This document shows, piece by piece, positions 1-64,000 of a stretch of DNA of 64,000 bases. The stretch is from Shigella phage SSE1. The notes below the pieces were generated by a model. The model was not told the DNA's origin, made no database searches, and saw only the letters and a list, made by a program, of their open reading frames with translations. The DNA lies in the sequence record MK639187; one strand, given 5' to 3'. The position numbers were made by a program, and so were the translations under genes. The first letter of the stretch is position 1; every line of letters starts with the position of its first letter.

Positions 1-1
1 G

Positions 2-181
2 AATAAAGGTGATACGATAGCTATAGAAATTCGTGAGATGGATATCAAACAAACTACTAAAGATAACCTTATTTGGTTCTTTGGTACAGTGTTGTTGGTT
101 TCTATCTGTATCACAGGTTTTATTACATGTATTGTATTTGGCATTGCATATTTAATCGATGAAAGGAAAAATAATGTTTAA
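2..181 (+). CDS. 3' end of upstream gene, or small membrane protein starting at ATG 38
   Basis: Frame open from window edge to TAA 179-181; hydrophobic C-terminal segment; stop overlaps nrdC start. Confidence 0.35.
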   Translation, partial: NKGDTIAIEIREMDIKQTTKDNLIWFFGTVLLVSICITGFITCIVFGIAYLIDERKNNV

Positions 182-437
182 AGTGTACGGGTACGACTCT
201 ACTATTCATAAATGCATTTATTGTGATAATGCGAAACGATTGCTGACTGTTAAGAAACAGCCATTTGAATTCATTAATGTTATGCCAGAAAAAGGTGTGT
301 TCGATGATGAGAAAATTGCTGAGCTTCTGGTTAAGCTTGGACGTGAATCACAAGTCGGATTGACTATGCCTCAAGTGTTTGCTCCTGATGGAACTTCGAT
401 CGGTGGCTTTGACCAACTACGAGAATATTTTAAATGA
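174..437 (+). CDS. nrdC: Phage glutaredoxin/thioredoxin NrdC
   Basis: 87 aa from MFKVYGYDS, CIYC redox motif, recognised as T4 NrdC-like; ORF track 159..437 with internal ATG 174. Confidence 0.9.
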   Translation: MFKVYGYDSTIHKCIYCDNAKRLLTVKKQPFEFINVMPEKGVFDDEKIAELLVKLGRESQVGLTMPQVFAPDGTSIGGFDQLREYFK

Positions 438-790
438 CATATTCATTAAATCTTAAAGATTTCCAAGATGTATACGAAGTTTGTGCCAATGAACTTGGTC
501 CTGATGCTCCAACTATTATTGAAGTTTTAAATGTGCTCCCTTCATCATTAGCTTACGAAGCCAAATCATGGGGTTGGAGCGACACTGTTGTTCGTGATGA
601 CCTTTACGTCCTGATGAACGATATGATGGTTAAAAAGGCAGAACCGGTTGCACCAATGGTTACCATTACCGTTGAAGAATATAATCGCCTGCAAGCCATT
701 GAAGAGCTTCTGTGGAACATTGAATGTGACCTGCCGTCAGGGCTAGAATCCTGGATTGATTATGAAGAGCTCAATAAACTCCGGGGTTAA
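434..790 (+). CDS. Hypothetical protein (nrdC.1-like by position)
   Basis: 118-aa ORF, start overlaps nrdC stop. Confidence 0.55.
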   Translation: MTYSLNLKDFQDVYEVCANELGPDAPTIIEVLNVLPSSLAYEAKSWGWSDTVVRDDLYVLMNDMMVKKAEPVAPMVTITVEEYNRLQAIEELLWNIECDLPSGLESWIDYEELNKLRG

Positions 791-918
791 ACCGTGGTAT
801 TCGGCTCGATGGGAGACAGTCGAGCCAGACGTCGAAACAGTTGACAATGACGAAGAAACGTGTTATGATGAACCTTCAATAAATGAATTAATTGATATGG
901 AAATGGGAAGAGATTATT

Positions 919-1089
919 ATGCAAGTTAAATTATTATACCGTTTATTAAAAAATGGCAAGCATGATTGGTATTTGCTTATTAAAACCGATCCGAATTTTT
1001 TCTCTGGACAACCATTTACAGTTCGTCCTACTAAACGCCAGCTTCGCAAAGCTAAACGTTCTCATCGTAACTTTTATAGAGAATATTGA
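919..1089 (+). CDS. Small basic protein, paralogue A (C-terminal RPTKRxxRxxKRxHRxFYxxY)
   Basis: ORF track 892..1089, first ATG at 919; C-terminus shared with ORF 1514..1693. Confidence 0.45.
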   Translation: MQVKLLYRLLKNGKHDWYLLIKTDPNFFSGQPFTVRPTKRQLRKAKRSHRNFYREY

Positions 1090-1090
1090 T

Positions 1091-1504
1091 ATGAATATTT
1101 CTGAAACTCGCGGTAAATGGTTCAAGATTGTTAAAGAAGACGAAGAACTCCAAGATAAGTTTCCTGAATTAAAGAAAGATACGATCATCAAGGTAATTGG
1201 TACTACTACCGAAGATGGTTATGGCGACCATGGCATTATCGAAGTGATGTTGAACACAGGTGAGAAACTTTGCATCTATGACCGTGATACTTCTCTTTGG
1301 TGCTTCTGGGAATCCCATTCAATAGATGAACTCGAAGAAATTGACCAAGTAGTTTGTGATGGTGGACTTGGCGAATTCGAAGGTGAACGTATTTCTTATG
1401 CTTTAGCTAAATTAGCCGCCCAAGAAAATAATGACGGTTATGAAGGTAATCTGATGCAAGCCGCAGCGGAATACATTGAATATTTAGAAAGACGTTTAAG
1501 TTAA
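1091..1504 (+). CDS. Hypothetical acidic protein
   Basis: ORF track 953..1504; internal ATG 1091 immediately after paralogue A stop. Confidence 0.5.
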   Translation: MNISETRGKWFKIVKEDEELQDKFPELKKDTIIKVIGTTTEDGYGDHGIIEVMLNTGEKLCIYDRDTSLWCFWESHSIDELEEIDQVVCDGGLGEFEGERISYALAKLAAQENNDGYEGNLMQAAAEYIEYLERRLS

Positions 1505-1513
1505 GGGCTTATT

Positions 1514-1693
1514 ATGAAAACTGCATTATTTTTTGGCGAAAGAACAAACGGTCAAAAATCTTGGAAATTTGTTATAATTGGTGCTCCAAACAATCCGAAC
1601 ATGAGGACTTCAATCATTTCTGTAACACGTCCTACTAAAAGAATGATTCGCCAATACAAACGTTTCCATCGTGACTTTTATAACATTTATTAA
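1514..1693 (+). CDS. Small basic protein, paralogue B
   Basis: 59-aa ORF read by hand (below ORF-track cutoff); C-terminal TRPTKRMIRQYKRFHRDFYNIY matches paralogue A. Confidence 0.45.
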   Translation: MKTALFFGERTNGQKSWKFVIIGAPNNPNMRTSIISVTRPTKRMIRQYKRFHRDFYNIY

Positions 1694-1732
1694 ATTATAA
1701 ATACCCTTATCTATTTAAGGTAAGGGTTTATC

Positions 1733-2206
1733 ATGTTATTATCAGGCGCAAAATATAAAGAAGAAAAACAAAAATTTTATGATGCACAGAATGGTAAGTG
1801 TCCTATTTGCCACCGTGAATTAGACCCTGATGTTCAAGGTAACCATCTTGACCACGACCATGAATTAAACGGGCCAAAAGCCGGTAGAGTTCGTGGATTA
1901 CTCTGTAATCTGTGCAACGCAGCAGAAGGCCAAATGAAGCATAAGTTCAACCGTTCCGGTCTTAAAGGACGTGATGTCGACTACCTCGAATGGCTTGAAG
2001 CTCTTCTTGCTTATTTGAAACAAGATTATTCTGATAATAATATCCATCCTAATTTTGTTCCAGACAAAACTAAAGAGTTCTCAAGACTAGGTAAAGAGGA
2101 AATGATGGCTGAGATGCTTCAAAGAGGATTTGAATATAATGAATCTGACACCAAAACACAATTAATAGCTTCATTTAAGAAGCAGCTTAGAAAGAGTTTA
2201 AAATGA
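1733..2206 (+). CDS. 49: Endonuclease VII, Holliday junction resolvase (gp49)
   Basis: 157 aa, CPIC...HLDHDHELNGPKAGRVRGLLCNLCN zinc/HNH-like core, recognised as T4 endo VII-like. Confidence 0.9.
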   Translation: MLLSGAKYKEEKQKFYDAQNGKCPICHRELDPDVQGNHLDHDHELNGPKAGRVRGLLCNLCNAAEGQMKHKFNRSGLKGRDVDYLEWLEALLAYLKQDYSDNNIHPNFVPDKTKEFSRLGKEEMMAEMLQRGFEYNESDTKTQLIASFKKQLRKSLK

Positions 2207-4020
2207 CAATTGAAAACGAAATTGAAGGATTGATTCATAAAACTAATAAAGACCTTTTAAACGAGAATGCTAATAAAGATTCTCGTGTTTTTCCAACTCA
2301 ACGTGACCTTATGGCTGGTATTGTATCTAAACACATTGCCAAAAATATGGTCGCGTCTTTTATTATGAAAGCACATGAAAGCGGAATTATTCATTTCCAT
2401 GATATTGATTATTCCCCTGCTCTTCCATTTACTAATTGTTGTTTAGTAGATTTAAAAGGAATGCTTGAGAACGGGTTTAAGCTCGGTAATGCGCAGATTG
2501 AAACTCCCAAATCAATCAGTGTTGCTACTGCAATTATGGCACAAATTACTGCGCAGGTTGCTTCCCATCAATATGGCGGAACGACTTTTGCTAATGTAGA
2601 TAAAGTACTTTCTCCTTATGTTAAACGTACCTATGCGAAACATATTGAGGACGCGGAAAAATGGCAAATCACTGATGCGTTGAATTACGCTCAATCTAAA
2701 ACAGAAAAAGACGTATATGATGCATTCCAAGCTTATGAATATGAAGTAAATACTCTCTTTAGTTCAAATGGTCAGACTCCTTTTGTGACAATTACATTTG
2801 GTACTGGAACTGACTGGACTGAACGAATGATTCAGAAAGCAATTCTGAAAAATCGTATTAAAGGTCTTGGTCGTGATGGGATAACTCCTATTTTCCCTAA
2901 ACTTGTTATGTTCATTGAAGAGGGTGTCAATCTTTATAAAGACGACCCGAACTATGATATTAAGCAGCTTGCTCTAGAGTGTGCAAGCAAAAGAATGTAT
3001 CCTGATATTATTTCAGTTAAGAACAATAAAGCTATCACTGGTTCATCTATTCCTGTTTCTCCAATGGGTTGCCGTAGTTTCTTGAGTGTATGGAAAGATT
3101 CGACTGGTAATGAAATTCTTGATGGACGCAATAATCTTGGTGTTGTAACACTGAATCTTCCTCGTATTGCATTAGATTCTTATATTGGAACACAGTTCAA
3201 TGAACAGAAATTTGCCGAATTGTTCAATGAGCGAATGGATTTATGTTTTGAAGCTTTGATGTGTAGAATTAGTTCCTTAAAAGGAGTTAAAGCGACTGTT
3301 GCTCCTATTCTTTACCAAGAAGGTGCATTCGGGGTTCGTCTTAAACCTGATGACGATATAATTGAGTTATTTAAAAACGGTAGAAGTTCAGTGTCCCTAG
3401 GATACATTGGTATTCACGAATTGAATATTCTTGTCGGTCGTGATATTGGACAAGAAATTTTAACTAAAATGAATGCTCATCTTAAACAGTGGACTGAAAG
3501 AACCGGTTTTGCTTTTAGTTTGTATTCTACACCTGCTGAAAACCTTTGTTATCGCTTCTGTAAACTTGATACTGAAAAATATGGAAGTGTAAAGGATGTT
3601 ACTGATAAAGGCTGGTACACTAATAGTTTCCATGTTTCAGTAGAAGAAAATATTACTCCGTTTGAAAAGATTTCTCGTGAAGCGCCATATCATTTCATTG
3701 CGACCGGTGGTCACATTTCTTATGTTGAACTTCCTGATATGAAAAATAACTTAAAAGGTCTTGAGGCTGTATGGGATTATGCCGCACAACATTTAGATTA
3801 TTTTGGTGTTAATATGCCAGTAGATAAATGTTTTACATGTGGAAGTACCCATGAAATGACTCCTACTGAAAACGGATTTGTTTGTTCAGTTTGCGGAGAA
3901 ACTGACCCTAAAAAGATGAACACAATAAGAAGAACTTGTGGTTATTTGGGAAATCCGAACGAACGCGGATTTAATCTCGGCAAAAATAAAGAAATCATGC
4001 ATAGGGTTAAACACCAATGA
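2203..4020 (+). CDS. nrdD: Anaerobic ribonucleoside-triphosphate reductase NrdD
   Basis: 605 aa, C-terminal CxxC zinc ribbon and glycyl radical region (RTCGYLG); single uninterrupted ORF. Confidence 0.95.
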   Translation: MTIENEIEGLIHKTNKDLLNENANKDSRVFPTQRDLMAGIVSKHIAKNMVASFIMKAHESGIIHFHDIDYSPALPFTNCCLVDLKGMLENGFKLGNAQIETPKSISVATAIMAQITAQVASHQYGGTTFANVDKVLSPYVKRTYAKHIEDAEKWQITDALNYAQSKTEKDVYDAFQAYEYEVNTLFSSNGQTPFVTITFGTGTDWTERMIQKAILKNRIKGLGRDGITPIFPKLVMFIEEGVNLYKDDPNYDIKQLALECASKRMYPDIISVKNNKAITGSSIPVSPMGCRSFLSVWKDSTGNEILDGRNNLGVVTLNLPRIALDSYIGTQFNEQKFAELFNERMDLCFEALMCRISSLKGVKATVAPILYQEGAFGVRLKPDDDIIELFKNGRSSVSLGYIGIHELNILVGRDIGQEILTKMNAHLKQWTERTGFAFSLYSTPAENLCYRFCKLDTEKYGSVKDVTDKGWYTNSFHVSVEENITPFEKISREAPYHFIATGGHISYVELPDMKNNLKGLEAVWDYAAQHLDYFGVNMPVDKCFTCGSTHEMTPTENGFVCSVCGETDPKKMNTIRRTCGYLGNPNERGFNLGKNKEIMHRVKHQ

Positions 4021-4487
4021 ATTATGATAGATTTTATCCTTGCGATTTTGTGAATGGCCCTGGTTGCAGGGTCGTTCTTTTCGTTACGGGTTGTTTGCAT
4101 AAATGCGAAGGGTGTTATAATAAATCAACATGGAATGCTAGAAATGGTATTCCATTCACTGGTGAAACACTAGAACAATTGATTGAATGTTTGAATAATG
4201 ATTATATAGAAGGATTAACTATAACCGGAGGAGACCCTCTCTATCCTGATAACCGAGATGTTATTCATCGCATTGCTCAAACAGTAAAAAATCTTTATCC
4301 CAATAAAAGCATTTGGTTGTGGACAGGATATAAGTTTGAAGATATTAAACAACTAGAAATGCTTAAATATGTTGATGTTATTATTGATGGGAAGTATGAG
4401 AAAAATCTTCCGACTAAAAAGCTGTGGCGAGGATCAGATAATCAGCGACTTTGGTCAAATACCGATGGGGTGTGGAAACATGATTAA
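4017..4487 (+). CDS. nrdG: Anaerobic RNR activating radical-SAM protein NrdG
   Basis: 156 aa, CLHKCEGC radical SAM cluster motif; start overlaps nrdD stop. Confidence 0.9.
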   Translation: MNYDRFYPCDFVNGPGCRVVLFVTGCLHKCEGCYNKSTWNARNGIPFTGETLEQLIECLNNDYIEGLTITGGDPLYPDNRDVIHRIAQTVKNLYPNKSIWLWTGYKFEDIKQLEMLKYVDVIIDGKYEKNLPTKKLWRGSDNQRLWSNTDGVWKHD

Positions 4488-4597
4488 ATTGAATTACATT
4501 ATGGATACTATAAATGATATGATTTTTCGTTTTGGTCCAGAATTTTATTCGCAATATAGTTTAATGATTATCAATGCTTAGTTAATTAAGGGTAAAT

Positions 4598-4813
4598 ATG
4601 TACAAATTTCGTAAAGGTTTAGCTGATTTTCTTACAACTGTAACGTTCTTTTTGTTTATGGCAGTTGGAGCTATTATTCTTATTCCTTTTACTGTTGTAT
4701 TTTTCGTGATTAGTTTAATTTCTCCGGAAAAGGGATTATCCTCCAGCGAATTCAATGAACGTTTGGGCAAAATTACTAATAAACTGAATTCTGTTCTTGA
4801 TAAAAAGGCTTAA
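4598..4813 (+). CDS. Small membrane protein
   Basis: 71 aa with a long hydrophobic segment. Confidence 0.5.
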   Translation: MYKFRKGLADFLTTVTFFLFMAVGAIILIPFTVVFFVISLISPEKGLSSSEFNERLGKITNKLNSVLDKKA

Positions 4814-4815
4814 TT

Positions 4816-5133
4816 ATGATTAGTTTTGAGCGGTATGTGGTAGAGAGTTGGAAAGGTTTTGATATGTTCGGTAATGACTATTATTTTTACGAATGTAATC
4901 TAAATCCTAGTTTTTGGGCTGGACGTGAACGAGATCTCGAAGAAATTAATGCTCGTGCCGAATTGTTAGGTGAACTGCCTACAGTTTATTTTACCTTTGA
5001 TGAATCTGGATTTGTTATCCAGGTTTATTTTCCTGAAGAAAACTCTGGCGAGGATTCTGTTAATCCTCCTTATTGGGCTTACCAAGGAATTATTTCTCGT
5101 GGAACAAAACTCGAACTTAAAGAACAAGATTGA
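4816..5133 (+). CDS. Hypothetical protein
   Basis: 105-aa ORF. Confidence 0.5.
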   Translation: MISFERYVVESWKGFDMFGNDYYFYECNLNPSFWAGRERDLEEINARAELLGELPTVYFTFDESGFVIQVYFPEENSGEDSVNPPYWAYQGIISRGTKLELKEQD

Positions 5134-5422
5134 AATTTATGGCATCCCTGAAGAAGTAGGACGTTGTCCAGGATGTTATACTGTTACAAAACTTTTAAAG
5201 GAGCTCAATGCTCCTTATACATTTTATAAAGTCCTCACTAATAATGGTAAGATTGAATATGACCGTCCTTTAATCGTATCTCTTGCTAAACGTGCAGGAT
5301 TCACTTCACTTAATATTCGTTATCCTGTCATATTTTTAAATGATAAGAAACAAAAGAATATTGCAGAGTTTAAAAAGTCCTTGATTTCATTAGGATATGA
5401 CTCCGATATCATAGAAGATTGA
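5120..5422 (+). CDS. nrdH: Glutaredoxin-like protein (NrdH-like), start codon unresolved
   Basis: CPGCY redox motif in KIEIYGIPEEVGRCPGCYTV; no in-frame ATG near the conserved N-terminus; ORF-track ATG 4970 lies inside the preceding gene. Confidence 0.6.
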   Translation, partial: KNKIEIYGIPEEVGRCPGCYTVTKLLKELNAPYTFYKVLTNNGKIEYDRPLIVSLAKRAGFTSLNIRYPVIFLNDKKQKNIAEFKKSLISLGYDSDIIED

Positions 5423-5531
5423 CCAGGTGCCGCCTGGTCTTCTTTATCTCATTTCTAATATAATCCATTGGAATCTTCACTTCACTATCTCCTTGTGCCC
5501 CTCTCAAATCAAAAAATATTTTCATAAAACA

Positions 5532-5560
5532 GTTTACATCCTCAATAGATGTGTTAAGAT
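5532..5560 (+). promoter_or_regulatory. T4-type early promoter (GTTTAC-17-TAAGAT)
   Basis: Seen in sequence, upstream of ORF 5589. Confidence 0.6.
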
Positions 5561-5588
5561 TAAACCATCTACTATAGAGGAAAATAAA

Positions 5589-5771
5589 ATGACAATTGAA
5601 GATAAAGAAATTAAGGTCGACCAGTACTATTCTGTCAACGGTAGTGCAGTACAGATAACCAGAGTTTCAAGCCTGGATGTTTGGTACCGTTCGATCAAAT
5701 ATCCAGAAATTGGTGAAATGCTTTGTGTCCGTGGTATCTTCTGTTCAATTGCGAAGGAAATTAAGCCATGA
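5589..5771 (+). CDS. Hypothetical small protein
   Basis: ATG 5589 after GAGGA and an early promoter; ORF-track extension to 5427 would span the promoter. Confidence 0.5.
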   Translation: MTIEDKEIKVDQYYSVNGSAVQITRVSSLDVWYRSIKYPEIGEMLCVRGIFCSIAKEIKP

Positions 5772-6016
5772 TTAGTTTAGATTCAAAGAAAGTTGTTCTA
5801 ACTCTTAATGTAAACAACGAACGTCTGATATTCATTACCATTTCCGATTTGAACGTTGAAATTGCTAATGGCGTCCGTACTTATCAAACGTCTAAAACAC
5901 ACTGGGACTATATCCCAATGTTGACGCTTACTCAGCGTTTAGAATCAATCGGTCTTAAAGACCTTTCAGTAAGTGAAGTGAATTTTATCAAACGCATTGT
6001 ATCAATCAACCTCTGA
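5768..6016 (+). CDS. Hypothetical protein
   Basis: 82-aa ORF, start overlaps previous stop. Confidence 0.5.
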   Translation: MISLDSKKVVLTLNVNNERLIFITISDLNVEIANGVRTYQTSKTHWDYIPMLTLTQRLESIGLKDLSVSEVNFIKRIVSINL

Positions 6017-6023
6017 GGTACTT

Positions 6024-6317
6024 ATGGGTAAAACGTATCGTCGTAAAGATTTGAAAGTTCGTGATTACGACTATTTTGGTAAACGTAAAGCTCCTGACGG
6101 TGTTAGCCACAAAGACATGGTTGAAAACATTTTCCGCTCAGATAAATGGAAACGTATGAAAGGCGTTGATTCCGAAGTCAAGAACGAAATGAATCGACAA
6201 CTTCGCAAAGAAGTTCGTAAGTTGAAAAAAGATGTTTACAGTAAAGAAGATTATGATTATAATACTTCTCATACTGAAGCCAAACGTAAAGCTAACGAAT
6301 GTTATCGTTACAGTTGA
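6024..6317 (+). CDS. Hypothetical basic protein
   Basis: Internal ATG 6024 after GAGGT; Lys/Arg-rich. Confidence 0.5.
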   Translation: MGKTYRRKDLKVRDYDYFGKRKAPDGVSHKDMVENIFRSDKWKRMKGVDSEVKNEMNRQLRKEVRKLKKDVYSKEDYDYNTSHTEAKRKANECYRYS

Positions 6318-6324
6318 GGAAATT

Positions 6325-6459
6325 ATGAATATCAAACGAATGCTTTTTAAACAGGGATTATATACTTTAAATGCTAATCCAAAGGGTGATACAACTAAAT
6401 GGTCTGTAAATGACTGGATTAAGTTCATCGATGAAAATGGGGCGTGGAACACAAAATGA
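6325..6459 (+). CDS. Hypothetical small protein
   Basis: ATG 6325 after GAGGA. Confidence 0.4.
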   Translation: MNIKRMLFKQGLYTLNANPKGDTTKWSVNDWIKFIDENGAWNTK

Positions 6460-6656
6460 ATCCTGAAAATATTGTGTCATGGCAACTTCGTGAAGAACGC
6501 GCCGAATTCTTTGCCAATATGAAACTCAACGGTGTTGATGATGAAGACTTTTTACGTTGGTTCTGGATTTACAAATACAAAGAATGTCAACATGCTGTGC
6601 TATTGACTTGCGCAGCTATGTACGAAGGCTGGAAAGGCGCTAAAAAGTTCGGTTAA
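6456..6656 (+). CDS. Hypothetical protein
   Basis: ATGA start/stop overlap with previous ORF. Confidence 0.45.
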   Translation: MNPENIVSWQLREERAEFFANMKLNGVDDEDFLRWFWIYKYKECQHAVLLTCAAMYEGWKGAKKFG

Positions 6657-6658
6657 TA

Positions 6659-6697
6659 ATGTACAACGATAGGAAGACATGTTATTATCTTCCTATC
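6659..6697 (+). promoter_or_regulatory. Early promoter with -10 inside inverted repeat ATAGGAAGA/TCTTCCTAT (PeSL-like)
   Basis: ATGTAC...TATTAT flanked by 9-bp inverted repeat. Confidence 0.5.
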
Positions 6698-6719
6698 GTC
6701 TTAAAACGAGGAAAATATC

Positions 6720-6959
6720 ATGGCCCAAGAATTAGATTTTATCAAATTCAAAAAACACCTAGACGTTAAAATTGGGGATTCAATTGTTAGGATTGAGTAT
6801 GACATTTTAACAGATGCTATTACTGTTAGTTGTGACGGAAATAGTTTCAGCTTCGATACAACCGAAAACAAATACCCAATCTATAAAGGCATCTTTGATA
6901 TGGGTGTTGATATTACTCCACGTGATACAAATTACTTACTTTTCATGCTTAAAAAATAG
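6720..6959 (+). CDS. Hypothetical protein
   Basis: 79-aa ORF downstream of promoter cassette 6659-6697. Confidence 0.5.
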   Translation: MAQELDFIKFKKHLDVKIGDSIVRIEYDILTDAITVSCDGNSFSFDTTENKYPIYKGIFDMGVDITPRDTNYLLFMLKK

Positions 6960-6995
6960 TATATAAACTCTTGAGAGCAGAGTATAATTCTCTCA
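6958..6995 (+). promoter_or_regulatory. Promoter cassette copy AAACTCTTGAGAGCAGAGTATAAT (second copy at 51574)
   Basis: TATAAT 6983-6988 inside GAGAG/CTCTC stem; -35 region degenerate. Confidence 0.45.
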
Positions 6996-7025
6996 TTGGA
7001 TAATAAAATAACCGAGGAAAATAAT

Positions 7026-7358
7026 ATGTCTACTAAAATCAAAAACGTAGTTAATTCTTTCGCTTTCGATAAAGTTGTTGCTCTTCTGGAATCCGGCAAT
7101 ATTGTTACTCCTCAAGTTCTTGACGCATGGGAATTCCGTCTTTATGAAATCATGCAAAAACACGACCAAAAAATTGGACGTAATTCTATTCGTGAAATTC
7201 TAGTACAATATATTCTTTCTGAATTTGACGTTGCTGCATTTGGTGTTGAATCTAAAGCTTATCAGAAACATGAAATCTCTGAAAAGACTATCCGTCGTAT
7301 GAAAAATCAACGTAAGAAAAAATTCGTTGACCTGAAAATTGTTAAGGCGGTAAAATGA
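7026..7358 (+). CDS. Hypothetical protein
   Basis: ATG 7026 after GAGGA, downstream of promoter cassette 6958-6995. Confidence 0.5.
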   Translation: MSTKIKNVVNSFAFDKVVALLESGNIVTPQVLDAWEFRLYEIMQKHDQKIGRNSIREILVQYILSEFDVAAFGVESKAYQKHEISEKTIRRMKNQRKKKFVDLKIVKAVK

Positions 7359-7582
7359 GCGTATTAACAGAAACTTTGATTAATGACCTGCGTCTAGCTG
7401 GTTACGAAGTTGGTACAAATAGCCTAGGTCTTCCTCAGATTGAAGGGCCTGGATTTATCCTAGAATATGAATTCAAACAATGGTGGTTATATGCTACGGT
7501 TGACGATGCGTTGAATATTGATTTCGTTGACCAATTTGATTCGTTGGATGCTGCTCTTGAAGCAGCAAAGGAACTAGAATGA
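7355..7582 (+). CDS. Hypothetical acidic protein
   Basis: 75-aa ORF, overlapping start. Confidence 0.5.
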   Translation: MSVLTETLINDLRLAGYEVGTNSLGLPQIEGPGFILEYEFKQWWLYATVDDALNIDFVDQFDSLDAALEAAKELE

Positions 7583-7672
7583 AATTAACTCGAATCAGTA
7601 TAACTGAAGAAAAGTTTGGTGAATTTTAAGTCAACAACTTTATGAAAGTTATGTATCTTTGATAGTATCTCG

Positions 7673-7716
7673 TGCTTTAAGATAGGTCTCTAAATATTAT
7701 GATATAATAGACCTAT
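7673..7716 (+). promoter_or_regulatory. Promoter region upstream of gp55 with MotA-box-like TGCTTTA and stem-loop ATAGGTCT/AGACCTAT
   Basis: Spacing to the -10 candidates is not canonical. Confidence 0.35.
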
Positions 7717-7737
7717 GAATTGAGCTAAGAGGTACTT

Positions 7738-8295
7738 ATGACTGAACAAAAACCTAAAAATAACTATGTGAATAATAAAGAGCTTCTCGCCGCTATAATC
7801 GAGTGGAAAAAGGAGCTCTTAAATAATAAAGACCCAAACAAAATTATTCGTCAGAATGATACCATCGGTTTAGCAATTATGCTTATCGCTGAAGGCCTGT
7901 CCAAACGTTTCAACTTTTCAGGATATACCCAGTCTTGGAAGCAGGAGATGATTGCAGATGGGATTGAAGCCTCTATTAAGGGACTTCATAATTTCGACGA
8001 AACTAAGTACAATAACCCACATGCATACATAACTCGAGCTTGTTTTAATGCTTTTGTCCAACGTATCAAAAAAGAACGTAAGGAAGTTGCAAAGAAATAT
8101 AGTTACTTCGTTCATAATGTCTACGACAGTCATGACGATGATATGGTAGCGTTGGTAGATGAAACGTTTATTCAAGACATCTACGATAAAATGACGCATT
8201 ATGAAGAATCCGCTTATAAAGCTCCTGGGGCTGAAAAGAAGGAAGTTGTTAGCGATTCGCCTAGTTTGGATTTTTTATATGAGGATGACAATTGA
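7738..8295 (+). CDS. 55: Late-transcription sigma factor gp55
   Basis: 185 aa, recognised as T4 gp55-like across its length. Confidence 0.9.
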
Positions 8296-8494
8296 CATCT
8301 CTAACTACTTAGAAGAACCTTTTGACGAAGCAATCCCTTATTTGGTAAAACTGTTGGGTCGTGAATTTAAAATTAATTTTGACATCGACCCTTTGAACCC
8401 ACATGACGTGTCATTTTCGATAAATGGGACTCCGGTTGAGTATGAGTTCTGTATTGAAGAGGATGGACGTTTTTATTTTAATTTAATGAGATAA
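8285..8494 (+). CDS. Hypothetical protein
   Basis: ATG 8285 overlapping gp55 stop. Confidence 0.4.
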
Positions 8495-8495
8495 T

Positions 8496-8819
8496 ATGAC
8501 TACCGAGATTATTGAAAATAAAGAAGCAGAAGATGCAGTAGCTAAAATGCTACAAGAAATCCAAAAGAAAAATGAAGCTGAAGCACGTAAAAAATCCGAA
8601 AAGATTCTTAAAAAGAATCGTTTTGAACTAAACCGTCTTTATGCTCATGCTCAAGAAGCAGCAATTCAAAACAACTTCGAAGCTTACGAATATGCTATTA
8701 AGAAATCTCGGGATATTCTACGACAACCATATAATGACAAGTTAATTAAAATCCAGTGGGTTACTACTCGTCAGGCTATTGAGGACATCATTAATGGCGC
8801 TAGTTCAAACAAAGTTTAA
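8496..8819 (+). CDS. Hypothetical protein
   Basis: 107-aa ORF. Confidence 0.5.
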   Translation: MTTEIIENKEAEDAVAKMLQEIQKKNEAEARKKSEKILKKNRFELNRLYAHAQEAAIQNNFEAYEYAIKKSRDILRQPYNDKLIKIQWVTTRQAIEDIINGASSNKV

Positions 8820-9000
8820 ACGATTGAAGCTGAACGCAGGGTTCACCCTTAAATTGGGAGGTCCTCTTTGTGTTAAAATCTCTGAAAAGGAATATCACGA
8901 CGGTTCTATTACAGAAATTTGTCCACCTATTGTAAAGGCAGACCCAAAACAACTCGTATGGGTTGATTCATTTCAAGTTAAGAAATGGTGGAAACGATGA
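8794..9000 (+). CDS. Hypothetical protein
   Basis: ATG 8794 after GAGGA. Confidence 0.4.
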   Translation: MALVQTKFKRLKLNAGFTLKLGGPLCVKISEKEYHDGSITEICPPIVKADPKQLVWVDSFQVKKWWKR

Positions 9001-9039
9001 GAGAAATCGATTTAGGTATTTTCTGAGAGGTGATTATGC

Positions 9040-9213
9040 ATGACGAACGACCTGACCTCTGAAAATTTCGATAAAATCCGTAAAGGCAAAGCAGAAAGAA
9101 TGAGACGTTTTAAAGAGTCTTATGATAAAGCTAAAGCCGAAGGAACTATTACATACAAGCCCATTCGATTTAAAAGTTCAAATGAGCCTCTGTATGGTGT
9201 ACTATGTGGATAG
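9040..9213 (+). CDS. Hypothetical small protein
   Basis: 57-aa ORF read by hand, followed by hairpin terminator. Confidence 0.35.
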   Translation: MTNDLTSENFDKIRKGKAERMRRFKESYDKAKAEGTITYKPIRFKSSNEPLYGVLCG

Positions 9214-9238
9214 GAACTCTTCGGAGTTCCTTTTTTGC
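9213..9238 (+). terminator. Intrinsic terminator (GGAACTC-TTCG-GAGTTCC, T6)
   Basis: Seen in sequence, upstream of gp47. Confidence 0.7.
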
Positions 9239-9282
9239 TTTATAAACGGATGATAGAATGAATTAACTAATGAGGAAATAAT

Positions 9283-10302
9283 ATGAAAATTTTGCACTTA
9301 GGCGACTTCCATATTGGAGTCAAACAAGACGACCCATGGGTTCAAGATATTCAACGTGATGGTATTCGTCAAGCAATTGAATACTCTAAGAAACACGGGA
9401 TTAAAACTTGGATTCAGTACGGTGATTGGTTTGACGTCCGTAAAGCAATAACACATCGTACAATGGAATTCAATCGTGAAATCGTTGATATGATTTCTAA
9501 AGCAGGCATTCACGTTCATGTCACGATAGGAAACCATGACATGGCGTTTAAGAATACAATAACACCTAACACTGTTTCTGAATTATTAACTCAATTTGAA
9601 AACTTTACTATTTACGAACATCCAACTACTGTAGATTTTGACGGATGTCTGATTGATATCGTTCCATGGATGTGCGAAGAAAATACAGGTGAAATCTTAG
9701 AGCACATCAAGACTTCTTCTGCCGCGTATTGTGTTGGGCACTGGGAACTGAATGGTTTTTATTTCTATAAAGGAATGAAGTCTCATGGGCTTGAACCTGA
9801 TTTCTTAAAGACCTATAAACAAGTCTGGTCCGGCCACTTCCACACAATCTCTGAAGCTGCTAACGTCAAATATATCGGGACACCATGGACCCTTACTGCA
9901 GGCGATGAGAACGACCCGCGCGGATTCTGGGTATTCGACACTGATGTTGAACGTATGGAATTTATTCCTAATGAAACAACATGGCATCGACGAATCACTT
10001 ATCCGTTTAAAGGCAAAATCAATTATTCTGATTATACTAATCTAGCCGTACGTGTTATAGTATCAGAAATTGATTCAGAGTTGACTAAGTTTGAATCTGA
10101 ACTTGAAAAAGTAGTTCACTCTCTTCGTATGGTTTCTAAAGTTGATAACAGTGTTGAATCTGATGACGACCAGGAAATCGAGATTAAATCACTTCAAGAT
10201 ATCATTAAAGAATATATTGACGCGATTCCAGATATCTCAGACGAAGACCGAGAAGCGCTGGTCAAATATTCCAACGAACTTTATATCGAGGCAACACAAT
10301 GA
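9283..10302 (+). CDS. 47: Recombination nuclease subunit gp47 (Mre11-like)
   Basis: 339 aa, calcineurin-like phosphoesterase motifs (GDFHIG, GNHD). Confidence 0.9.
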   Translation: MKILHLGDFHIGVKQDDPWVQDIQRDGIRQAIEYSKKHGIKTWIQYGDWFDVRKAITHRTMEFNREIVDMISKAGIHVHVTIGNHDMAFKNTITPNTVSELLTQFENFTIYEHPTTVDFDGCLIDIVPWMCEENTGEILEHIKTSSAAYCVGHWELNGFYFYKGMKSHGLEPDFLKTYKQVWSGHFHTISEAANVKYIGTPWTLTAGDENDPRGFWVFDTDVERMEFIPNETTWHRRITYPFKGKINYSDYTNLAVRVIVSEIDSELTKFESELEKVVHSLRMVSKVDNSVESDDDQEIEIKSLQDIIKEYIDAIPDISDEDREALVKYSNELYIEATQ

Positions 10303-10556
10303 CTTTAGATGAATTTAACAATGCCGGACTCAGCCTTGAAGTTGAAATGGACGTTAAAGATGATGATGGATTCGAGAACACTATCAAGTATTGGATTGAA
10401 CCATTACGCGTTGAAGGCAATGAAGTTAAAGCAGTTCATGTCTGCACCGACTGGGCTGTTGAATTTAGCTTTAATATAATGGACAACGATACTCCTGGCT
10501 CTATTCTTAAAATGGCTGAAGCGTGTATTGAGGATGCGTATAATGACGAAGACTGA
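10299..10556 (+). CDS. Hypothetical acidic protein
   Basis: 85-aa ORF. Confidence 0.45.
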   Translation: MTLDEFNNAGLSLEVEMDVKDDDGFENTIKYWIEPLRVEGNEVKAVHVCTDWAVEFSFNIMDNDTPGSILKMAEACIEDAYNDED

Positions 10557-10782
10557 TTATGAAATCCATCGTCATGAATTTAGTATTGGTGACGGTTATA
10601 TTGGTATCGTTGAATGGACTGAGAATTACGAGGAATCAACTCCTCGTTTCTTTGGAACCATGTATGTTACCTGTGAGTACGCACCAGGTGTTGTCATGTA
10701 TGCAGAACTAGATGAATATTTTGCTGATAGAGATGACATGTTAAAATATGTAGAGGACTTCATTCGAAGAGAATACATATGA
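10543..10782 (+). CDS. Hypothetical protein
   Basis: ORF-track start 10528 is TTG; ATG at 10543. Confidence 0.45.
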   Translation: MTKTDYEIHRHEFSIGDGYIGIVEWTENYEESTPRFFGTMYVTCEYAPGVVMYAELDEYFADRDDMLKYVEDFIRREYI

Positions 10783-12467
10783 AATCATTTAAATTAAATC
10801 GTGTTCGTTATCAAAACATCATGTCGGTAGGTGGGAATCCTATTGATATCCAATTAGATAAAGTCCAAAAGACATTAATCACTGGTAAAAATGGCGGTGG
10901 TAAATCTACGATGTTAGAAGCCATTACTTTCGGACTTTTCGGTAAACCATTTCGTGATGTTAAGAAAGGACAAATCATTAACAGCACGAACAAGAAAGAG
11001 CTCTTAGTTGAGCTTTGGATGGAATTCGATGATAAAAAATACTTCATTAAACGTGGCCAAAAGCCCAATATTTTCGAAATCTCCGTTGACGGTGTTCGTC
11101 TTGATGAATCTGCCAGCAGTCGGGACTTCCAAGAAGAATTTGAACGTAGCATCGGAATGTCATACGCGTCTTTTAAACAAATCGTTGTGCTTGGGACGGC
11201 AGGGTATACCCCTTTCATGGCTCTTAGCACCCCTGCTCGCAGAAAACTTGTCGAAGACCTTTTAGAAGTCGGCACACTCGCTGAAATGGATAAAATCAAT
11301 AAGTCTCAAGTTCGAGAACTTAATTCCCAGGGACAAGTTCTAGATGCCAAGAAAGATGGTATTATCCAACAAATTAAGATTTATAACGAGAATATCGAAC
11401 GTCAAAAGAAATTATCTGGTGATAATGTAGCGCGTCTACAGAATATGTATGACGACCTAGCCAAAGAAGCTCGTTCATTAAAAGCAGAAATCGAAGAAGC
11501 TAATGAGCGACTACTTAATATCGTTCTTGATGAAGACCCTACTGAGGCATTCAACAAGATAGGACAAGAAGCATTCTTGATTAAATCTAAAATTGACTCA
11601 TATAACAAAGTTATTAAGATGTATCATGATGGTGGTACATGTCCTACTTGTGCATCACAGTTGCACCAGGGTGATCCTATTGTCTCTAAGATTACCGATA
11701 AGCTTCACGAATGTAATCACTCATTCGAGCAACTTACATGTCACAGAGATAATCTGAGTGTCCTAGTGGACGAATATAGAGCTAATGTTAAGACTAAACA
11801 GGACCTTGCATCTGATATTCGTACCAAGAAACAAGCAATGATTGCCACTATTGATAAAGCTAAGAAAGTTAAAGCTGCAATAGAACAAGCCTCGGCAGAA
11901 TTTATCGACCATGCCGATGAGATAGCTTTGCTTCAAAAAGAACTTGATAAAATCATTAAAACAAAATCAGATATCGTTCTTGAAAAATACCATCGTGGTA
12001 TTATCACAGATATGTTAAAAGATTCTGGTATTAAAGGTGCTATCATTAAAAAATACGTGCCTCTGTTCAACAAGCAGATTAACTATTATCTTAAAATCAT
12101 GGAAGCTGATTACGTGTTTTCTATTGACGAAGAATTCAATGAATCTATAAAATCACGTGGTCGTGAAGATTTTAGTTATGCTTCATTTAGTCAAGGTGAA
12201 AAGGCACGTATCGATATCGCATTGTTGTTTACATGGCGAGATATTGCTGAAAAGGTCTCTGGTGTTAAAATCAACACTCTGATTCTTGATGAGGTTTTTG
12301 ATGGTGCTGTCGATTCTGAGGCTGTTAAGGCTATAGATACCATTCTTGGAAGTTTACAAAATACTAATGTGTTCATTATCTCTCATCGAGACCATGACCC
12401 TCAACGTTATGGACAACATCTTCAGATGAGCAAAGTTGGACGATTTACTGTAATGACTGTTTCATAA
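10779..12467 (+). CDS. 46: Recombination ATPase subunit gp46 (Rad50/SbcC-like)
   Basis: 562 aa, Walker A GKNGGGKST, coiled-coil middle with CPTC zinc hook, C-terminal signature/Walker B (ILDEVFD). Confidence 0.9.
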   Translation: MKSFKLNRVRYQNIMSVGGNPIDIQLDKVQKTLITGKNGGGKSTMLEAITFGLFGKPFRDVKKGQIINSTNKKELLVELWMEFDDKKYFIKRGQKPNIFEISVDGVRLDESASSRDFQEEFERSIGMSYASFKQIVVLGTAGYTPFMALSTPARRKLVEDLLEVGTLAEMDKINKSQVRELNSQGQVLDAKKDGIIQQIKIYNENIERQKKLSGDNVARLQNMYDDLAKEARSLKAEIEEANERLLNIVLDEDPTEAFNKIGQEAFLIKSKIDSYNKVIKMYHDGGTCPTCASQLHQGDPIVSKITDKLHECNHSFEQLTCHRDNLSVLVDEYRANVKTKQDLASDIRTKKQAMIATIDKAKKVKAAIEQASAEFIDHADEIALLQKELDKIIKTKSDIVLEKYHRGIITDMLKDSGIKGAIIKKYVPLFNKQINYYLKIMEADYVFSIDEEFNESIKSRGREDFSYASFSQGEKARIDIALLFTWRDIAEKVSGVKINTLILDEVFDGAVDSEAVKAIDTILGSLQNTNVFIISHRDHDPQRYGQHLQMSKVGRFTVMTVS

Positions 12468-12468
12468 A

Positions 12469-12501
12469 CGCTTTAACATGATGTGGTTATAATGACCACA
12501 T
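12469..12501 (+). promoter_or_regulatory. Middle-promoter-like site (cGCTTTA-12-TATAAT) inside inverted repeat ATGTGGT/ACCACAT
   Basis: Seen in sequence. Confidence 0.45.
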
Positions 12502-12521
12502 CAAATTAAATGGAGAACAAC

Positions 12522-12710
12522 ATGGAGTATTCAACTGGCCAACATCTTCTCGTTGTCCCTGAAATTAAAAAATATGTTTTGACCAATACGTTTTCAGGTG
12601 AAGAACATATTGTTACTGAACAAATGCTCAAATCTGCTTTTAAAGATGAGTATAATAAAATAATGTCTAATCGCAATTCCGCATGGACAGTTACCGACTT
12701 CTACGAATAA
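12522..12710 (+). CDS. Hypothetical protein (45.2-like by position)
   Basis: ATG 12522 after GGAGA. Confidence 0.45.
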   Translation: MEYSTGQHLLVVPEIKKYVLTNTFSGEEHIVTEQMLKSAFKDEYNKIMSNRNSAWTVTDFYE

Positions 12711-12722
12711 GAGAGAAATAAT

Positions 12723-13139
12723 ATGTTTACTACTGCTAAAGGTTTCACTGCTGCTGATCTGAAAGTTACTTCTATCCGTACTGACGCTAACCCACATAAC
12801 CATAATCGTGTTCGTAAAGCATGGGTCCTGCATTGTGATGACGCAAGTGCTAAAAAACTCCAATCTTTGCCACAAGAAACTCGTTTTATGATTTATGGTT
12901 TTATTGATAACGATGTATCTGATATGTGGATTCATCTGATGCGTAAGCACTATAAAGATTCTATTGAAGCCGGCGGAAAAATCGTTCTTGATAAAGATGG
13001 TTCTGAGCGTCTGGAAGATCTCTACTGCGTTGATGCCGACGAACAACTAATTGCAGCTGGCGAAATTGTTGCTTCTAAAATTCCAGAATATATTGAATCA
13101 CTGCCTGAAGCTATTAAAAAGCAGATGGTTGCTGCATAA
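12723..13139 (+). CDS. rpbA: Hypothetical protein in the rpbA position upstream of gp45
   Basis: 138 aa; assignment by synteny only. Confidence 0.45.
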   Translation: MFTTAKGFTAADLKVTSIRTDANPHNHNRVRKAWVLHCDDASAKKLQSLPQETRFMIYGFIDNDVSDMWIHLMRKHYKDSIEAGGKIVLDKDGSERLEDLYCVDADEQLIAAGEIVASKIPEYIESLPEAIKKQMVAA

Positions 13140-13179
13140 TAAATTTGTTAAACTTTGAATTGTCTTGAAAGGAAATAAA

Positions 13180-13866
13180 ATGAAACTGTCTAAAGATACT
13201 ATCGCTATTCTGAAAAACTTTGCCTCTATTAACTCTGGCATTCTGCTGAGTCAAGGTAAATTTATTATGACTCGTGCAGTTAATGGCACCACTTATGCGG
13301 AAGCAAATATCTCTGATGAAATTGATTTTGACGTAGCACTTTATGATTTGAATAGCTTCTTAAGTATTTTGAGTCTAGTGTCTGATGATGCTGAAATTTC
13401 AATGCACACCGATGGCAATATTAAAATTGCAGATACACGTTCCACAGTTTATTGGCCTGCCGCTGACAAGAGCACCATTGTTTTTCCTAATAAGCCAATT
13501 CAATTCCCAGTGGCTTCTGTGATTACTGAAATTAAAGCTGAAGACCTTCAACAATTGCTTCGAGTTTCACGTGGTCTTCAGATTGATACAATTGCTATTA
13601 CAAATAAAGATGGTAAAATTGTTATCAATGGCTATAATAAAGTTGAAGATTCTGGACTAACCCGTCCTAAGTATTCTTTGACTCTTACCGATTATGACGG
13701 TTCTAACAATTTTAACTTCGTAATCAATATGGCTAATATGAAAATCCAGCCAGGTAACTATAAAGTAATGTTGTGGGGAGCTGGTGATAAAGTTGCAGCC
13801 AAGTTTGAAAGCCCTCAAGTAAGTTATGTTATTGCGATGGAAGCCGATTCTACTCACGACTTCTAA
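13180..13866 (+). CDS. 45: Sliding clamp gp45
   Basis: 228 aa from MKLSKDT, recognised as T4 gp45-like. Confidence 0.9.
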   Translation: MKLSKDTIAILKNFASINSGILLSQGKFIMTRAVNGTTYAEANISDEIDFDVALYDLNSFLSILSLVSDDAEISMHTDGNIKIADTRSTVYWPAADKSTIVFPNKPIQFPVASVITEIKAEDLQQLLRVSRGLQIDTIAITNKDGKIVINGYNKVEDSGLTRPKYSLTLTDYDGSNNFNFVINMANMKIQPGNYKVMLWGAGDKVAAKFESPQVSYVIAMEADSTHDF

Positions 13867-13872
13867 GTCAAA

Positions 13873-13896
13873 GCTTTACGTTTAATGTAGTACTAT
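13873..13896 (+). promoter_or_regulatory. Middle-promoter-like site (aGCTTTA-12-TACTAT) upstream of gp44
   Basis: Seen in sequence. Confidence 0.4.
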
Positions 13897-13941
13897 TATG
13901 GAGGAGAAATCCTCCAGTTTAATGATAATGAGGAAAATTAC

Positions 13942-14904
13942 ATGATTACTATCAATTCCAAAGAACACATTCTAGAACAGAAATATCGTCCTTCTTCCAT
14001 TGACGAATGTATTCTGCCTGCGTATGACCATGAAACATTCAAGTCTTTAGTATCTAAAGGAAAACTTCCTCATATTATTTTGCACTCTCCTTCTCCTGGT
14101 ACAGGTAAAACAACCGTAGCAAAAGCATTATGTAATGATATCAACGCTGAAATGATGTTCGTCAACGGTTCCGATTGTAAAATTGATTTTGTACGCGGTC
14201 CATTAACTGCATTTGCTCGTTCAGTCTCAATGGAAGGCAAGCCAAAAGTTATTGTTATCGATGAATTTGACCGTAGTGGCCTCGCCGAATCACAACGTCA
14301 CCTTCGTACGTTTATGGAAGAATTCTCTAGTAACTGTTCTATTATTATTACTGCTAACAACATCGATGGAATTATTGAACCATTACGTAGTCGTTGTCGA
14401 GTTATCGAATTCGGACGTCCAACCGAAGAAGATAAAATCTCGATGATGAAGAAAATGATTCATCGTATGGTTGAAATCTGTAAGAACGAAAATATCGAAA
14501 TCGCTGATATGAAAGTTGTTGCAGCTCTGGTTAAAAAGAACTTCCCGGACTTTCGTCGCACAATTGGTCAATTAGACCAGTACTCGTCTAAAGGTGTTCT
14601 TGATGCGGGTATTTTGTCTATCGTAACTAATGACCGTGGCACAGTCTCTGATGTTATCGAAGCAATGAAGAACAAAGATATCAAACAGCTTCGTGCATTA
14701 GCTCCAAAATATGCCGCAGATTATTCATGGTTCATCGATAAATTAGTTTCAGAATGTTATGACCAAGTTGCACCTGGTAAAAGTATTATTTCGCTTTATG
14801 AAATTGCAGGCGAAAACAATAAGTTTCATGGATTAGCAAGTAATATTGAATTACATGTTATGTATATGCTTCTTCAACTGACCTGCGAACTGACTTGGAA
14901 ATAA
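13942..14904 (+). CDS. 44: Clamp loader large subunit gp44 (AAA+)
   Basis: 320 aa, Walker [11 protein letters not shown], Walker B VIDEFD. Confidence 0.9.
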
Positions 14905-14905
14905 T

Positions 14906-15469
14906 ATGAACTTATTCGATGATGACGTCCGGCTTAACGAGCACCAAATTGCATGGAAGTCTAATGACGCTGATGCGATTCAAAAATGTGCTGATATGTT
15001 TAAAGAAAAACCTGAGAATGAATTCTTTAAAATCATTAATGCTATTAATGAAAAGAAATCTATGTCAATTGCTCAGGTCGACTACTCAAAATTTATGGTT
15101 GAGAACTCATTATCCCAGTTCCCAGAATGTATGCCAGCTGTTTACATGATGAACTTAGTCGGTTCTGAATTAAGCGATGAAGCGCACTTCAACTATATGA
15201 TGGCTGCAATTCCGCATGGTCGTCGATTCTCTAAATGGGCTAAACTGGTTGAAGACACTTCAGAGTTACTAGTTATCAAATTGTTGATGAAACATTACAC
15301 GATCAACATGAATGATGCTACAGAGTATAAGCGGCTCCTTGAAAAAAATAACAAGCTGCCAATAGTCCTTAAAGAACTGAAGGCCATGGTCACTGATGAG
15401 TTTCTCAAAGAAGTTACAAAAAATGTGAAAGAACAAAAACAATTTAAAAAATTAGCATTGGAATGGTAA
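14906..15469 (+). CDS. 62: Clamp loader small subunit gp62
   Basis: 187 aa, between gp44 and regA. Confidence 0.8.
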
Positions 15470-15471
15470 AA

Positions 15472-15840
15472 ATGATCGAAATTAAATTGAAGAACCCTGA
15501 AGATTTTCTGAAAGTCAAAGAGACTTTGACCCGTATGGGCATCGCTAATAACAAGGATAAAGTTCTTTATCAGTCCTGTCATATCCTCCAAAAGCAAGGT
15601 AAGTACTATATCGTCCACTTTAAAGAAATGCTGCGTATGGACGGACGTCAGGTTGATATTGATGGTGAAGACTATCAGCGACGTGATTCGATTGCTCAGT
15701 TGCTTGAAGACTGGGGATTGATTGTTATTGAAGACTCTGCTCGTGAAGATCTGTTTGGCCTGACTAATAACTTCCGTGTTATCTCTTTTAAACAGAAAGA
15801 TGACTGGACTTTGAAAGCAAAATATACAATTGGTAATTAA
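15472..15840 (+). CDS. regA: Translational repressor RegA
   Basis: 122 aa from MIEIKLKNPEDF, recognised as T4 RegA-like. Confidence 0.9.
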   Translation: MIEIKLKNPEDFLKVKETLTRMGIANNKDKVLYQSCHILQKQGKYYIVHFKEMLRMDGRQVDIDGEDYQRRDSIAQLLEDWGLIVIEDSAREDLFGLTNNFRVISFKQKDDWTLKAKYTIGN

Positions 15841-15846
15841 AGCAAT

Positions 15847-15860
15847 GGGACTTCGGTCCC
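15847..15860 (+). promoter_or_regulatory. UUCG-tetraloop hairpin in gp43 leader
   Basis: GGGAC-TTCG-GTCCC, no T-run. Confidence 0.4.
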
Positions 15861-15921
15861 ATTTGGAGTATAATAAGTTCATCAACAAACAAAAGACAAT
15901 AACTCGTCTAAAGGAAATTAA

Positions 15922-18633
15922 ATGAAAGAATTTTACTTAACGGTTGAACAGATTGGTGATTCAATTTTTGAACGTTACATCGATTCTAATGGCCGTGAAC
16001 GTACTCGTGAAGTAGAATATAAACCATCACTGTTTGCTCATTGTCCGGAAAGTCAGGCTACGAAATATTTCGATATCTACGGTAAGCCGTGTACTCGTAA
16101 GTTGTTCGCCAATATGCGTGATGCGTCTCAATGGATTAAACGCATGGAAGATATCGGACTTGAAGCACTTGGCATGGACGATTTCAAATTGGCGTATTTG
16201 TCTGACACTTATAACTATGAAATCAAATACGACCATACAAAAATTCGTGTGGCTAACTTCGACATCGAAGTAACATCTCCGGATGGGTTCCCTGAGCCGT
16301 CACAAGCAAAACATCCGATTGATGCTATCACCCATTATGACTCAATTGATGACAGGTTCTACGTATTTGATCTATTGAATTCTCCATATGGTAATGTAGA
16401 AGAATGGTCTATCGAAATTGCGGCTAAGCTTCAAGAACAAGGTGGTGATGAAGTTCCATCCGAAATTATCGATAAAATCATTTATATGCCGTTCGATAAC
16501 GAAAAAGAATTGTTGATGGAATATCTCAACTTCTGGCAACAGAAAACTCCTGTCATTTTGACTGGATGGAACGTTGAGTCATTTGATATTCCATATGTGT
16601 ATAACCGAATCAAGAATATTTTTGGCGAATCTACTGCGAAACGTTTATCACCACATCGCAAGACTCGTGTTAAAGTTATTGAAAACATGTATGGTTCTCG
16701 TGAAATCATTACATTGTTCGGTATCTCTGTTCTTGATTACATTGACCTTTACAAAAAATTCTCTTTTACCAATCAACCATCATATTCTCTGGATTACATT
16801 TCAGAATTTGAATTGAACGTTGGTAAACTGAAATATGACGGCCCTATTTCTAAGCTTCGTGAAAGCAATCACCAACGATATATTTCTTATAACATTATCG
16901 ACGTGTATCGTGTATTGCAAATTGATGCTAAGCGTCAGTTCATCAACTTGAGTTTGGACATGGGTTATTATGCTAAAATTCAGATTCAATCTGTGTTTAG
17001 CCCAATTAAAACATGGGATGCTATTATTTTTAATAGCCTTAAAGAGCAGAACAAGGTGATTCCACAAGGCCGTTCTCACCCGGTTCAACCTTATCCTGGC
17101 GCTTTTGTTAAGGAACCTATTCCAAATCGATACAAATATGTAATGAGTTTCGACCTTACATCTCTGTATCCAAGTATTATTCGCCAAGTGAATATTAGCC
17201 CAGAAACAATAGCAGGAACGTTTAAAGTAGCTCCACTGCATGATTATATTAACGCAATCGCTGAACGTCCTTCTGATGTGTACAGTTGTTCTCCTAACGG
17301 CATGATGTATTATAAAGACCGTGATGGTGTAGTTCCAACTGAAATCACTAAGGTCTTTAATCAACGTAAAGAACATAAAGGTTACATGCTTGCGGCTCAA
17401 CGTAATGGTGAAATAATTAAAGAGGCATTGCATAATCCTAATCTTTCTGTTGACGAACCATTAGATGTTGATTATCGTTTCGACTTCAGTGATGAGATTA
17501 AAGAAAAGATTAAAAAGTTGTCCGCTAAATCTCTTAATGAAATGTTGTTTAGAGCTCAACGTACTGAAGTTGCAGGTATGACTGCCCAAATTAACCGTAA
17601 ATTGCTTATCAACTCACTTTATGGTGCACTTGGCAACGTTTGGTTCCGTTATTATGATTTGCGTAATGCTACTGCAATCACAACATTTGGTCAAATGGCT
17701 TTACAGTGGATTGAACGTAAAGTTAATGAATATCTGAATGAAGTTTGTGGTACAGAAGGTGAAGCTTTCGTTCTTTATGGTGATACAGACTCTATTTACG
17801 TATCTGCTGATAAAATTATCGATAAGGTTGGTGAATCTAAATTCCGTGATACCAACCATTGGGTAGACTTCTTAGATAAGTTTGCACGTGAACGTATGGA
17901 ACCAGCTATTGATAGAGGTTTCCGTGAAATGTGTGAATACATGAACAATAAACAACACTTAATGTTCATGGACCGAGAAGCTATCGCTGGGCCTCCACTC
18001 GGTTCTAAAGGTATTGGTGGATTCTGGACTGGTAAGAAACGTTATGCATTAAACGTGTGGGATATGGAAGGTACTCGTTACGCTGAGCCTAAACTCAAAA
18101 TCATGGGTCTAGAGACTCAGAAATCTTCGACTCCTAAAGCAGTACAGAAAGCTCTTAAAGAATGTATTCGTCGTATGCTTCAAGAAGGTGAAGAATCATT
18201 ACAAGAATATTTTAAAGAGTTTGAAAAAGAATTCCGTCAATTGAATTATATTAGCATCGCGTCGGTATCTTCTGCGAATAACATTGCTAAATATGATGTA
18301 GGTGGATTCCCTGGTCCCAAATGCCCGTTCCATATTCGTGGAATTCTGACGTATAACCGGGCTATCAAAGGTAATATCGATGCACCGCAAGTTGTAGAAG
18401 GTGAAAAAGTATATGTTCTGCCTTTACGTGAAGGAAACCCATTCGGTGATAAATGTATCGCATGGCCTTCTGGTACTGAAATCACAGATTTAATTAAAGA
18501 CGACGTACTTCATTGGATGGACTACACTGTTCTCCTTGAGAAGACATTTATTAAACCACTTGAAGGATTCACATCAGCAGCGAAACTCGATTACGAGAAG
18601 AAAGCATCTCTATTCGATATGTTCGATTTTTGA
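15922..18633 (+). CDS. 43: DNA polymerase gp43 (family B)
   Basis: 903 aa; exo motifs (FDIEV), polymerase motifs (DxxSLYPS, YGDTDS); same length as RB69 polymerase. Confidence 0.97.
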   Translation: MKEFYLTVEQIGDSIFERYIDSNGRERTREVEYKPSLFAHCPESQATKYFDIYGKPCTRKLFANMRDASQWIKRMEDIGLEALGMDDFKLAYLSDTYNYEIKYDHTKIRVANFDIEVTSPDGFPEPSQAKHPIDAITHYDSIDDRFYVFDLLNSPYGNVEEWSIEIAAKLQEQGGDEVPSEIIDKIIYMPFDNEKELLMEYLNFWQQKTPVILTGWNVESFDIPYVYNRIKNIFGESTAKRLSPHRKTRVKVIENMYGSREIITLFGISVLDYIDLYKKFSFTNQPSYSLDYISEFELNVGKLKYDGPISKLRESNHQRYISYNIIDVYRVLQIDAKRQFINLSLDMGYYAKIQIQSVFSPIKTWDAIIFNSLKEQNKVIPQGRSHPVQPYPGAFVKEPIPNRYKYVMSFDLTSLYPSIIRQVNISPETIAGTFKVAPLHDYINAIAERPSDVYSCSPNGMMYYKDRDGVVPTEITKVFNQRKEHKGYMLAAQRNGEIIKEALHNPNLSVDEPLDVDYRFDFSDEIKEKIKKLSAKSLNEMLFRAQRTEVAGMTAQINRKLLINSLYGALGNVWFRYYDLRNATAITTFGQMALQWIERKVNEYLNEVCGTEGEAFVLYGDTDSIYVSADKIIDKVGESKFRDTNHWVDFLDKFARERMEPAIDRGFREMCEYMNNKQHLMFMDREAIAGPPLGSKGIGGFWTGKKRYALNVWDMEGTRYAEPKLKIMGLETQKSSTPKAVQKALKECIRRMLQEGEESLQEYFKEFEKEFRQLNYISIASVSSANNIAKYDVGGFPGPKCPFHIRGILTYNRAIKGNIDAPQVVEGEKVYVLPLREGNPFGDKCIAWPSGTEITDLIKDDVLHWMDYTVLLEKTFIKPLEGFTSAAKLDYEKKASLFDMFDF

Positions 18634-18673
18634 TATAATGACATGGACGGTAAACTAATTAAATGAGAGAAAT

Positions 18674-19309
18674 ATGAAAACTACTCCTATTACTATCGCT
18701 ATTGACGCAATCATAAAACAAGCTTCTTCTTTGGCCGCTATGGCCAAAGTAATTAGTCAAAACCCTGCTCGTTATAATGCTATTCTAGAAACTCTTCGAC
18801 GCCCAGGGCTTAGTAATTATGAAAGCCGAGTAATTATTACAGGTGTTGGTAAGAATGCTAATATTGCAACTAAAGCTTCTGAGACATTTGCTTCACTCGG
18901 TATCCCGAGTATGTACTTGAACACCGGGCATTATTCTCACGGTGATGCAGGATTCATTGCGCCTAATGATGTGTTGATTCATATTAGTCGTTCTGGTAAA
19001 ACTGAAGAAATGATAGGCGTGGCTAAGCATCTTAAAATGATTCGTCCGAACGTCAAACAGATTCTGTTGCATTGTAACCCAGACATTCCACAAGAAAATG
19101 AAGCCCTTTTTGATTACTCTTTCTGTACAGGCATCGCAGTAGAGGTTGATGAGAATTCTCTGGCTCCGACTATGTCCACTACATTATTGTTAGCGCTTAT
19201 CGATACGTTTGCTATCAACCTTTCGTCTGAACGTGGATTTACCTCTAATGACTTCCTTAAGTTCCACCCTGGCGGTGCACTAGGTGCCATGTTACGAGGC
19301 GAACAATGA
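18674..19309 (+). CDS. SIS-domain sugar-phosphate isomerase, KdsD/KpsF (arabinose-5-phosphate isomerase) type, no CBS domains
   Basis: 211 aa; GVGKN, SRSGKTEE, APTMSTT, FHPGGALG motifs. Confidence 0.75.
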   Translation: MKTTPITIAIDAIIKQASSLAAMAKVISQNPARYNAILETLRRPGLSNYESRVIITGVGKNANIATKASETFASLGIPSMYLNTGHYSHGDAGFIAPNDVLIHISRSGKTEEMIGVAKHLKMIRPNVKQILLHCNPDIPQENEALFDYSFCTGIAVEVDENSLAPTMSTTLLLALIDTFAINLSSERGFTSNDFLKFHPGGALGAMLRGEQ

Positions 19310-19449
19310 AAGCAATAACAATAGGACTTTTACTATTGATGCTTGTCATGACTATCTACTGGAGCTTAACGGCTCCGGTAATGATTCCGACACTTGTAAT
19401 TGGATGGATTATGATTGGACTACAAGCAAAGTATGAATGCTTTAACTAG
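19306..19449 (+). CDS. Small membrane protein
   Basis: 47-aa hydrophobic ORF read by hand; ATG overlaps SIS gene stop. Confidence 0.35.
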   Translation: MKAITIGLLLLMLVMTIYWSLTAPVMIPTLVIGWIMIGLQAKYECFN

Positions 19450-19490
19450 AATAGTGTACAATACTCCTACTTACCAATGAGGACCACAAC

Positions 19491-21176
19491 ATGAAAAAAG
19501 CTGTTATTCTTGGTGCTGGACTGGCAACTCGTTTGTATCCAATAACGCATCATATTCCTAAGGTGCTTGTTAACTATAAACAAGACACTATTCTGAGCAA
19601 TTTGTATACAATTTATTCTGACCTTGGCGCAGATGAAATTATTGTAGTAGTTCATTCAAAATTTGCTGAAACTGTTCGAGCTTATTGTGAGCAAGAAGGG
19701 TTCAATGTGACTATTCGTACAGTTGATGAAGCGTATGGATCTGCTTATGCTCTTGCTAAATTACACAAAGATTTAGACGGCCATAATGTAATTGTTAACT
19801 GGTGTGATATTATTCCCGATTTTGGTTCATGGTCTTGGAATGTTAACGCAATCTATGTTAAGGGTAACGAATGTCGATATAATTTCGACGGTGAAAATAT
19901 CACTAACGTAGGTTCAACAGGTGGTAATGTTGTAGGAATTTATCAGTTCAAAGACTGGGAATTCTATATGGGTTCTACTGATGAGGAAATTCATGAATAC
20001 TGCAAAGGACGTGATTTCGTAGAATTCCTTTACAGCGGTGCATTCAATAAATCAGAGCTTATGAATCTAATTGATTTAGGTGATATGCCTAAACTTGAAA
20101 AAGCTCATGAAGTTCGTGAACTTAATCGTAGTTTTAATGCAGTTGAAATTGGTGAAGAAACTGTAACTAAATTCGCATTAACTGAACAAGGTCGAGCTCT
20201 TCAGAAAGATGAGATTTCATGGTATCTTAAAGTGAAATCAGATTCAGTTCCTCAGTTAGTTTCTGTTAATGAAAATAACTTTGAAATGGAACGCATTAAA
20301 GGTAAGCCGGCATTTGAATATATTAAATCCAAATCAAGCCTTGCTCGTCCACAAATTGTTGATGCAATTTTAGACGCACTGAAATTCAGCACAGACACTT
20401 ATTTTGTAAGTCCTGAAACTGTTCGTCGTGATTTCACTAAAGAATTCTATACTAAAGTTATTGATCGTTGTGAAAGTATTCAACCGTTGATTGATTCATT
20501 TGGTAAAATCACACATGTGAACTACACTAAGATTGGGCGTCTGAAGCCAATGCTGAAACAAGCTTTAGAACACCTTATTCGTTATCATAACCGTTCTCAG
20601 GGACAGTACTCTGTTATTCATGGTGACCCGAACTTCAGTAATACTATGATTACTGATAACGGCGAAGTCAAGTTTATCGACCCTCGTGGATATTTTGGCG
20701 AAACCAAAATTTACGGGCCAAAATTGTATGATGAAGCTAAAGTGCTTTATGCTGTTTCAGGTTATGATGAATTCAACGCTAATCCGACCTGGGGCCAGTT
20801 TACTATTGATGAAACAACTTGTAATGTGACTATTAACATCAATCCATTAGTTTACAAATATGGAAAGATGAGTTCGTTTAACGAGTATCATCATTTGGCA
20901 GTGGCAATTATCTGGATTGCATTAGGTGGTTATTTCAAGAATAATCCACTTAAAGCGGTAGCCGCATATTATAAAGGTATGGAACTTCTGACTAAGCAAT
21001 TACGTAACATGGGCCGTGTACTTCAGGACGGCTCTATTAGTTATGACGTAGCAGAACCTGTAACGGCTACTCTGATTACAAAAAATCCTGGTAAATGGGT
21101 ACTAACTGATAAAGAAACTGGTGTTTCCTATCGTCCAATCGGTGGCGATATCACTCATCAATGGGAACGAATCTAA
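19491..21176 (+). CDS. Bifunctional sugar-1-phosphate nucleotidyltransferase / anomeric sugar kinase
   Basis: 561 aa; N-terminal ILGAGLATRLYPITHHIPKVLV (NTP-transferase G-loop); C-terminal VIHGDPNFSN and IDPRG (APH/AmgK-type kinase). Confidence 0.7.
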   Translation: MKKAVILGAGLATRLYPITHHIPKVLVNYKQDTILSNLYTIYSDLGADEIIVVVHSKFAETVRAYCEQEGFNVTIRTVDEAYGSAYALAKLHKDLDGHNVIVNWCDIIPDFGSWSWNVNAIYVKGNECRYNFDGENITNVGSTGGNVVGIYQFKDWEFYMGSTDEEIHEYCKGRDFVEFLYSGAFNKSELMNLIDLGDMPKLEKAHEVRELNRSFNAVEIGEETVTKFALTEQGRALQKDEISWYLKVKSDSVPQLVSVNENNFEMERIKGKPAFEYIKSKSSLARPQIVDAILDALKFSTDTYFVSPETVRRDFTKEFYTKVIDRCESIQPLIDSFGKITHVNYTKIGRLKPMLKQALEHLIRYHNRSQGQYSVIHGDPNFSNTMITDNGEVKFIDPRGYFGETKIYGPKLYDEAKVLYAVSGYDEFNANPTWGQFTIDETTCNVTININPLVYKYGKMSSFNEYHHLAVAIIWIALGGYFKNNPLKAVAAYYKGMELLTKQLRNMGRVLQDGSISYDVAEPVTATLITKNPGKWVLTDKETGVSYRPIGGDITHQWERI

Positions 21177-21562
21177 TGCACCGTGTAGAAAACATGCTTA
21201 ATCTTTGTTTTGATGTCGACGATTGTATAACAGAGTGGAATAACAATCGTGATTACGTGAACTTCAAGCCAGACGTCGAAATGGTGACTGCCATTAATGC
21301 CCTGTATGATGCAGGGCATACCATAACGCTTTACACTGCTCGCGGTATGAAGTCAGTAGGTCCTGGTCGTATAGCAATTGACATTCTCCCAAGTCTGATT
21401 CAGAACTTGGCAAACATTGGCTTGAAGTACCATAATTTGCTAACACATAAACCAGTATATGATTGGATTATCGACGACAAAGCTATGCGTCCTGACGAAT
21501 TCAAAGCTCTTATGAATAAAGGCGAATTCGAAACATTTAAATCATATAAACCGAACCTATAA
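21176..21562 (+). CDS. HAD-like phosphatase (putative)
   Basis: 128 aa from ATG 21176 (TAATG overlap); FDVDD motif I-like, TLYTAR, IIDDK. Confidence 0.45.
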   Translation: MHRVENMLNLCFDVDDCITEWNNNRDYVNFKPDVEMVTAINALYDAGHTITLYTARGMKSVGPGRIAIDILPSLIQNLANIGLKYHNLLTHKPVYDWIIDDKAMRPDEFKALMNKGEFETFKSYKPNL

Positions 21563-21608
21563 TAATTTAAGTAAGACCTGCAAAAACCATCGCATCAACT
21601 AACGCGAG

Positions 21609-22778
21609 ATGCAAAAAATGAATACTTTTAAAATCGGAACGAATTTTGATTTAGCTCTTCTTGATAAAATCGTAGAGCTCAATAAAACTTATCCTAATAG
21701 CTTGATAAACGAAGTATACGGCTCTACAAGAGAAATGGCTTTTGTAGCAGCCAGACCTGATTTTAGGCTTCCTGACGTTGACAAAAAGATGTTAGAAGAT
21801 TACGTTAAACGTTGTAACGAATTAGGTATTTGCTTTAACTATACACTCAACACGATAAATCCTGGTTCAAAAAGAGAACTAGTCGAGTGGAAGAAGAAAG
21901 CTATTCAGGATTATGTTCAGTATCTTTGGTCAATAGGCGTATGGCGTATTACTATCGCTAACCCTGTTGTTATGGAAATTGTTCGTGAAGTCAATAAAGA
22001 CATTGAGATTGAAGTTTCAACAATTCTACATGTCGATGCTGTAACTCAAATCAAATACTTACATGACCAATACAATATCAAAAAGGTCTGCTGTGGAATT
22101 CATAAGAACCGTTCAGTTTCTTTCCTGAAGCGTGCAGCAGAGTTTTGCAATAAGAACAATATAATATTTGAAGTTCTTGTAAATGAGTTCTGTTCTAATG
22201 CTGGTAAAGGGTATACAACACATTGTAGCTATCGTGACTCTTGCTATATTTTCCATAGTACTGATGTTACAGTAGATGATGCTAAATCCTTAAACGGATA
22301 TCCTATGCAGCACTGTATTAAAGCTCGTGATACAGACCCATTTAACTGGTTGAGAACTCGTTTTGTTCGTCCTCAAGATTTGAAACTTTATAATGATATT
22401 GGTATCACTCAATTCAAAGTTTCAGGACGTACAGGTAGCACAGACTACATTTTGAAAGTTCTTGAAGCTTATGCTTCTGAAAAATTTGAAGGTAATTTGT
22501 TGGAATTGTGGAAGCCTTTAGAGACCATTTTCACTCTTGAAAATGAGACCGAGTTTTCACATACGGTAAATATTGAAACCTCTTTGTTAGATGGCTTTTT
22601 AGAAAAAAGGTGGTTCAAACATCCAGATTTCGATTGTGCTAATGAAATCTGCGGGACGACGTGTACATATTGTGAAAGATATTATAAACGTCAGTTATCT
22701 AAAAATGGGTTATCAGAAAATTCTATATCTATTATTGATATAACTAACTCTGACGACGCTTTGAGGTACCCAGAATGA
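21609..22778 (+). CDS. Cys-rich protein of unknown function
   Basis: 389 aa; Cys clusters EFCSNAGKGYTTHCSYRDSC and CANEICGTTCTYCERY. Confidence 0.55.
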   Translation: MQKMNTFKIGTNFDLALLDKIVELNKTYPNSLINEVYGSTREMAFVAARPDFRLPDVDKKMLEDYVKRCNELGICFNYTLNTINPGSKRELVEWKKKAIQDYVQYLWSIGVWRITIANPVVMEIVREVNKDIEIEVSTILHVDAVTQIKYLHDQYNIKKVCCGIHKNRSVSFLKRAAEFCNKNNIIFEVLVNEFCSNAGKGYTTHCSYRDSCYIFHSTDVTVDDAKSLNGYPMQHCIKARDTDPFNWLRTRFVRPQDLKLYNDIGITQFKVSGRTGSTDYILKVLEAYASEKFEGNLLELWKPLETIFTLENETEFSHTVNIETSLLDGFLEKRWFKHPDFDCANEICGTTCTYCERYYKRQLSKNGLSENSISIIDITNSDDALRYPE

Positions 22779-22936
22779 TTTCTAGAAAAACTTTTAACCA
22801 CCAACTTAACGAAGAGATTTTGACTACGAAAATTAACAGCAACGAACAAATTCTTAAAAAGGCCCTTATGGGCCTGTTTGAAACTAAAGCGGCTAAAGTG
22901 ATTAAAGAAACCTGTTCAACTAGAATACTACGCTGA
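22775..22936 (+). CDS. Small ORF, possibly a frameshifted gene (continuation to 23015 in +1 frame)
   Basis: 53-aa ORF; downstream frame codes a protein-like tail but has no start codon. Confidence 0.3.
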   Translation: MISRKTFNHQLNEEILTTKINSNEQILKKALMGLFETKAAKVIKETCSTRILR

Positions 22937-23056
22937 TGCATTTCTTCATAGTGTTCTTGGAAGTATCGATGCTGAAGCTTTACGTTATATCAACATCGCT
23001 AAGAAATTCAAATAAGCTTTATGAATTGAGTATATAATAACTGTATTGAGGTAAAC

Positions 23057-23773
23057 ATGGGAAAACATAACACAATGAAATATATTAAAGCCGCAGATTT
23101 TCAATCCGCATTTAAAGTTGTCAATCGTGAAATTTTAGAAAACCCGGAATTCGTTACTGATTCTCGTATTGGACGTTGTAATGAAATTGGGTCTATGACA
23201 GTAGTTGTTGATACCCCTTCATCATTCAAAATGTCAGACCCACGTATTAATCGCATCTCTTATGAATATGCTGAAGATTTCTGGAAATTTATGATTTCTG
23301 GTGGTACTGATGCAGAAGAAGCATTTAAGGCATATCCTAACGTTGCTAAATTTATTTCTAAACCTAAATCAGATGCTTTGCCTGCGAACTTCAACACTTT
23401 CTATGGTCCACGAATTGCGGCCCAGTTACCAGCTCTTCTCAAAGAACTTAAAGAGAAACCTAATTCACGAAGAGTTGTGTTTCAAATTCTTGAAAGTTCA
23501 GATCAGGCTTTGCTTGATTCGGACGAAACACTTGAATATCCATGTACTGACTCAGTGACTTATTATATTCGTGATGGTAAGCTTTATACCCACTGTCATA
23601 TGCGTTCTCAGAACTGTGCTGTTGTTATGCAGTTGGATTTTTATCTCCAAGGAAAATTACTTCATTATATCGCTAACGAATGTGGTGTAGAAGTTGGTGA
23701 TTATACTCATACCATGGTAAGTGCCCATGTGTTTGAACGTGATTTTGATTATGTTAAAGGATTCCTTGACTAA
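23057..23773 (+). CDS. 42: dCMP hydroxymethylase gp42 (thymidylate synthase family)
   Basis: 238 aa; PNSRRVVFQ and YPCTDSV...HCHMRSQN align with the T4 gp42 pattern. Confidence 0.85.
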   Translation: MGKHNTMKYIKAADFQSAFKVVNREILENPEFVTDSRIGRCNEIGSMTVVVDTPSSFKMSDPRINRISYEYAEDFWKFMISGGTDAEEAFKAYPNVAKFISKPKSDALPANFNTFYGPRIAAQLPALLKELKEKPNSRRVVFQILESSDQALLDSDETLEYPCTDSVTYYIRDGKLYTHCHMRSQNCAVVMQLDFYLQGKLLHYIANECGVEVGDYTHTMVSAHVFERDFDYVKGFLD

Positions 23774-24672
23774 TGGCTATTTTCCGCGTACCTATCTTGA
23801 GTATGCGGTCTTATGAAACTGGACAGTATGCTATCCTTAAGGATGGCAACTTCCAACTTCATTTGCACCGTGCTAATCCAGGTGATGTGATTACATATCC
23901 ACGTAATGCATCTGATATTAAAGAATGCGAACGTCTTTTTCCAGAATTTAAGTTTGTTCCATTATGGTATAAAGATAACGCGTATAACACTCGTAAATAT
24001 TTCTGGTCTGAAAATGAATTTGTGGTTGATTCATTAATTGCTTATTATGATTGTGATTTTCTAATCACAGATATCACCGGATATGACGGCTCTTTTGATG
24101 TGGAATTCAATTTCAATATCACTGCAGATCCTAATAAACCACGTTTTTATATTGACGAATTCTTAAAAACTGATATGTTGTCGGTTAATCGTTCACTTCA
24201 AACTACTGTGTTGAATGAACGTCAAAAAGAAGTGCTGGTTAACGCAGGTGCAGATGGTAATAAGATTATCGTAACGCAGAAAGTTATACGTCCTTCCATC
24301 ATGCAGCGTCTTGTAGGTGATTTGGCTCCTATTCATCTAGATGGTATTTTTCATCCATTTCGAATTAGTGACCCGTGCTATCGTTTTGAACAAGTGGTTG
24401 AATGCGCAATTCAATTAGGTCAACCGCTTTATATAACTGATCCAAATAATAGTTTCGACAGAAATAAGTATCCTGAAGAAGCGCTGATTCGAATTTTTAA
24501 TCCAACTAAAACTGAGTACTATCAAATTCTTAAAGGACGTCCGAAGATTCAATATTTCGAAAATCCTGAAGAAGTATTCCATCCAGGTCTTGGCGAGTTC
24601 ATCTACTTTAACGCTTTAATTTCTTCGCCGTATAATATACCTAAATATGAAGATGTCGTAATCGAGGAATAA
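23773..24672 (+). CDS. Unknown protein in the beta-glucosyltransferase position
   Basis: 299 aa, start overlaps gp42 stop; no similarity to T4 beta-gt recognised. Confidence 0.55.
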   Translation: MAIFRVPILSMRSYETGQYAILKDGNFQLHLHRANPGDVITYPRNASDIKECERLFPEFKFVPLWYKDNAYNTRKYFWSENEFVVDSLIAYYDCDFLITDITGYDGSFDVEFNFNITADPNKPRFYIDEFLKTDMLSVNRSLQTTVLNERQKEVLVNAGADGNKIIVTQKVIRPSIMQRLVGDLAPIHLDGIFHPFRISDPCYRFEQVVECAIQLGQPLYITDPNNSFDRNKYPEEALIRIFNPTKTEYYQILKGRPKIQYFENPEEVFHPGLGEFIYFNALISSPYNIPKYEDVVIEE

Positions 24673-24673
24673 A

Positions 24674-25222
24674 ATGGCTAAAATTATTTTAGTAGATGGC
24701 CCGGATAATGCTGGTAAAACAACTTTCATTAATGACATAATGGAAATTAGTGAAAGATATGTAAAGATTGATTTCCCTAAACGAACAGTTGATGGACGTT
24801 TCGATGTTAAGTCTCGAAATGAAGTTGGCTGTTTCGAAACGATGTTGAATTATTTAGACCCTACTAAGATTTATCTGTTAGACCGTGGATATATTAGTAA
24901 CTGGGTTTATGGACGTATTCGACAAGATGCGGACTCGGTTCTTGACGTTTATGAACAGGATTATGTTCGTCTTTGCCAAAACCATGATGTGTTCACAATT
25001 ATTTTAACACGTAACGAAATGACTGAAAGTTTTGAAGACGACCTTATTACTTTGTCTTCGTTCGGTTTTAATACAGTCATTTCATATTTTGAAGAGTTTG
25101 CAATTCATAACGAAATCCAAACGTATCAATTACTTAATCATGATGGTGCTAACAAAGTTATAGGATTTAATGCAAGCGAACGTAATAATTTGATTACAGA
25201 AATTATCAAATGGGCTCGTTAA
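24674..25222 (+). CDS. P-loop kinase, thymidylate/deoxynucleoside kinase-like
   Basis: 182 aa; Walker A DGPDNAGKTT, DRGY motif. Confidence 0.55.
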   Translation: MAKIILVDGPDNAGKTTFINDIMEISERYVKIDFPKRTVDGRFDVKSRNEVGCFETMLNYLDPTKIYLLDRGYISNWVYGRIRQDADSVLDVYEQDYVRLCQNHDVFTIILTRNEMTESFEDDLITLSSFGFNTVISYFEEFAIHNEIQTYQLLNHDGANKVIGFNASERNNLITEIIKWAR

Positions 25223-25321
25223 GAGCCTGTTTAAAGTTTTAAATGCTGTATAACCCTTAGTATATAATCGTCTTATCTTTTAAACATGAGTAAAATATAA
25301 TGATGCCTATGGAAAAATACA

Positions 25322-26494
25322 ATGTCTGATTTAAAATCTCGTCTGATTAAAGCTTCTACTTCTAAAATGACTGCAGACTTGACTAAGTCTAAGCTGTTTA
25401 ATAATCGTGATGAAGTCCCTACTCGTATTCCGATGTTGAATATTGCATTAGGTGGTGCACTGAATGCCGGGTTGCAATCAGGCTTAACTATTTTTGCTGC
25501 TCCTTCTAAACACTTTAAAACGTTGTTTGGACTGACCATGGTTGCAGCATATATGAAGAAATATAAAGATGCAATTTGTTTGTTCTATGATTCAGAATTT
25601 GGTGCTTCAGAATCTTATTTTCGTTCAATGGGTGTTGATTTAGACCGTGTAGTTCATACTCCGATTCAATCTGTCGAACAACTTAAAGTTGATATGACTA
25701 ATCAGCTTGACGCTATTGAACGCGGTGATAAAGTTATTATCTTTATCGATTCAATCGGTAATACTGCATCTAAGAAAGAAACCGAAGATGCATTGAACGA
25801 GAAAGTCGTAGGTGATATGTCTCGTGCTAAGGCACTTAAATCTCTGTTCCGCATTGTGACTCCTTATCTGACTATTAAAGATATTCCATGTGTTGCAATC
25901 AACCATACAGCAATGGAAATTGGTGGATTGTATCCTAAAGAGATTATGGGTGGTGGTACAGGTATTCTTTATTCTGCTAACACTGTATTCTTTATCTCTA
26001 AACGTCAGGTTAAAGAAGGTACAGAATTGACCGGTTATGACTTCACGTTGAAAGCAGAAAAATCTCGTACAGTTAAAGAGAAATCTACTTTCCCGATCAC
26101 GGTTAATTTCGATGGTGGTATCGACCCATTCAGTGGCTTGTTAGAAATGGCGACTGAAATTGGTTTTGTGGTTAAGCCTAAAGCTGGTTGGTATGCTCGT
26201 GAATTCCTTGACGAAGAAACGGGCGAAATGATTCGTGAAGAAAAATCATGGCGTGCTAAAGCTACTGATTGTGTAGAATTCTGGGGACCATTGTTTAAAC
26301 ACAAACCTTTCCGAGATGCAATTGAAACTAAATATAAACTAGGTGCTATCTCTTCTATTAAAGAAGTTGATGACGCTGTTAACGACCTTATTAATTGCAA
26401 AGCAACAACTAAAGTTCCGGTTAAAACTTCTGATGCTCCGTCTGCAGCAGATATAGAAAACGACCTTGACGAAATGGAAGATTTCGATGAATAA
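25322..26494 (+). CDS. uvsX: Recombinase UvsX (RecA-like)
   Basis: 390 aa, recognised as T4 UvsX-like across its length. Confidence 0.95.
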   Translation: MSDLKSRLIKASTSKMTADLTKSKLFNNRDEVPTRIPMLNIALGGALNAGLQSGLTIFAAPSKHFKTLFGLTMVAAYMKKYKDAICLFYDSEFGASESYFRSMGVDLDRVVHTPIQSVEQLKVDMTNQLDAIERGDKVIIFIDSIGNTASKKETEDALNEKVVGDMSRAKALKSLFRIVTPYLTIKDIPCVAINHTAMEIGGLYPKEIMGGGTGILYSANTVFFISKRQVKEGTELTGYDFTLKAEKSRTVKEKSTFPITVNFDGGIDPFSGLLEMATEIGFVVKPKAGWYAREFLDEETGEMIREEKSWRAKATDCVEFWGPLFKHKPFRDAIETKYKLGAISSIKEVDDAVNDLINCKATTKVPVKTSDAPSAADIENDLDEMEDFDE

Positions 26495-26828
26495 TCTCGA
26501 TGATTTAAATCTAGAAATCGTTGATGAATCCCCTTCTTCGGAAGGGGAAGACATTCGCAAAGAACGAGTGTTTAATGAATCTCTTAAAATTATCCGTTCA
26601 GCAATGGAAAATGTCATTCAAGAGATTCTGATTACACTTGAAGATGGTTCTCATCATATAGTCTATATTACAAAACTAGACTGGGTTGATGGTAAAATCG
26701 TAATGGACTTTGCAGTTCTTGACCAGGACAGAAAAGCAGAACTTGCACCGCATGTTGAAAAATGTGTTACAATGCAAGTACAACAAGCTTTTAATGAACG
26801 GACCAAGAAAAAATTTAAATTCTTTTAA
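26487..26828 (+). CDS. 40: gp40-like protein (by position)
   Basis: ATG 26487 overlapping uvsX stop; between uvsX and gp41. Confidence 0.55.
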   Translation: MNNLDDLNLEIVDESPSSEGEDIRKERVFNESLKIIRSAMENVIQEILITLEDGSHHIVYITKLDWVDGKIVMDFAVLDQDRKAELAPHVEKCVTMQVQQAFNERTKKKFKFF

Positions 26829-26837
26829 GGAGTTATC

Positions 26838-28280
26838 GTGGTAGAAATTATTTTGTCTCATCTAGTATATGACCAGGCTTATTTTTCTAAGGTCTGGCCT
26901 TATATGGATTCTGAGTATTTTGAGCGTGGACCGGCAAAAAACGTCTTTAAAATTATAAAGAGCCACGTTAACGAATATAATGCAATGCCATCTATCAATG
27001 CATTAAAGGTGGCTTTAGATAACAGTTCTTTAACTGAAGCAGAATATAAAGGAACTTCAGACCTAATTGAAAAATTGGCTGATACTCCTGAAGACCACGA
27101 ATGGTTGGTTAAAGAAACTGAGAAATATGTCCAGCAAAAAGCGATGTATAATGCTACATCCAAAATCATTGAGATTCAGTCTAATGCTGAACTACCTCCA
27201 GAACAACGTAACAAGAAAATGCCTGATGTAGGAGCTATTCCTGATATTATGCGTCAAGCACTTTCAATTTCGTTTGATAGTTATGTTGGACATGACTGGA
27301 TGGAAGACTATGAAGCCCGCTGGCTTTCTTATCTGAACAAAGCACGTAAGGTCCCGTTCAAATTAAACATTCTGAATAAAATCACTAAAGGTGGCGCTGA
27401 AACTGGTACACTGAATGTTTTAATGGCTGGTGTTAACGTTGGTAAATCTTTAGGCCTTTGTTCACTTGCTGCAGATTATCTTCAAACAGGTCATAATGTT
27501 CTTTATATTTCCATGGAAATGGCTGAAGAAGTTTGTGCTAAGCGTATAGATGCAAACATGCTTGACGTATCACTTGATGATATTGATGATGGTAACGTAT
27601 CTTATGCCGAATATAAAGCCAAGATGGAAAAATGGCGTTCAAAAACAACATTAGGACGTTTAGTAGTTAAACAGTATCCTACTGGCGGAGCTAATGCTAA
27701 TACATTCCGTGCATTGCTTAATGAATTGAAACTCAAGAAGAACTTTGTGCCATCTGTAATCATGGTTGATTACTTAGGTATTTGTGGGTCTTGTCGTATC
27801 AGAGTTTACACTGAAAATAGCTACACATTAGTTAAAGCTATTGCAGAAGAACTTCGTGCATTAGCAGTAGAATCTGAAACAGTTCTATGGACTGCCGCTC
27901 AAGTAGGACGTGCAGCATGGGATGCTTCGGATATGAACATGAGCGATATTGCAGAATCAGCAGGTTTACCAGCAACGGCAGATTTCATGTTGGCCGTAAT
28001 TGAAACCGAAGAACTTGCACAAGCTGAACAACAACTTATCAAACAAATCAAATCACGATATGGTGATAAGAATAAATGGAATAAATTCCTGATGGGTGTA
28101 CGTAAAGGCAACCAGAAATGGATTGAGATTGAGCAAGAAGGAATGAACACACCTAACACGGTAAATGAAAACGCAGGTGCTCAGATGCGTCAGGCAGAGG
28201 TGAATCGTACGGAACGCGTAGGTAAAGCCAAAACAACACGGGCTGACCTAGATAGCTTAGCCAATGAGTTAAAATTTTAA
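26838..28280 (+). CDS. 41: Replicative DNA helicase gp41 (DnaB-like)
   Basis: 480 aa, GTG start, Walker A GVNVGKS, recognised as T4 gp41-like. Confidence 0.95.
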   Translation: MVEIILSHLVYDQAYFSKVWPYMDSEYFERGPAKNVFKIIKSHVNEYNAMPSINALKVALDNSSLTEAEYKGTSDLIEKLADTPEDHEWLVKETEKYVQQKAMYNATSKIIEIQSNAELPPEQRNKKMPDVGAIPDIMRQALSISFDSYVGHDWMEDYEARWLSYLNKARKVPFKLNILNKITKGGAETGTLNVLMAGVNVGKSLGLCSLAADYLQTGHNVLYISMEMAEEVCAKRIDANMLDVSLDDIDDGNVSYAEYKAKMEKWRSKTTLGRLVVKQYPTGGANANTFRALLNELKLKKNFVPSVIMVDYLGICGSCRIRVYTENSYTLVKAIAEELRALAVESETVLWTAAQVGRAAWDASDMNMSDIAESAGLPATADFMLAVIETEELAQAEQQLIKQIKSRYGDKNKWNKFLMGVRKGNQKWIEIEQEGMNTPNTVNENAGAQMRQAEVNRTERVGKAKTTRADLDSLANELKF

Positions 28281-28287
28281 TAAAAAG

Positions 28288-28306
28288 GAGACTTCGGTCT
28301 CCTTTC
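28288..28306 (+). terminator. UUCG-tetraloop hairpin after gp41 (GGAGAC-TTCG-GTCTCC, short T-run)
   Basis: Seen in sequence. Confidence 0.5.
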
Positions 28307-28309
28307 GGG

Positions 28310-28339
28310 GTTTACATCTTCCTCTAGGCATGATATGAT
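28310..28339 (+). promoter_or_regulatory. T4-type early promoter (GTTTAC...TATGAT)
   Basis: Seen in sequence. Confidence 0.6.
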
Positions 28340-28368
28340 GAACTTACACCAACCAAGAGGAAAACATT

Positions 28369-28743
28369 ATGAATATGTCTCAAGCAATTTTTACTGCAAT
28401 CACCGAAAACACAACTGTTGAAGTAGTTTCTCCGCTGGCAACCTACGTTATTCTTGCTCCTAAAACTATTGTATCTCGTATGGAAAACACAGGCAAACGT
28501 ATCGTACAAATAGTTGGAGCTGGAAATCAAAAACTTGATTATCTACGAACCATCAAAGCTTATGAACATTTCCAACTCGAAAAAGGTTCTCCTATCCAGG
28601 TAGAACTCGTAAATGGTGATATCGTTCGAGCAATGTTCCATCATTTCTATGCATTGAATGACCCGTCTAAAGCGGTTCGTTTAATTGCATACGACGCAAA
28701 CCAAAACGAAATCAACGCAGATATATCTAAATTACGTTTTTAA
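28369..28743 (+). CDS. Hypothetical protein
   Basis: 124-aa ORF after early promoter 28310-28339. Confidence 0.5.
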   Translation: MNMSQAIFTAITENTTVEVVSPLATYVILAPKTIVSRMENTGKRIVQIVGAGNQKLDYLRTIKAYEHFQLEKGSPIQVELVNGDIVRAMFHHFYALNDPSKAVRLIAYDANQNEINADISKLRF

Positions 28744-28744
28744 G

Positions 28745-28793
28745 TTTACTTCTCCAGTAGTTGTGTTATTATAGACCTATCAACTACTGGAGA
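28745..28793 (+). promoter_or_regulatory. Early promoter with -10 inside 12-bp inverted repeat (PeSL-like)
   Basis: GTTTAC-17-TATTAT; CTCCAGTAGTTG/CAACTACTGGAG. Confidence 0.6.
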
Positions 28794-28798
28794 ACAAA

Positions 28799-29116
28799 AT
28801 GAAAACCATCGATTGTAAAGCAGAATTTAAGATTTTTTATCACGGTTCAAGTAGTTCAGCTAACATCGAAAACATGCTTTGTCCTCCTGAAGAAACAGGA
28901 GTTCTGTCTGAAACAGGACGTAAGAAAAACTTGGATCGTGTATTCTTTACCGAAGATATCGGTTTAGCAAAGATTTATGCAGGACGAGCAGCACGCTCTT
29001 ATGGAGGTGAACCACGTCTCTATCGAGTAATTTCTCCGGTAGATGTAGTTCAAATGAATAATACTAAAGGTGCTACAGTTTATCACGCTGAATGGGCATT
29101 TTGCGAGGAAATATGA
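28799..29116 (+). CDS. Hypothetical protein with YHGS motif
   Basis: 105-aa ORF after promoter cassette 28745-28793. Confidence 0.5.
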   Translation: MKTIDCKAEFKIFYHGSSSSANIENMLCPPEETGVLSETGRKKNLDRVFFTEDIGLAKIYAGRAARSYGGEPRLYRVISPVDVVQMNNTKGATVYHAEWAFCEEI

Positions 29117-29301
29117 GCAAATTAACTAAAGTTACTTTTATTGGCTGGTTTAAAAGCGGTGAGATGTTCACTAAAGATATCATGTTATCAGGTGACCGTG
29201 AAGAAATTGAGTGGGTTGCTGTACAACTTGCTGAAGTGAACAACGCATTAGTTAAAGCATTTGTTAATGACGAGAAAGTTTTTGAAGCCGATTTTCGATA
29301 A
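29113..29301 (+). CDS. Hypothetical small protein
   Basis: ATG 29113 after GAGGA. Confidence 0.4.
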   Translation: MSKLTKVTFIGWFKSGEMFTKDIMLSGDREEIEWVAVQLAEVNNALVKAFVNDEKVFEADFR

Positions 29302-29314
29302 TTTTAAAATAACT

Positions 29315-29344
29315 GTTTACAAGCATCGCATACTGTGTTACTAT
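29315..29344 (+). promoter_or_regulatory. T4-type early promoter (GTTTAC...TACTAT)
   Basis: Seen in sequence. Confidence 0.55.
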
Positions 29345-29372
29345 CTTTCTATCAACTACAGAGGAAATTGAA

Positions 29373-29741
29373 ATGAAAAAATTAATCGCTTTAGCAATGG
29401 TATTTGGATTAACCGGATGTGGTGCCCATGGCTTTATCCCTAATAACGTTGGCCAACTGATTTACAATCCGAATGTTAAACAGTATGACCAACCTAAAGT
29501 TGAAGTGGAAGACCCGGTTACTGTAGGTAATCGAATGATTCAAGCTGATGCTCATGCTCAACGTTATCGTGATTCTGATACTGTAGCTGTGTCAAAAGAA
29601 CAGCGCGTTAAAGAACATTGTCTACAGGCTACTGAAATCGCATTCATTCGCTATATTGAAACAACTGGTAAAGAGCCTACCCAGAAACAAATCGCGAATA
29701 ACTACGTCCAGTGTATTGAACGTTTAAACAAATTTAATTAA
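29373..29741 (+). CDS. Putative lipoprotein
   Basis: Signal peptide with lipobox LTGC. Confidence 0.55.
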   Translation: MKKLIALAMVFGLTGCGAHGFIPNNVGQLIYNPNVKQYDQPKVEVEDPVTVGNRMIQADAHAQRYRDSDTVAVSKEQRVKEHCLQATEIAFIRYIETTGKEPTQKQIANNYVQCIERLNKFN

Positions 29742-29744
29742 TTG

Positions 29745-29774
29745 GTTTACACCAAAGTTAAAACAAGATATTAT
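29745..29774 (+). promoter_or_regulatory. T4-type early promoter (GTTTAC...TATTAT)
   Basis: Seen in sequence. Confidence 0.55.
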
Positions 29775-29802
29775 AAACATAACAAATTAAGAGGAAATTA
29801 AC

Positions 29803-30051
29803 ATGGAATTATTCGTAGCTAGTTCAGTAGCAGTTTTAATCGCAGGTATTGGTTCAATCATCATTTACATGTTGCCTTGGGTAATCGCACTTATTCGTGG
29901 CACAAAAAGCACAACAGCAATCTTCTTTATATCTTTACTCTTTAACTGGACGATGATTGGTTGGATCGGAACTTTAATTTGGTCTATCGTTGCCGAAAAG
30001 AAATCTGCTCAGCAGCCTCAACAAGTAATTATTATTCGCGAAAAAGAATAA
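29803..30051 (+). CDS. imm: Superinfection immunity protein (Imm-like)
   Basis: 82 aa, two TM segments, FNWTMIGWIGTLIWS motif. Confidence 0.65.
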   Translation: MELFVASSVAVLIAGIGSIIIYMLPWVIALIRGTKSTTAIFFISLLFNWTMIGWIGTLIWSIVAEKKSAQQPQQVIIIREKE

Positions 30052-30055
30052 ACCT

Positions 30056-30092
30056 GTTTACATTATAGATGGACTCTATAGTATAGTAGTCC
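30056..30092 (+). promoter_or_regulatory. Early promoter with GGACT/AGTCC stem (PeSL-like)
   Basis: GTTTAC-17-TAGTAT. Confidence 0.5.
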
Positions 30093-30116
30093 TATCAAAT
30101 CAACTAAGGAGTTAAA

Positions 30117-30410
30117 ATGAAAAAGTTATCATTGGCAGCAATCTTACTTGCAGTATCATGCGCACCAGCTCCAGTTACGGCAGGTTATGATAAAGACCTC
30201 TGTGAGTGGTCAATGACTGCAAATCAAGAAGATGTTGAACAACAAATCTTCTCTGATATCATGAACATCACTAAACGAGACCGTCCTAATATGGTTAATA
30301 AAGTTGTTGAACAACTTAAGTCTGGTGGTATCATGCAGTACAATTATGTTTTGTATTGTGACCCTAATTTCGATAACAAAGATATCGTAACCGAAATCAC
30401 AGGTGAATAA
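30117..30410 (+). CDS. Secreted/lipoprotein, possibly spackle-like
   Basis: 97 aa, signal peptide with AVSC lipobox. Confidence 0.5.
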   Translation: MKKLSLAAILLAVSCAPAPVTAGYDKDLCEWSMTANQEDVEQQIFSDIMNITKRDRPNMVNKVVEQLKSGGIMQYNYVLYCDPNFDNKDIVTEITGE

Positions 30411-30411
30411 T

Positions 30412-31062
30412 ATGATTTATTATATGCACAAAAATGCGCCATTTAAATATGGTAAATTTCCTAATGCACAATGTTATAATATAACGCCGAATGAAAATAA
30501 TAAAGGATATCATATTGGTGTAATTTTTGTAATTGTTAAAGATAACGAAATCGTTGCCTGGGCAGATTTTAAAGGTACAACGTATGATGTTAATCCGGTG
30601 CCTTTCACATATTACAATATAATGGATTTGGCATATGATTATAATTGGTTTAATCATGACGCGTTGGTTCATATTGAAGGTGTAGGATTTGACATCTCCT
30701 ATTCTAGCTATTCATTATGTCCTATGAGCCGAGCTCACGGTAAAGATGTATCATATCTTTCAATTCGGAAACGTGTAAACTTCAAACGTAGTACAGAGTA
30801 TGTTGGTGGACTCTTTGTTAAAGATAATAAAATAACCCGTATTAGTTATCCTTTAAGTGTAGGTCAAAAAGATGTTGATGTTGATTTAGACTTAACCGAA
30901 AATAACATTAATCATATTGCTTCTGTATATTTTGATATTGATGAAAAAATTGTAGTATGTGGATACGAATTACCACCTGAAGAAAAGGCTGAAGCAATTG
31001 AAGTCGAATTAGAAATTTCTGTTGATGACCAAATATTTAATGCATTTATGAATCGAGGTTAA
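30412..31062 (+). CDS. Hypothetical protein
   Basis: ATG 30412 after AGGTGA; ORF-track start 30403 is GTG. Confidence 0.5.
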   Translation: MIYYMHKNAPFKYGKFPNAQCYNITPNENNKGYHIGVIFVIVKDNEIVAWADFKGTTYDVNPVPFTYYNIMDLAYDYNWFNHDALVHIEGVGFDISYSSYSLCPMSRAHGKDVSYLSIRKRVNFKRSTEYVGGLFVKDNKITRISYPLSVGQKDVDVDLDLTENNINHIASVYFDIDEKIVVCGYELPPEEKAEAIEVELEISVDDQIFNAFMNRG

Positions 31063-31063
31063 A

Positions 31064-31261
31064 ATGACTACTGCAATTTGCACTGGTTCTAAAATTAGTG
31101 TTTTTACAAGTTTTGAAGATTATGAAGTTGTTTCAAAACACCAATACCATATTAGCGTAAAAGCTAATGATGGCGTAATTTGGAATATTCCACAGTATGA
31201 AGGCACTACATATGAAGTCACAGATATAAATGGTGACAAAGCAATCTTTGTAATTGATTAA
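31064..31261 (+). CDS. Hypothetical small protein
   Basis: 65-aa ORF. Confidence 0.4.
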   Translation: MTTAICTGSKISVFTSFEDYEVVSKHQYHISVKANDGVIWNIPQYEGTTYEVTDINGDKAIFVID

Positions 31262-31280
31262 ATATACTCAGGAGGTACCT

Positions 31281-31748
31281 ATGGGTATTATTAACACTGC
31301 AATAGATTCTGTTTATGCATATAAGTTTATTCGACTAATGCAAAAACCTTTTACCGAATGGAAAGCATACGAAGCCAAAATCATCGATGAACGTGGAAGT
31401 GTTCTTAAACGTCCTTCTACTCCCGAAGAAAAAGCGGCGTATACACCTTTTCATGCTTCAGTTCGTTCAATGAAGCGAATGATGAGCACTGTTCCGGGTC
31501 TTAATGGAATGGCCTCAATGATGTCTGCCTGGAGTGCTGTAGCTTCACGCTATAACATTACGGAAGAACAGCAGAAAGAAATATTTAAAGAACTCCCTTT
31601 ATTTGAGGATATGGTTGCTGGTGATTCAGGTGGCAGCCCTCAAGCTATTGCATCAGGAACAACTACAGGTGCAGTAGTAAATAAAGGTCCAGAACAAATT
31701 CCTTCCAAGAAAAGAAAGCGAATTAAAGTAAATATTAATAAGTTGTGA
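31281..31748 (+). CDS. Hypothetical protein
   Basis: ATG 31281 after AGGAGG. Confidence 0.5.
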   Translation: MGIINTAIDSVYAYKFIRLMQKPFTEWKAYEAKIIDERGSVLKRPSTPEEKAAYTPFHASVRSMKRMMSTVPGLNGMASMMSAWSAVASRYNITEEQQKEIFKELPLFEDMVAGDSGGSPQAIASGTTTGAVVNKGPEQIPSKKRKRIKVNINKL

Positions 31749-31787
31749 TATGATGGCCTTATTAATTTAAGGCCTCTGGAGAATACT

Positions 31788-32810
31788 ATGGCTGAATGGA
31801 TAGATAATGAATTTGCTTATCGTGCGTTTTCTCACCTACCTCGTTTTAGACAAATCAATAATTCAAGCACATTTAAATTAACATTTCGTTGTCCAGTTTG
31901 TGGCGACTCCCAGACAGATGCAATGAAAGCTCGCGGTTGGTATTATGGCGGTACTCCTGGTAATGTACATTGCTATAACTGCCAATACCACAATACAATT
32001 TCCGGATACTTAAAAGAGTATGATGAAGAGCTTTACCGCGAATATCTAATGGAAGTTCGTAAAGAAAAAGCTAGAATGGAACCAAAGATTGAAAAGGTTC
32101 CTGAAGCTAAGCCGGAGCCAGAGAAAAAGACTATAAATTCTTTGCCGTCTTGTTCTCGTCTGGACAAGCTGCCTGAAGAGCATCCTATTGTGAAATATGT
32201 TAAGTCTCGATGCATTCCTAAAGAATCATGGAACAGATTATGGTTCACATTAGAATGGCCTAAATTGGTCAACAAGATTCAACCTGGTACGTATAAGAAA
32301 GAGATTCCCGAACCACGTTTAGTGATTCCTATTTTTAATAAAGACGGGAAGGCTGAGTCATTCCAAGGACGTGCACTTCGTAAAGATGCTCCTCAGAAAT
32401 ATATCACTATTAAAGCGTTTGAGTCCGCAACAAAAATTTATGGTGTTGAACGTGTTAAGGAAGGGGACGTCTGGGTAATGGAAGGCCCTATTGATAGTTT
32501 ATTCATACCCAATGCAATCGCTATTACAGGCGGCTCAATAGATTTAGATGTGGTACCATTTAAAGAACGTCGGGTATGGGTAATGGATAATGAACCTAGG
32601 CATCCGGATACTATAGCTCGCATGAAGCGATTAGTTGATGCAGGCGAACGTGTCATGTTCTGGGACCGAGCTCCATGGAGATCAAAGGATGTGAATGATA
32701 TGGTAATGAAAGAAAATGCAACACCACAAGAAATTTTAGAATATATGAAACAGAATATTTCAAGTGGGTTGCATGCTAAAATGAGATTATCTCGTTATTC
32801 GAAGATTTAA
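31788..32810 (+). CDS. 61: DNA primase gp61
   Basis: 340 aa, N-terminal zinc ribbon CPVCGD...CYNC, TOPRIM-like core. Confidence 0.85.
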   Translation: MAEWIDNEFAYRAFSHLPRFRQINNSSTFKLTFRCPVCGDSQTDAMKARGWYYGGTPGNVHCYNCQYHNTISGYLKEYDEELYREYLMEVRKEKARMEPKIEKVPEAKPEPEKKTINSLPSCSRLDKLPEEHPIVKYVKSRCIPKESWNRLWFTLEWPKLVNKIQPGTYKKEIPEPRLVIPIFNKDGKAESFQGRALRKDAPQKYITIKAFESATKIYGVERVKEGDVWVMEGPIDSLFIPNAIAITGGSIDLDVVPFKERRVWVMDNEPRHPDTIARMKRLVDAGERVMFWDRAPWRSKDVNDMVMKENATPQEILEYMKQNISSGLHAKMRLSRYSKI

Positions 32811-33004
32811 ACAAGCCCTATAATAGCAAAGGCCAAATCAACTACAGTATCCAATGGAACAGAAGGAACTATAATACCATGGGCAACTAACAATGGCGCA
32901 ATCCCGAAGTTCCATGAAATAATGCCACCTACAACTATTGCAGCGATAGCAGTTTTCTTTTTATTGCCTTTAATAGCGTTGATTAACGATGGAAGTTTAA
33001 ACAT
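32807..33004 (-). CDS. Small membrane protein on the opposite strand
   Basis: 65 aa, two hydrophobic segments; SD AAGGAGA and late-promoter-like AATAAATA upstream on the - strand. Confidence 0.5.
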   Translation of the reverse strand: MFKLPSLINAIKGNKKKTAIAAIVVGGIISWNFGIAPLLVAHGIIVPSVPLDTVVDLAFAIIGLV

Positions 33005-33025
33005 AATATCTCCTTAGTTACCTAT

Positions 33026-33033
33026 TATTTATT
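33026..33033 (-). promoter_or_regulatory. Late-promoter-like AATAAATA upstream of the - strand membrane ORF
   Basis: One mismatch to TATAAATA, about 22 nt upstream of the ATG. Confidence 0.35.
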
Positions 33034-33091
33034 ACGCTTTATAAAATTAATGTTAGAATTAACTCTCTTATACTGAATTGAAAGGATATAT

Positions 33092-33742
33092 GTGAATTAC
33101 CAAAAAATTTACTCGGATTTAATTACAAAAGCTAAATGCCGGCATCTTGGCGGATATAAAGAACGCCATCATATAATTCCTAGATGTATGGGAGGAGCAG
33201 ATGGCAAAAACAATCTTGTTGAGTTAACTGCGCGTGAGCATTTTATAGCTCATAGATTATTAACTAAAATATATCCAGATGTGAGAGGATTGCATTATGC
33301 TGTAAATTTAATGCGATATAATAAAGGTGTTAAATTAACAAGTAGATTAATAGAAACCCTTAAAATCCAAAACTCTGTTCTTTTCTCGGGTGAAAATAAT
33401 CCTAGATATGGCAAGCCGTCATGGATTAAAGGTAAAAAGACTCCAGAAGAAACTAAAGCCAAAATGCGTCTAGCTCATAAAGGTAAAATTATATCCGATG
33501 AAGCCAAGGCTAATATGAGTAAAGCCCGAAAAGGAAGATTTAGCGGTAAAAATTCGCCTCGATATGGTTTACCAAATCCTAGGCGAGGAGAAATATGGAA
33601 TAGTTATGATGCGCTTTATGAATTATGGGTTTATAATAATAGACCTAAGCGCACAAAATTTAATAAAATAGCTGTCAAGGCAGGTTATCCTAATATCTGC
33701 TATAGACATATGATAGAAAACTTCATAAGAAAGGAAAATAAC
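33092..33742 (+). CDS. HNH homing-endonuclease-like domain, reads in frame into gp56 without a stop
   Basis: GTG start; HHIIPRCMGG HNH core; NUMOD3-like repeats (GENNPRYGKP, GKNSPRYGLP). Confidence 0.65.
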
Positions 33743-34264
33743 ATGCCACATTTCAACGAATGTAGTCAACTGATCGAAGGTGTTGATAAAGCAGAAGAAG
33801 CTTATTTTAATGCTCTGATTCATGAAGATAAAGACCCACTGCAGGTAATGCTTGATATGCAGAAATCTTTACAGGTTCGTCTGGCAAATGACAAGCCTGA
33901 ACATAACAAACATCCTGATGAATTAGCCACTGCTGGCGATGTTGTTGATTGGCTGCGTAATCAGAAAGATTATATTGATGATGAATTCCGTGAACTGCTG
34001 ACTTCACTTGGTGGTATGAGCAATGGTGAAAAAGCCGCTAGCTCTGTATGGAAGCCTTGGAAAGCTCAACATGCTGAATATCGAAATCGTCGTATCTATG
34101 AACTGTCTCCTGAAGACCAGCTTGAAATTAAATTCGAGATGATTGATATTCTGCACTTCGTTCTGAACATGTTCCAAGGTCTGGGTCTTTCTGCTGAAGA
34201 AATCTTTAAACTTTACTACTTGAAAAACCAACACAACTTTGAACGCCAGGATAATGGTTACTGA
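33743..34264 (+). CDS. 56: dCTP pyrophosphatase gp56
   Basis: Internal ATG 33743 after AAGGAAA; 173 aa recognised as T4 gp56-like. Confidence 0.85.
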   Translation: MPHFNECSQLIEGVDKAEEAYFNALIHEDKDPLQVMLDMQKSLQVRLANDKPEHNKHPDELATAGDVVDWLRNQKDYIDDEFRELLTSLGGMSNGEKAASSVWKPWKAQHAEYRNRRIYELSPEDQLEIKFEMIDILHFVLNMFQGLGLSAEEIFKLYYLKNQHNFERQDNGY

Positions 34265-34270
34265 TTAAGT

Positions 34271-34278
34271 TATAAATA
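34271..34278 (+). promoter_or_regulatory. T4 late promoter TATAAATA upstream of soc
   Basis: Exact consensus 32 nt upstream of soc ATG. Confidence 0.6.
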
Positions 34279-34309
34279 CACCTGTAATTAAACAACAAAG
34301 GAGTTAATT

Positions 34310-34546
34310 ATGGGTGGTTACGTTAATATCAAAACCTTTACGCATCCTGCAGGTGAAGGCAAAGAAGTTAAAGGTATGGAAGTTTCTGTACCGTTTGAGA
34401 TTTATTCAAACGAACATCGGATTGCAGATTCTCATTACCAAATCTTTCCATCAGAAAAGGCAGCTTATTCTGATGTCGTTTCTGATGCAGCAACTTGGAA
34501 AACTAAGAACGCAGCAATGTTTACCCCTACACCAGTAAGTGGTTAA
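34310..34546 (+). CDS. soc: Small outer capsid protein Soc
   Basis: 78 aa; GYVNIKTF and FPSEKAAYS recognised as Soc-like; TATAAATA late promoter upstream. Confidence 0.8.
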   Translation: MGGYVNIKTFTHPAGEGKEVKGMEVSVPFEIYSNEHRIADSHYQIFPSEKAAYSDVVSDAATWKTKNAAMFTPTPVSG

Positions 34547-34554
34547 ATAATTTA

Positions 34555-34582
34555 AGGAATCCTTCGGGATTCCTTTTTTTTT
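34555..34582 (+). terminator. Intrinsic terminator after soc (AGGAATCC-TTCG-GGATTCCT, T9)
   Basis: Seen in sequence. Confidence 0.75.
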
Positions 34583-34591
34583 GTTTCTACA

Positions 34592-34621
34592 GTTTACAAC
34601 CACTAAAAACTGTGTTAAGAT
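34592..34621 (+). promoter_or_regulatory. T4-type early promoter (GTTTAC...TAAGAT)
   Basis: Seen in sequence. Confidence 0.55.
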
Positions 34622-34649
34622 ATTATTACTTACTCAAGAGGAGAACAAT

Positions 34650-34877
34650 ATGTTAAATCGTTGGATTAAACCTAATAACACATTAGGTGCTTTGATTGCT
34701 CAAGAAGTTTCGTTGAAATACGGTCTTGGATATTATGATGATGTAGTCGTACACTCATTCATGATGGATGGCGAAGACGTCAAATTTAACGCCGAAATCC
34801 GTTGGGACGATGGCGGTGTTCGTTTTGTTCGAGGAACAATTAATGCTTACGATGCTGAAGAAGTTGTTTGCTGTTAA
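34650..34877 (+). CDS. Hypothetical protein
   Basis: ATG 34650 after GAGGAGA and an early promoter. Confidence 0.5.
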   Translation: MLNRWIKPNNTLGALIAQEVSLKYGLGYYDDVVVHSFMMDGEDVKFNAEIRWDDGGVRFVRGTINAYDAEEVVCC

Positions 34878-34890
34878 ACCAGGCGAAGGT

Positions 34891-35079
34891 ATGATGCCTA
34901 TTCCTGATACACGTGAAAAGGCTTGGGAATACATTGGTGACGGCATGATGGAAGAAGTTATTCGTCCAAAGTCTGCTTCAAGCTCTTCAAGTTATAATCA
35001 TTCATACGTATCGTCTTGGTCTGGTGATTCTGGGTCAAGTTATTCTGATTGTGATTCAAGCTCAGGGAGCTGCGAATGA
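34891..35079 (+). CDS. Hypothetical protein with Ser/Cys-rich C-terminus
   Basis: ATG 34891 after previous stop. Confidence 0.4.
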   Translation: MMPIPDTREKAWEYIGDGMMEEVIRPKSASSSSSYNHSYVSSWSGDSGSSYSDCDSSSGSCE

Positions 35080-35255
35080 ACAAGATAGTTAAATGGTTTA
35101 AAAGCTGGGACGATGGTGTCGGTCCAGAAGATTGGCTGGATGTTCTTGAAGAGAATATGGCTAAAGAATTCCAGAAACATGAAGAAAAGCTCGTCGAAGA
35201 TGAAGGCGAACGTATTGTAAAACTTTATATGGGTGAACCATCGAGGAAATTATAA
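35076..35255 (+). CDS. Hypothetical small protein
   Basis: 59-aa ORF read by hand, ATGA overlaps at both ends. Confidence 0.35.
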   Translation: MNKIVKWFKSWDDGVGPEDWLDVLEENMAKEFQKHEEKLVEDEGERIVKLYMGEPSRKL

Positions 35256-35719
35256 TGGATGCTATGCTATTTAAAATGTATTTGCTTGAAGCCAAGTCAT
35301 TTAAACATATACCAGTGGAAGATAAGACTCCACTAGAAATAGCTATTCTAATTAACAAAAGTCTAAATAATCCGCAATATATCGTAGAAGAATTCTGCAA
35401 ATTGCAGATTCCTAAAGGTTACAAAATTCGTGTAGAGCGAGTTGGAGCTATTACTCGTTCTAAAAATTCTCCGTTTAGTCTTGAAGAAGGCATAAAGGAC
35501 TTAGGTTATGAATCTACGGAAAATGCAGTTTATGTGAATCCTGAAAAGCGTTTAGACTTGTTTGAAAAGCGAGACCATAAGTATTTTGCCAAAAAATACT
35601 TTATTACATCATTAGCAGATTTAGTCCATTTGCAACGAGCTATTTGGAAATTTTTTAAGACAAAAGGTGTAGCGCTAGAAACATTCTCTGAACCTGCTAG
35701 TTTTTATCTCGGTGAATAA
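35255..35719 (+). CDS. Hypothetical protein
   Basis: 154-aa ORF. Confidence 0.5.
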   Translation: MDAMLFKMYLLEAKSFKHIPVEDKTPLEIAILINKSLNNPQYIVEEFCKLQIPKGYKIRVERVGAITRSKNSPFSLEEGIKDLGYESTENAVYVNPEKRLDLFEKRDHKYFAKKYFITSLADLVHLQRAIWKFFKTKGVALETFSEPASFYLGE

Positions 35720-35900
35720 TATGGACTTGATGAGTATGTTTGATGAGCCCGAAGTTGAGGCTCCTAAAGTGCATCGTAGTGAACTTGTTGATGAACTAGA
35801 TAGTATTATACAACGTCACGGCTTTAGTTTACCTGTCGAAGCCCTGAAAGACCTTGCCTCTTATTATGACGACCCTCCACCATGGAGTCCTTGGAAATGA
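35712..35900 (+). CDS. Hypothetical acidic protein
   Basis: 62-aa ORF. Confidence 0.45.
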   Translation: MNNMDLMSMFDEPEVEAPKVHRSELVDELDSIIQRHGFSLPVEALKDLASYYDDPPPWSPWK

Positions 35901-36061
35901 AAGAGAAATTTAAAGAGAAATTCTTACTAGAAATCAAGGAAAAAGACTTTGAGACATGGTATCGAATGGTGAAAGGGTTGACATTGCTTTTTAAAGCATC
36001 ATTATTCATGTTAGAACAACCAGGTCCTGATGGACCTTTAGTAGGAAAGCTTAAAAAGTAG
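35897..36061 (+). CDS. Hypothetical small protein
   Basis: 54-aa ORF read by hand. Confidence 0.3.
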   Translation: MKEKFKEKFLLEIKEKDFETWYRMVKGLTLLFKASLFMLEQPGPDGPLVGKLKK

Positions 36062-36089
36062 TTTACATTCCCTCCTCTCGTGTTATGAT
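36061..36089 (+). promoter_or_regulatory. T4-type early promoter (GTTTAC-17-TATGAT)
   Basis: Seen in sequence. Confidence 0.55.
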
Positions 36090-36189
36090 AGGCTTATCTT
36101 TAAATGGAGGTCTATCATGACATGTCAATCTGAACTTCAAGAACGCGAATACCTAACAAAATCATTCATTTGAAAATGTTGAATTTTTA

Positions 36190-36219
36190 GTGTACAAACT
36201 CTACTGACGATGATATTAT
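36190..36219 (+). promoter_or_regulatory. Early promoter (GTGTAC...TATTAT) upstream of Mod-like gene
   Basis: Seen in sequence. Confidence 0.5.
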
Positions 36220-36247
36220 ACTTTTATCAACCACAGGAGAAACCTAA

Positions 36248-36856
36248 ATGTTTATGCCGTATAACGAGTGTGAAATTGAAGAAATGGTTCGTCGTGCTCA
36301 AAACCCCGAATATCAAGATGTATTGCAGTACGAAATTGATAGTCAATTCAGCGACATTGAACAAAGTGTACTGTGGCAATGTATGGAAAACAAGCCAGAC
36401 TGTATTCAACAGGAGTTAAGTTCAATCGTTCGTAGAAATTGGACGTCTTCTGTTCCTGAGACAATGTATCGTGGAATCTCTAAGAAAACTATGGCCACAC
36501 TCGATGATAAAGGCGTTGGTAGTATTATTAAATTTGACAGAGTAATGAGCTTTAGTCCGGTGTTCGGTGTAGCACGTAACTTTGCTTCGTATAATTTTTA
36601 CGGAACATTTAATATGTTCTGCATCAAAGATGCACCATTTGCTTTCAACTTCCGTGAACATATGCTTAACATGATTCTGGCTGCACCATCTTGTGAGTTC
36701 AATGGAGCTTTCCCTGAAGCGACAAGACGGTCTAATGCTAGACTTATATCTGACGAATGTGAATTTATGCTCCCTATAGGGACTACACTGCGTGTAGATT
36801 CTATTATTCAAGATGGACGTTATACAATCTGGAATCTGTCTATTGTTGGTTACTGA
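36248..36856 (+). CDS. ADP-ribosyltransferase, ModA/ModB-like (R-S-E class)
   Basis: 202 aa; Arg in MYRGISKK, SFS, and ECEF (E-x-E) in the expected order. Confidence 0.55.
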   Translation: MFMPYNECEIEEMVRRAQNPEYQDVLQYEIDSQFSDIEQSVLWQCMENKPDCIQQELSSIVRRNWTSSVPETMYRGISKKTMATLDDKGVGSIIKFDRVMSFSPVFGVARNFASYNFYGTFNMFCIKDAPFAFNFREHMLNMILAAPSCEFNGAFPEATRRSNARLISDECEFMLPIGTTLRVDSIIQDGRYTIWNLSIVGY

Positions 36857-36929
36857 CTGGATTGGAATAACCGGATGGAACTCAGAACCATTATAACACA
36901 TAAAAAATTAAAGCATTTTATGAAAAAGA

Positions 36930-36958
36930 GTGTACACTACCTGAGGGCATGATATTAT
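36930..36958 (+). promoter_or_regulatory. Early promoter (GTGTAC-17-TATTAT)
   Basis: Seen in sequence. Confidence 0.5.
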
Positions 36959-37007
36959 AGACCTATCAGCTAAATGGCCTAACGTCCGTAAGACAGAGGA
37001 AAATATT

Positions 37008-37754
37008 ATGTTATCAAATAATAAAATTAACAAAATCAATCGTCGTCTTGACCACACCAGAGCTTCTGCGAAGAGACGCTCTAAGGATTTTAACTTAGAC
37101 TTTAATTACCTTAAAAACATTCTTGATCAAAAGGTCTGCGCTTACTCAGGTGAATCTTTCAATAACTCTGTTGAAGGTGAGAAATTATCCTTAGAACGTT
37201 TTAATAACGATATCGGCTACATTAAAGGTAATGTTATCCCGGTTAAGAAAAAATATAACACGGCTCGTTCTGATTTAACATTAGAAGAACTTATTGAAAA
37301 ACGTGATGCCATTGCAAGACGTATCGCTAATCCTTCTGCCCGTAAAGTAGAGAAACTTAATCTCGACGAGAAGAAATGGGCCCAAATTAAAAAGGTTTAT
37401 GGTACTATTTTAAAAATCCGAGCAAAACGTGAAAATCGTGTTAAGCATATGGCGAACATGATGAAAAATCAACCTTTATCTAACGAATCTAAACTTAGAA
37501 TTGTTGCTTTGAAAGCACGCATTAATGGCTCACATCAAGCAGAAGGTCATGAACTTACTAAACTCAACGTTCTTCTTAAAGGCTCTGACTGGAAAACTAA
37601 AACTAAATTAACTGACGCTGAATCGCTTTTCGATACATATGATAAAGTTATCCAAGGTCTGCAACGTTTTGAAAAGATTGGTTTCATTGGTAAATTAAAA
37701 TTGAAACGTGGCTTACCACTTAGCGCATCATTATTCCAACTGATTAAAGGTTAA
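37008..37754 (+). CDS. srd: Srd-like protein (by position upstream of dda.1/dda)
   Basis: 248-aa basic protein; assignment by synteny. Confidence 0.4.
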   Translation: MLSNNKINKINRRLDHTRASAKRRSKDFNLDFNYLKNILDQKVCAYSGESFNNSVEGEKLSLERFNNDIGYIKGNVIPVKKKYNTARSDLTLEELIEKRDAIARRIANPSARKVEKLNLDEKKWAQIKKVYGTILKIRAKRENRVKHMANMMKNQPLSNESKLRIVALKARINGSHQAEGHELTKLNVLLKGSDWKTKTKLTDAESLFDTYDKVIQGLQRFEKIGFIGKLKLKRGLPLSASLFQLIKG

Positions 37755-37756
37755 TT

Positions 37757-38068
37757 ATGGTTTATGTATATGCAATAGTTTATCGAGATATGGAAGGATT
37801 TACTGTCCCGGTTCCACTTGATGAGCATCGTCCTGCAGTATTTTTTAGAAAAGATATTGCAGATAAAGTTTTCGATACTTTGAAAACACAGTATAAAACA
37901 GATTTAAAAATGGGAGTTCTAAGAATGGTCGAAACTCCGCGTAAGTTCTGGTTTAATAAGCTTGAAATGAAACACGTTAAACTAGATGCGGAGACGCAAA
38001 AATTGTATCAACGAATCCTGGATACAGGCCGTATTGTTAGTATTCCAATTGCAGGGACTTTACGATGA
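37757..38068 (+). CDS. Hypothetical protein (dda.1-like position)
   Basis: 103-aa ORF. Confidence 0.5.
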   Translation: MVYVYAIVYRDMEGFTVPVPLDEHRPAVFFRKDIADKVFDTLKTQYKTDLKMGVLRMVETPRKFWFNKLEMKHVKLDAETQKLYQRILDTGRIVSIPIAGTLR

Positions 38069-39378
38069 CATTTGATGATTTGACTGAAGGCCAGAAAAAC
38101 GCCTTCAACGTTGTTATGAACGCTATTAAAGAAAAGAAACATCACGTAACTATTAATGGGCCTGCTGGTACAGGTAAAACAACCCTTACTAGATTCATCG
38201 TTGAAGCCCTTATTTCTTCTGGAGAATCAGGTATTATTTTAGCAGCCCCTACACATGCCGCTAAAAAGGTTCTAAGCAAACTTGCGGGTCAAGAAGCATC
38301 GACTATTCATAGCATTCTTAAAATCAACCCAACTACATACGAAGAAAACGTATTGTTTGAACAGAAAAAGGTTCCGGACTTAGCCTTGTGCCGTGTACTG
38401 TTATTTGATGAAGCGTCAATGTGCGACCGTTCTCTGTTTAAAATAATGTTAGCTAGTATCCCTAAATGGTGTACAGTAATTGGAATCGGCGACCGATGCC
38501 AGATTCGTCCGGTAGACCCAGGTGAATCAACTGCGTATCTAAGTCCTTTCTTCACTCACAAAGACTTCGTGCAATGCAACCTTACAGAAGTTAAACGTAG
38601 CAATGCACCAATTATTGATGTTGCGACTGATATTCGTAATGGGAAATGGATTTACGATAAAGTAGTTGATGGACATGGTGTTCACGGATATACAGACCTT
38701 AAATCGTATATGATGAACTATTTTAACGTCGTTAAAACTCCTGAAGACCTTTTCGAAAATCGAATGATGGCATTCACAAATAAGTCGGTGGACAAGTTAA
38801 ATTCAATTATTCGCCGAAAACTTCTTGAAACAGAAAAACCATTTATTAAAGACGAAGTCATTGTTCTACAGGAGCCATTTACTAAGACATATAAGCTAGA
38901 TGGTAAAAATATTACCGAAATGCTTTTCAATAACGGCCAATTCGTTCGTATTCGAGATGCTGTAGAAACGTCTACATTCGTTAAAGCACGTGGTGTTTCA
39001 GGCGAATATATGATACGATACTGGAATCTTACAGTAGAAACATATGGGGATGATGAAGAATACATCCGCGAAGATATAAAGGTTATTTCTTCTGAAGAAG
39101 AGCTTTATAAATTCAATTTGTTTTTGGCTAAGACCGCAGAAACATACAAATTCTGGAATAAAGGTGGTAAAGCTCCATGGAGTGAATTCTGGGATGCTAA
39201 ACGTATGTTCACTAAGGTAAAGGCACTACCAGTATCAACCTTCCATAAGGCCCAGGGTATGTCTGTTGACACGGCCTTTGTTTATACACCGTGTATCCAT
39301 TACGCCGATTCAGAATTAGCTAAACAGTTATTGTATGTCGGCACAACTCGTGGTCGGTTTGACGTCCATTTTATTTGA
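38065..39378 (+). CDS. dda: DNA helicase Dda (SF1)
   Basis: 437 aa, Walker A GPAGTGKTT, recognised as T4 Dda-like across its length. Confidence 0.95.
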   Translation: MTFDDLTEGQKNAFNVVMNAIKEKKHHVTINGPAGTGKTTLTRFIVEALISSGESGIILAAPTHAAKKVLSKLAGQEASTIHSILKINPTTYEENVLFEQKKVPDLALCRVLLFDEASMCDRSLFKIMLASIPKWCTVIGIGDRCQIRPVDPGESTAYLSPFFTHKDFVQCNLTEVKRSNAPIIDVATDIRNGKWIYDKVVDGHGVHGYTDLKSYMMNYFNVVKTPEDLFENRMMAFTNKSVDKLNSIIRRKLLETEKPFIKDEVIVLQEPFTKTYKLDGKNITEMLFNNGQFVRIRDAVETSTFVKARGVSGEYMIRYWNLTVETYGDDEEYIREDIKVISSEEELYKFNLFLAKTAETYKFWNKGGKAPWSEFWDAKRMFTKVKALPVSTFHKAQGMSVDTAFVYTPCIHYADSELAKQLLYVGTTRGRFDVHFI

Positions 39379-39387
39379 GAGAAAATT

Positions 39388-40065
39388 ATGAGCACTGATG
39401 TTATTATAGATTTTGAAACATTCGGCAATACATCAAAAGCGGCTGTTATTGACCTTGCGGTTATTGCATATAATTCCGATCCTGAAGTTGTTGAATCATT
39501 TGAAGAACTTGTTCAACGAGGTAAGCGAATTAAATTTAATTTAGCTTCTCAGAAAGGGAAGCGAGTTTTCGCTAAATCCACTATGAAATGGTGGAAAGAA
39601 CAATCGGCTGAAGCACGTAAAAACTTGGCTCCGTCTGAAGACGATGTCACTACGCTTGAAGGCATTAAAATCTTTTTAGATTATTGCCGAGCTAATAAAG
39701 TTGACCAATGGAAATCACAGATGTGGTGCCGTGGTATGAGCTTTGACTTCCCGATATTGGTCGATTTGATTCGTGACCTCTATCGTGATGAAGGTGTTCC
39801 TGAACCAGAGATTGATACTGATAAATTAGAACCGGTTAAATTCTGGGCTCAACGTGATATTCGTACGGCAATCGAAGCTTACTCGTTGACACGAGGATTA
39901 AGTATGTGTCCATTACCGATGGGTACGCTAAAAGGATTCGTTGCCCATGATAGTATTCATGATTGTGCTAAAGATATTTTGATGTTAAAATATGCTCAGC
40001 GTTATGCGCTTGGCCTTGAAGATGTCCCTGAGAATCCTGATCCGTTAAGTGTAAAACAGCGATAA
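39388..40065 (+). CDS. dexA: Exonuclease A DexA (DEDD family)
   Basis: 225 aa, IIDFETFG exo motif I. Confidence 0.8.
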   Translation: MSTDVIIDFETFGNTSKAAVIDLAVIAYNSDPEVVESFEELVQRGKRIKFNLASQKGKRVFAKSTMKWWKEQSAEARKNLAPSEDDVTTLEGIKIFLDYCRANKVDQWKSQMWCRGMSFDFPILVDLIRDLYRDEGVPEPEIDTDKLEPVKFWAQRDIRTAIEAYSLTRGLSMCPLPMGTLKGFVAHDSIHDCAKDILMLKYAQRYALGLEDVPENPDPLSVKQR

Positions 40066-40069
40066 AACA

Positions 40070-40099
40070 GTTTACAACCAAGGATGGTTGGAGTATAAT
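40070..40099 (+). promoter_or_regulatory. Early promoter with spacer hairpin CAACCA/TGGTTG
   Basis: GTTTAC...TATAAT. Confidence 0.55.
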
Positions 40100-40130
40100 C
40101 TTTCTATCTTAACCAAACAGGAAAAACATT

Positions 40131-40625
40131 ATGAATATCAATACTATGGCTACTTACATCCTGAAAGACGAAAAACAAATCAACTGGTACGGTGCTTCAG
40201 TGCGAGCTTATGAAAAGTTTTGTGAAATTTTAGGTGCCACTCAAGGTAATAGTTTCACTATTGTTAACTTCATTAAACAAGTTGAAGGCCCTTGGTTATT
40301 CTTAGAAATTAAAAATTCATACGGTACAATTTCTACTACTGCCATCCCAAGCACCGACTTTGAACTGTTGATTGAAGAAGCACCTGTTAAAGATGGTCTC
40401 CACTTTGATATGGATATCGTTTGTATGTACGGTACTCTGATTAAGCCTATTGAGCCTACTGATTTATTGTGTAAATATGTTTCAATTCGACGCCCATTCG
40501 ATGGTCCAGTAAATGGATGGGTAACTGACCAGTGGATTGAAGATGGGGTTGAACTTCTGAACGTTGTTCATGCCGGTGATTTTAGTGTGGTTCCACGTAG
40601 TGCAGTAGTTAATATTCTAAATTAA
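40131..40625 (+). CDS. Paralogue family protein 1 (C-terminal DQWxEDG...YNIVFxGxFxVV)
   Basis: 164 aa, own early promoter. Confidence 0.55.
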   Translation: MNINTMATYILKDEKQINWYGASVRAYEKFCEILGATQGNSFTIVNFIKQVEGPWLFLEIKNSYGTISTTAIPSTDFELLIEEAPVKDGLHFDMDIVCMYGTLIKPIEPTDLLCKYVSIRRPFDGPVNGWVTDQWIEDGVELLNVVHAGDFSVVPRSAVVNILN

Positions 40626-40627
40626 TG

Positions 40628-40657
40628 TTGTACATCCAAGGATGGATGGAGTATAAT
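40628..40657 (+). promoter_or_regulatory. Early promoter, duplicate of the 40070 cassette
   Basis: TTGTAC...TATAAT with CATCCA/TGGATG. Confidence 0.55.
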
Positions 40658-40686
40658 GAATTCAATTTAACAAAGAGAGAAAAATT

Positions 40687-41142
40687 ATGATTACTATTGG
40701 TGAAATTAAGCGTGTATCAACTGCATCCCGGTCTAAAGCCGCAGGTCGTCTGGTTGAAGTGGTAGGACTTCGCACAAATGGCATGGGACGCATTAAAGAA
40801 GTTAAAGTTCGAATCATTCCTAGTTTTGGACGCCAGGATACTCAGCACGCTTACGTAAGTCCTAAATTCTTGGAAACTCCTGTGAGCGCTCATTTTGCTT
40901 CTACTGAACCTAATGCACAGTTCAAATGGGCCTTGTGTAAAGGTGTTGAATTCCAGACTGATAAAGAATTTGACTTCATCGATGAATACGGTTATCCAAG
41001 CAAAACTGATATTATGTGTGGCTTCATTAGTGACCAATGGGTTGAAGATGGTGAAAAGTTATACAATATCGTATTCTTAGGTGACTTCCGAGTTGTTAAA
41101 GAATCTGAAATCACTCGTTATGTGTCTCCTCGTAAAGCTTAA
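40687..41142 (+). CDS. Paralogue family protein 2
   Basis: 151 aa, own duplicated promoter. Confidence 0.55.
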   Translation: MITIGEIKRVSTASRSKAAGRLVEVVGLRTNGMGRIKEVKVRIIPSFGRQDTQHAYVSPKFLETPVSAHFASTEPNAQFKWALCKGVEFQTDKEFDFIDEYGYPSKTDIMCGFISDQWVEDGEKLYNIVFLGDFRVVKESEITRYVSPRKA

Positions 41143-41151
41143 GGAATTATT

Positions 41152-41571
41152 ATGAATATTGTAAATCTCTCTACAGGTGATTACGTATATGTATCTGTTG
41201 CTTCTCGCTCTAAAGTTGCCGGGAAGTTGGTTGAAGTTCTTTCTGTGAGTGATCCGGTTTTTGGTCGTAACCAAGTTAAAGTTCGTGACGCCGATGGTAA
41301 CATTGGTTACGTTAAAAGCCAATTTATTGAACCAGAAGAAAAAGCGTTCAAATGGAAACTGGGCAGATCAGTTTTAGTTGTAAAAGACTACGAGTTCACC
41401 ATTGCCGCTGCGACAGATGGAACACCGTGGACAACGAATCAAGTTGCTGGTTTTATTTCGGACCAATGGGTAGAAGATGGTGTTAAGCTTTATAACATTG
41501 TTTTCGCTGGGCAGTTCATGGTAGTTCCTGAGTTCCAAATCAAAAAATATTGTCCAGCATCTTTTGCATAA
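41152..41571 (+). CDS. Paralogue family protein 3
   Basis: 139 aa, shares N- and C-terminal motifs with protein 2. Confidence 0.55.
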   Translation: MNIVNLSTGDYVYVSVASRSKVAGKLVEVLSVSDPVFGRNQVKVRDADGNIGYVKSQFIEPEEKAFKWKLGRSVLVVKDYEFTIAAATDGTPWTTNQVAGFISDQWVEDGVKLYNIVFAGQFMVVPEFQIKKYCPASFA

Positions 41572-41575
41572 AGTT

Positions 41576-41626
41576 GTTTACTTCTCCTCCGGTTTTGATA
41601 TTATAACCATATCAACCAGAGGAGAA
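41576..41626 (+). promoter_or_regulatory. Early promoter with TCTCCTC/GAGGAGA inverted repeat spanning -10 and the downstream SD
   Basis: GTTTAC-17-TATTAT. Confidence 0.5.
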
Positions 41627-41630
41627 TAAT

Positions 41631-42155
41631 ATGTTAGTTTACCGCGTAGAACGTAGTTTTTGTACTCAACGTGAATCATTACCAGGAATTGCTATCGAAG
41701 ATGGTAAAGCCGTCAGAATTTGGGAAACCTCTTGGAATAAAGAACCTCGTTCGCCGTATGGTTGGTCGGGCACCGACAACTCTGAAGAAACATGGGAGTT
41801 CCTTGATAAGCATGGAATACTCTCAGGTAACTTCTACCATCACGGCGACAACTATAATGTCCCTAATCGTCCTACAGTAAATGAAGACAAACTCCTTGAA
41901 CAAAATATCTTAAGATACTATAGAATTGAGCACACATTTGAATTGAGTGAAGATTGGGCTCAAGGGTTCTATTTTGGATTTGAAAGTGTTGACGCGGTTT
42001 ATGCATGGTTTGATGACCAGGTGGATGTTGAACTCTTGAAAGCTAAAGGATACTACATCGCGGTCTATGAAGCACCTGATTTCATCCTCGGAAGTTGTCA
42101 ATTAATGTTTAGACGTTCATTGGCAGAACAAGTTGATTTTATTTTGCTAAAATGA
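41631..42155 (+). CDS. Hypothetical protein
   Basis: 174-aa ORF after promoter 41576-41604. Confidence 0.5.
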   Translation: MLVYRVERSFCTQRESLPGIAIEDGKAVRIWETSWNKEPRSPYGWSGTDNSEETWEFLDKHGILSGNFYHHGDNYNVPNRPTVNEDKLLEQNILRYYRIEHTFELSEDWAQGFYFGFESVDAVYAWFDDQVDVELLKAKGYYIAVYEAPDFILGSCQLMFRRSLAEQVDFILLK

Positions 42156-42184
42156 TGTACAACAACTATGGTCTATGATACTAT
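42155..42184 (+). promoter_or_regulatory. Early promoter (ATGTAC...TACTAT)
   Basis: Seen in sequence. Confidence 0.45.
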
Positions 42185-42212
42185 AGACCTATCAAAACAA
42201 GAGGAGAATATT

Positions 42213-42440
42213 ATGAAACGTCAAATCATTAAAAACGTAACTACTGATTCAAACATCGATGAGTTTGAAGATGTTCTGTTTAATCCTGATTTAGTTGTTG
42301 TACAGAAAAACTGGACCGAATTTTTATGCTACACTGAAGTGGTTTACGTTTACGAAAAACTCGGCGATGAAATGCCTATCTATGGTATCTTCCGTGAAAT
42401 CACTGAAAACGGTACAACTTATTGGAAGGAAACTTACTAA
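42213..42440 (+). CDS. Hypothetical protein
   Basis: ATG 42213 after GAGGAGA. Confidence 0.45.
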
Positions 42441-42853
42441 TGGCTAATAAATTCCGCGTTAACTCATGGTACCAATTTATAGATAAACGTGCCCAAGAAG
42501 AGTTTATTAAAGACCACACTGATAATGGGATTTATGCACGACGTCTTGGCATGGAACCGTTTAAAGTATTAGATGTTGACCATCTTGGTCGTCCTACTAA
42601 AATTGTGACATCTACTGGCACGGTTGGATACGCAACAGGCGGTGATATCCTTGATGAAAACTTTATCTGGCTCTCCACGAATGAAGCAGAGTTCTTTGAC
42701 GAAGTTGAAAATCCATATCTAGCGTCCGAAGAGCAAGATTCTGGTGAACTTGACGAATTGTCTGAATTTCCGGTGATGACGATTACTATCGAAAATAACG
42801 ACCAGGCATGGTCTTTGTATCAAATGTTGAAAGCCCACTTTAAGGAACAATAA
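42440..42853 (+). CDS. Hypothetical acidic protein
   Basis: ATG 42440 overlapping previous stop. Confidence 0.45.
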
Positions 42854-43032
42854 TGCCGTTATACGACTATAAATGTCAATCTGAAGATTGTGGTCATGAA
42901 TATGAAAAAATTAAAAGGATTTCTGAACGAGAAAACGATGTTTGCCCTGAATGTCATCGTCTGTCTACTCGTCGGGTTTCTGCTCCTAAACATGTGAACG
43001 GTGGTTTTTACGACTTACTTAAGAAGGGTTAA
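42853..43032 (+). CDS. Zinc-ribbon protein (FmdB-like CxxC...CxxC)
   Basis: 59-aa ORF read by hand; CQSEDCGHEY...CPEC. Confidence 0.45.
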   Translation: MPLYDYKCQSEDCGHEYEKIKRISERENDVCPECHRLSTRRVSAPKHVNGGFYDLLKKG

Positions 43033-43034
43033 TT

Positions 43035-43460
43035 ATGGCTTTTAAAGGTTTTGAAGTTGGTAAGAAATATCGTATTATCAAAGGACAGGAAGATAATTTC
43101 TTGAGAATTCTTAATACGACTGGTAAGCGTCTTAATACTAATCTGCATACTACTTTATTGTCCAAAGATTTTATTGTGGAAGAGATGATTGGTTACGGCG
43201 TTTCGGTTATTGCTGTAGAAGCCGTAGGCGATTATGGCCGAACTATTCATAGTATGCAAGGTGATATTCTGATTTATGGTGCAGAATTTAAATTCTTTGA
43301 AGAAGTTCCGGAACCAGATACAGCTGTCGATTTCAAAAAAGGCTCTATAGAATTTGTTGATGGTTCGGTGATCGTATCAGGCGATGTGGTCATTACAGTT
43401 AAAAGTGAACAAGGGCGTTTAGCTGCAATTGATGCACTTCAGAAAATTAAATTTAAATAA
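43035..43460 (+). CDS. Hypothetical protein
   Basis: 141-aa ORF followed by hairpin terminator. Confidence 0.5.
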   Translation: MAFKGFEVGKKYRIIKGQEDNFLRILNTTGKRLNTNLHTTLLSKDFIVEEMIGYGVSVIAVEAVGDYGRTIHSMQGDILIYGAEFKFFEEVPEPDTAVDFKKGSIEFVDGSVIVSGDVVITVKSEQGRLAAIDALQKIKFK

Positions 43461-43478
43461 GGGCTTCGGCCCTTTTTG
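43461..43478 (+). terminator. Intrinsic terminator upstream of gp39 (GGGC-TTCG-GCCC, T5)
   Basis: Seen in sequence. Confidence 0.6.
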
Positions 43479-43523
43479 CTTTAGATTTCGGATGATAGAA
43501 TACCTTCATAACGAGGAGACAAC

Positions 43524-45341
43524 ATGATTAAAAATGAAATTAAGGTATTGTCAGATGTAGAACATATTAAGAAACGAAGTGGCATGTATATTGGTTCTTC
43601 AGCCAAAGAAGCCCACGAGCGTTTTTTGTTTGGTAAATATCAACAAGTTGAATATGTTCCTGGTCTGGTTAAATTAATCGATGAGATTATTGACAACTCG
43701 GTTGATGAAGCTATTCGTACATCATTTAAGTTTGCAAATAAAATTGATGTGCAAATTAAAAATAATCAAGTTTCAGTGGAAGATAACGGACGTGGTATTC
43801 CTCAAGGTTTAGTTACCGACCAAACAGGTGAACAAATTCCTGGGCCTGTAGCAGCCTGGACTATTCCAAAGGCTGGTGGTAACTTTGGCGATGACTCTGA
43901 ACGCAAGACTGGTGGTATGAACGGCGTCGGGAGTAGTTTAACTAATATCTTCTCTACGTTGTTTACAGGCATCACGTCAGATGGCGAAAATGAAATCACT
44001 GTTAACTGTTCAAACGGAATGGAAAACAAATCATGGTCTTCTAAGAAATCTAAAGGTAAAGGCACTAAAGTAATCTTCACTCCTGATTTCACTTCATTTG
44101 AAGAGCATAATTTATCTCAAATTTATTTAGATATTACTTTAGACCGACTTCAAACATTGGCAGTCGTTTATCCTGACATCAAGTTCACATTTAATGGTAA
44201 AAAGGTTGATGGTAATTTTAAACGATTTGCTAAACAATTTGGTGAAGATAACATCATTCAAGAAAATGATAAAGTCTCTATAGCATTCACAACATCACCA
44301 GATGGCTTCCGTCATTTAACTTATGTGAATAACATCCATACTAAAAATGGTGGTCATCATGTTGAATGCGTAATGGATGATATCTGCGAACATCTTTTGC
44401 CAGGTATTAAAAAGAAATATAAGGGTATTGAAGTCACTAAAGCTCGTGTTAAAGAATGTCTCACAATGTTGATGTTTATTAGAGACATGAGCAATATGCG
44501 TTTTGATTCTCAGACTAAAGAACGTTTAACGTCAACGTATGGTGATATTCGTAATCATATCCAATTAGATGCTAAGAAAATTGCTCAGGCACTTCTTAAA
44601 AACGAAGCCTTGATTATGCCTATTGTTGAAGCAGCATTAGCTCGTAAATTGGCGGCAGAAAAGGCTGCGGAAACTAAAGCAGCTAAAAAGGCAACTAAAG
44701 CTAAGGTTCATAAGCATATTAAAGCTAACCAATGTGGTAAAGACGCAGATACGACATTGTTCTTAACAGAAGGTGATTCGGCAATTGGTTATCTCATTGA
44801 TGTTCGTGACCGTGAACTACACGGCGGATTCCCATTACGTGGTAAGGTGATGAATAGCTGGGGTATGTCGTATGCTGATATGATGAAGAACAAAGAGCTC
44901 TTTGATATCTGTGCTATCACAGGTCTTATTCTTGGTGAAAAGGCAGAGAATACGAACTATCGTAATATTGCAATTATGACCGATGCCGATCATGATGGTC
45001 TTGGAAGTATTTATCCGGCTTTGCTTGCTTTCTTTAGTAATTGGCCCGAATTGTTCGAACAAGGACGTATTCGCTTTGTTAAAACGCCTGTAATTATTGC
45101 ACAAATTGGCAAAACTCAAAAATGGTTTTATACTGTAGCTGAGTATGAAGAAGTTAAAGATACACTGCCTAAGCATAGTATTCGATACATCAAGGGATTG
45201 GGCTCCCTTGAAAAGTCAGAATATCGTGAAATGATTCAGAATCCTGTGTACGACGTAGTTAAACTTCCTGAAAATTGGAAAGAACTCTTTGAAATGTTGT
45301 TGGGTGATGATTCAGAACTTCGTAAAGAATGGATGTCCTAA
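43524..45341 (+). CDS. 39: DNA topoisomerase II large subunit (GyrB-like), gp39 and gp60 equivalents in one ORF
   Basis: 605 aa; GHKL ATPase N-terminus and TOPRIM C-terminus in a single frame. Confidence 0.9.
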   Translation: MIKNEIKVLSDVEHIKKRSGMYIGSSAKEAHERFLFGKYQQVEYVPGLVKLIDEIIDNSVDEAIRTSFKFANKIDVQIKNNQVSVEDNGRGIPQGLVTDQTGEQIPGPVAAWTIPKAGGNFGDDSERKTGGMNGVGSSLTNIFSTLFTGITSDGENEITVNCSNGMENKSWSSKKSKGKGTKVIFTPDFTSFEEHNLSQIYLDITLDRLQTLAVVYPDIKFTFNGKKVDGNFKRFAKQFGEDNIIQENDKVSIAFTTSPDGFRHLTYVNNIHTKNGGHHVECVMDDICEHLLPGIKKKYKGIEVTKARVKECLTMLMFIRDMSNMRFDSQTKERLTSTYGDIRNHIQLDAKKIAQALLKNEALIMPIVEAALARKLAAEKAAETKAAKKATKAKVHKHIKANQCGKDADTTLFLTEGDSAIGYLIDVRDRELHGGFPLRGKVMNSWGMSYADMMKNKELFDICAITGLILGEKAENTNYRNIAIMTDADHDGLGSIYPALLAFFSNWPELFEQGRIRFVKTPVIIAQIGKTQKWFYTVAEYEEVKDTLPKHSIRYIKGLGSLEKSEYREMIQNPVYDVVKLPENWKELFEMLLGDDSELRKEWMS

Positions 45342-45364
45342 GCTCCTTCGGGAGCTTCATTTTA
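45341..45364 (+). terminator. UUCG hairpin after gp39 (AGCTCC-TTCG-GGAGCT)
   Basis: Weak T-run. Confidence 0.4.
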
Positions 45365-45383
45365 ATTTTAATAAGGCTTAATT

Positions 45384-46484
45384 ATGAAAGTTATGTTTAT
45401 CCCATCTCGTGCAGTCCCATTTAATCCTGACCGTGTACAAGGTGGCCTTGAAGCAGTACATTTAAATGTGTTGAAATATCTTGTGTCCATCGGTGCTGAT
45501 ATTGATTATATCGGCTTTGATAATGACACGTTTGGTGACTGGAAAGTTACACACCATCCTGTTGGTCATCTGGCTAAATTCAGTCTAGGTATGAGTTATA
45601 CTATGGCTCGTAAGATTGTTGAACTAGCCAGCATTAATGAATACGATTTCGTTGTTACAATGGAACCGACCAAACTAACGGTCCAAGCAATTAAAGATGC
45701 TGGACTCTCTAAAGTTCATAAGAATTTTATGGCTACACCGTTTGAACCGGTGTCTCGTGGTATTGTTCAAATTTGGGATCAGACTATCCAGATTCACAAG
45801 AACGGTGGGAAGAGCTATGCTCCTACTAAAGCATTCCGTGAATTTGAACGTAAATATTGTCATATGACTTCAGCTCTTACTGACAAAATTGATTATGACT
45901 ACTGGCGTGAAAATCCATTATTTGAACCTGATGACTACCCGGTTATTTGTTTGAATGAAAAACCTGAAGTTCTTCCGGCAACTGAGTTGATTATTAGTGC
46001 TCAACGTTATGACACTAAGATGCGTCGCACTGATGTTGCTCTTGAAGCAATTAAAGCACTAGGCGAAAATGGTATTGGTTATTGTCCAAGCAAATGGGCA
46101 CCACCAGCTAAATATCCTGTTATTATTGATGCTCCACACAGTGAAATCATGGAACGTCTTAAAACAGCTAAAGCACTTATTAATACATGCCCTGACACAG
46201 GTACGGTAGAGAATAGTTCTATTGAAGCTATCTCTAAAGGTGTCCCCGTAATCCAGTTAGTTTTTAAGGATTATCCTCATGCGACATTCGAATACGACCC
46301 AGATACTGTGCGTGTAGAAATTGATTCCTCTACTCCTAAGAAAGAAGTAGTTGCGCTTTACACAAAAGCTGTATTAGAATTCACTGACACATACGAAGCT
46401 CGAGTTAAACGTGCTGAAGCAGTATGGAAGAAGTATAACCGAGATGCAGTTGTTGCGATGTGGGATAAAATCTTCACAGCGTAA
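45384..46484 (+). CDS. Putative GT-B-fold glycosyltransferase
   Basis: 366 aa; TGTVENSSIEAISKGVPVI resembles the GT-B donor-binding E-x7-E region. Confidence 0.5.
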   Translation: MKVMFIPSRAVPFNPDRVQGGLEAVHLNVLKYLVSIGADIDYIGFDNDTFGDWKVTHHPVGHLAKFSLGMSYTMARKIVELASINEYDFVVTMEPTKLTVQAIKDAGLSKVHKNFMATPFEPVSRGIVQIWDQTIQIHKNGGKSYAPTKAFREFERKYCHMTSALTDKIDYDYWRENPLFEPDDYPVICLNEKPEVLPATELIISAQRYDTKMRRTDVALEAIKALGENGIGYCPSKWAPPAKYPVIIDAPHSEIMERLKTAKALINTCPDTGTVENSSIEAISKGVPVIQLVFKDYPHATFEYDPDTVRVEIDSSTPKKEVVALYTKAVLEFTDTYEARVKRAEAVWKKYNRDAVVAMWDKIFTA

Positions 46485-46576
46485 ATCCTGAATAGCCTGA
46501 GGCACTATTACACATAAGATGATAGATTATATGGTCTTTAGTAATAGTGCCCTAGGAATCTACTGAAGAGAATATT

Positions 46577-46777
46577 ATGAGAACATATAACGTGGACTTG
46601 GACCTTTTTGATAAAGCGGTGCTCCGGGAATTCCGGCTTATCCAAAGATTTTTTGATATCGAGTCGGCAGAGTCCTTTAAAGAACGCTTTAAAGAAATTC
46701 GATATAAAATACAAACCGATACAGCTACTAAAGAAGAACTTCTTGAAGTAGCAGAAATTTTTAAACGTAACTTGTGA
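46577..46777 (+). CDS. Hypothetical protein (rIIA.1-like position)
   Basis: 66-aa ORF. Confidence 0.45.
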   Translation: MRTYNVDLDLFDKAVLREFRLIQRFFDIESAESFKERFKEIRYKIQTDTATKEELLEVAEIFKRNL

Positions 46778-46789
46778 TGAGAGAAAAAT

Positions 46790-49003
46790 ATGATTATTGA
46801 AACGGCTAAAGAAACGATTATTGGTTCAGGCGGTAAGAGCACAGCATTTACTATTCAAGGCAATAGCAAAGTTTATAAGATTTTGTCTAATGACCTTTAT
46901 ACAAACAAAGAATTGGCTTGTGTACGTGAATTAATCACAAACTGTATCGATGGTCAAATTCTTAATGGTTGCACTGATAAGTTTATTGTTCAGGCTCCAG
47001 GTCGTTTAGACCCACGTTTTGTAGTTCGAGACTTTGGTCCTGGTATGAGTGATTTCACCATTCGAGGTAATGACGAAGAGCCAGGAATCTATAACTCATA
47101 TTTTGCTTCAACTAAAACATCGAGTAACGATTTCATTGGTGGATTCGGTCTCGGCTCTAAAGCTCCACTAGCATATACCGATACGTTTAACCTTACGTCT
47201 TATCACAATGGTGAAGTTCGTGGTTATGTAATCTACCAAGATGACACAGGTCCACAGATTAAGCCGACCTTTGTAGATAAGATGGGTCCTGATGACCGTA
47301 CGGGTGTAGAAGTAGTTGTACCGGTTAACCCGGAAGATTTTGAAAAGTTTGCATCCGAAATTGCATATGTTATGCGTCCTCTAGGTGATATTGCAGAAGT
47401 TCGTGGTGTTAAAGATATTAAATACTTCCCAGAATTTGATGATGTATATTTGGCCAAGGAAGCTCCATGGGGTGAACGTGGTAATATCATGGCTGTTTAT
47501 GGCGGTATTGTATATCCAATCGGAAGTGTTATTAAAGAACAAACATGGATGATGACACGATGCACTACAGCTTATATTAAATTCCCAATGGGTGAACTAG
47601 ATGTTGCTCCGTCTCGCGAAGCATTGTCATTTGATAAACGTACAGTAGCAAATATCCATAAACGCGTTGCAGAAATCGATGCTAAATTGTTCGCTGAAGA
47701 TTCTAAGAAATGGATTGATTGTAAATACCCACGACATGTGTTCCGCGAAATTGATTCTCTTGGCTATACCGCTCGTAAATACATGGAAAAGGCTGGGTCT
47801 AATATTGAATCACTGAAATACTCTAAAGAACAACTAACTTATTCTGAGTTGTACAAACGTTTTAAAATGGGACCTGAGTGGTGTAATCTTGGTGTCGTAT
47901 ACGATATCGTTGAATCCCCTCGTCTTCGTCGTATTCGTGAAAGTGGTAGCTCATCATCAACCATTTCAATTAACAGCCTGATTGGCATTAACATTAAAAA
48001 CGTTGAAATTGTTATTGACGATGTTAAGGGACGCGTTCCATTAATGCGAGCTCTTAATTCAATTGAAATGTCTAAAGACGAGGTTAAATTATCCGGTAAA
48101 GTTCCACGCGGTTTTGGTAAAAGCGTACTATTCGTTGACCCTACAGACGAAGACGCAATGAAACTTCTGGAACGCCTTAAAGTTATCTTTGATGGCGACA
48201 ACATTAACATGTACAAGACTTCAGAGCTTTTACAAATCGTTAAGCCATGGATTGAAGTCAGGAAACGGACTAATGAGCCTCGTCCTAAATCCCCGAGTGC
48301 TCATCGATTCTTTAAGAATGAAAACGATGTTTGGGTATCAGAAGACCTCTTTATTCCGGCAAGTGAAGCAGATGAAATCCAAGGTTATGCTATAGTTCGT
48401 AATCGTTCTAATGCTGAATGTCTTGACGCAGATAAAGGTTGGTTGAACTATGACTCCAATTTCTTGACCCGTATTGCTGATTTGTCAGGTATTAAAGAGT
48501 TCACTGTAGTTCGTCCACAGATTGCTAAGAAAGTTCGTAAACTTGGTGAAGTAGAATGCTTGTTCGAAAAATCAATTAACGACTATATTACGCTAATTGA
48601 TAAAGTGGATTATGATGAGTATGTATCACCAAGTCGTAGAGCACAGCCTTATTTGAATCATATTACTCGTAATGAAGAGCTTAACTTCCTTAGTAAGTAT
48701 TTTAGCTCTAAAAACAAAGAAATCAGTAAAGATTTTGCAAAACTCTCAACAGTAAATAATCGTTGGGGATGGAATCGATTCGCAGGTGCTACTAATACAG
48801 ACCTGAATAAGAAGTTAGAATTGTGTGCTAAAATTTTCGATAAGCTTAAAGATAATGCTTACGATAATGATGATAAAATGGTTATTGAATTCGAAACCAA
48901 TTATCATATTGTGTCAGAATACATGGGACGACGTGGTACTCTTTCCAAAGAACAGGTCGCTCAAATCGTTAAATTCATGAAGGCCGTGGAAGCGGCCAAA
49001 TAA
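46790..49003 (+). CDS. rIIA: rIIA protector from prophage-induced early lysis
   Basis: 737 aa; ELITNCIDG GHKL-like N-terminus; adjacent to rIIB. Confidence 0.8.
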   Translation: MIIETAKETIIGSGGKSTAFTIQGNSKVYKILSNDLYTNKELACVRELITNCIDGQILNGCTDKFIVQAPGRLDPRFVVRDFGPGMSDFTIRGNDEEPGIYNSYFASTKTSSNDFIGGFGLGSKAPLAYTDTFNLTSYHNGEVRGYVIYQDDTGPQIKPTFVDKMGPDDRTGVEVVVPVNPEDFEKFASEIAYVMRPLGDIAEVRGVKDIKYFPEFDDVYLAKEAPWGERGNIMAVYGGIVYPIGSVIKEQTWMMTRCTTAYIKFPMGELDVAPSREALSFDKRTVANIHKRVAEIDAKLFAEDSKKWIDCKYPRHVFREIDSLGYTARKYMEKAGSNIESLKYSKEQLTYSELYKRFKMGPEWCNLGVVYDIVESPRLRRIRESGSSSSTISINSLIGINIKNVEIVIDDVKGRVPLMRALNSIEMSKDEVKLSGKVPRGFGKSVLFVDPTDEDAMKLLERLKVIFDGDNINMYKTSELLQIVKPWIEVRKRTNEPRPKSPSAHRFFKNENDVWVSEDLFIPASEADEIQGYAIVRNRSNAECLDADKGWLNYDSNFLTRIADLSGIKEFTVVRPQIAKKVRKLGEVECLFEKSINDYITLIDKVDYDEYVSPSRRAQPYLNHITRNEELNFLSKYFSSKNKEISKDFAKLSTVNNRWGWNRFAGATNTDLNKKLELCAKIFDKLKDNAYDNDDKMVIEFETNYHIVSEYMGRRGTLSKEQVAQIVKFMKAVEAAK

Positions 49004-49012
49004 GGAAACATT

Positions 49013-49960
49013 ATGTACAATATTAAATGCTTGTCCCAAGAAGAACAGTTAGAAGCTTACGGCCTGGTTGAATCAGGCAAATGGACTCGTAAAGAAATTG
49101 CCGATTACTTCGACATTTCAACAGATACTCTTCGTAAGATTGTTAAGAATTTTAAAGCAGAAGGCGTTGTCCCTGAAGCAAACGATGCCTCTTATGTAAT
49201 CGAAGAAGTTCCAGAAAATGATGAACCTATTATCGGCGGACATCGTCCTGAAATCGTATGGAACGCGTCATCTAAATTTATTTCAATTATTGAAGGACGC
49301 GTAGCATACAATGCGACTCCATCAAGTCATGCAAATTTTGAAGAAATTAAAGCTAATCTGGTCGCAGGAAACCTTAGTAAAGCTGTCGAACTTATTAACA
49401 TCAAGAAAGCTATTAGTAAGTTTGTTGACGGTAATGTTGTTATTGAAGGTGGTAGTTTATTTTATCAAGGTATAGAGATTCGTTCTGGCCTGGTTAATCG
49501 TATTATTGATTCTATGGAAAAAGGCGAAGACTTTAAATTCTATCTACCGTTCCTTGAAAACCTGTTAGAAAACCCAAGCGAAAAAGCTGTACAACGTTTA
49601 TTCGACTTCTTGGTTGCAAATGATATTGAAATCACTGAAGATGGGCATTTCTACGCGTGGAAAGTAGTTCGTAAAGATTATTTAGATTGCTATAGCGGTA
49701 CATTTGATAACTCACCAGGTAAAGTTGTTTCAATGCCTCGTACTCGTGTTAACGATGATGATACACAAACCTGCTCCCGTGGTCTACATGTTTGCGCTAA
49801 ATCGTATATTCGTTACTTTGGTTCTAGCTCAGATAAAGTTGTTAAGGTTAAAGTTCATCCACGTGATGTTGTATCTATCCCAGTTGACTATGGCGATGCT
49901 AAGATGCGTACTTGTCGTTATGAAGTAATTTCAGACGTTACTGAATTATTTGCAGAATAA
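49013..49960 (+). CDS. rIIB: rIIB protein
   Basis: 315 aa from MYNIKCL, recognised as T4 rIIB-like. Confidence 0.9.
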   Translation: MYNIKCLSQEEQLEAYGLVESGKWTRKEIADYFDISTDTLRKIVKNFKAEGVVPEANDASYVIEEVPENDEPIIGGHRPEIVWNASSKFISIIEGRVAYNATPSSHANFEEIKANLVAGNLSKAVELINIKKAISKFVDGNVVIEGGSLFYQGIEIRSGLVNRIIDSMEKGEDFKFYLPFLENLLENPSEKAVQRLFDFLVANDIEITEDGHFYAWKVVRKDYLDCYSGTFDNSPGKVVSMPRTRVNDDDTQTCSRGLHVCAKSYIRYFGSSSDKVVKVKVHPRDVVSIPVDYGDAKMRTCRYEVISDVTELFAE

Positions 49961-49965
49961 TAATT

Positions 49966-49988
49966 GGGGACTTCGGTCCCCTTTTTTC
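49966..49988 (+). terminator. Intrinsic terminator after rIIB (GGGGAC-TTCG-GTCCCC, T6)
   Basis: Seen in sequence. Confidence 0.75.
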
Positions 49989-50001
49989 TTTAGGGGTAAT
50001 T

Positions 50002-50289
50002 ATGATTCATCCATTTGACGTATCAGAATCCAAAATTGCTAATCTTCGTGGTCATCATAAGTGTAAATCAGTTTATTGTGCTAAATTGGTAAAACATCCT
50101 GGCGATGCACACTATGGTTGGTTAGAATGCGACGAAGTTGTTATTGAAATCCCACCGGTAGATGCAGAATATCTTGAAGAAGGTGACCGCATTTATTTTG
50201 GCGAACTACACATCAGAGGTATCTATGGTAAAGACGAACTTGGGACTGTTGAGACTGAAGAATCTTCCGACATTTATCCTGTCGAATGA
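50002..50289 (+). CDS. Hypothetical protein
   Basis: 95-aa ORF after terminator 49966-49988. Confidence 0.5.
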   Translation: MIHPFDVSESKIANLRGHHKCKSVYCAKLVKHPGDAHYGWLECDEVVIEIPPVDAEYLEEGDRIYFGELHIRGIYGKDELGTVETEESSDIYPVE

Positions 50290-50305
50290 GTTTTTGACTA
50301 GTGAA

Positions 50306-50782
50306 ATGAAGGTGAAGATTGCTGACACTGCTCGGTATTCCCTGAGCCAAAATCCTGACCAAAACAAAGAAGACGTTGTTCGACGTTGTAAGGTTGCAGT
50401 CTTTGCAGAGTATGTAGTAGCAAATTGGCTAGACGGATATGTTAATAAAGGTAATGAAGACGTAGAAGACCCGTACACGTATGCATGGGACGTTTTAGCT
50501 CATCCTAAATACTGCGGGTTACGTGTCGAAGTCAAGACGCACCAGATCGATTCTAAATGGATTTCGGTTACCACAGGATACAGTGGTGATTATCCAGGTG
50601 GCAACGGAATCAACATAGGGCCCTTCTTGAATCATCGAGTCGCAGATTGCATTATTATATTAGATGTCAAAGAAACCTCACCTGACGTCTTCTCTTATTC
50701 TATAAAGTTCGTGGGAGACCATGAGGACCTAAAGAAAATCGTCCGCAAGAGCAACTACAACGGGTGGTATCTTCATCTTTAA
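50306..50782 (+). CDS. Putative PD-(D/E)xK-like nuclease; DenB candidate by synteny
   Basis: Internal ATG 50306; D...EVK motif; next to rIIB as denB is in T4. Confidence 0.4.
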   Translation: MKVKIADTARYSLSQNPDQNKEDVVRRCKVAVFAEYVVANWLDGYVNKGNEDVEDPYTYAWDVLAHPKYCGLRVEVKTHQIDSKWISVTTGYSGDYPGGNGINIGPFLNHRVADCIIILDVKETSPDVFSYSIKFVGDHEDLKKIVRKSNYNGWYLHL

Positions 50783-50794
50783 TTTCATAAAAGT

Positions 50795-50830
50795 GTTTAC
50801 AACTAAGTAGGACTATGATATAGTAGTCCT
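50795..50830 (+). promoter_or_regulatory. Early promoter with AGGACT/AGTCCT stem (PeSL-like)
   Basis: GTTTAC-17-ATATAG. Confidence 0.5.
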
Positions 50831-50850
50831 ATCTAAAAGAGGATAACATT

Positions 50851-51114
50851 ATGAAATTTAAATTTTTCTACGCAAAACATAAAGTAACAGGCGAATTTGT
50901 TTCAATGTACAACACCGCCGATGACGAAGGGATGATTTATACTCATTTAGGTCTATCTCATTGGGACTCAGACGTGCCTTATATGTCATCTGAAGCCGAA
51001 ATAACTCGTTTAGTTAACGGACATATGAACGACCATTTTAGTGTTATTCTTTCTAAAGACCTTAAAGAGGTTATCAACAAAGGATATATGGAACTCGCGG
51101 AAGTTGAGATATGA
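50851..51114 (+). CDS. Hypothetical protein
   Basis: 87-aa ORF after promoter cassette 50795-50830. Confidence 0.5.
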   Translation: MKFKFFYAKHKVTGEFVSMYNTADDEGMIYTHLGLSHWDSDVPYMSSEAEITRLVNGHMNDHFSVILSKDLKEVINKGYMELAEVEI

Positions 51115-51197
51115 GTTCTAAAATGTGGATCGGAATATGGTTGCTTAGTATCCCTATGATTTGTATAATATCTTCAATTGCATTGAGGTACTTATGA
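51111..51197 (+). CDS. Hydrophobic micro-protein (28 aa)
   Basis: ATGA overlap with previous gene. Confidence 0.3.
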   Translation: MSSKMWIGIWLLSIPMICIISSIALRYL

Positions 51198-51304
51198 AAA
51201 ATGCACTTCTTATTGTACTAAGAACAATTTGTGATACGGGTTTTTACATTGCATGTTCGTTCACTGGAACATGGTTGGCTTTAACATATTTTAATGTAAT
51301 TTAA
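51194..51304 (+). CDS. Hydrophobic micro-protein (36 aa)
   Basis: ATGA overlap with previous micro-ORF. Confidence 0.3.
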   Translation: MKNALLIVLRTICDTGFYIACSFTGTWLALTYFNVI

Positions 51305-51306
51305 TT

Positions 51307-51344
51307 GTTTACATCAAGGTAGGATTATGGTATAGTAGTCCTAC
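51307..51344 (+). promoter_or_regulatory. Early promoter with GTAGGA/TCCTAC stem (PeSL-like)
   Basis: GTTTAC...TATAGT. Confidence 0.5.
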
Positions 51345-51364
51345 TGAAACATGAGGAACACAAA

Positions 51365-51565
51365 ATGGCTAAGCTTTTTAAAGATGTTGAAATTGGTGAA
51401 AAATTTGTCCTGAATAATGGTCAGCAGCTTATTCGTGTAGCTTCTATCGCCGGACAAACTCATAACTGTATCGCCCCAACGTGTTGGACTCGATTCTTTA
51501 TTGAAGATGACACTGAATGTTTAACTGTTGAAGAGCTTTTTGAACGTTCTGATATAGCCGAATAA
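51365..51565 (+). CDS. Hypothetical protein
   Basis: 66-aa ORF after promoter cassette 51307-51344. Confidence 0.5.
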   Translation: MAKLFKDVEIGEKFVLNNGQQLIRVASIAGQTHNCIAPTCWTRFFIEDDTECLTVEELFERSDIAE

Positions 51566-51567
51566 AA

Positions 51568-51604
51568 TTGTACAAACTCTTGAGAGCAGAGTATAATGCT
51601 CTCA
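51568..51604 (+). promoter_or_regulatory. Early promoter cassette upstream of ndd (TTGTAC...TATAAT in TGAGAGC/GCTCTCA stem)
   Basis: 24 nt identical to the 6965-6988 copy. Confidence 0.55.
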
Positions 51605-51641
51605 TGGATTACAAAAACATTAATCAATTGAGGAAATTAGC

Positions 51642-52088
51642 ATGTCCAAATATTTAACTCGTAAAGACCTTCTGGCAGTTGGCGGTGAAGTTGTTGCAGT
51701 AGTTCGTAACGGCGAATACGGTTCTGAAGTTTCTAAAGAGTTTCGTTCTCGTGAAGGTTTTTACTTCTTTGTTAAAGGTTCATCTGATTGGCGACAAGTA
51801 GCAGCACGATTCTTTGTAGGACGTCAACGTTCTAAACAAGGGTTGGATGCAATTCTTTCTCACATTCGTCAAGGCCGTTCGCAACTAGCCCGTACTATGG
51901 GCACTAACAATATTGAATATGATGTAATCTTTGTTGCAGCTAAGAACATGAAACCACTGACCACTGGTTACGGTAAAGGACAATTGGCTCTGGCATTCAC
52001 TCGCAACCATACATCAGAATATCAAACACTCACTGAAATGAACCGTCTTCTGGCAGATAATTTCAAATTCATTCTGCAGAGTTACTAA
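51642..52088 (+). CDS. ndd: Nucleoid disruption protein Ndd
   Basis: 148 aa; [11 protein letters not shown] and [20 protein letters not shown] recognised as Ndd-like. Confidence 0.85.
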
Positions 52089-52095
52089 TTTATAT

Positions 52096-52128
52096 AGGCC
52101 TAGCTTAATAGGCCTTTAATTTATTTTT
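52096..52128 (+). terminator. Hairpin plus T-rich tract after ndd
   Basis: AGGCCT...AGGCCT then TTAATTTATTTTT. Confidence 0.4.
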
Positions 52129-52140
52129 GAGGTAATTAAA

Positions 52141-52287
52141 ATGGTAGCATGGATTATTGCATTGCTGTGTTGGTCGTTTTTATTCGTTAACACTTTAGTT
52201 ACAGGCGAAACAACAGTATTTCAACAGGCCGTATCACAAGGTACCTTAGCGGTCTTAGCTCTTCTTAACGTATTAAAAGGCGAGTAA
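52141..52287 (+). CDS. Small membrane protein (48 aa)
   Basis: Hydrophobic ORF read by hand. Confidence 0.35.
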   Translation: MVAWIIALLCWSFLFVNTLVTGETTVFQQAVSQGTLAVLALLNVLKGE

Positions 52288-52427
52288 TGATTAAGAAAAT
52301 CTTAGCAGGAGCCTTCGGGCTCTTGTTGTTGCTTACGGTTCTGTACTATGGTGTGATGTTTGGGCTAATCCAAGTAGTGCTTTTCATTTCAGATGTTATA
52401 ATGGTTATTCGTTCATTAATATGGTGA
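52287..52427 (+). CDS. Small membrane protein (46 aa)
   Basis: Hydrophobic ORF read by hand, TAATG overlap. Confidence 0.35.
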   Translation: MIKKILAGAFGLLLLLTVLYYGVMFGLIQVVLFISDVIMVIRSLIW

Positions 52428-52431
52428 AAAT

Positions 52432-53757
52432 ATGCAATTGAATTCTCGTAATCTAAAAAGTATTATTGATAACGAAGCCTTAGCATATGCGATGTACACC
52501 GTTGAAAACCGTGCAATCCCAAACATGATTGATGGATTTAAGCCGGTTCAACGTTTTGTGGTTCATCGTGCGTTAGATTTGGCTCGTGGTAATAAAGAAA
52601 AATTTCATAAACTTGCGTCAATTGCAGGCGGTGTTGCAGATTTAGGTTATCACCATGGTGAATCTTCTGCACAAGATGCAGGTGCATTGATGGCTAACAC
52701 ATGGAACAACAACTATCCACTGTTAGATGGCCAAGGCAACTTTGGTTCTCGAACAGTCCAAAAAGCTGCAGCATCTCGTTATATTTTTGCTCGTGTAAGT
52801 AAAAATTTCTATAACGTATATAAAGATACTGAATATGCTCCAGCTCATGAAGATAAAGAACACATTCCACCAAAATTCTATCTTCCTATTATTCCGACAG
52901 TTCTTTTGAATGGTGTCTCTGGTATTGCAACCGGTTACGCAACAAATATTCTGCCTCATAGTTTTAAATCAGTCAAAAAGGCTGTATTACAAGCTCTTCA
53001 AGGTAAAAATGTCACTAAGCCAAAAGTTGAATTCCCGGAATTCCGTGGTGAAGTGCATGAAGTTGATGGGCGTTATGAGATTCACGGAACATATAAGTTC
53101 ACATCTCGCACTCAAATGCAGATAACTGAAATCCCATATAAATTCGACCGTGAAACGTATGTGAGTAAGGTTCTTGACCCGTTGGAAGACAAAGGTCTAA
53201 TCTCATGGGAAGATGATTGTGGTGAACACGGCTTTGGGTTTAAGGTGAAGTTCCGTAAAGAGTACTCGCTTCCTGATGATGAAGAGCTACGTCATGAAAA
53301 AATCATGAAAGATTTTAGTCTCATCGAACGTCGTTCACAAAACATCACAGTGATTAATGAAAAGGGTAAATTAGCGGTCTACGATAACGTAGTGGACTTA
53401 ATCAAAGATTTTGTTGAAGTCCGTAAGACTTACGTTCAGAAACGTATTGACAACAAAATCCTTGAATCTGAAAAAGCATTTAAACTTGCTTTTGCTAAGG
53501 CACACTTCATCAAAAAAGTTATTGCCGGTGAAATTGTGATTCAGGGCAAGACTCGTAAAGCTTTGACTGAAGAGCTAGCACAAATCGAAATGTATAAAGA
53601 ACATGTCGATAAACTGGTAGGTCTTAACATCTTCCATATCACTTCCGACGAAGCACGTAAACTAGCAGAAGAAGCTAAAGCTAAGAAAGAAGAAAATGAG
53701 TATTGGAAGTCTACTGATGTTGTGACAGAGTACACTAAAGACTTGGAGGCACTTTGA
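52432..53757 (+). CDS. 52: DNA topoisomerase II medium subunit gp52 (GyrA-like)
   Basis: 441 aa; AMYTVENRAIPNMIDGFKPVQR motif. Confidence 0.9.
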   Translation: MQLNSRNLKSIIDNEALAYAMYTVENRAIPNMIDGFKPVQRFVVHRALDLARGNKEKFHKLASIAGGVADLGYHHGESSAQDAGALMANTWNNNYPLLDGQGNFGSRTVQKAAASRYIFARVSKNFYNVYKDTEYAPAHEDKEHIPPKFYLPIIPTVLLNGVSGIATGYATNILPHSFKSVKKAVLQALQGKNVTKPKVEFPEFRGEVHEVDGRYEIHGTYKFTSRTQMQITEIPYKFDRETYVSKVLDPLEDKGLISWEDDCGEHGFGFKVKFRKEYSLPDDEELRHEKIMKDFSLIERRSQNITVINEKGKLAVYDNVVDLIKDFVEVRKTYVQKRIDNKILESEKAFKLAFAKAHFIKKVIAGEIVIQGKTRKALTEELAQIEMYKEHVDKLVGLNIFHITSDEARKLAEEAKAKKEENEYWKSTDVVTEYTKDLEAL

Positions 53758-53833
53758 GTGCCATAGCCTTAGGATTTCTCGGTGCAATAGCTGCACTAGT
53801 GATTTGGCTGTATTGGTTGGACAAACACGATTA

Positions 53834-53856
53834 GGGAGCTTCGGCTCCCTTTTGTG
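53834..53856 (+). terminator. Intrinsic terminator after gp52 (GGGAGC-TTCG-GCTCCC, T-run)
   Basis: Seen in sequence. Confidence 0.7.
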
Positions 53857-53876
53857 CATTTTTTTCTCACAAAACA

Positions 53877-53905
53877 GTTTACATGTGCTTCAAACATGGT
53901 ATTAT
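53877..53905 (+). promoter_or_regulatory. Early promoter upstream of motA (GTTTAC-17-TATTAT)
   Basis: Seen in sequence. Confidence 0.55.
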
Positions 53906-53944
53906 AGACCTATCAAAACAAAACAACCAAATTGGAGAAATAAA

Positions 53945-54577
53945 ATGTCTAAAGTTACTTACATCATCAAAGCTTCTGAAAACGCTCTGAATGAAAAAAC
54001 TGCCGCGATAATGGTTTATATCATTAAGAACAACTTCACCACTGCTGCCAATGTCCGTGAAGCTCTGGAAGCAGAATACAATGCATCAGTTGTTAACTCT
54101 AACATTGGTGTATTGATTAAGAAAGGTTTAGTCGAAAAATCCGGTGATGGACTTATAGCAACAGGCGAAGCAATGGATATTATCCAAAAAGCTGCAGACC
54201 TCTTTGCCCAAGAAAATGCTCCAGAACTTCTTCAGAAACGTAACACTAGAAAAGCACGTGGAGTTACTCCTGAAATGCATGAATTAGCAAACTTTGTTTT
54301 TGAAAATATTAAAGATAAAGTTGAAGTTAAAGAAATTGGTGAAAACCGTAGTAACTTAGAAGTTCGATTCGCTAAACGAGTTCTAGGCATTCGCCAAATT
54401 GAAATTCGACGAGATGGCGCTCTTAGAATCTTTGCATATAACATGTCAGAAACTGAATCAAAGCTGTTTACTTCTCTTGAAAATGATGTTAAGATTAAGA
54501 TAGGTGGTAAATATACTTACATTGACTTCCCTAACGTGTCCAAAGAAATCATTACTCTTGTAACTAACGTACTGTGA
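53945..54577 (+). CDS. motA: Middle-transcription activator MotA
   Basis: Internal ATG 53945; 210 aa recognised as T4 MotA-like. Confidence 0.9.
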   Translation: MSKVTYIIKASENALNEKTAAIMVYIIKNNFTTAANVREALEAEYNASVVNSNIGVLIKKGLVEKSGDGLIATGEAMDIIQKAADLFAQENAPELLQKRNTRKARGVTPEMHELANFVFENIKDKVEVKEIGENRSNLEVRFAKRVLGIRQIEIRRDGALRIFAYNMSETESKLFTSLENDVKIKIGGKYTYIDFPNVSKEIITLVTNVL

Positions 54578-54587
54578 GGAATACATA

Positions 54588-54932
54588 ATGAATAAGCTGA
54601 ATATTATTAACGAACTTCGTAAATGCGCAGAACCTACTCAGGAAGGATGGGATATTTGGTACCACGGGGCTTATTTAGGGACAATTGTAAAGGTTAAAGC
54701 TGGGTTATATTTAATTATTCGCGAAAATTCCGAATTCCCTAATGGAGTAGCTCCTGGTGGTCTTCGTAAAAACTACATGGCAGCGATCAGTTCATTTGTT
54801 GATGCGGCTTACGAAATCTATAAAGAAGATTATAAAGAATATCAGCAGTCACAACCGGTTATTCGTTCGATTGGTGTAAATAAACAAGCACAAAAATCTA
54901 TTTGGCAACGTATTAAGGAATGGTTTAAATGA
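54588..54932 (+). CDS. Hypothetical protein
   Basis: 114-aa ORF. Confidence 0.5.
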
Positions 54933-55390
54933 AATCATTTAAAGAACGTTTAGAGCTATTAGATTTGGCCTTGTCTCGTGAGACTCCTGAAAGTCTAGCA
55001 GAAAAATTCCAGTCCTACGGTTATAATTATTCTGCTGATGATATAATGAATGAAGTTCCTGAAATCTGTTGGCAAACGTGTTATTGGAATAATGACCAAA
55101 AAGTTCAACGTGTTATAGTATGTGCAGCTAATAGGTTTAAATTGAAGAGCGGTGGAACTCTGGTTATTCCTGGAGTTCGTCATTACTCTAAAGATATGGC
55201 TGAAGTACTTGATATAGTTGGTCATCAATTAGTCTCGCAACAAGTTTGTGGTGACGACCAAGGCTTTATCGACCAATACTCTAATTACTGGACTCGTGAA
55301 GAAGCAATGATTATTGCAACATACGCTGGACAGGTACGTATTGAACGTGGCGGAAGCGAGAAAGAACTTTATTCAGAGGACCTTTATTAA
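54929..55390 (+). CDS. Hypothetical protein
   Basis: 153-aa ORF. Confidence 0.5.
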
Positions 55391-55671
55391 TGAATATTAA
55401 ACAACTCCAGAAAGATGCTATTGAAACACGTATCCAAGATATCAAACGTCTTAATCATATGATGGAAGAAAACTATGGTATGTACGCTAATCAGCCTGGT
55501 TGGGATGCTTTAGATCATCCTTATTTGGTTAATTTATGTAAAGGTGATACGTTAGCAATTATTCGTGATGGGTTAAAACCTTTCTTGCGTGACATGTATA
55601 TTAAAATTAACGAAGAAATTATTAGCTCGTTGCAATATCAATTAAGGAAATTAGATGATGAGAATAATTGA
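55390..55671 (+). CDS. Hypothetical protein
   Basis: 93-aa ORF. Confidence 0.5.
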   Translation: MNIKQLQKDAIETRIQDIKRLNHMMEENYGMYANQPGWDALDHPYLVNLCKGDTLAIIRDGLKPFLRDMYIKINEEIISSLQYQLRKLDDENN

Positions 55672-55882
55672 TTCTAAAGCAGATTATTTTAATTCTGTTA
55701 ATGATAAGAATAAAGCTTTAATTCGCCACTTTATTACTGAGATGGGTTATACTAACTCTAAAGATTTGAAAGAGCACATTATCGAATGTTCTGTGGCTAA
55801 AAAGTTTTCTTTTACCGATAAATGCTTAAATGAGGTTATAAATCATTATGAACAATCTTGTAGCAAAACACGATTTCAATAA
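55655..55882 (+). CDS. Hypothetical protein
   Basis: 75-aa ORF. Confidence 0.45.
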   Translation: MMRIIDSKADYFNSVNDKNKALIRHFITEMGYTNSKDLKEHIIECSVAKKFSFTDKCLNEVINHYEQSCSKTRFQ

Positions 55883-55956
55883 GGCTTCTGTCCATAAGGA
55901 CAAGAAGAAATCAGAACTTCAATCTAAACGCAAACAAAAACATAAGGGTAAAGACT

Positions 55957-56256
55957 ATGTTTACTAAAATCAAAGAAAATCCTGCCACTGAACTTGTTAT
56001 TCGTTGTGAAGAACTTGCAGAGCTTTATCAGGTTAACAGAGAAGTGTGTCGTAGTGTTATCGTAGATATGGAAGATGAAGTCTGTTCTCGTATTCCTTTT
56101 AGTGTCGATTTCAATCACATGAAGCCTGGTGAAATCACTATCGTCTTTGGTTCTGACTATACTGAAGAACGGGCTCTTAATGTCCTAGAGTATGAAATGT
56201 CGTTCTTTGACATACAGGACTACATTGATAGTTATAAGGAACAATATGAGTCATAA
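55957..56256 (+). CDS. Hypothetical acidic protein (arn-region position)
   Basis: 99-aa ORF between motA and asiA. Confidence 0.45.
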   Translation: MFTKIKENPATELVIRCEELAELYQVNREVCRSVIVDMEDEVCSRIPFSVDFNHMKPGEITIVFGSDYTEERALNVLEYEMSFFDIQDYIDSYKEQYES

Positions 56257-56407
56257 TCTTCAGAACGTAGTAGAGGCCGAACGTGAGCGTGAGGCTTTAG
56301 TCTATAATGAACTATTAGTTCAATTCTTGGTCTTACACTCGTATGAACAGGAAGACTACACCAATTACGTTAAAAGCGTAGAAAAAGCCGTTTACAATCA
56401 ACACTGA
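56246..56407 (+). CDS. Hypothetical small protein
   Basis: ATG 56246, 53 aa. Confidence 0.35.
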   Translation: MSHNLQNVVEAEREREALVYNELLVQFLVLHSYEQEDYTNYVKSVEKAVYNQH

Positions 56408-56419
56408 TAATGGTACTAT
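56390..56419 (+). promoter_or_regulatory. Early promoter upstream of asiA (GTTTAC...TACTAT)
   Basis: Seen in sequence. Confidence 0.55.
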
Positions 56420-56453
56420 ACTCCTATCAATTGAGTGGAATGAATAAAACGTT

Positions 56454-56726
56454 ATGAATAAAGACATTGAAATCGTACGTGAAATTATTACTATTGCTTC
56501 TATTTTGATTAAATTCTCTAGGGAAGATATTGTTGAAGACCGAGCAAGTTTCATCGGATTCTTGAATGAGATTGGAATTAAAAAAGATGGTCGGCAGCTA
56601 AATCAGAATTCTTTTAGAAAACTAATTACAAATTTAACTGCCGAAGAAAAGAAAACACTGATTGGTGAATTCAATGAAGGTTTTGAAAATATTTATCGTC
56701 ATTTAGCGATGTATTCTAACAACTAA
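56454..56726 (+). CDS. asiA: Anti-sigma70 factor AsiA
   Basis: 90 aa, recognised as T4 AsiA-like across its length. Confidence 0.9.
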   Translation: MNKDIEIVREIITIASILIKFSREDIVEDRASFIGFLNEIGIKKDGRQLNQNSFRKLITNLTAEEKKTLIGEFNEGFENIYRHLAMYSNN

Positions 56727-57389
56727 TTATTTAGCCCTTCCTAGTATTCGGATCGCTTGGTTGCATATAGCCGCTAAGCGATCTTCCTCAAGTATATTAT
56801 TATTCCCCTTATACCAATACATCGCCACAGTTCCAGCATAGATGTTATCCAAATTAAAGTATGGACAACTATACATATAAGAAAGTTCGGCAGTCTTAGA
56901 TTTTGTAGGCAAAAATGCAAATTCTGATTTAGACGAGAAATGACGGCCACTTAAATGAATTATATATTCATTAGCCGTTTTATCCACCGGGAATCCACCA
57001 AGGGACTTTTCAGAAATTGTGCTAGGTAGTTTGCCTTCATAAGCTATAAGGTCGACAAAATAATTTAAGTTTTTAGGTCTGAAAGAATACACAGCACTAA
57101 AATCTGCACCAGATGAGATATGAACTATTTGCAGTTGTTCTAGAGCCGCAGATTCAAAACGTAAAGCTCGTTCTTTTTGGATTATTTCAGTATAAGTATC
57201 ATACTTAGCTCTTACATAATAATCCAGCAAAATACTTCCTTTGTACCATATTAGTGCCATTAGGAACAAAAGAATAATTACCGCTACTCGGGACATTAAA
57301 ACCTTTCCAGTAGCGTTATCTTTGAAAATACGATCTAGCAACCCAAATAGAATATCACTAGGCGAAAATGACACTTTTGGTGTTGCCAT
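56727..57389 (-). CDS. t: Holin T
   Basis: 220 aa, N-terminal TM segment, recognised as T4 holin-like. Confidence 0.9.
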   Translation of the reverse strand: MATPKVSFSPSDILFGLLDRIFKDNATGKVLMSRVAVIILLFLMALIWYKGSILLDYYVRAKYDTYTEIIQKERALRFESAALEQLQIVHISSGADFSAVYSFRPKNLNYFVDLIAYEGKLPSTISEKSLGGFPVDKTANEYIIHLSGRHFSSKSEFAFLPTKSKTAELSYMYSCPYFNLDNIYAGTVAMYWYKGNNNILEEDRLAAICNQAIRILGRAK

Positions 57390-57398
57390 AATACCTCC

Positions 57399-57950
57399 TT
57401 ACTTAAAGATATTTATAATCGCTTTGACAATAGATTTTTTTTCAAGGTCAGGGAATTTAGGGAATTCACCGCCGAGATGTTCATGTTTTTCTAAAAGGGC
57501 AAAGAATTTTTTGAGCTCTTTAAATTTTCGTTTTTCTTCTCTATTAGCAACCTCTGCGTCAACAAGAGAACTTAAAACACTGAATAATTTATAGAGTTCA
57601 TGAATTTTTTTATCACGTTGAACTACACGTTTATATGCTTCATCTTCCTTCCAACCGTCGCCGGTCCAAATGTCAAATTCACCAGGTTCTTCTGTAGTAA
57701 CATTTTGAAGAGCACCTGGAGTGTCAATAACAATTTTTTGCTTATCATAAGTCCATACTGTTTTTCCACGATGGTCTTCAACATATACCCATTCTTGCTC
57801 GCGTTCGTCAAATATAACAGCATAGCCTTCTTTAGGGTCTAAAGGTTTTTTTGGTGTTGAATGAGCCGGAAATCCTACGCCTTTTAATGGTTTATAATTT
57901 TCTTCTTTGTAAAATTCTTTAGTGTCAAAATAATAATGATAGAGTTTCAT
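57399..57950 (-). CDS. 38: gp38, T4-type long tail fibre assembly chaperone
   Basis: 183 aa; MKLYHYYFDTKEFYKEENYKP recognised as T4-type gp38. Confidence 0.85.
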   Translation of the reverse strand: MKLYHYYFDTKEFYKEENYKPLKGVGFPAHSTPKKPLDPKEGYAVIFDEREQEWVYVEDHRGKTVWTYDKQKIVIDTPGALQNVTTEEPGEFDIWTGDGWKEDEAYKRVVQRDKKIHELYKLFSVLSSLVDAEVANREEKRKFKELKKFFALLEKHEHLGGEFPKFPDLEKKSIVKAIINIFK

Positions 57951-57974
57951 ATTATAAAAAGGGACCGAAGTCCC
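57951..57974 (-). terminator. Hairpin plus T-run after gp37 on the - strand (GGGAC-UUCG-GUCCC)
   Basis: Seen in sequence. Confidence 0.55.
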
Positions 57975-57980
57975 TTCTCC

Positions 57981-60900
57981 TTATGCTAAACGAACGATAT
58001 AGTTAAAAGCAACGTTTTTAACAGTGTTTTCTGTATTTCCTGTGGCATTTACAGTTATTGTATGTCCATGGGAACCAATTGCAACAGTATGAGAATGAGC
58101 ACCAATACCTACCGAATGGGTATGAGCACCAATACCTACCGTATGGGCATGGTTACCAGTAGCGCTAGTAGTTCCTGACCAACTATGGGTATGGTTACCT
58201 TCTGTTGACGACTTTGCAATATATTGGCTTGTACCAGGCACGACACCGTTGCTTAGGCCAAAACCAACAACCTGAGACCCACTAATTAGAGTAGCCCCAT
58301 TAGGAAATATCCCGGTCGGTTGGTTACTAGGTCCTCTTGGGCCTGTCTGTGAGTGCTGGTGGTTACCAGCGGCACTAGTATTACCACTCACTGTATGGTT
58401 ATGGTTACCAGTAGTATTACTGGTTTTAGTACCATAATCAAAGCTTGAAGTCGTTTTGCTACCGTAATCAAAACTAGAAGTGGTCTTAGTACCTAAATCC
58501 GTGCTTGACGCACTTGCACTATGGCTATGTGACTTAACACCATCTTCTTCTGTACTTAATACAGCACGTCCAGATGGTTTACCCTTGATAGTTTGACCAC
58601 GCATATCAGGCAGAGTGCCGGAAGGATACACCGCAGCTAACTTAGGATACAAGTCAGCATCAAACGTCTGGCCTTCCATTATGGCATAACCTTCAGGAGG
58701 TGTATCAGTAGGCCAAGGAATCGGAGCACCAATTGGATAACTTGAGACAATATCTGTCTTAAGGTTATTTATTGTCGAGTTCAAGTTAGCAAAGTTACCA
58801 GTGCCTCCAGTGATGTTACCATCAGTACCGAATTGAGCATTACCAACTTTTAATGGTTTAGTAATATCGACAGTATCAGAATTCAGTGCAATACCATGTG
58901 AATAGGTGTAACTATGCATACGAACGACGTTACCGCCATCGCCAATACCTAAATACCATTTTGTAACATCTGCTTTACGTCCTTGAATAAAGTTAGAAGA
59001 CTCTTGCGTTGGGGCATTTATTCTAATAGCATCTGACGCCGCATTAACTGTAATACGTTTCCCTGCTGTTGTTCCACTAGTTTCTACTTTAAATATTCCA
59101 CCACCGATATCTACATCATGGTCCATAGAAACTTTACCGGTACTTAATGTAATATAGAACGGACGTAAATTAGAAATACCACCTGATTCGCCAGCATTCT
59201 GTGGGGTCGGAATAATATAAAGCTTATCTTCTGAACGGCGGAAAATAGCACCATATTCAGCGTTCCAAATTCTTAATACATCTGCTGTTCCACCAATTTT
59301 AACTTGGCCTGTAATAGAAGAACCACCTTGGACAAACAAACCGTTAGACATGGTAACATTGCCACCAAAAGAACCTGTACCGGAGGCACTTATATTACCA
59401 AGGCCTATGATATGGCCTGTTTCGACAGTTCCGTTAAATTTAAAGTTAACAGGACCTACTGTTTCACCAGAAGCCGGGTTGGTACGTTGAGCATAAAAAT
59501 AATAACCTTGTGAATCTGATACTTCAAATACAGTTTCTCTATTACCCTTTTCAGCGTTAAATGAGTTACCCCATGCTTTAATGGTTACAGTATTTTTATT
59601 CTGACCATTACGAGTACCTGCATCCCAGTTAATGGTTTTTGTCCCGTCAACGCCTGTAGGCGCTTTAAATGTCAAAGCATTGGTATTGTCATCACCTGAT
59701 AAAAATAACCCAGTACGCATTGAAATACGTTGGGTTGAGTCAAATGTACCATCTGCTCTAATAGCAACCCTATTTGAACTGGTTTTAATATCTAAAATGC
59801 CAGGCTCAACAAGAAGCCCATCACCCATACTAACGGACATACGACCAGTGCCACGGAAATAGTGATACATCTTGGCATTGCTACTATAACCGATATGAGT
59901 CTGACCGTCACCGTTATTATTACCATCAACATCGGTACGCGCAGTAAACATTGCTTGGTTGTTATTTGGGTAATCCCAAGTAGAACCAGAATCTCGACTA
60001 TAACCAACCATCAATTTTTTAGTACTGTTAATACCGTTATTAAGAATAGTGCCGGCAGAAATACCATTCGCAACTAAATCGATAACCCCGTCACGAACCC
60101 ATTTAATACCAGTATCATTGTCACCAATTGCAATACCTTTACCAAACGAAACCAATGGATAACGTCCTTGGTCACCAACATCAGCAAGACCTATACCTAT
60201 CGAATTAGCAACAGACATACGCCCATCTGTGGTATAAGACCATTGATAAACTTCAGCATTACGTCCTGTCCAATACGAAATATTCTGTGGTTTACCTGAA
60301 CGAGCATCAGCAACTTCATGGAAAATAGCAGAAGAAACATGTCCGCGGAATTTACGAAGGTAGTTTATACCATTAGTATCCAAATCCGTTTCGGTTGGAG
60401 TATACTGCCAAGTCGGTAATGAAACTAAATCATATGCAGTATCAATATTAGTGTCCCAAGATTTAGTGCTCACATTGATATTTTTGGTAATAACTTTAGG
60501 ACCAATTAAAGAACCAGCTTTAGTTTCAATATTACTTTGAGTAACTAAATATCCATTAGATACTAATAAACTTCCGGAATCAACTTGAAAATTACCGTTT
60601 CGATTAAAAGTCCAGTATTTTGAAGTCCCGGTTTCATCAATATAATGGAATTTAAAACTACCTTCGTTTACTAATGTACCAGCAGAAAAAGTTCCATCTT
60701 TATAGCGTTGTTTAATCAGTGGATGGTATTCTGAAACAGAAGTAGTTGAACTTAAATCTGTAAAGATAGGGGCTTTATTCGAATGTTGGTTAGCCCAAGC
60801 GCCATTTCCAGTGGTTTTAGGTAAAAATTCAATGTATTTTCCTGCATAAACAAACTGATTTCCATTGAGATTATACGTGCCGTTTTGTAAATAATCGCCA

Positions 60901-61094
60901 GTTTGAGTTACATTACCGTTAATATCCCCACCCTTAGCAAAGCCTAGGCTAATAATATTACCGAGGTCATCTTTAGTAAAAAGAGTTCGATCTTTTAAGT
61001 TTATCGCTAATTCGCCTTCGGCTAATTGTGCTGCAGTAGGATTAACTCCTGCCACTTTGCTTCTTTTAAATTGTATCTGTTTTAATGTAGCCAT
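57981..61094 (-). CDS. 37: Long tail fibre distal subunit gp37
   Basis: 1037 aa; C-terminal His-x-His repeat tip and [10 protein letters not shown] end. Confidence 0.9.
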
Positions 61095-61102
61095 AAGTCC
61101 TC

Positions 61103-61765
61103 TTAATAATAGCCGAAATCTTGAACAGAATCTTTAATTACAATCTGGTCGAAACGAGGAACGTGATTAGCCTCAGACGCCGGATTCTGTGAGAAAAAGT
61201 TTGGTGCTGTTAAAGTACCAGTCATGGTATCGCCTTTACGCAATACACGGGAATTTGCGTTATCCGTAACAATATTTATTCGTCCATCAACATAGTCCTT
61301 TCTAGTAAGGTCATTCGCTGCTACAGGAGCAGTAGCGTTAGAACGGACAGGACCAGTTGCATAAACACCACCCTTAGTGCTGATATCACCGGTACGAGAG
61401 TTAATAACAACAGTTCTACCTGCTGTTCCTTGTGATGATTTAAATCCAACCCCATACCACGAAACGATGTCAATATTTGCTATATCAAAAGTAGCTGCGT
61501 CACCGTTACCCGGATAAATACCACATTGTTGACTACTACCTACAGTAGGAACATGTACGCCTCCATTAAATCTAACGGTCGCGGCGTAAGTACCACCATT
61601 AGCTTTAGAAACGAAATCGTTATCAGCCGCTTGTGGTTTATTATATTCTGAATAGAGTTTAAACGTTTTATACAGGACGTCATCACCTGCCGGCATTAAA
61701 GGGAAATTACCTTGATGCCATATAACAGCACCGCCAGTTGTACTACCAGCTTTTAAATCGGCCAT
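61103..61765 (-). CDS. 36: Long tail fibre connector gp36
   Basis: 220 aa, between gp35 and gp37; late promoter upstream. Confidence 0.8.
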
Positions 61766-61789
61766 AGTTGTCTCCTTATATGTATACCA

Positions 61790-61797
61790 TATTTATA
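61790..61797 (-). promoter_or_regulatory. T4 late promoter TATAAATA upstream of gp36
   Basis: Reverse complement of TATTTATA. Confidence 0.55.
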
Positions 61798-61822
61798 CAA
61801 AAATGGGAGACCGAAGTCTCCC
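61798..61822 (-). terminator. Hairpin after gp35 on the - strand (GGGAGAC-UUCG-GUCUCCC)
   Basis: Followed by CAUUUUUG, then late promoter of gp36. Confidence 0.5.
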
Positions 61823-61827
61823 TAAAT

Positions 61828-62955
61828 TTATTCTGATGCTTCTTTAAATTCTTGTCCAAATACCTTACCAGTATCAGTTGAAGATTGAGTAGGTAATGTC
61901 ATTATGTCTGGGGCACTTAAAGATTCTGAAACATAATTTACACGAATACCATTTATACCAAACTCAGCAGGTTTTGAAACGCTTCCATTACATGATACTT
62001 CAGTGAATATAACGTTTCTTAATCCACCTTGCCCGACTGGAGCTGTACGATAACAATAAATCGTGAACCCGTCAGCACCAGCAGGAATTTCTATGTAGTC
62101 TTCATATATCTTCCATTCACCTGCAGCCCCATCAAAGTTTATATCCTTAAATGAAATAGGTGAAGTAGAAGGAGATTTAAAGAAACGAATAGAAAGTCGT
62201 GTCGTCCCTTGTGCTAACAAATCGACATCGGCCATTAGTTGGAATTTCATATAAAGGAAATCTCCAGGCTTCAATTTATACCCGGCGAGAGGTGTAATAA
62301 GAGATGTTGTAGGCATCCTTTTAATTTCATTATTAGTACCTCCAACGGCAGATAAAAATGTGTCTGACGATTCATACGTACGACTAGGGAAGCCGGTAGC
62401 ACCAATATCATCGATCGTGTCGTACACAACATCAAGTGGTGTACTATAGTCGGTTGAAGTTTTCTTATTACTATACTTAATATGTTCTAGTGCTATAGCA
62501 TTCTTACCAGAAATATAAAACGCAGAATAAGAAATGTCCACTATATTTAAAACTTGTTGAGCTAATGGAATAGCAGAACTTCCGGCTTTATTAAACCATG
62601 TAAGAACTTCGGGTGGAAAGTTTGTTTTAGCGTTAGTAACAAGAGCAAATATAAAATTTGAAGCATATGTGTCCATGAAAGTAACAAATGCACTTGACGT
62701 GGCGTCGTTTTCAGTAGAGAAATTATATGACTTAGATTCAACTACTGCACCTGTTGTAGGATTTATTACACGAACGTTTAATCCAACAGAAAAAACCTGG
62801 GACCCAAGTGGATTATCTTGGAACTTAATATAAGCAGGAGATGTTGATAGCGGACAAGAGCCCGCTATGCTTAATTTAAATCGTACCGAATTGCTTTCCG
62901 ATAAAAATGGCGTTTGGACGTATCCTTGTCCAAACTTAGCCATAAATTTTTCCAT
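61828..62955 (-). CDS. 35: Long tail fibre hinge gp35
   Basis: 375 aa, between gp34 and gp36. Confidence 0.8.
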   Translation of the reverse strand: MEKFMAKFGQGYVQTPFLSESNSVRFKLSIAGSCPLSTSPAYIKFQDNPLGSQVFSVGLNVRVINPTTGAVVESKSYNFSTENDATSSAFVTFMDTYASNFIFALVTNAKTNFPPEVLTWFNKAGSSAIPLAQQVLNIVDISYSAFYISGKNAIALEHIKYSNKKTSTDYSTPLDVVYDTIDDIGATGFPSRTYESSDTFLSAVGGTNNEIKRMPTTSLITPLAGYKLKPGDFLYMKFQLMADVDLLAQGTTRLSIRFFKSPSTSPISFKDINFDGAAGEWKIYEDYIEIPAGADGFTIYCYRTAPVGQGGLRNVIFTEVSCNGSVSKPAEFGINGIRVNYVSESLSAPDIMTLPTQSSTDTGKVFGQEFKEASE

Positions 62956-62963
62956 AATACCTC

Positions 62964-64000
62964 TTATTCAATCCACTCGAATTTAACAGATTTATTCACA
63001 GGGTCTGGAATAACGCGGACATTACCAATCCTTAAGAAATCCCTTATTGTCAAGTTTCCGATTGTTGCATTATCAGAAGGTAAAGCACCAATATCAGATG
63101 GCTGAGGAGGGTTACCCCCATCAAATACTTGAACAAAACTTGACCAAGAATTTTTAGTTTTCTGCCATGTACGAGTCCAGCGAGTGGTACGTGCTTCCGG
63201 AGTTGTTGGATAAGTAATCCAATCTTGGTAAAGCGAATCAAGTGTGTTACCAAACTGAGTCAATGTACCAGGAGATTTAACTTCTTCGCCACGTTCTAAG
63301 TATGGAAGTCCAGACACTTCATTAGTTTTTTCAACCATTTTAAAATAACCAGGGAACTGGTTATAAGTGGCTGAATCATTAATATCAATTGACCAGAATC
63401 CTACAGTATCGGATGTTGGCGCACGAGTATATAAGTCAGATGTTTTAGTACCCTGAGAACGAATTCTAGAGTTAACAGTCAAACCATCTGAATTTATAGT
63501 AGCACCTTTGGCAATGATTAAGCCTTCACCAATCGTTACTTGGCCGGATGCATTATTAATAGCTAAAGGACGTAATCCATTAAATCCGCCAGTCTGATCG
63601 CCTGATGCAGTGAGCATAAAATAGGTATTAGCAGCGTCATTACGAATAAAGAATCCGTAATCACCACTAATTGCTCTGAAAGCATTTGCAGACTTACTAA
63701 TGAATTCGCCATTAGCAGTAACTGAACGACCGAATGTTGCAACGCCATTAACATTCATCAAACCGGAAGCATTAATGTTTATTGGCATCACAGTACCATT
63801 AATGCTAAACGCTATATTCCCATCTTTATTACGTTGAGAATAAAAATGATTAGACGTTTCATCACCAACTTCAAATACAGTAGAACGTGTTGTATCTGAT
63901 CCGCCACCAAACTGATTTCCCCAAACTCTGATAGTCATCGTCTGTGCTGGATTAGTTCCAGTTTGAGGTCCTTTCTCAAAAATCAGACGAGTTGCCGTTC
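62964..64000 (-). CDS. 34: Long tail fibre proximal subunit gp34, C-terminal part (5' end beyond window)
   Basis: Frame open to window edge on the - strand; directly upstream of gp35. Confidence 0.8.
   Translation of the reverse strand, partial: TATRLIFEKGPQTGTNPAQTMTIRVWGNQFGGGSDTTRSTVFEVGDETSNHFYSQRNKDGNIAFSINGTVMPININASGLMNVNGVATFGRSVTANGEFISKSANAFRAISGDYGFFIRNDAANTYFMLTASGDQTGGFNGLRPLAINNASGQVTIGEGLIIAKGATINSDGLTVNSRIRSQGTKTSDLYTRAPTSDTVGFWSIDINDSATYNQFPGYFKMVEKTNEVSGLPYLERGEEVKSPGTLTQFGNTLDSLYQDWITYPTTPEARTTRWTRTWQKTKNSWSSFVQVFDGGNPPQPSDIGALPSDNATIGNLTIRDFLRIGNVRVIPDPVNKSVKFEWIE

Follow-up and report, generated by a model that had tools for sequence, protein, structure and literature searches.

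Which of the glycosyltransferases of an RB69-like phage adds which sugar to the phage DNA, and to what acceptor, is the question raised by an open reading frame between gp39 and rIIA in Shigella phage SSE1 (sequence record MK639187). We analyzed a stretch of 64,000 nucleotides of this record, here called the window, in which an initial annotation had described the encoded protein as a GT-B-like glycosyltransferase and a candidate DNA sugar transferase acting on 5-hydroxymethylcytosine (hmC). Arabinosylated 5-hydroxycytosine shields the genomes of Mosigviruses and related phages from restriction enzymes, the Brig1 glycosylase, and DNA-targeting CRISPR systems, as reported in the cited literature, and this protection seems to be tuned by how many sugars each base carries, as seen in a comparison with MluCI (PMC13326640). 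Once the gene for the second sugar is known, the DNA chemistry of therapeutic phages becomes easier to predict from their sequences alone, and both the literature and the PDB already contain this information. The gene itself is a known one, with a DNA sugar transferase proposal dating from 2018 and an ortholog structure released in 2025; the value for the window lies in its correct annotation.

A conserved gene between gp39 and rIIA

The open reading frame occupies positions 45384..46484 of the plus strand, begins with ATG, and encodes 366 amino acids, so that its position, length, and placement are exactly those given by the initial annotation. Upstream, gp39, the fused large subunit of topoisomerase II (43524-45341), ends 42 nt before the start codon, and downstream, rIIA.1 (46577-46777) follows after 92 nt and is in turn followed by rIIA (46790-49003). 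A topoisomerase large subunit on one side and rIIA.1-rIIA on the other are the flanks that this gene has in Mosigviruses. Over a stretch of 5.6 kb around it, identity is 99.3% with Escherichia phage vB_EcoM-172859UKE1 and 97-98% with many RB69-like phages, and the window is, judged by its sequence, that of a Mosigvirus.

The locus at which RB69-like phages had been reported to carry a novel transferase proved to be this same gene, ORF003c of RB69. Using custom HMMs, a Phyre2 model, and HHpred matches to GT4/GT-B structures, Thomas et al. 2018 (PMC6024577) named ORF003c as the candidate RB69 arabinosyltransferase. Lee et al. (NAR 2026; PMC13326640) give RB69 gp3 the name 'beta-arabinosyltransferase 2' and list gp46:47 as the transferase that acts first. 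According to PMC13390438, two DNA arabinosyltransferases act in sequence, and the second is encoded by the gene that lies between rIIA and topoisomerase. In GenBank, it is a 'hypothetical protein' in most records and an 'ATP-binding protein' in one.

We found the 366-aa open reading frame at full length and at least 95% amino acid identity in 155 phage records. Its codons differ from those of RB69 by 61 synonymous and 12 non-synonymous changes, a pattern that we read as purifying selection. Because it is conserved in these 155 records, shows this synonymous excess, and has an ortholog in phage HY126 that has been expressed and crystallized, 45384..46484 is a genuine gene rather than a chance open reading frame. 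The base composition is unremarkable.

Between the gp39 stop and the start of the gene lies a hairpin, AAGCTCC-TTCG-GGAGCTT with a T-rich tail (45340..45367, plus strand), a putative terminator-like or RNA-stabilizing element; it is the single such site in the region, which is no excess over shuffled sequences (mean 0.9). Likewise, a promoter scan near the gene returned no more sites than were found in shuffles. On the other side, the 92-bp gap between the stop codon and rIIA.1 contains a perfect 11-bp inverted repeat, GGCACTATTAC ... GTAATAGTGCC (46493-46565, plus strand), with an AT-rich spacer of about 40 nt.

The protein belongs to a small phage family

The 366-aa protein is 96.7% identical to RB69p003 over its full length and 97% identical to the HY126 protein XAN60436.1, and it matches PDB entry 9iqz with an E-value of 1e-196. 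Moreover, all of its residues (1-366) align with PHROG 8302, a function-unknown family, at an E-value of 4e-220. We assign it on these matches to the RB69 ORF003c/HY126 glycosyltransferase family (PHROG 8302), hereafter the ORF003c family. The RB69 gp3 and HY126 orthologs differ from it by only 11-12 amino acid substitutions, none of which falls in the family-invariant columns that we checked.

Word-indexed searches for homologs, a profile search included, returned no more than 5-6 clusters, and an exhaustive search of 1.84 billion representatives returned 11 proteins at E <= 1e-10. With only 11 proteins found among so many, the ORF003c family is, as far as these searches can tell, small, narrow, and confined to phages. 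A Pfam scan of the 366-aa protein gave no match at E <= 10, an NCBIfam scan gave none either, and 12 family members compared with Pfam produced just two weak GT4-conflict matches, the better with an E-value of 0.0028. In a profile search of the PDB, sequence relatives were limited to 9iqz and 9ir0. One distant member (P0011) lies on a metagenomic contig of 4.5 kb, where its neighbors, a ligase, DsbA, and small open reading frames, are uninformative.

Two database records of family members deserve comment. The GenBank record of the HY126 ortholog (PP658200.1) reads KGVLGIQ around residues 288-289, where 9iqz and all other members read KGVPVIQ; this reading loses the nearly invariant P288, and the genome record is probably wrong here. 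Shigella phage JK45 (NC_054940.1, 1501-3104) carries a full-length ORF003c ortholog, then a copy of the intergenic sequence, and then the last 130 codons repeated in tandem. This duplicate is 100% identical to residues 237-366 of the 366-aa protein and has its own annotation, as a 136-aa hypothetical protein, in a record that is classed as Tequatrovirus despite its Mosigvirus-type gene order.

A GT-B fold with a UDP-binding C-terminal domain

The crystal structures 9iqz and 9ir0 are 98% identical in sequence to the 366-aa protein, and their sequence equals that of the HY126 ortholog but for two residues. Their titles, as given by Foldseek, are 'phage HY126 glycosyltransferase' (9iqz, the apo form) and the same 'with UDP' (9ir0), and both were released on 2025-07-16. 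A near-identical relative of the thymidylate synthase homolog of the window is found in entries 9iqc, 9iqu, and 9ir2, whose codes are close to those of 9iqz and 9ir0; this is consistent with a study of HY126 by He et al. that is cited in the literature.

Structure prediction, which the initial annotation had proposed as a check, returned the same architecture. An AlphaFold model from 6 sequences was poor (pLDDT 57) and was set aside, and the model built with a 12-sequence family alignment reached a pLDDT of 91.2 and a pTM of 0.87. The protein folds into two Rossmann-like beta/alpha/beta domains separated by a cleft, with a C-terminal helix crossing back. The crystal structure of the ortholog and the prediction agree, and the 366-aa protein is a GT-B glycosyltransferase. 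UDP is bound in the 98%-identical ortholog (9ir0), and the motif at residues 272-290 of the C-terminal domain is conserved, which bears out the claimed GT-B resemblance and donor-binding motif. The peptide on which that claim had been based, TGTVENSSIEAISKGVPVI, is present at residues 272-290 (nt 46197-46253).

Three conserved elements stand out in the family alignments. The N-terminal domain carries the nearly invariant loop G20-G21-L22-E23 (VQGGLEAV; 45441..45452, plus strand), which is similar to the glycine loop found in GT4-type GT-B enzymes. The C-terminal Rossmann domain begins with the invariant Q207-R208-x-D210-xxx-R214 (46002..46025, plus strand), placed between a strand (203-206) and a helix (216-229) of the model, and by this position it is likely to be the basic pair that binds the diphosphate (R...K in GT4 enzymes). 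The third element is the donor-nucleotide-binding motif T272-GTVENSSIEAISKGVPV-I290 (46197..46253, plus strand), in which G273, T274, E276, S279, E281, A282, and G286 are invariant in the 12-sequence alignment. We aligned the family by hhalign with its sole remote sequence relative, a Pfam Glycos_transf_1 protein (P0017), at a probability of 94% over 83 columns only. Here, E281-A282 fell on the second Glu-Ala of the GT4 EX7E motif, with E281 being invariant; the position of the first Glu is taken by T272/G273 in 12 of 12 sequences.

Besides HY126, the nearest solved folds are sucrose-phosphate synthase (6kih), BshA, PimA, WaaG/WaaB, and similar enzymes, and in structural comparisons GT4 enzymes were the closest neighbors, nearer than the T4 glucosyltransferases. 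Identity to GT4-type GT-B enzymes such as sucrose-phosphate synthase, BshA, PimA, WaaG, and BGluT is 10-14%. The PF00534 (Glycos_transf_1) HMM gave no significant match to the 366-aa protein. The first EX7E Glu is absent and Pfam and NCBIfam give no match; therefore, the protein is GT4-like in fold and is not filed as a GT4 member.

The window encodes the arabinosylation pathway

Mapping of the RB69 proteins located the whole RB69 modification cluster in the window at 18674-25222 and the dCTPase gp56 at 33743-34261; as a Mosigvirus gene, the 366-aa open reading frame lies about 20 kb from this cluster. All genes of the cluster described here are on the plus strand. An arabinose-5-phosphate isomerase (18674..19309), the ortholog of RB69 gp55 (100% identical to RB69p055, with a SIS domain), is predicted to take the first step to UDP-D-arabinofuranose (PMC13326640). 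It is followed by a 561-aa bifunctional sugar kinase/UDP-arabinose pyrophosphorylase (19491..21176), an AfhE-like homolog of RB69 gp53:52 (PMC13326640) which matches NTP_transferase and, weakly and below the curated cut-offs, kinase-family models. Next comes an AfhF-like phosphatase of HAD type, the homolog of RB69 gp51 (21176..21562; PMC13326640), which matches TIGR01689, a capsule-biosynthesis phosphatase subfamily, with an E-value of 4e-13 that is under the cut-off of this model. The cluster ends with a 299-aa glycosyltransferase homologous to RB69 gp46:47 (23773..24672) and a thymidylate-type nucleotide kinase orthologous to RB69 gp45 (24674..25222; 98.9% identical to RB69p045; PMC13326640). 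From the RB69 mapping, its distribution, and PMC13326640, the 299-aa protein is the proposed first (alpha) arabinosyltransferase on 5-hydroxycytosine, and the literature assigns the first arabinosylation step to gp46:47 (PMC13326640, PMC13390438). BLASTP detected no similarity between the 299-aa glycosyltransferase and the ORF003c-family protein. Together with the predicted 5-hydroxy-dCMP (5hodCMP) synthase described below, the UDP-arabinose genes and the primary arabinosyltransferase are all present in the genome that encodes the 366-aa protein.

Some genes of the cluster differ in their reading frames from the RB69 reference. The homologs of RB69 gp47+gp46 and gp53+gp52 are single uninterrupted open reading frames in the window (299 aa and 561 aa), which confirms the statement in the literature that these genes are split in the RB69 reference by sequencing errors. 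The homolog of RB69p049 (22775-23012, plus strand), a small open reading frame between the U32 gene and the thymidylate synthase homolog, aligns as two pieces that overlap and are in different frames (93.6% for residues 1-47 and 65.6% for residues 19-79), which points to a frameshift or an indel with respect to the RB69 reference.

The U32 gene (21609-22778, plus strand) encodes a 389-aa Peptidase_U32-family protein orthologous to RB69 gp50 (Pfam E-value 6e-11), with weak similarity to UbiU and Cys-rich stretches near the C-terminus. It lies inside the 5-hydroxycytosine/arabinose cluster, is present in Serratia phage 92A1, and is absent from the cluster of Acinetobacter phage DLP1. U32 proteins (UbiU/V, RlhA, TrhP) are O2-independent hydroxylases, and their reactions include the C5-hydroxylation of RNA pyrimidines. 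By analogy, the phage protein could provide an anaerobic route to 5-hydroxycytosine beside the O2/flavin-dependent synthase; the gp50-type protein is named merely a 'sugar or heterocycle reductase' in PMC13326640.

The acceptor base is most likely arabinosylated 5-hydroxycytosine

By MS/MS and NMR, RB69 DNA was found to carry beta-D-Araf-(1-3)-alpha-D-Araf ether-bonded to 5-hydroxycytosine, not hydroxymethylcytosine (PMC13326640). In Mosigvirus DNA generally, arabinose is O-linked directly to 5-hydroxycytosine (PMC13326640, PMC13390438), and the older ara-hmC assignment is called erroneous in PMC13390438. The hydroxyl is put on dCMP by a flavin-dependent thymidylate synthase homolog, and the activity of RB69 gp48 is marked as experimentally confirmed (PMC13326640). 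The window encodes the gp48 ortholog, a predicted 5hodCMP synthase (23057..23773, plus strand; 98.7% identical to RB69p048, with a Pfam Thymidylat_synt match and nearly identical to PDB 9iqc/9ir2/9iqu). When aligned, this protein reads MRSQN...QLD, compared with QRSCD...PFN in E. coli ThyA and MRSND...RND in T4 gp42. It thus has Asn at the position of E. coli ThyA D169 (RSQN), where T4 gp42 retains Asp (RSND), and Asn at this position is a predictor of 5hodCMP synthases (Lee et al., PMC13326640). The DLP1 homolog of the confirmed 5hodCMP synthase of Acinetobacter phage DLP3 has the same Asn, unlike T4 gp42. Moreover, the position of ThyA N177 is occupied by Asp, which gives cytosine specificity. 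Since ara-hmC has been corrected in the literature and the window carries the 5hodCMP synthase signature, an hmC acceptor is unsupported, and the acceptor base is most likely arabinosylated 5-hydroxycytosine.

The T4 alpha- and beta-glucosyltransferases (GT72, GT63) would share with the 366-aa protein the GT-B fold, a UDP-sugar donor, and the post-replicative decoration of a modified cytosine. An enzyme of the T4 kind, one that transfers glucose or arabinose to 5-hydroxymethylcytosine in DNA, is nevertheless extremely improbable here: the base has been re-assigned to arabinosyl-5-hydroxycytosine (PMC13326640, PMC13390438), the thymidylate synthase homolog of the window has the 5hodCMP synthase signature and not that of T4 gp42, and the 366-aa protein has no sequence similarity to the T4 enzymes and is structurally nearer to GT4 enzymes. 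BLASTP and tblastn searches of the window with T4 alpha-gt and beta-gt found no homolog, with best E-values of at least 1.8. Hence, the statement of the initial annotation that the window lacks a T4-type glucosyltransferase holds at the sequence level (best E 1.8), with a different glycosyltransferase present at 23773-24672. Its 'hmC DNA sugar transferase' keeps the DNA sugar transferase, the gene being RB69 ORF003c, and loses the hmC, the base being 5-hydroxycytosine (PMC13326640, PMC13390438). At the place equivalent to the T4 a-gt locus, the homologs of a-gt.2 and gene 47 are only about 70 bp apart. In this gap, where T4 has mobB, a-gt, and 47.1, we observed a hairpin, GGAACTC-TTCG-GAGTTCC with a T-run (9215-9240, plus strand), of the same UUCG-tetraloop style as the one at 45340-45357 between gp39 and the 366-aa open reading frame.

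Copy number of the family follows the number of sugars

We found the 299-aa glycosyltransferase in 348 phage records, from phages of Escherichia, Klebsiella, Serratia, Proteus, Yersinia, Acinetobacter, and others. Serratia phage LC53, the DNA of which carries a single arabinose according to the literature, is among them. The ORF003c family was found in only 211 records, namely Mosigviruses, 55 Acinetobacter phage records, and one Tegunavirus, and the same record search returned it in 0 Serratia, Klebsiella, Proteus, and Enterobacter records. Each Mosigvirus has one copy, and each Acinetobacter record among the matches listed has it in two places. The DNA of RB69, NP, and Bas46/47, all Mosigviruses, is di-arabinosylated (literature including PMC13326640 and PMC13390438), and that of Acinetobacter phage DLP3 is tri-arabinosylated (PMC13326640). 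Copy numbers of 0, 1, and 2 therefore go with 1, 2, and 3 sugars, a relation that supports a chain-extending role of the family and argues against a base-proximal one. The record with an organism name that starts with 'Tegunavirus' would, if its match is real, be predicted to belong to a phage bearing more than one sugar per base; named Yersinia phage records, vB_YenM_TG1 among them, have only the 299-aa glycosyltransferase.

The base-proximal role, in which the 366-aa protein would be the first arabinosyltransferase on the hydroxylated cytosine, is what Thomas et al. 2018 (PMC6024577) proposed when they named ORF003c 'the' arabinosyltransferase from HHpred and Phyre2, and the GT-B fold and the UDP-binding ortholog agree with it. 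However, LC53 and all other arabinosylating clades outside Mosigvirus and Acinetobacter phages are without the ORF003c family, bar the one Tegunavirus record, and these clades retain the 299-aa glycosyltransferase adjoining the 5hodCMP synthase. As the copy number of the ORF003c family also follows the number of extra sugars and the later literature gives the first step to gp46:47 (PMC13326640, PMC13390438), we regard the base-proximal role as unlikely.

The Acinetobacter homologs connect the family to DNA. The two paralogs of phage DLP1 (DLP1_074/075) share 43% and 41% identity with the 366-aa protein over the full length and lie inside the arabinosylation cluster, directly after the kinase and the first glycosyltransferase. 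By gene order, DLP3 gp76 and gp77 are their positional counterparts in the DLP3 cluster. Together, gp76 and gp77 added a third arabinose onto RB69 DNA from UDP-Araf in vitro; each was inactive singly, and the activity was shown for the third sugar only and for the pair only (PMC13326640). Like the 366-aa protein, they are of the ORF003c family, and they add arabinose from UDP-Araf to DNA that is already arabinosylated. They differ in being two tandem paralogs within the cluster that form a third (beta-1,5) linkage, whereas a Mosigvirus has one copy elsewhere and two sugars.

A target other than DNA, of host or phage (LPS, lipid, protein, or small molecule), might be read from the nearest solved folds besides HY126 (sucrose-phosphate synthase, BshA, PimA, WaaG/WaaB), from the calculated pI of 6.2, which is not basic, and from the distance of about 20 kb between the Mosigvirus gene and the modification cluster. 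Nevertheless, the ORF003c family is restricted to phages with poly-arabinosylated DNA, is embedded in the DNA modification cluster in Acinetobacter phages, and has homologs there that modify DNA in vitro (PMC13326640). A non-DNA target is thus very unlikely.

Proposed reaction and its stereochemistry

We propose, with a probability of roughly 0.8, that the 366-aa protein is a soluble enzyme that uses UDP-D-arabinofuranose to attach the second arabinose. The fold, the UDP binding of the ortholog, the RB69 disaccharide, and the in vitro arabinosylation by the Acinetobacter homologs have been demonstrated, and we infer the second step for this protein, as the most likely assignment, from its identity to RB69p003, the pathway genes of the window, the phyletic pattern, the homolog activity, and the literature. 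A UDP-sugar would be bound in the C-terminal Rossmann domain, where UDP is seen in the 98%-identical HY126 ortholog. The donor would most likely be UDP-D-arabinofuranose, made by the phage isomerase, kinase/pyrophosphorylase, and phosphatase, and the acceptor would be 5-hydroxycytosine of the phage DNA that already bears one alpha-D-arabinofuranose from the 299-aa glycosyltransferase. The predicted product is beta-D-Araf-(1-3)-alpha-D-Araf-5-hydroxycytosine, the disaccharide found in RB69-type virion DNA, and the second sugar may thicken the DNA shield against nucleases and other defenses. Counting against the second-arabinose reading are the DLP3 activity confined to the pair and the third sugar, structural relatives of the retaining type, the missing first EX7E Glu, the lack of a Pfam or NCBIfam match, and the pI of 6.2.

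The linkage assigned to the RB69 ortholog of the 366-aa protein is beta and that of the first sugar is alpha, and the closest structural relatives of the protein are mostly retaining GT4-type enzymes. With a single donor, an alpha first sugar, and a beta second sugar, one of the two glycosyltransferases has to retain and the other to invert. GT4 enzymes are retaining and have a complete EX7E motif, whereas the 366-aa protein has an assigned beta product, Thr/Gly in place of the first Glu, and a sugar on DNA as its acceptor. The fold does not tell which of the two inverts, because both most closely resemble GT4-type enzymes (for gp46:47, PMC13326640). We suggest, as a tentative idea that is more doubtful than probable, that the 366-aa protein could be an inverting beta-D-arabinofuranosyltransferase on a GT4-like scaffold, with the lost EX7E Glu (T272/G273) and the invariant E276/S279 as a possible signature, and that its acceptor, a furanose already borne by a DNA base, might set it apart as a new CAZy-level family.
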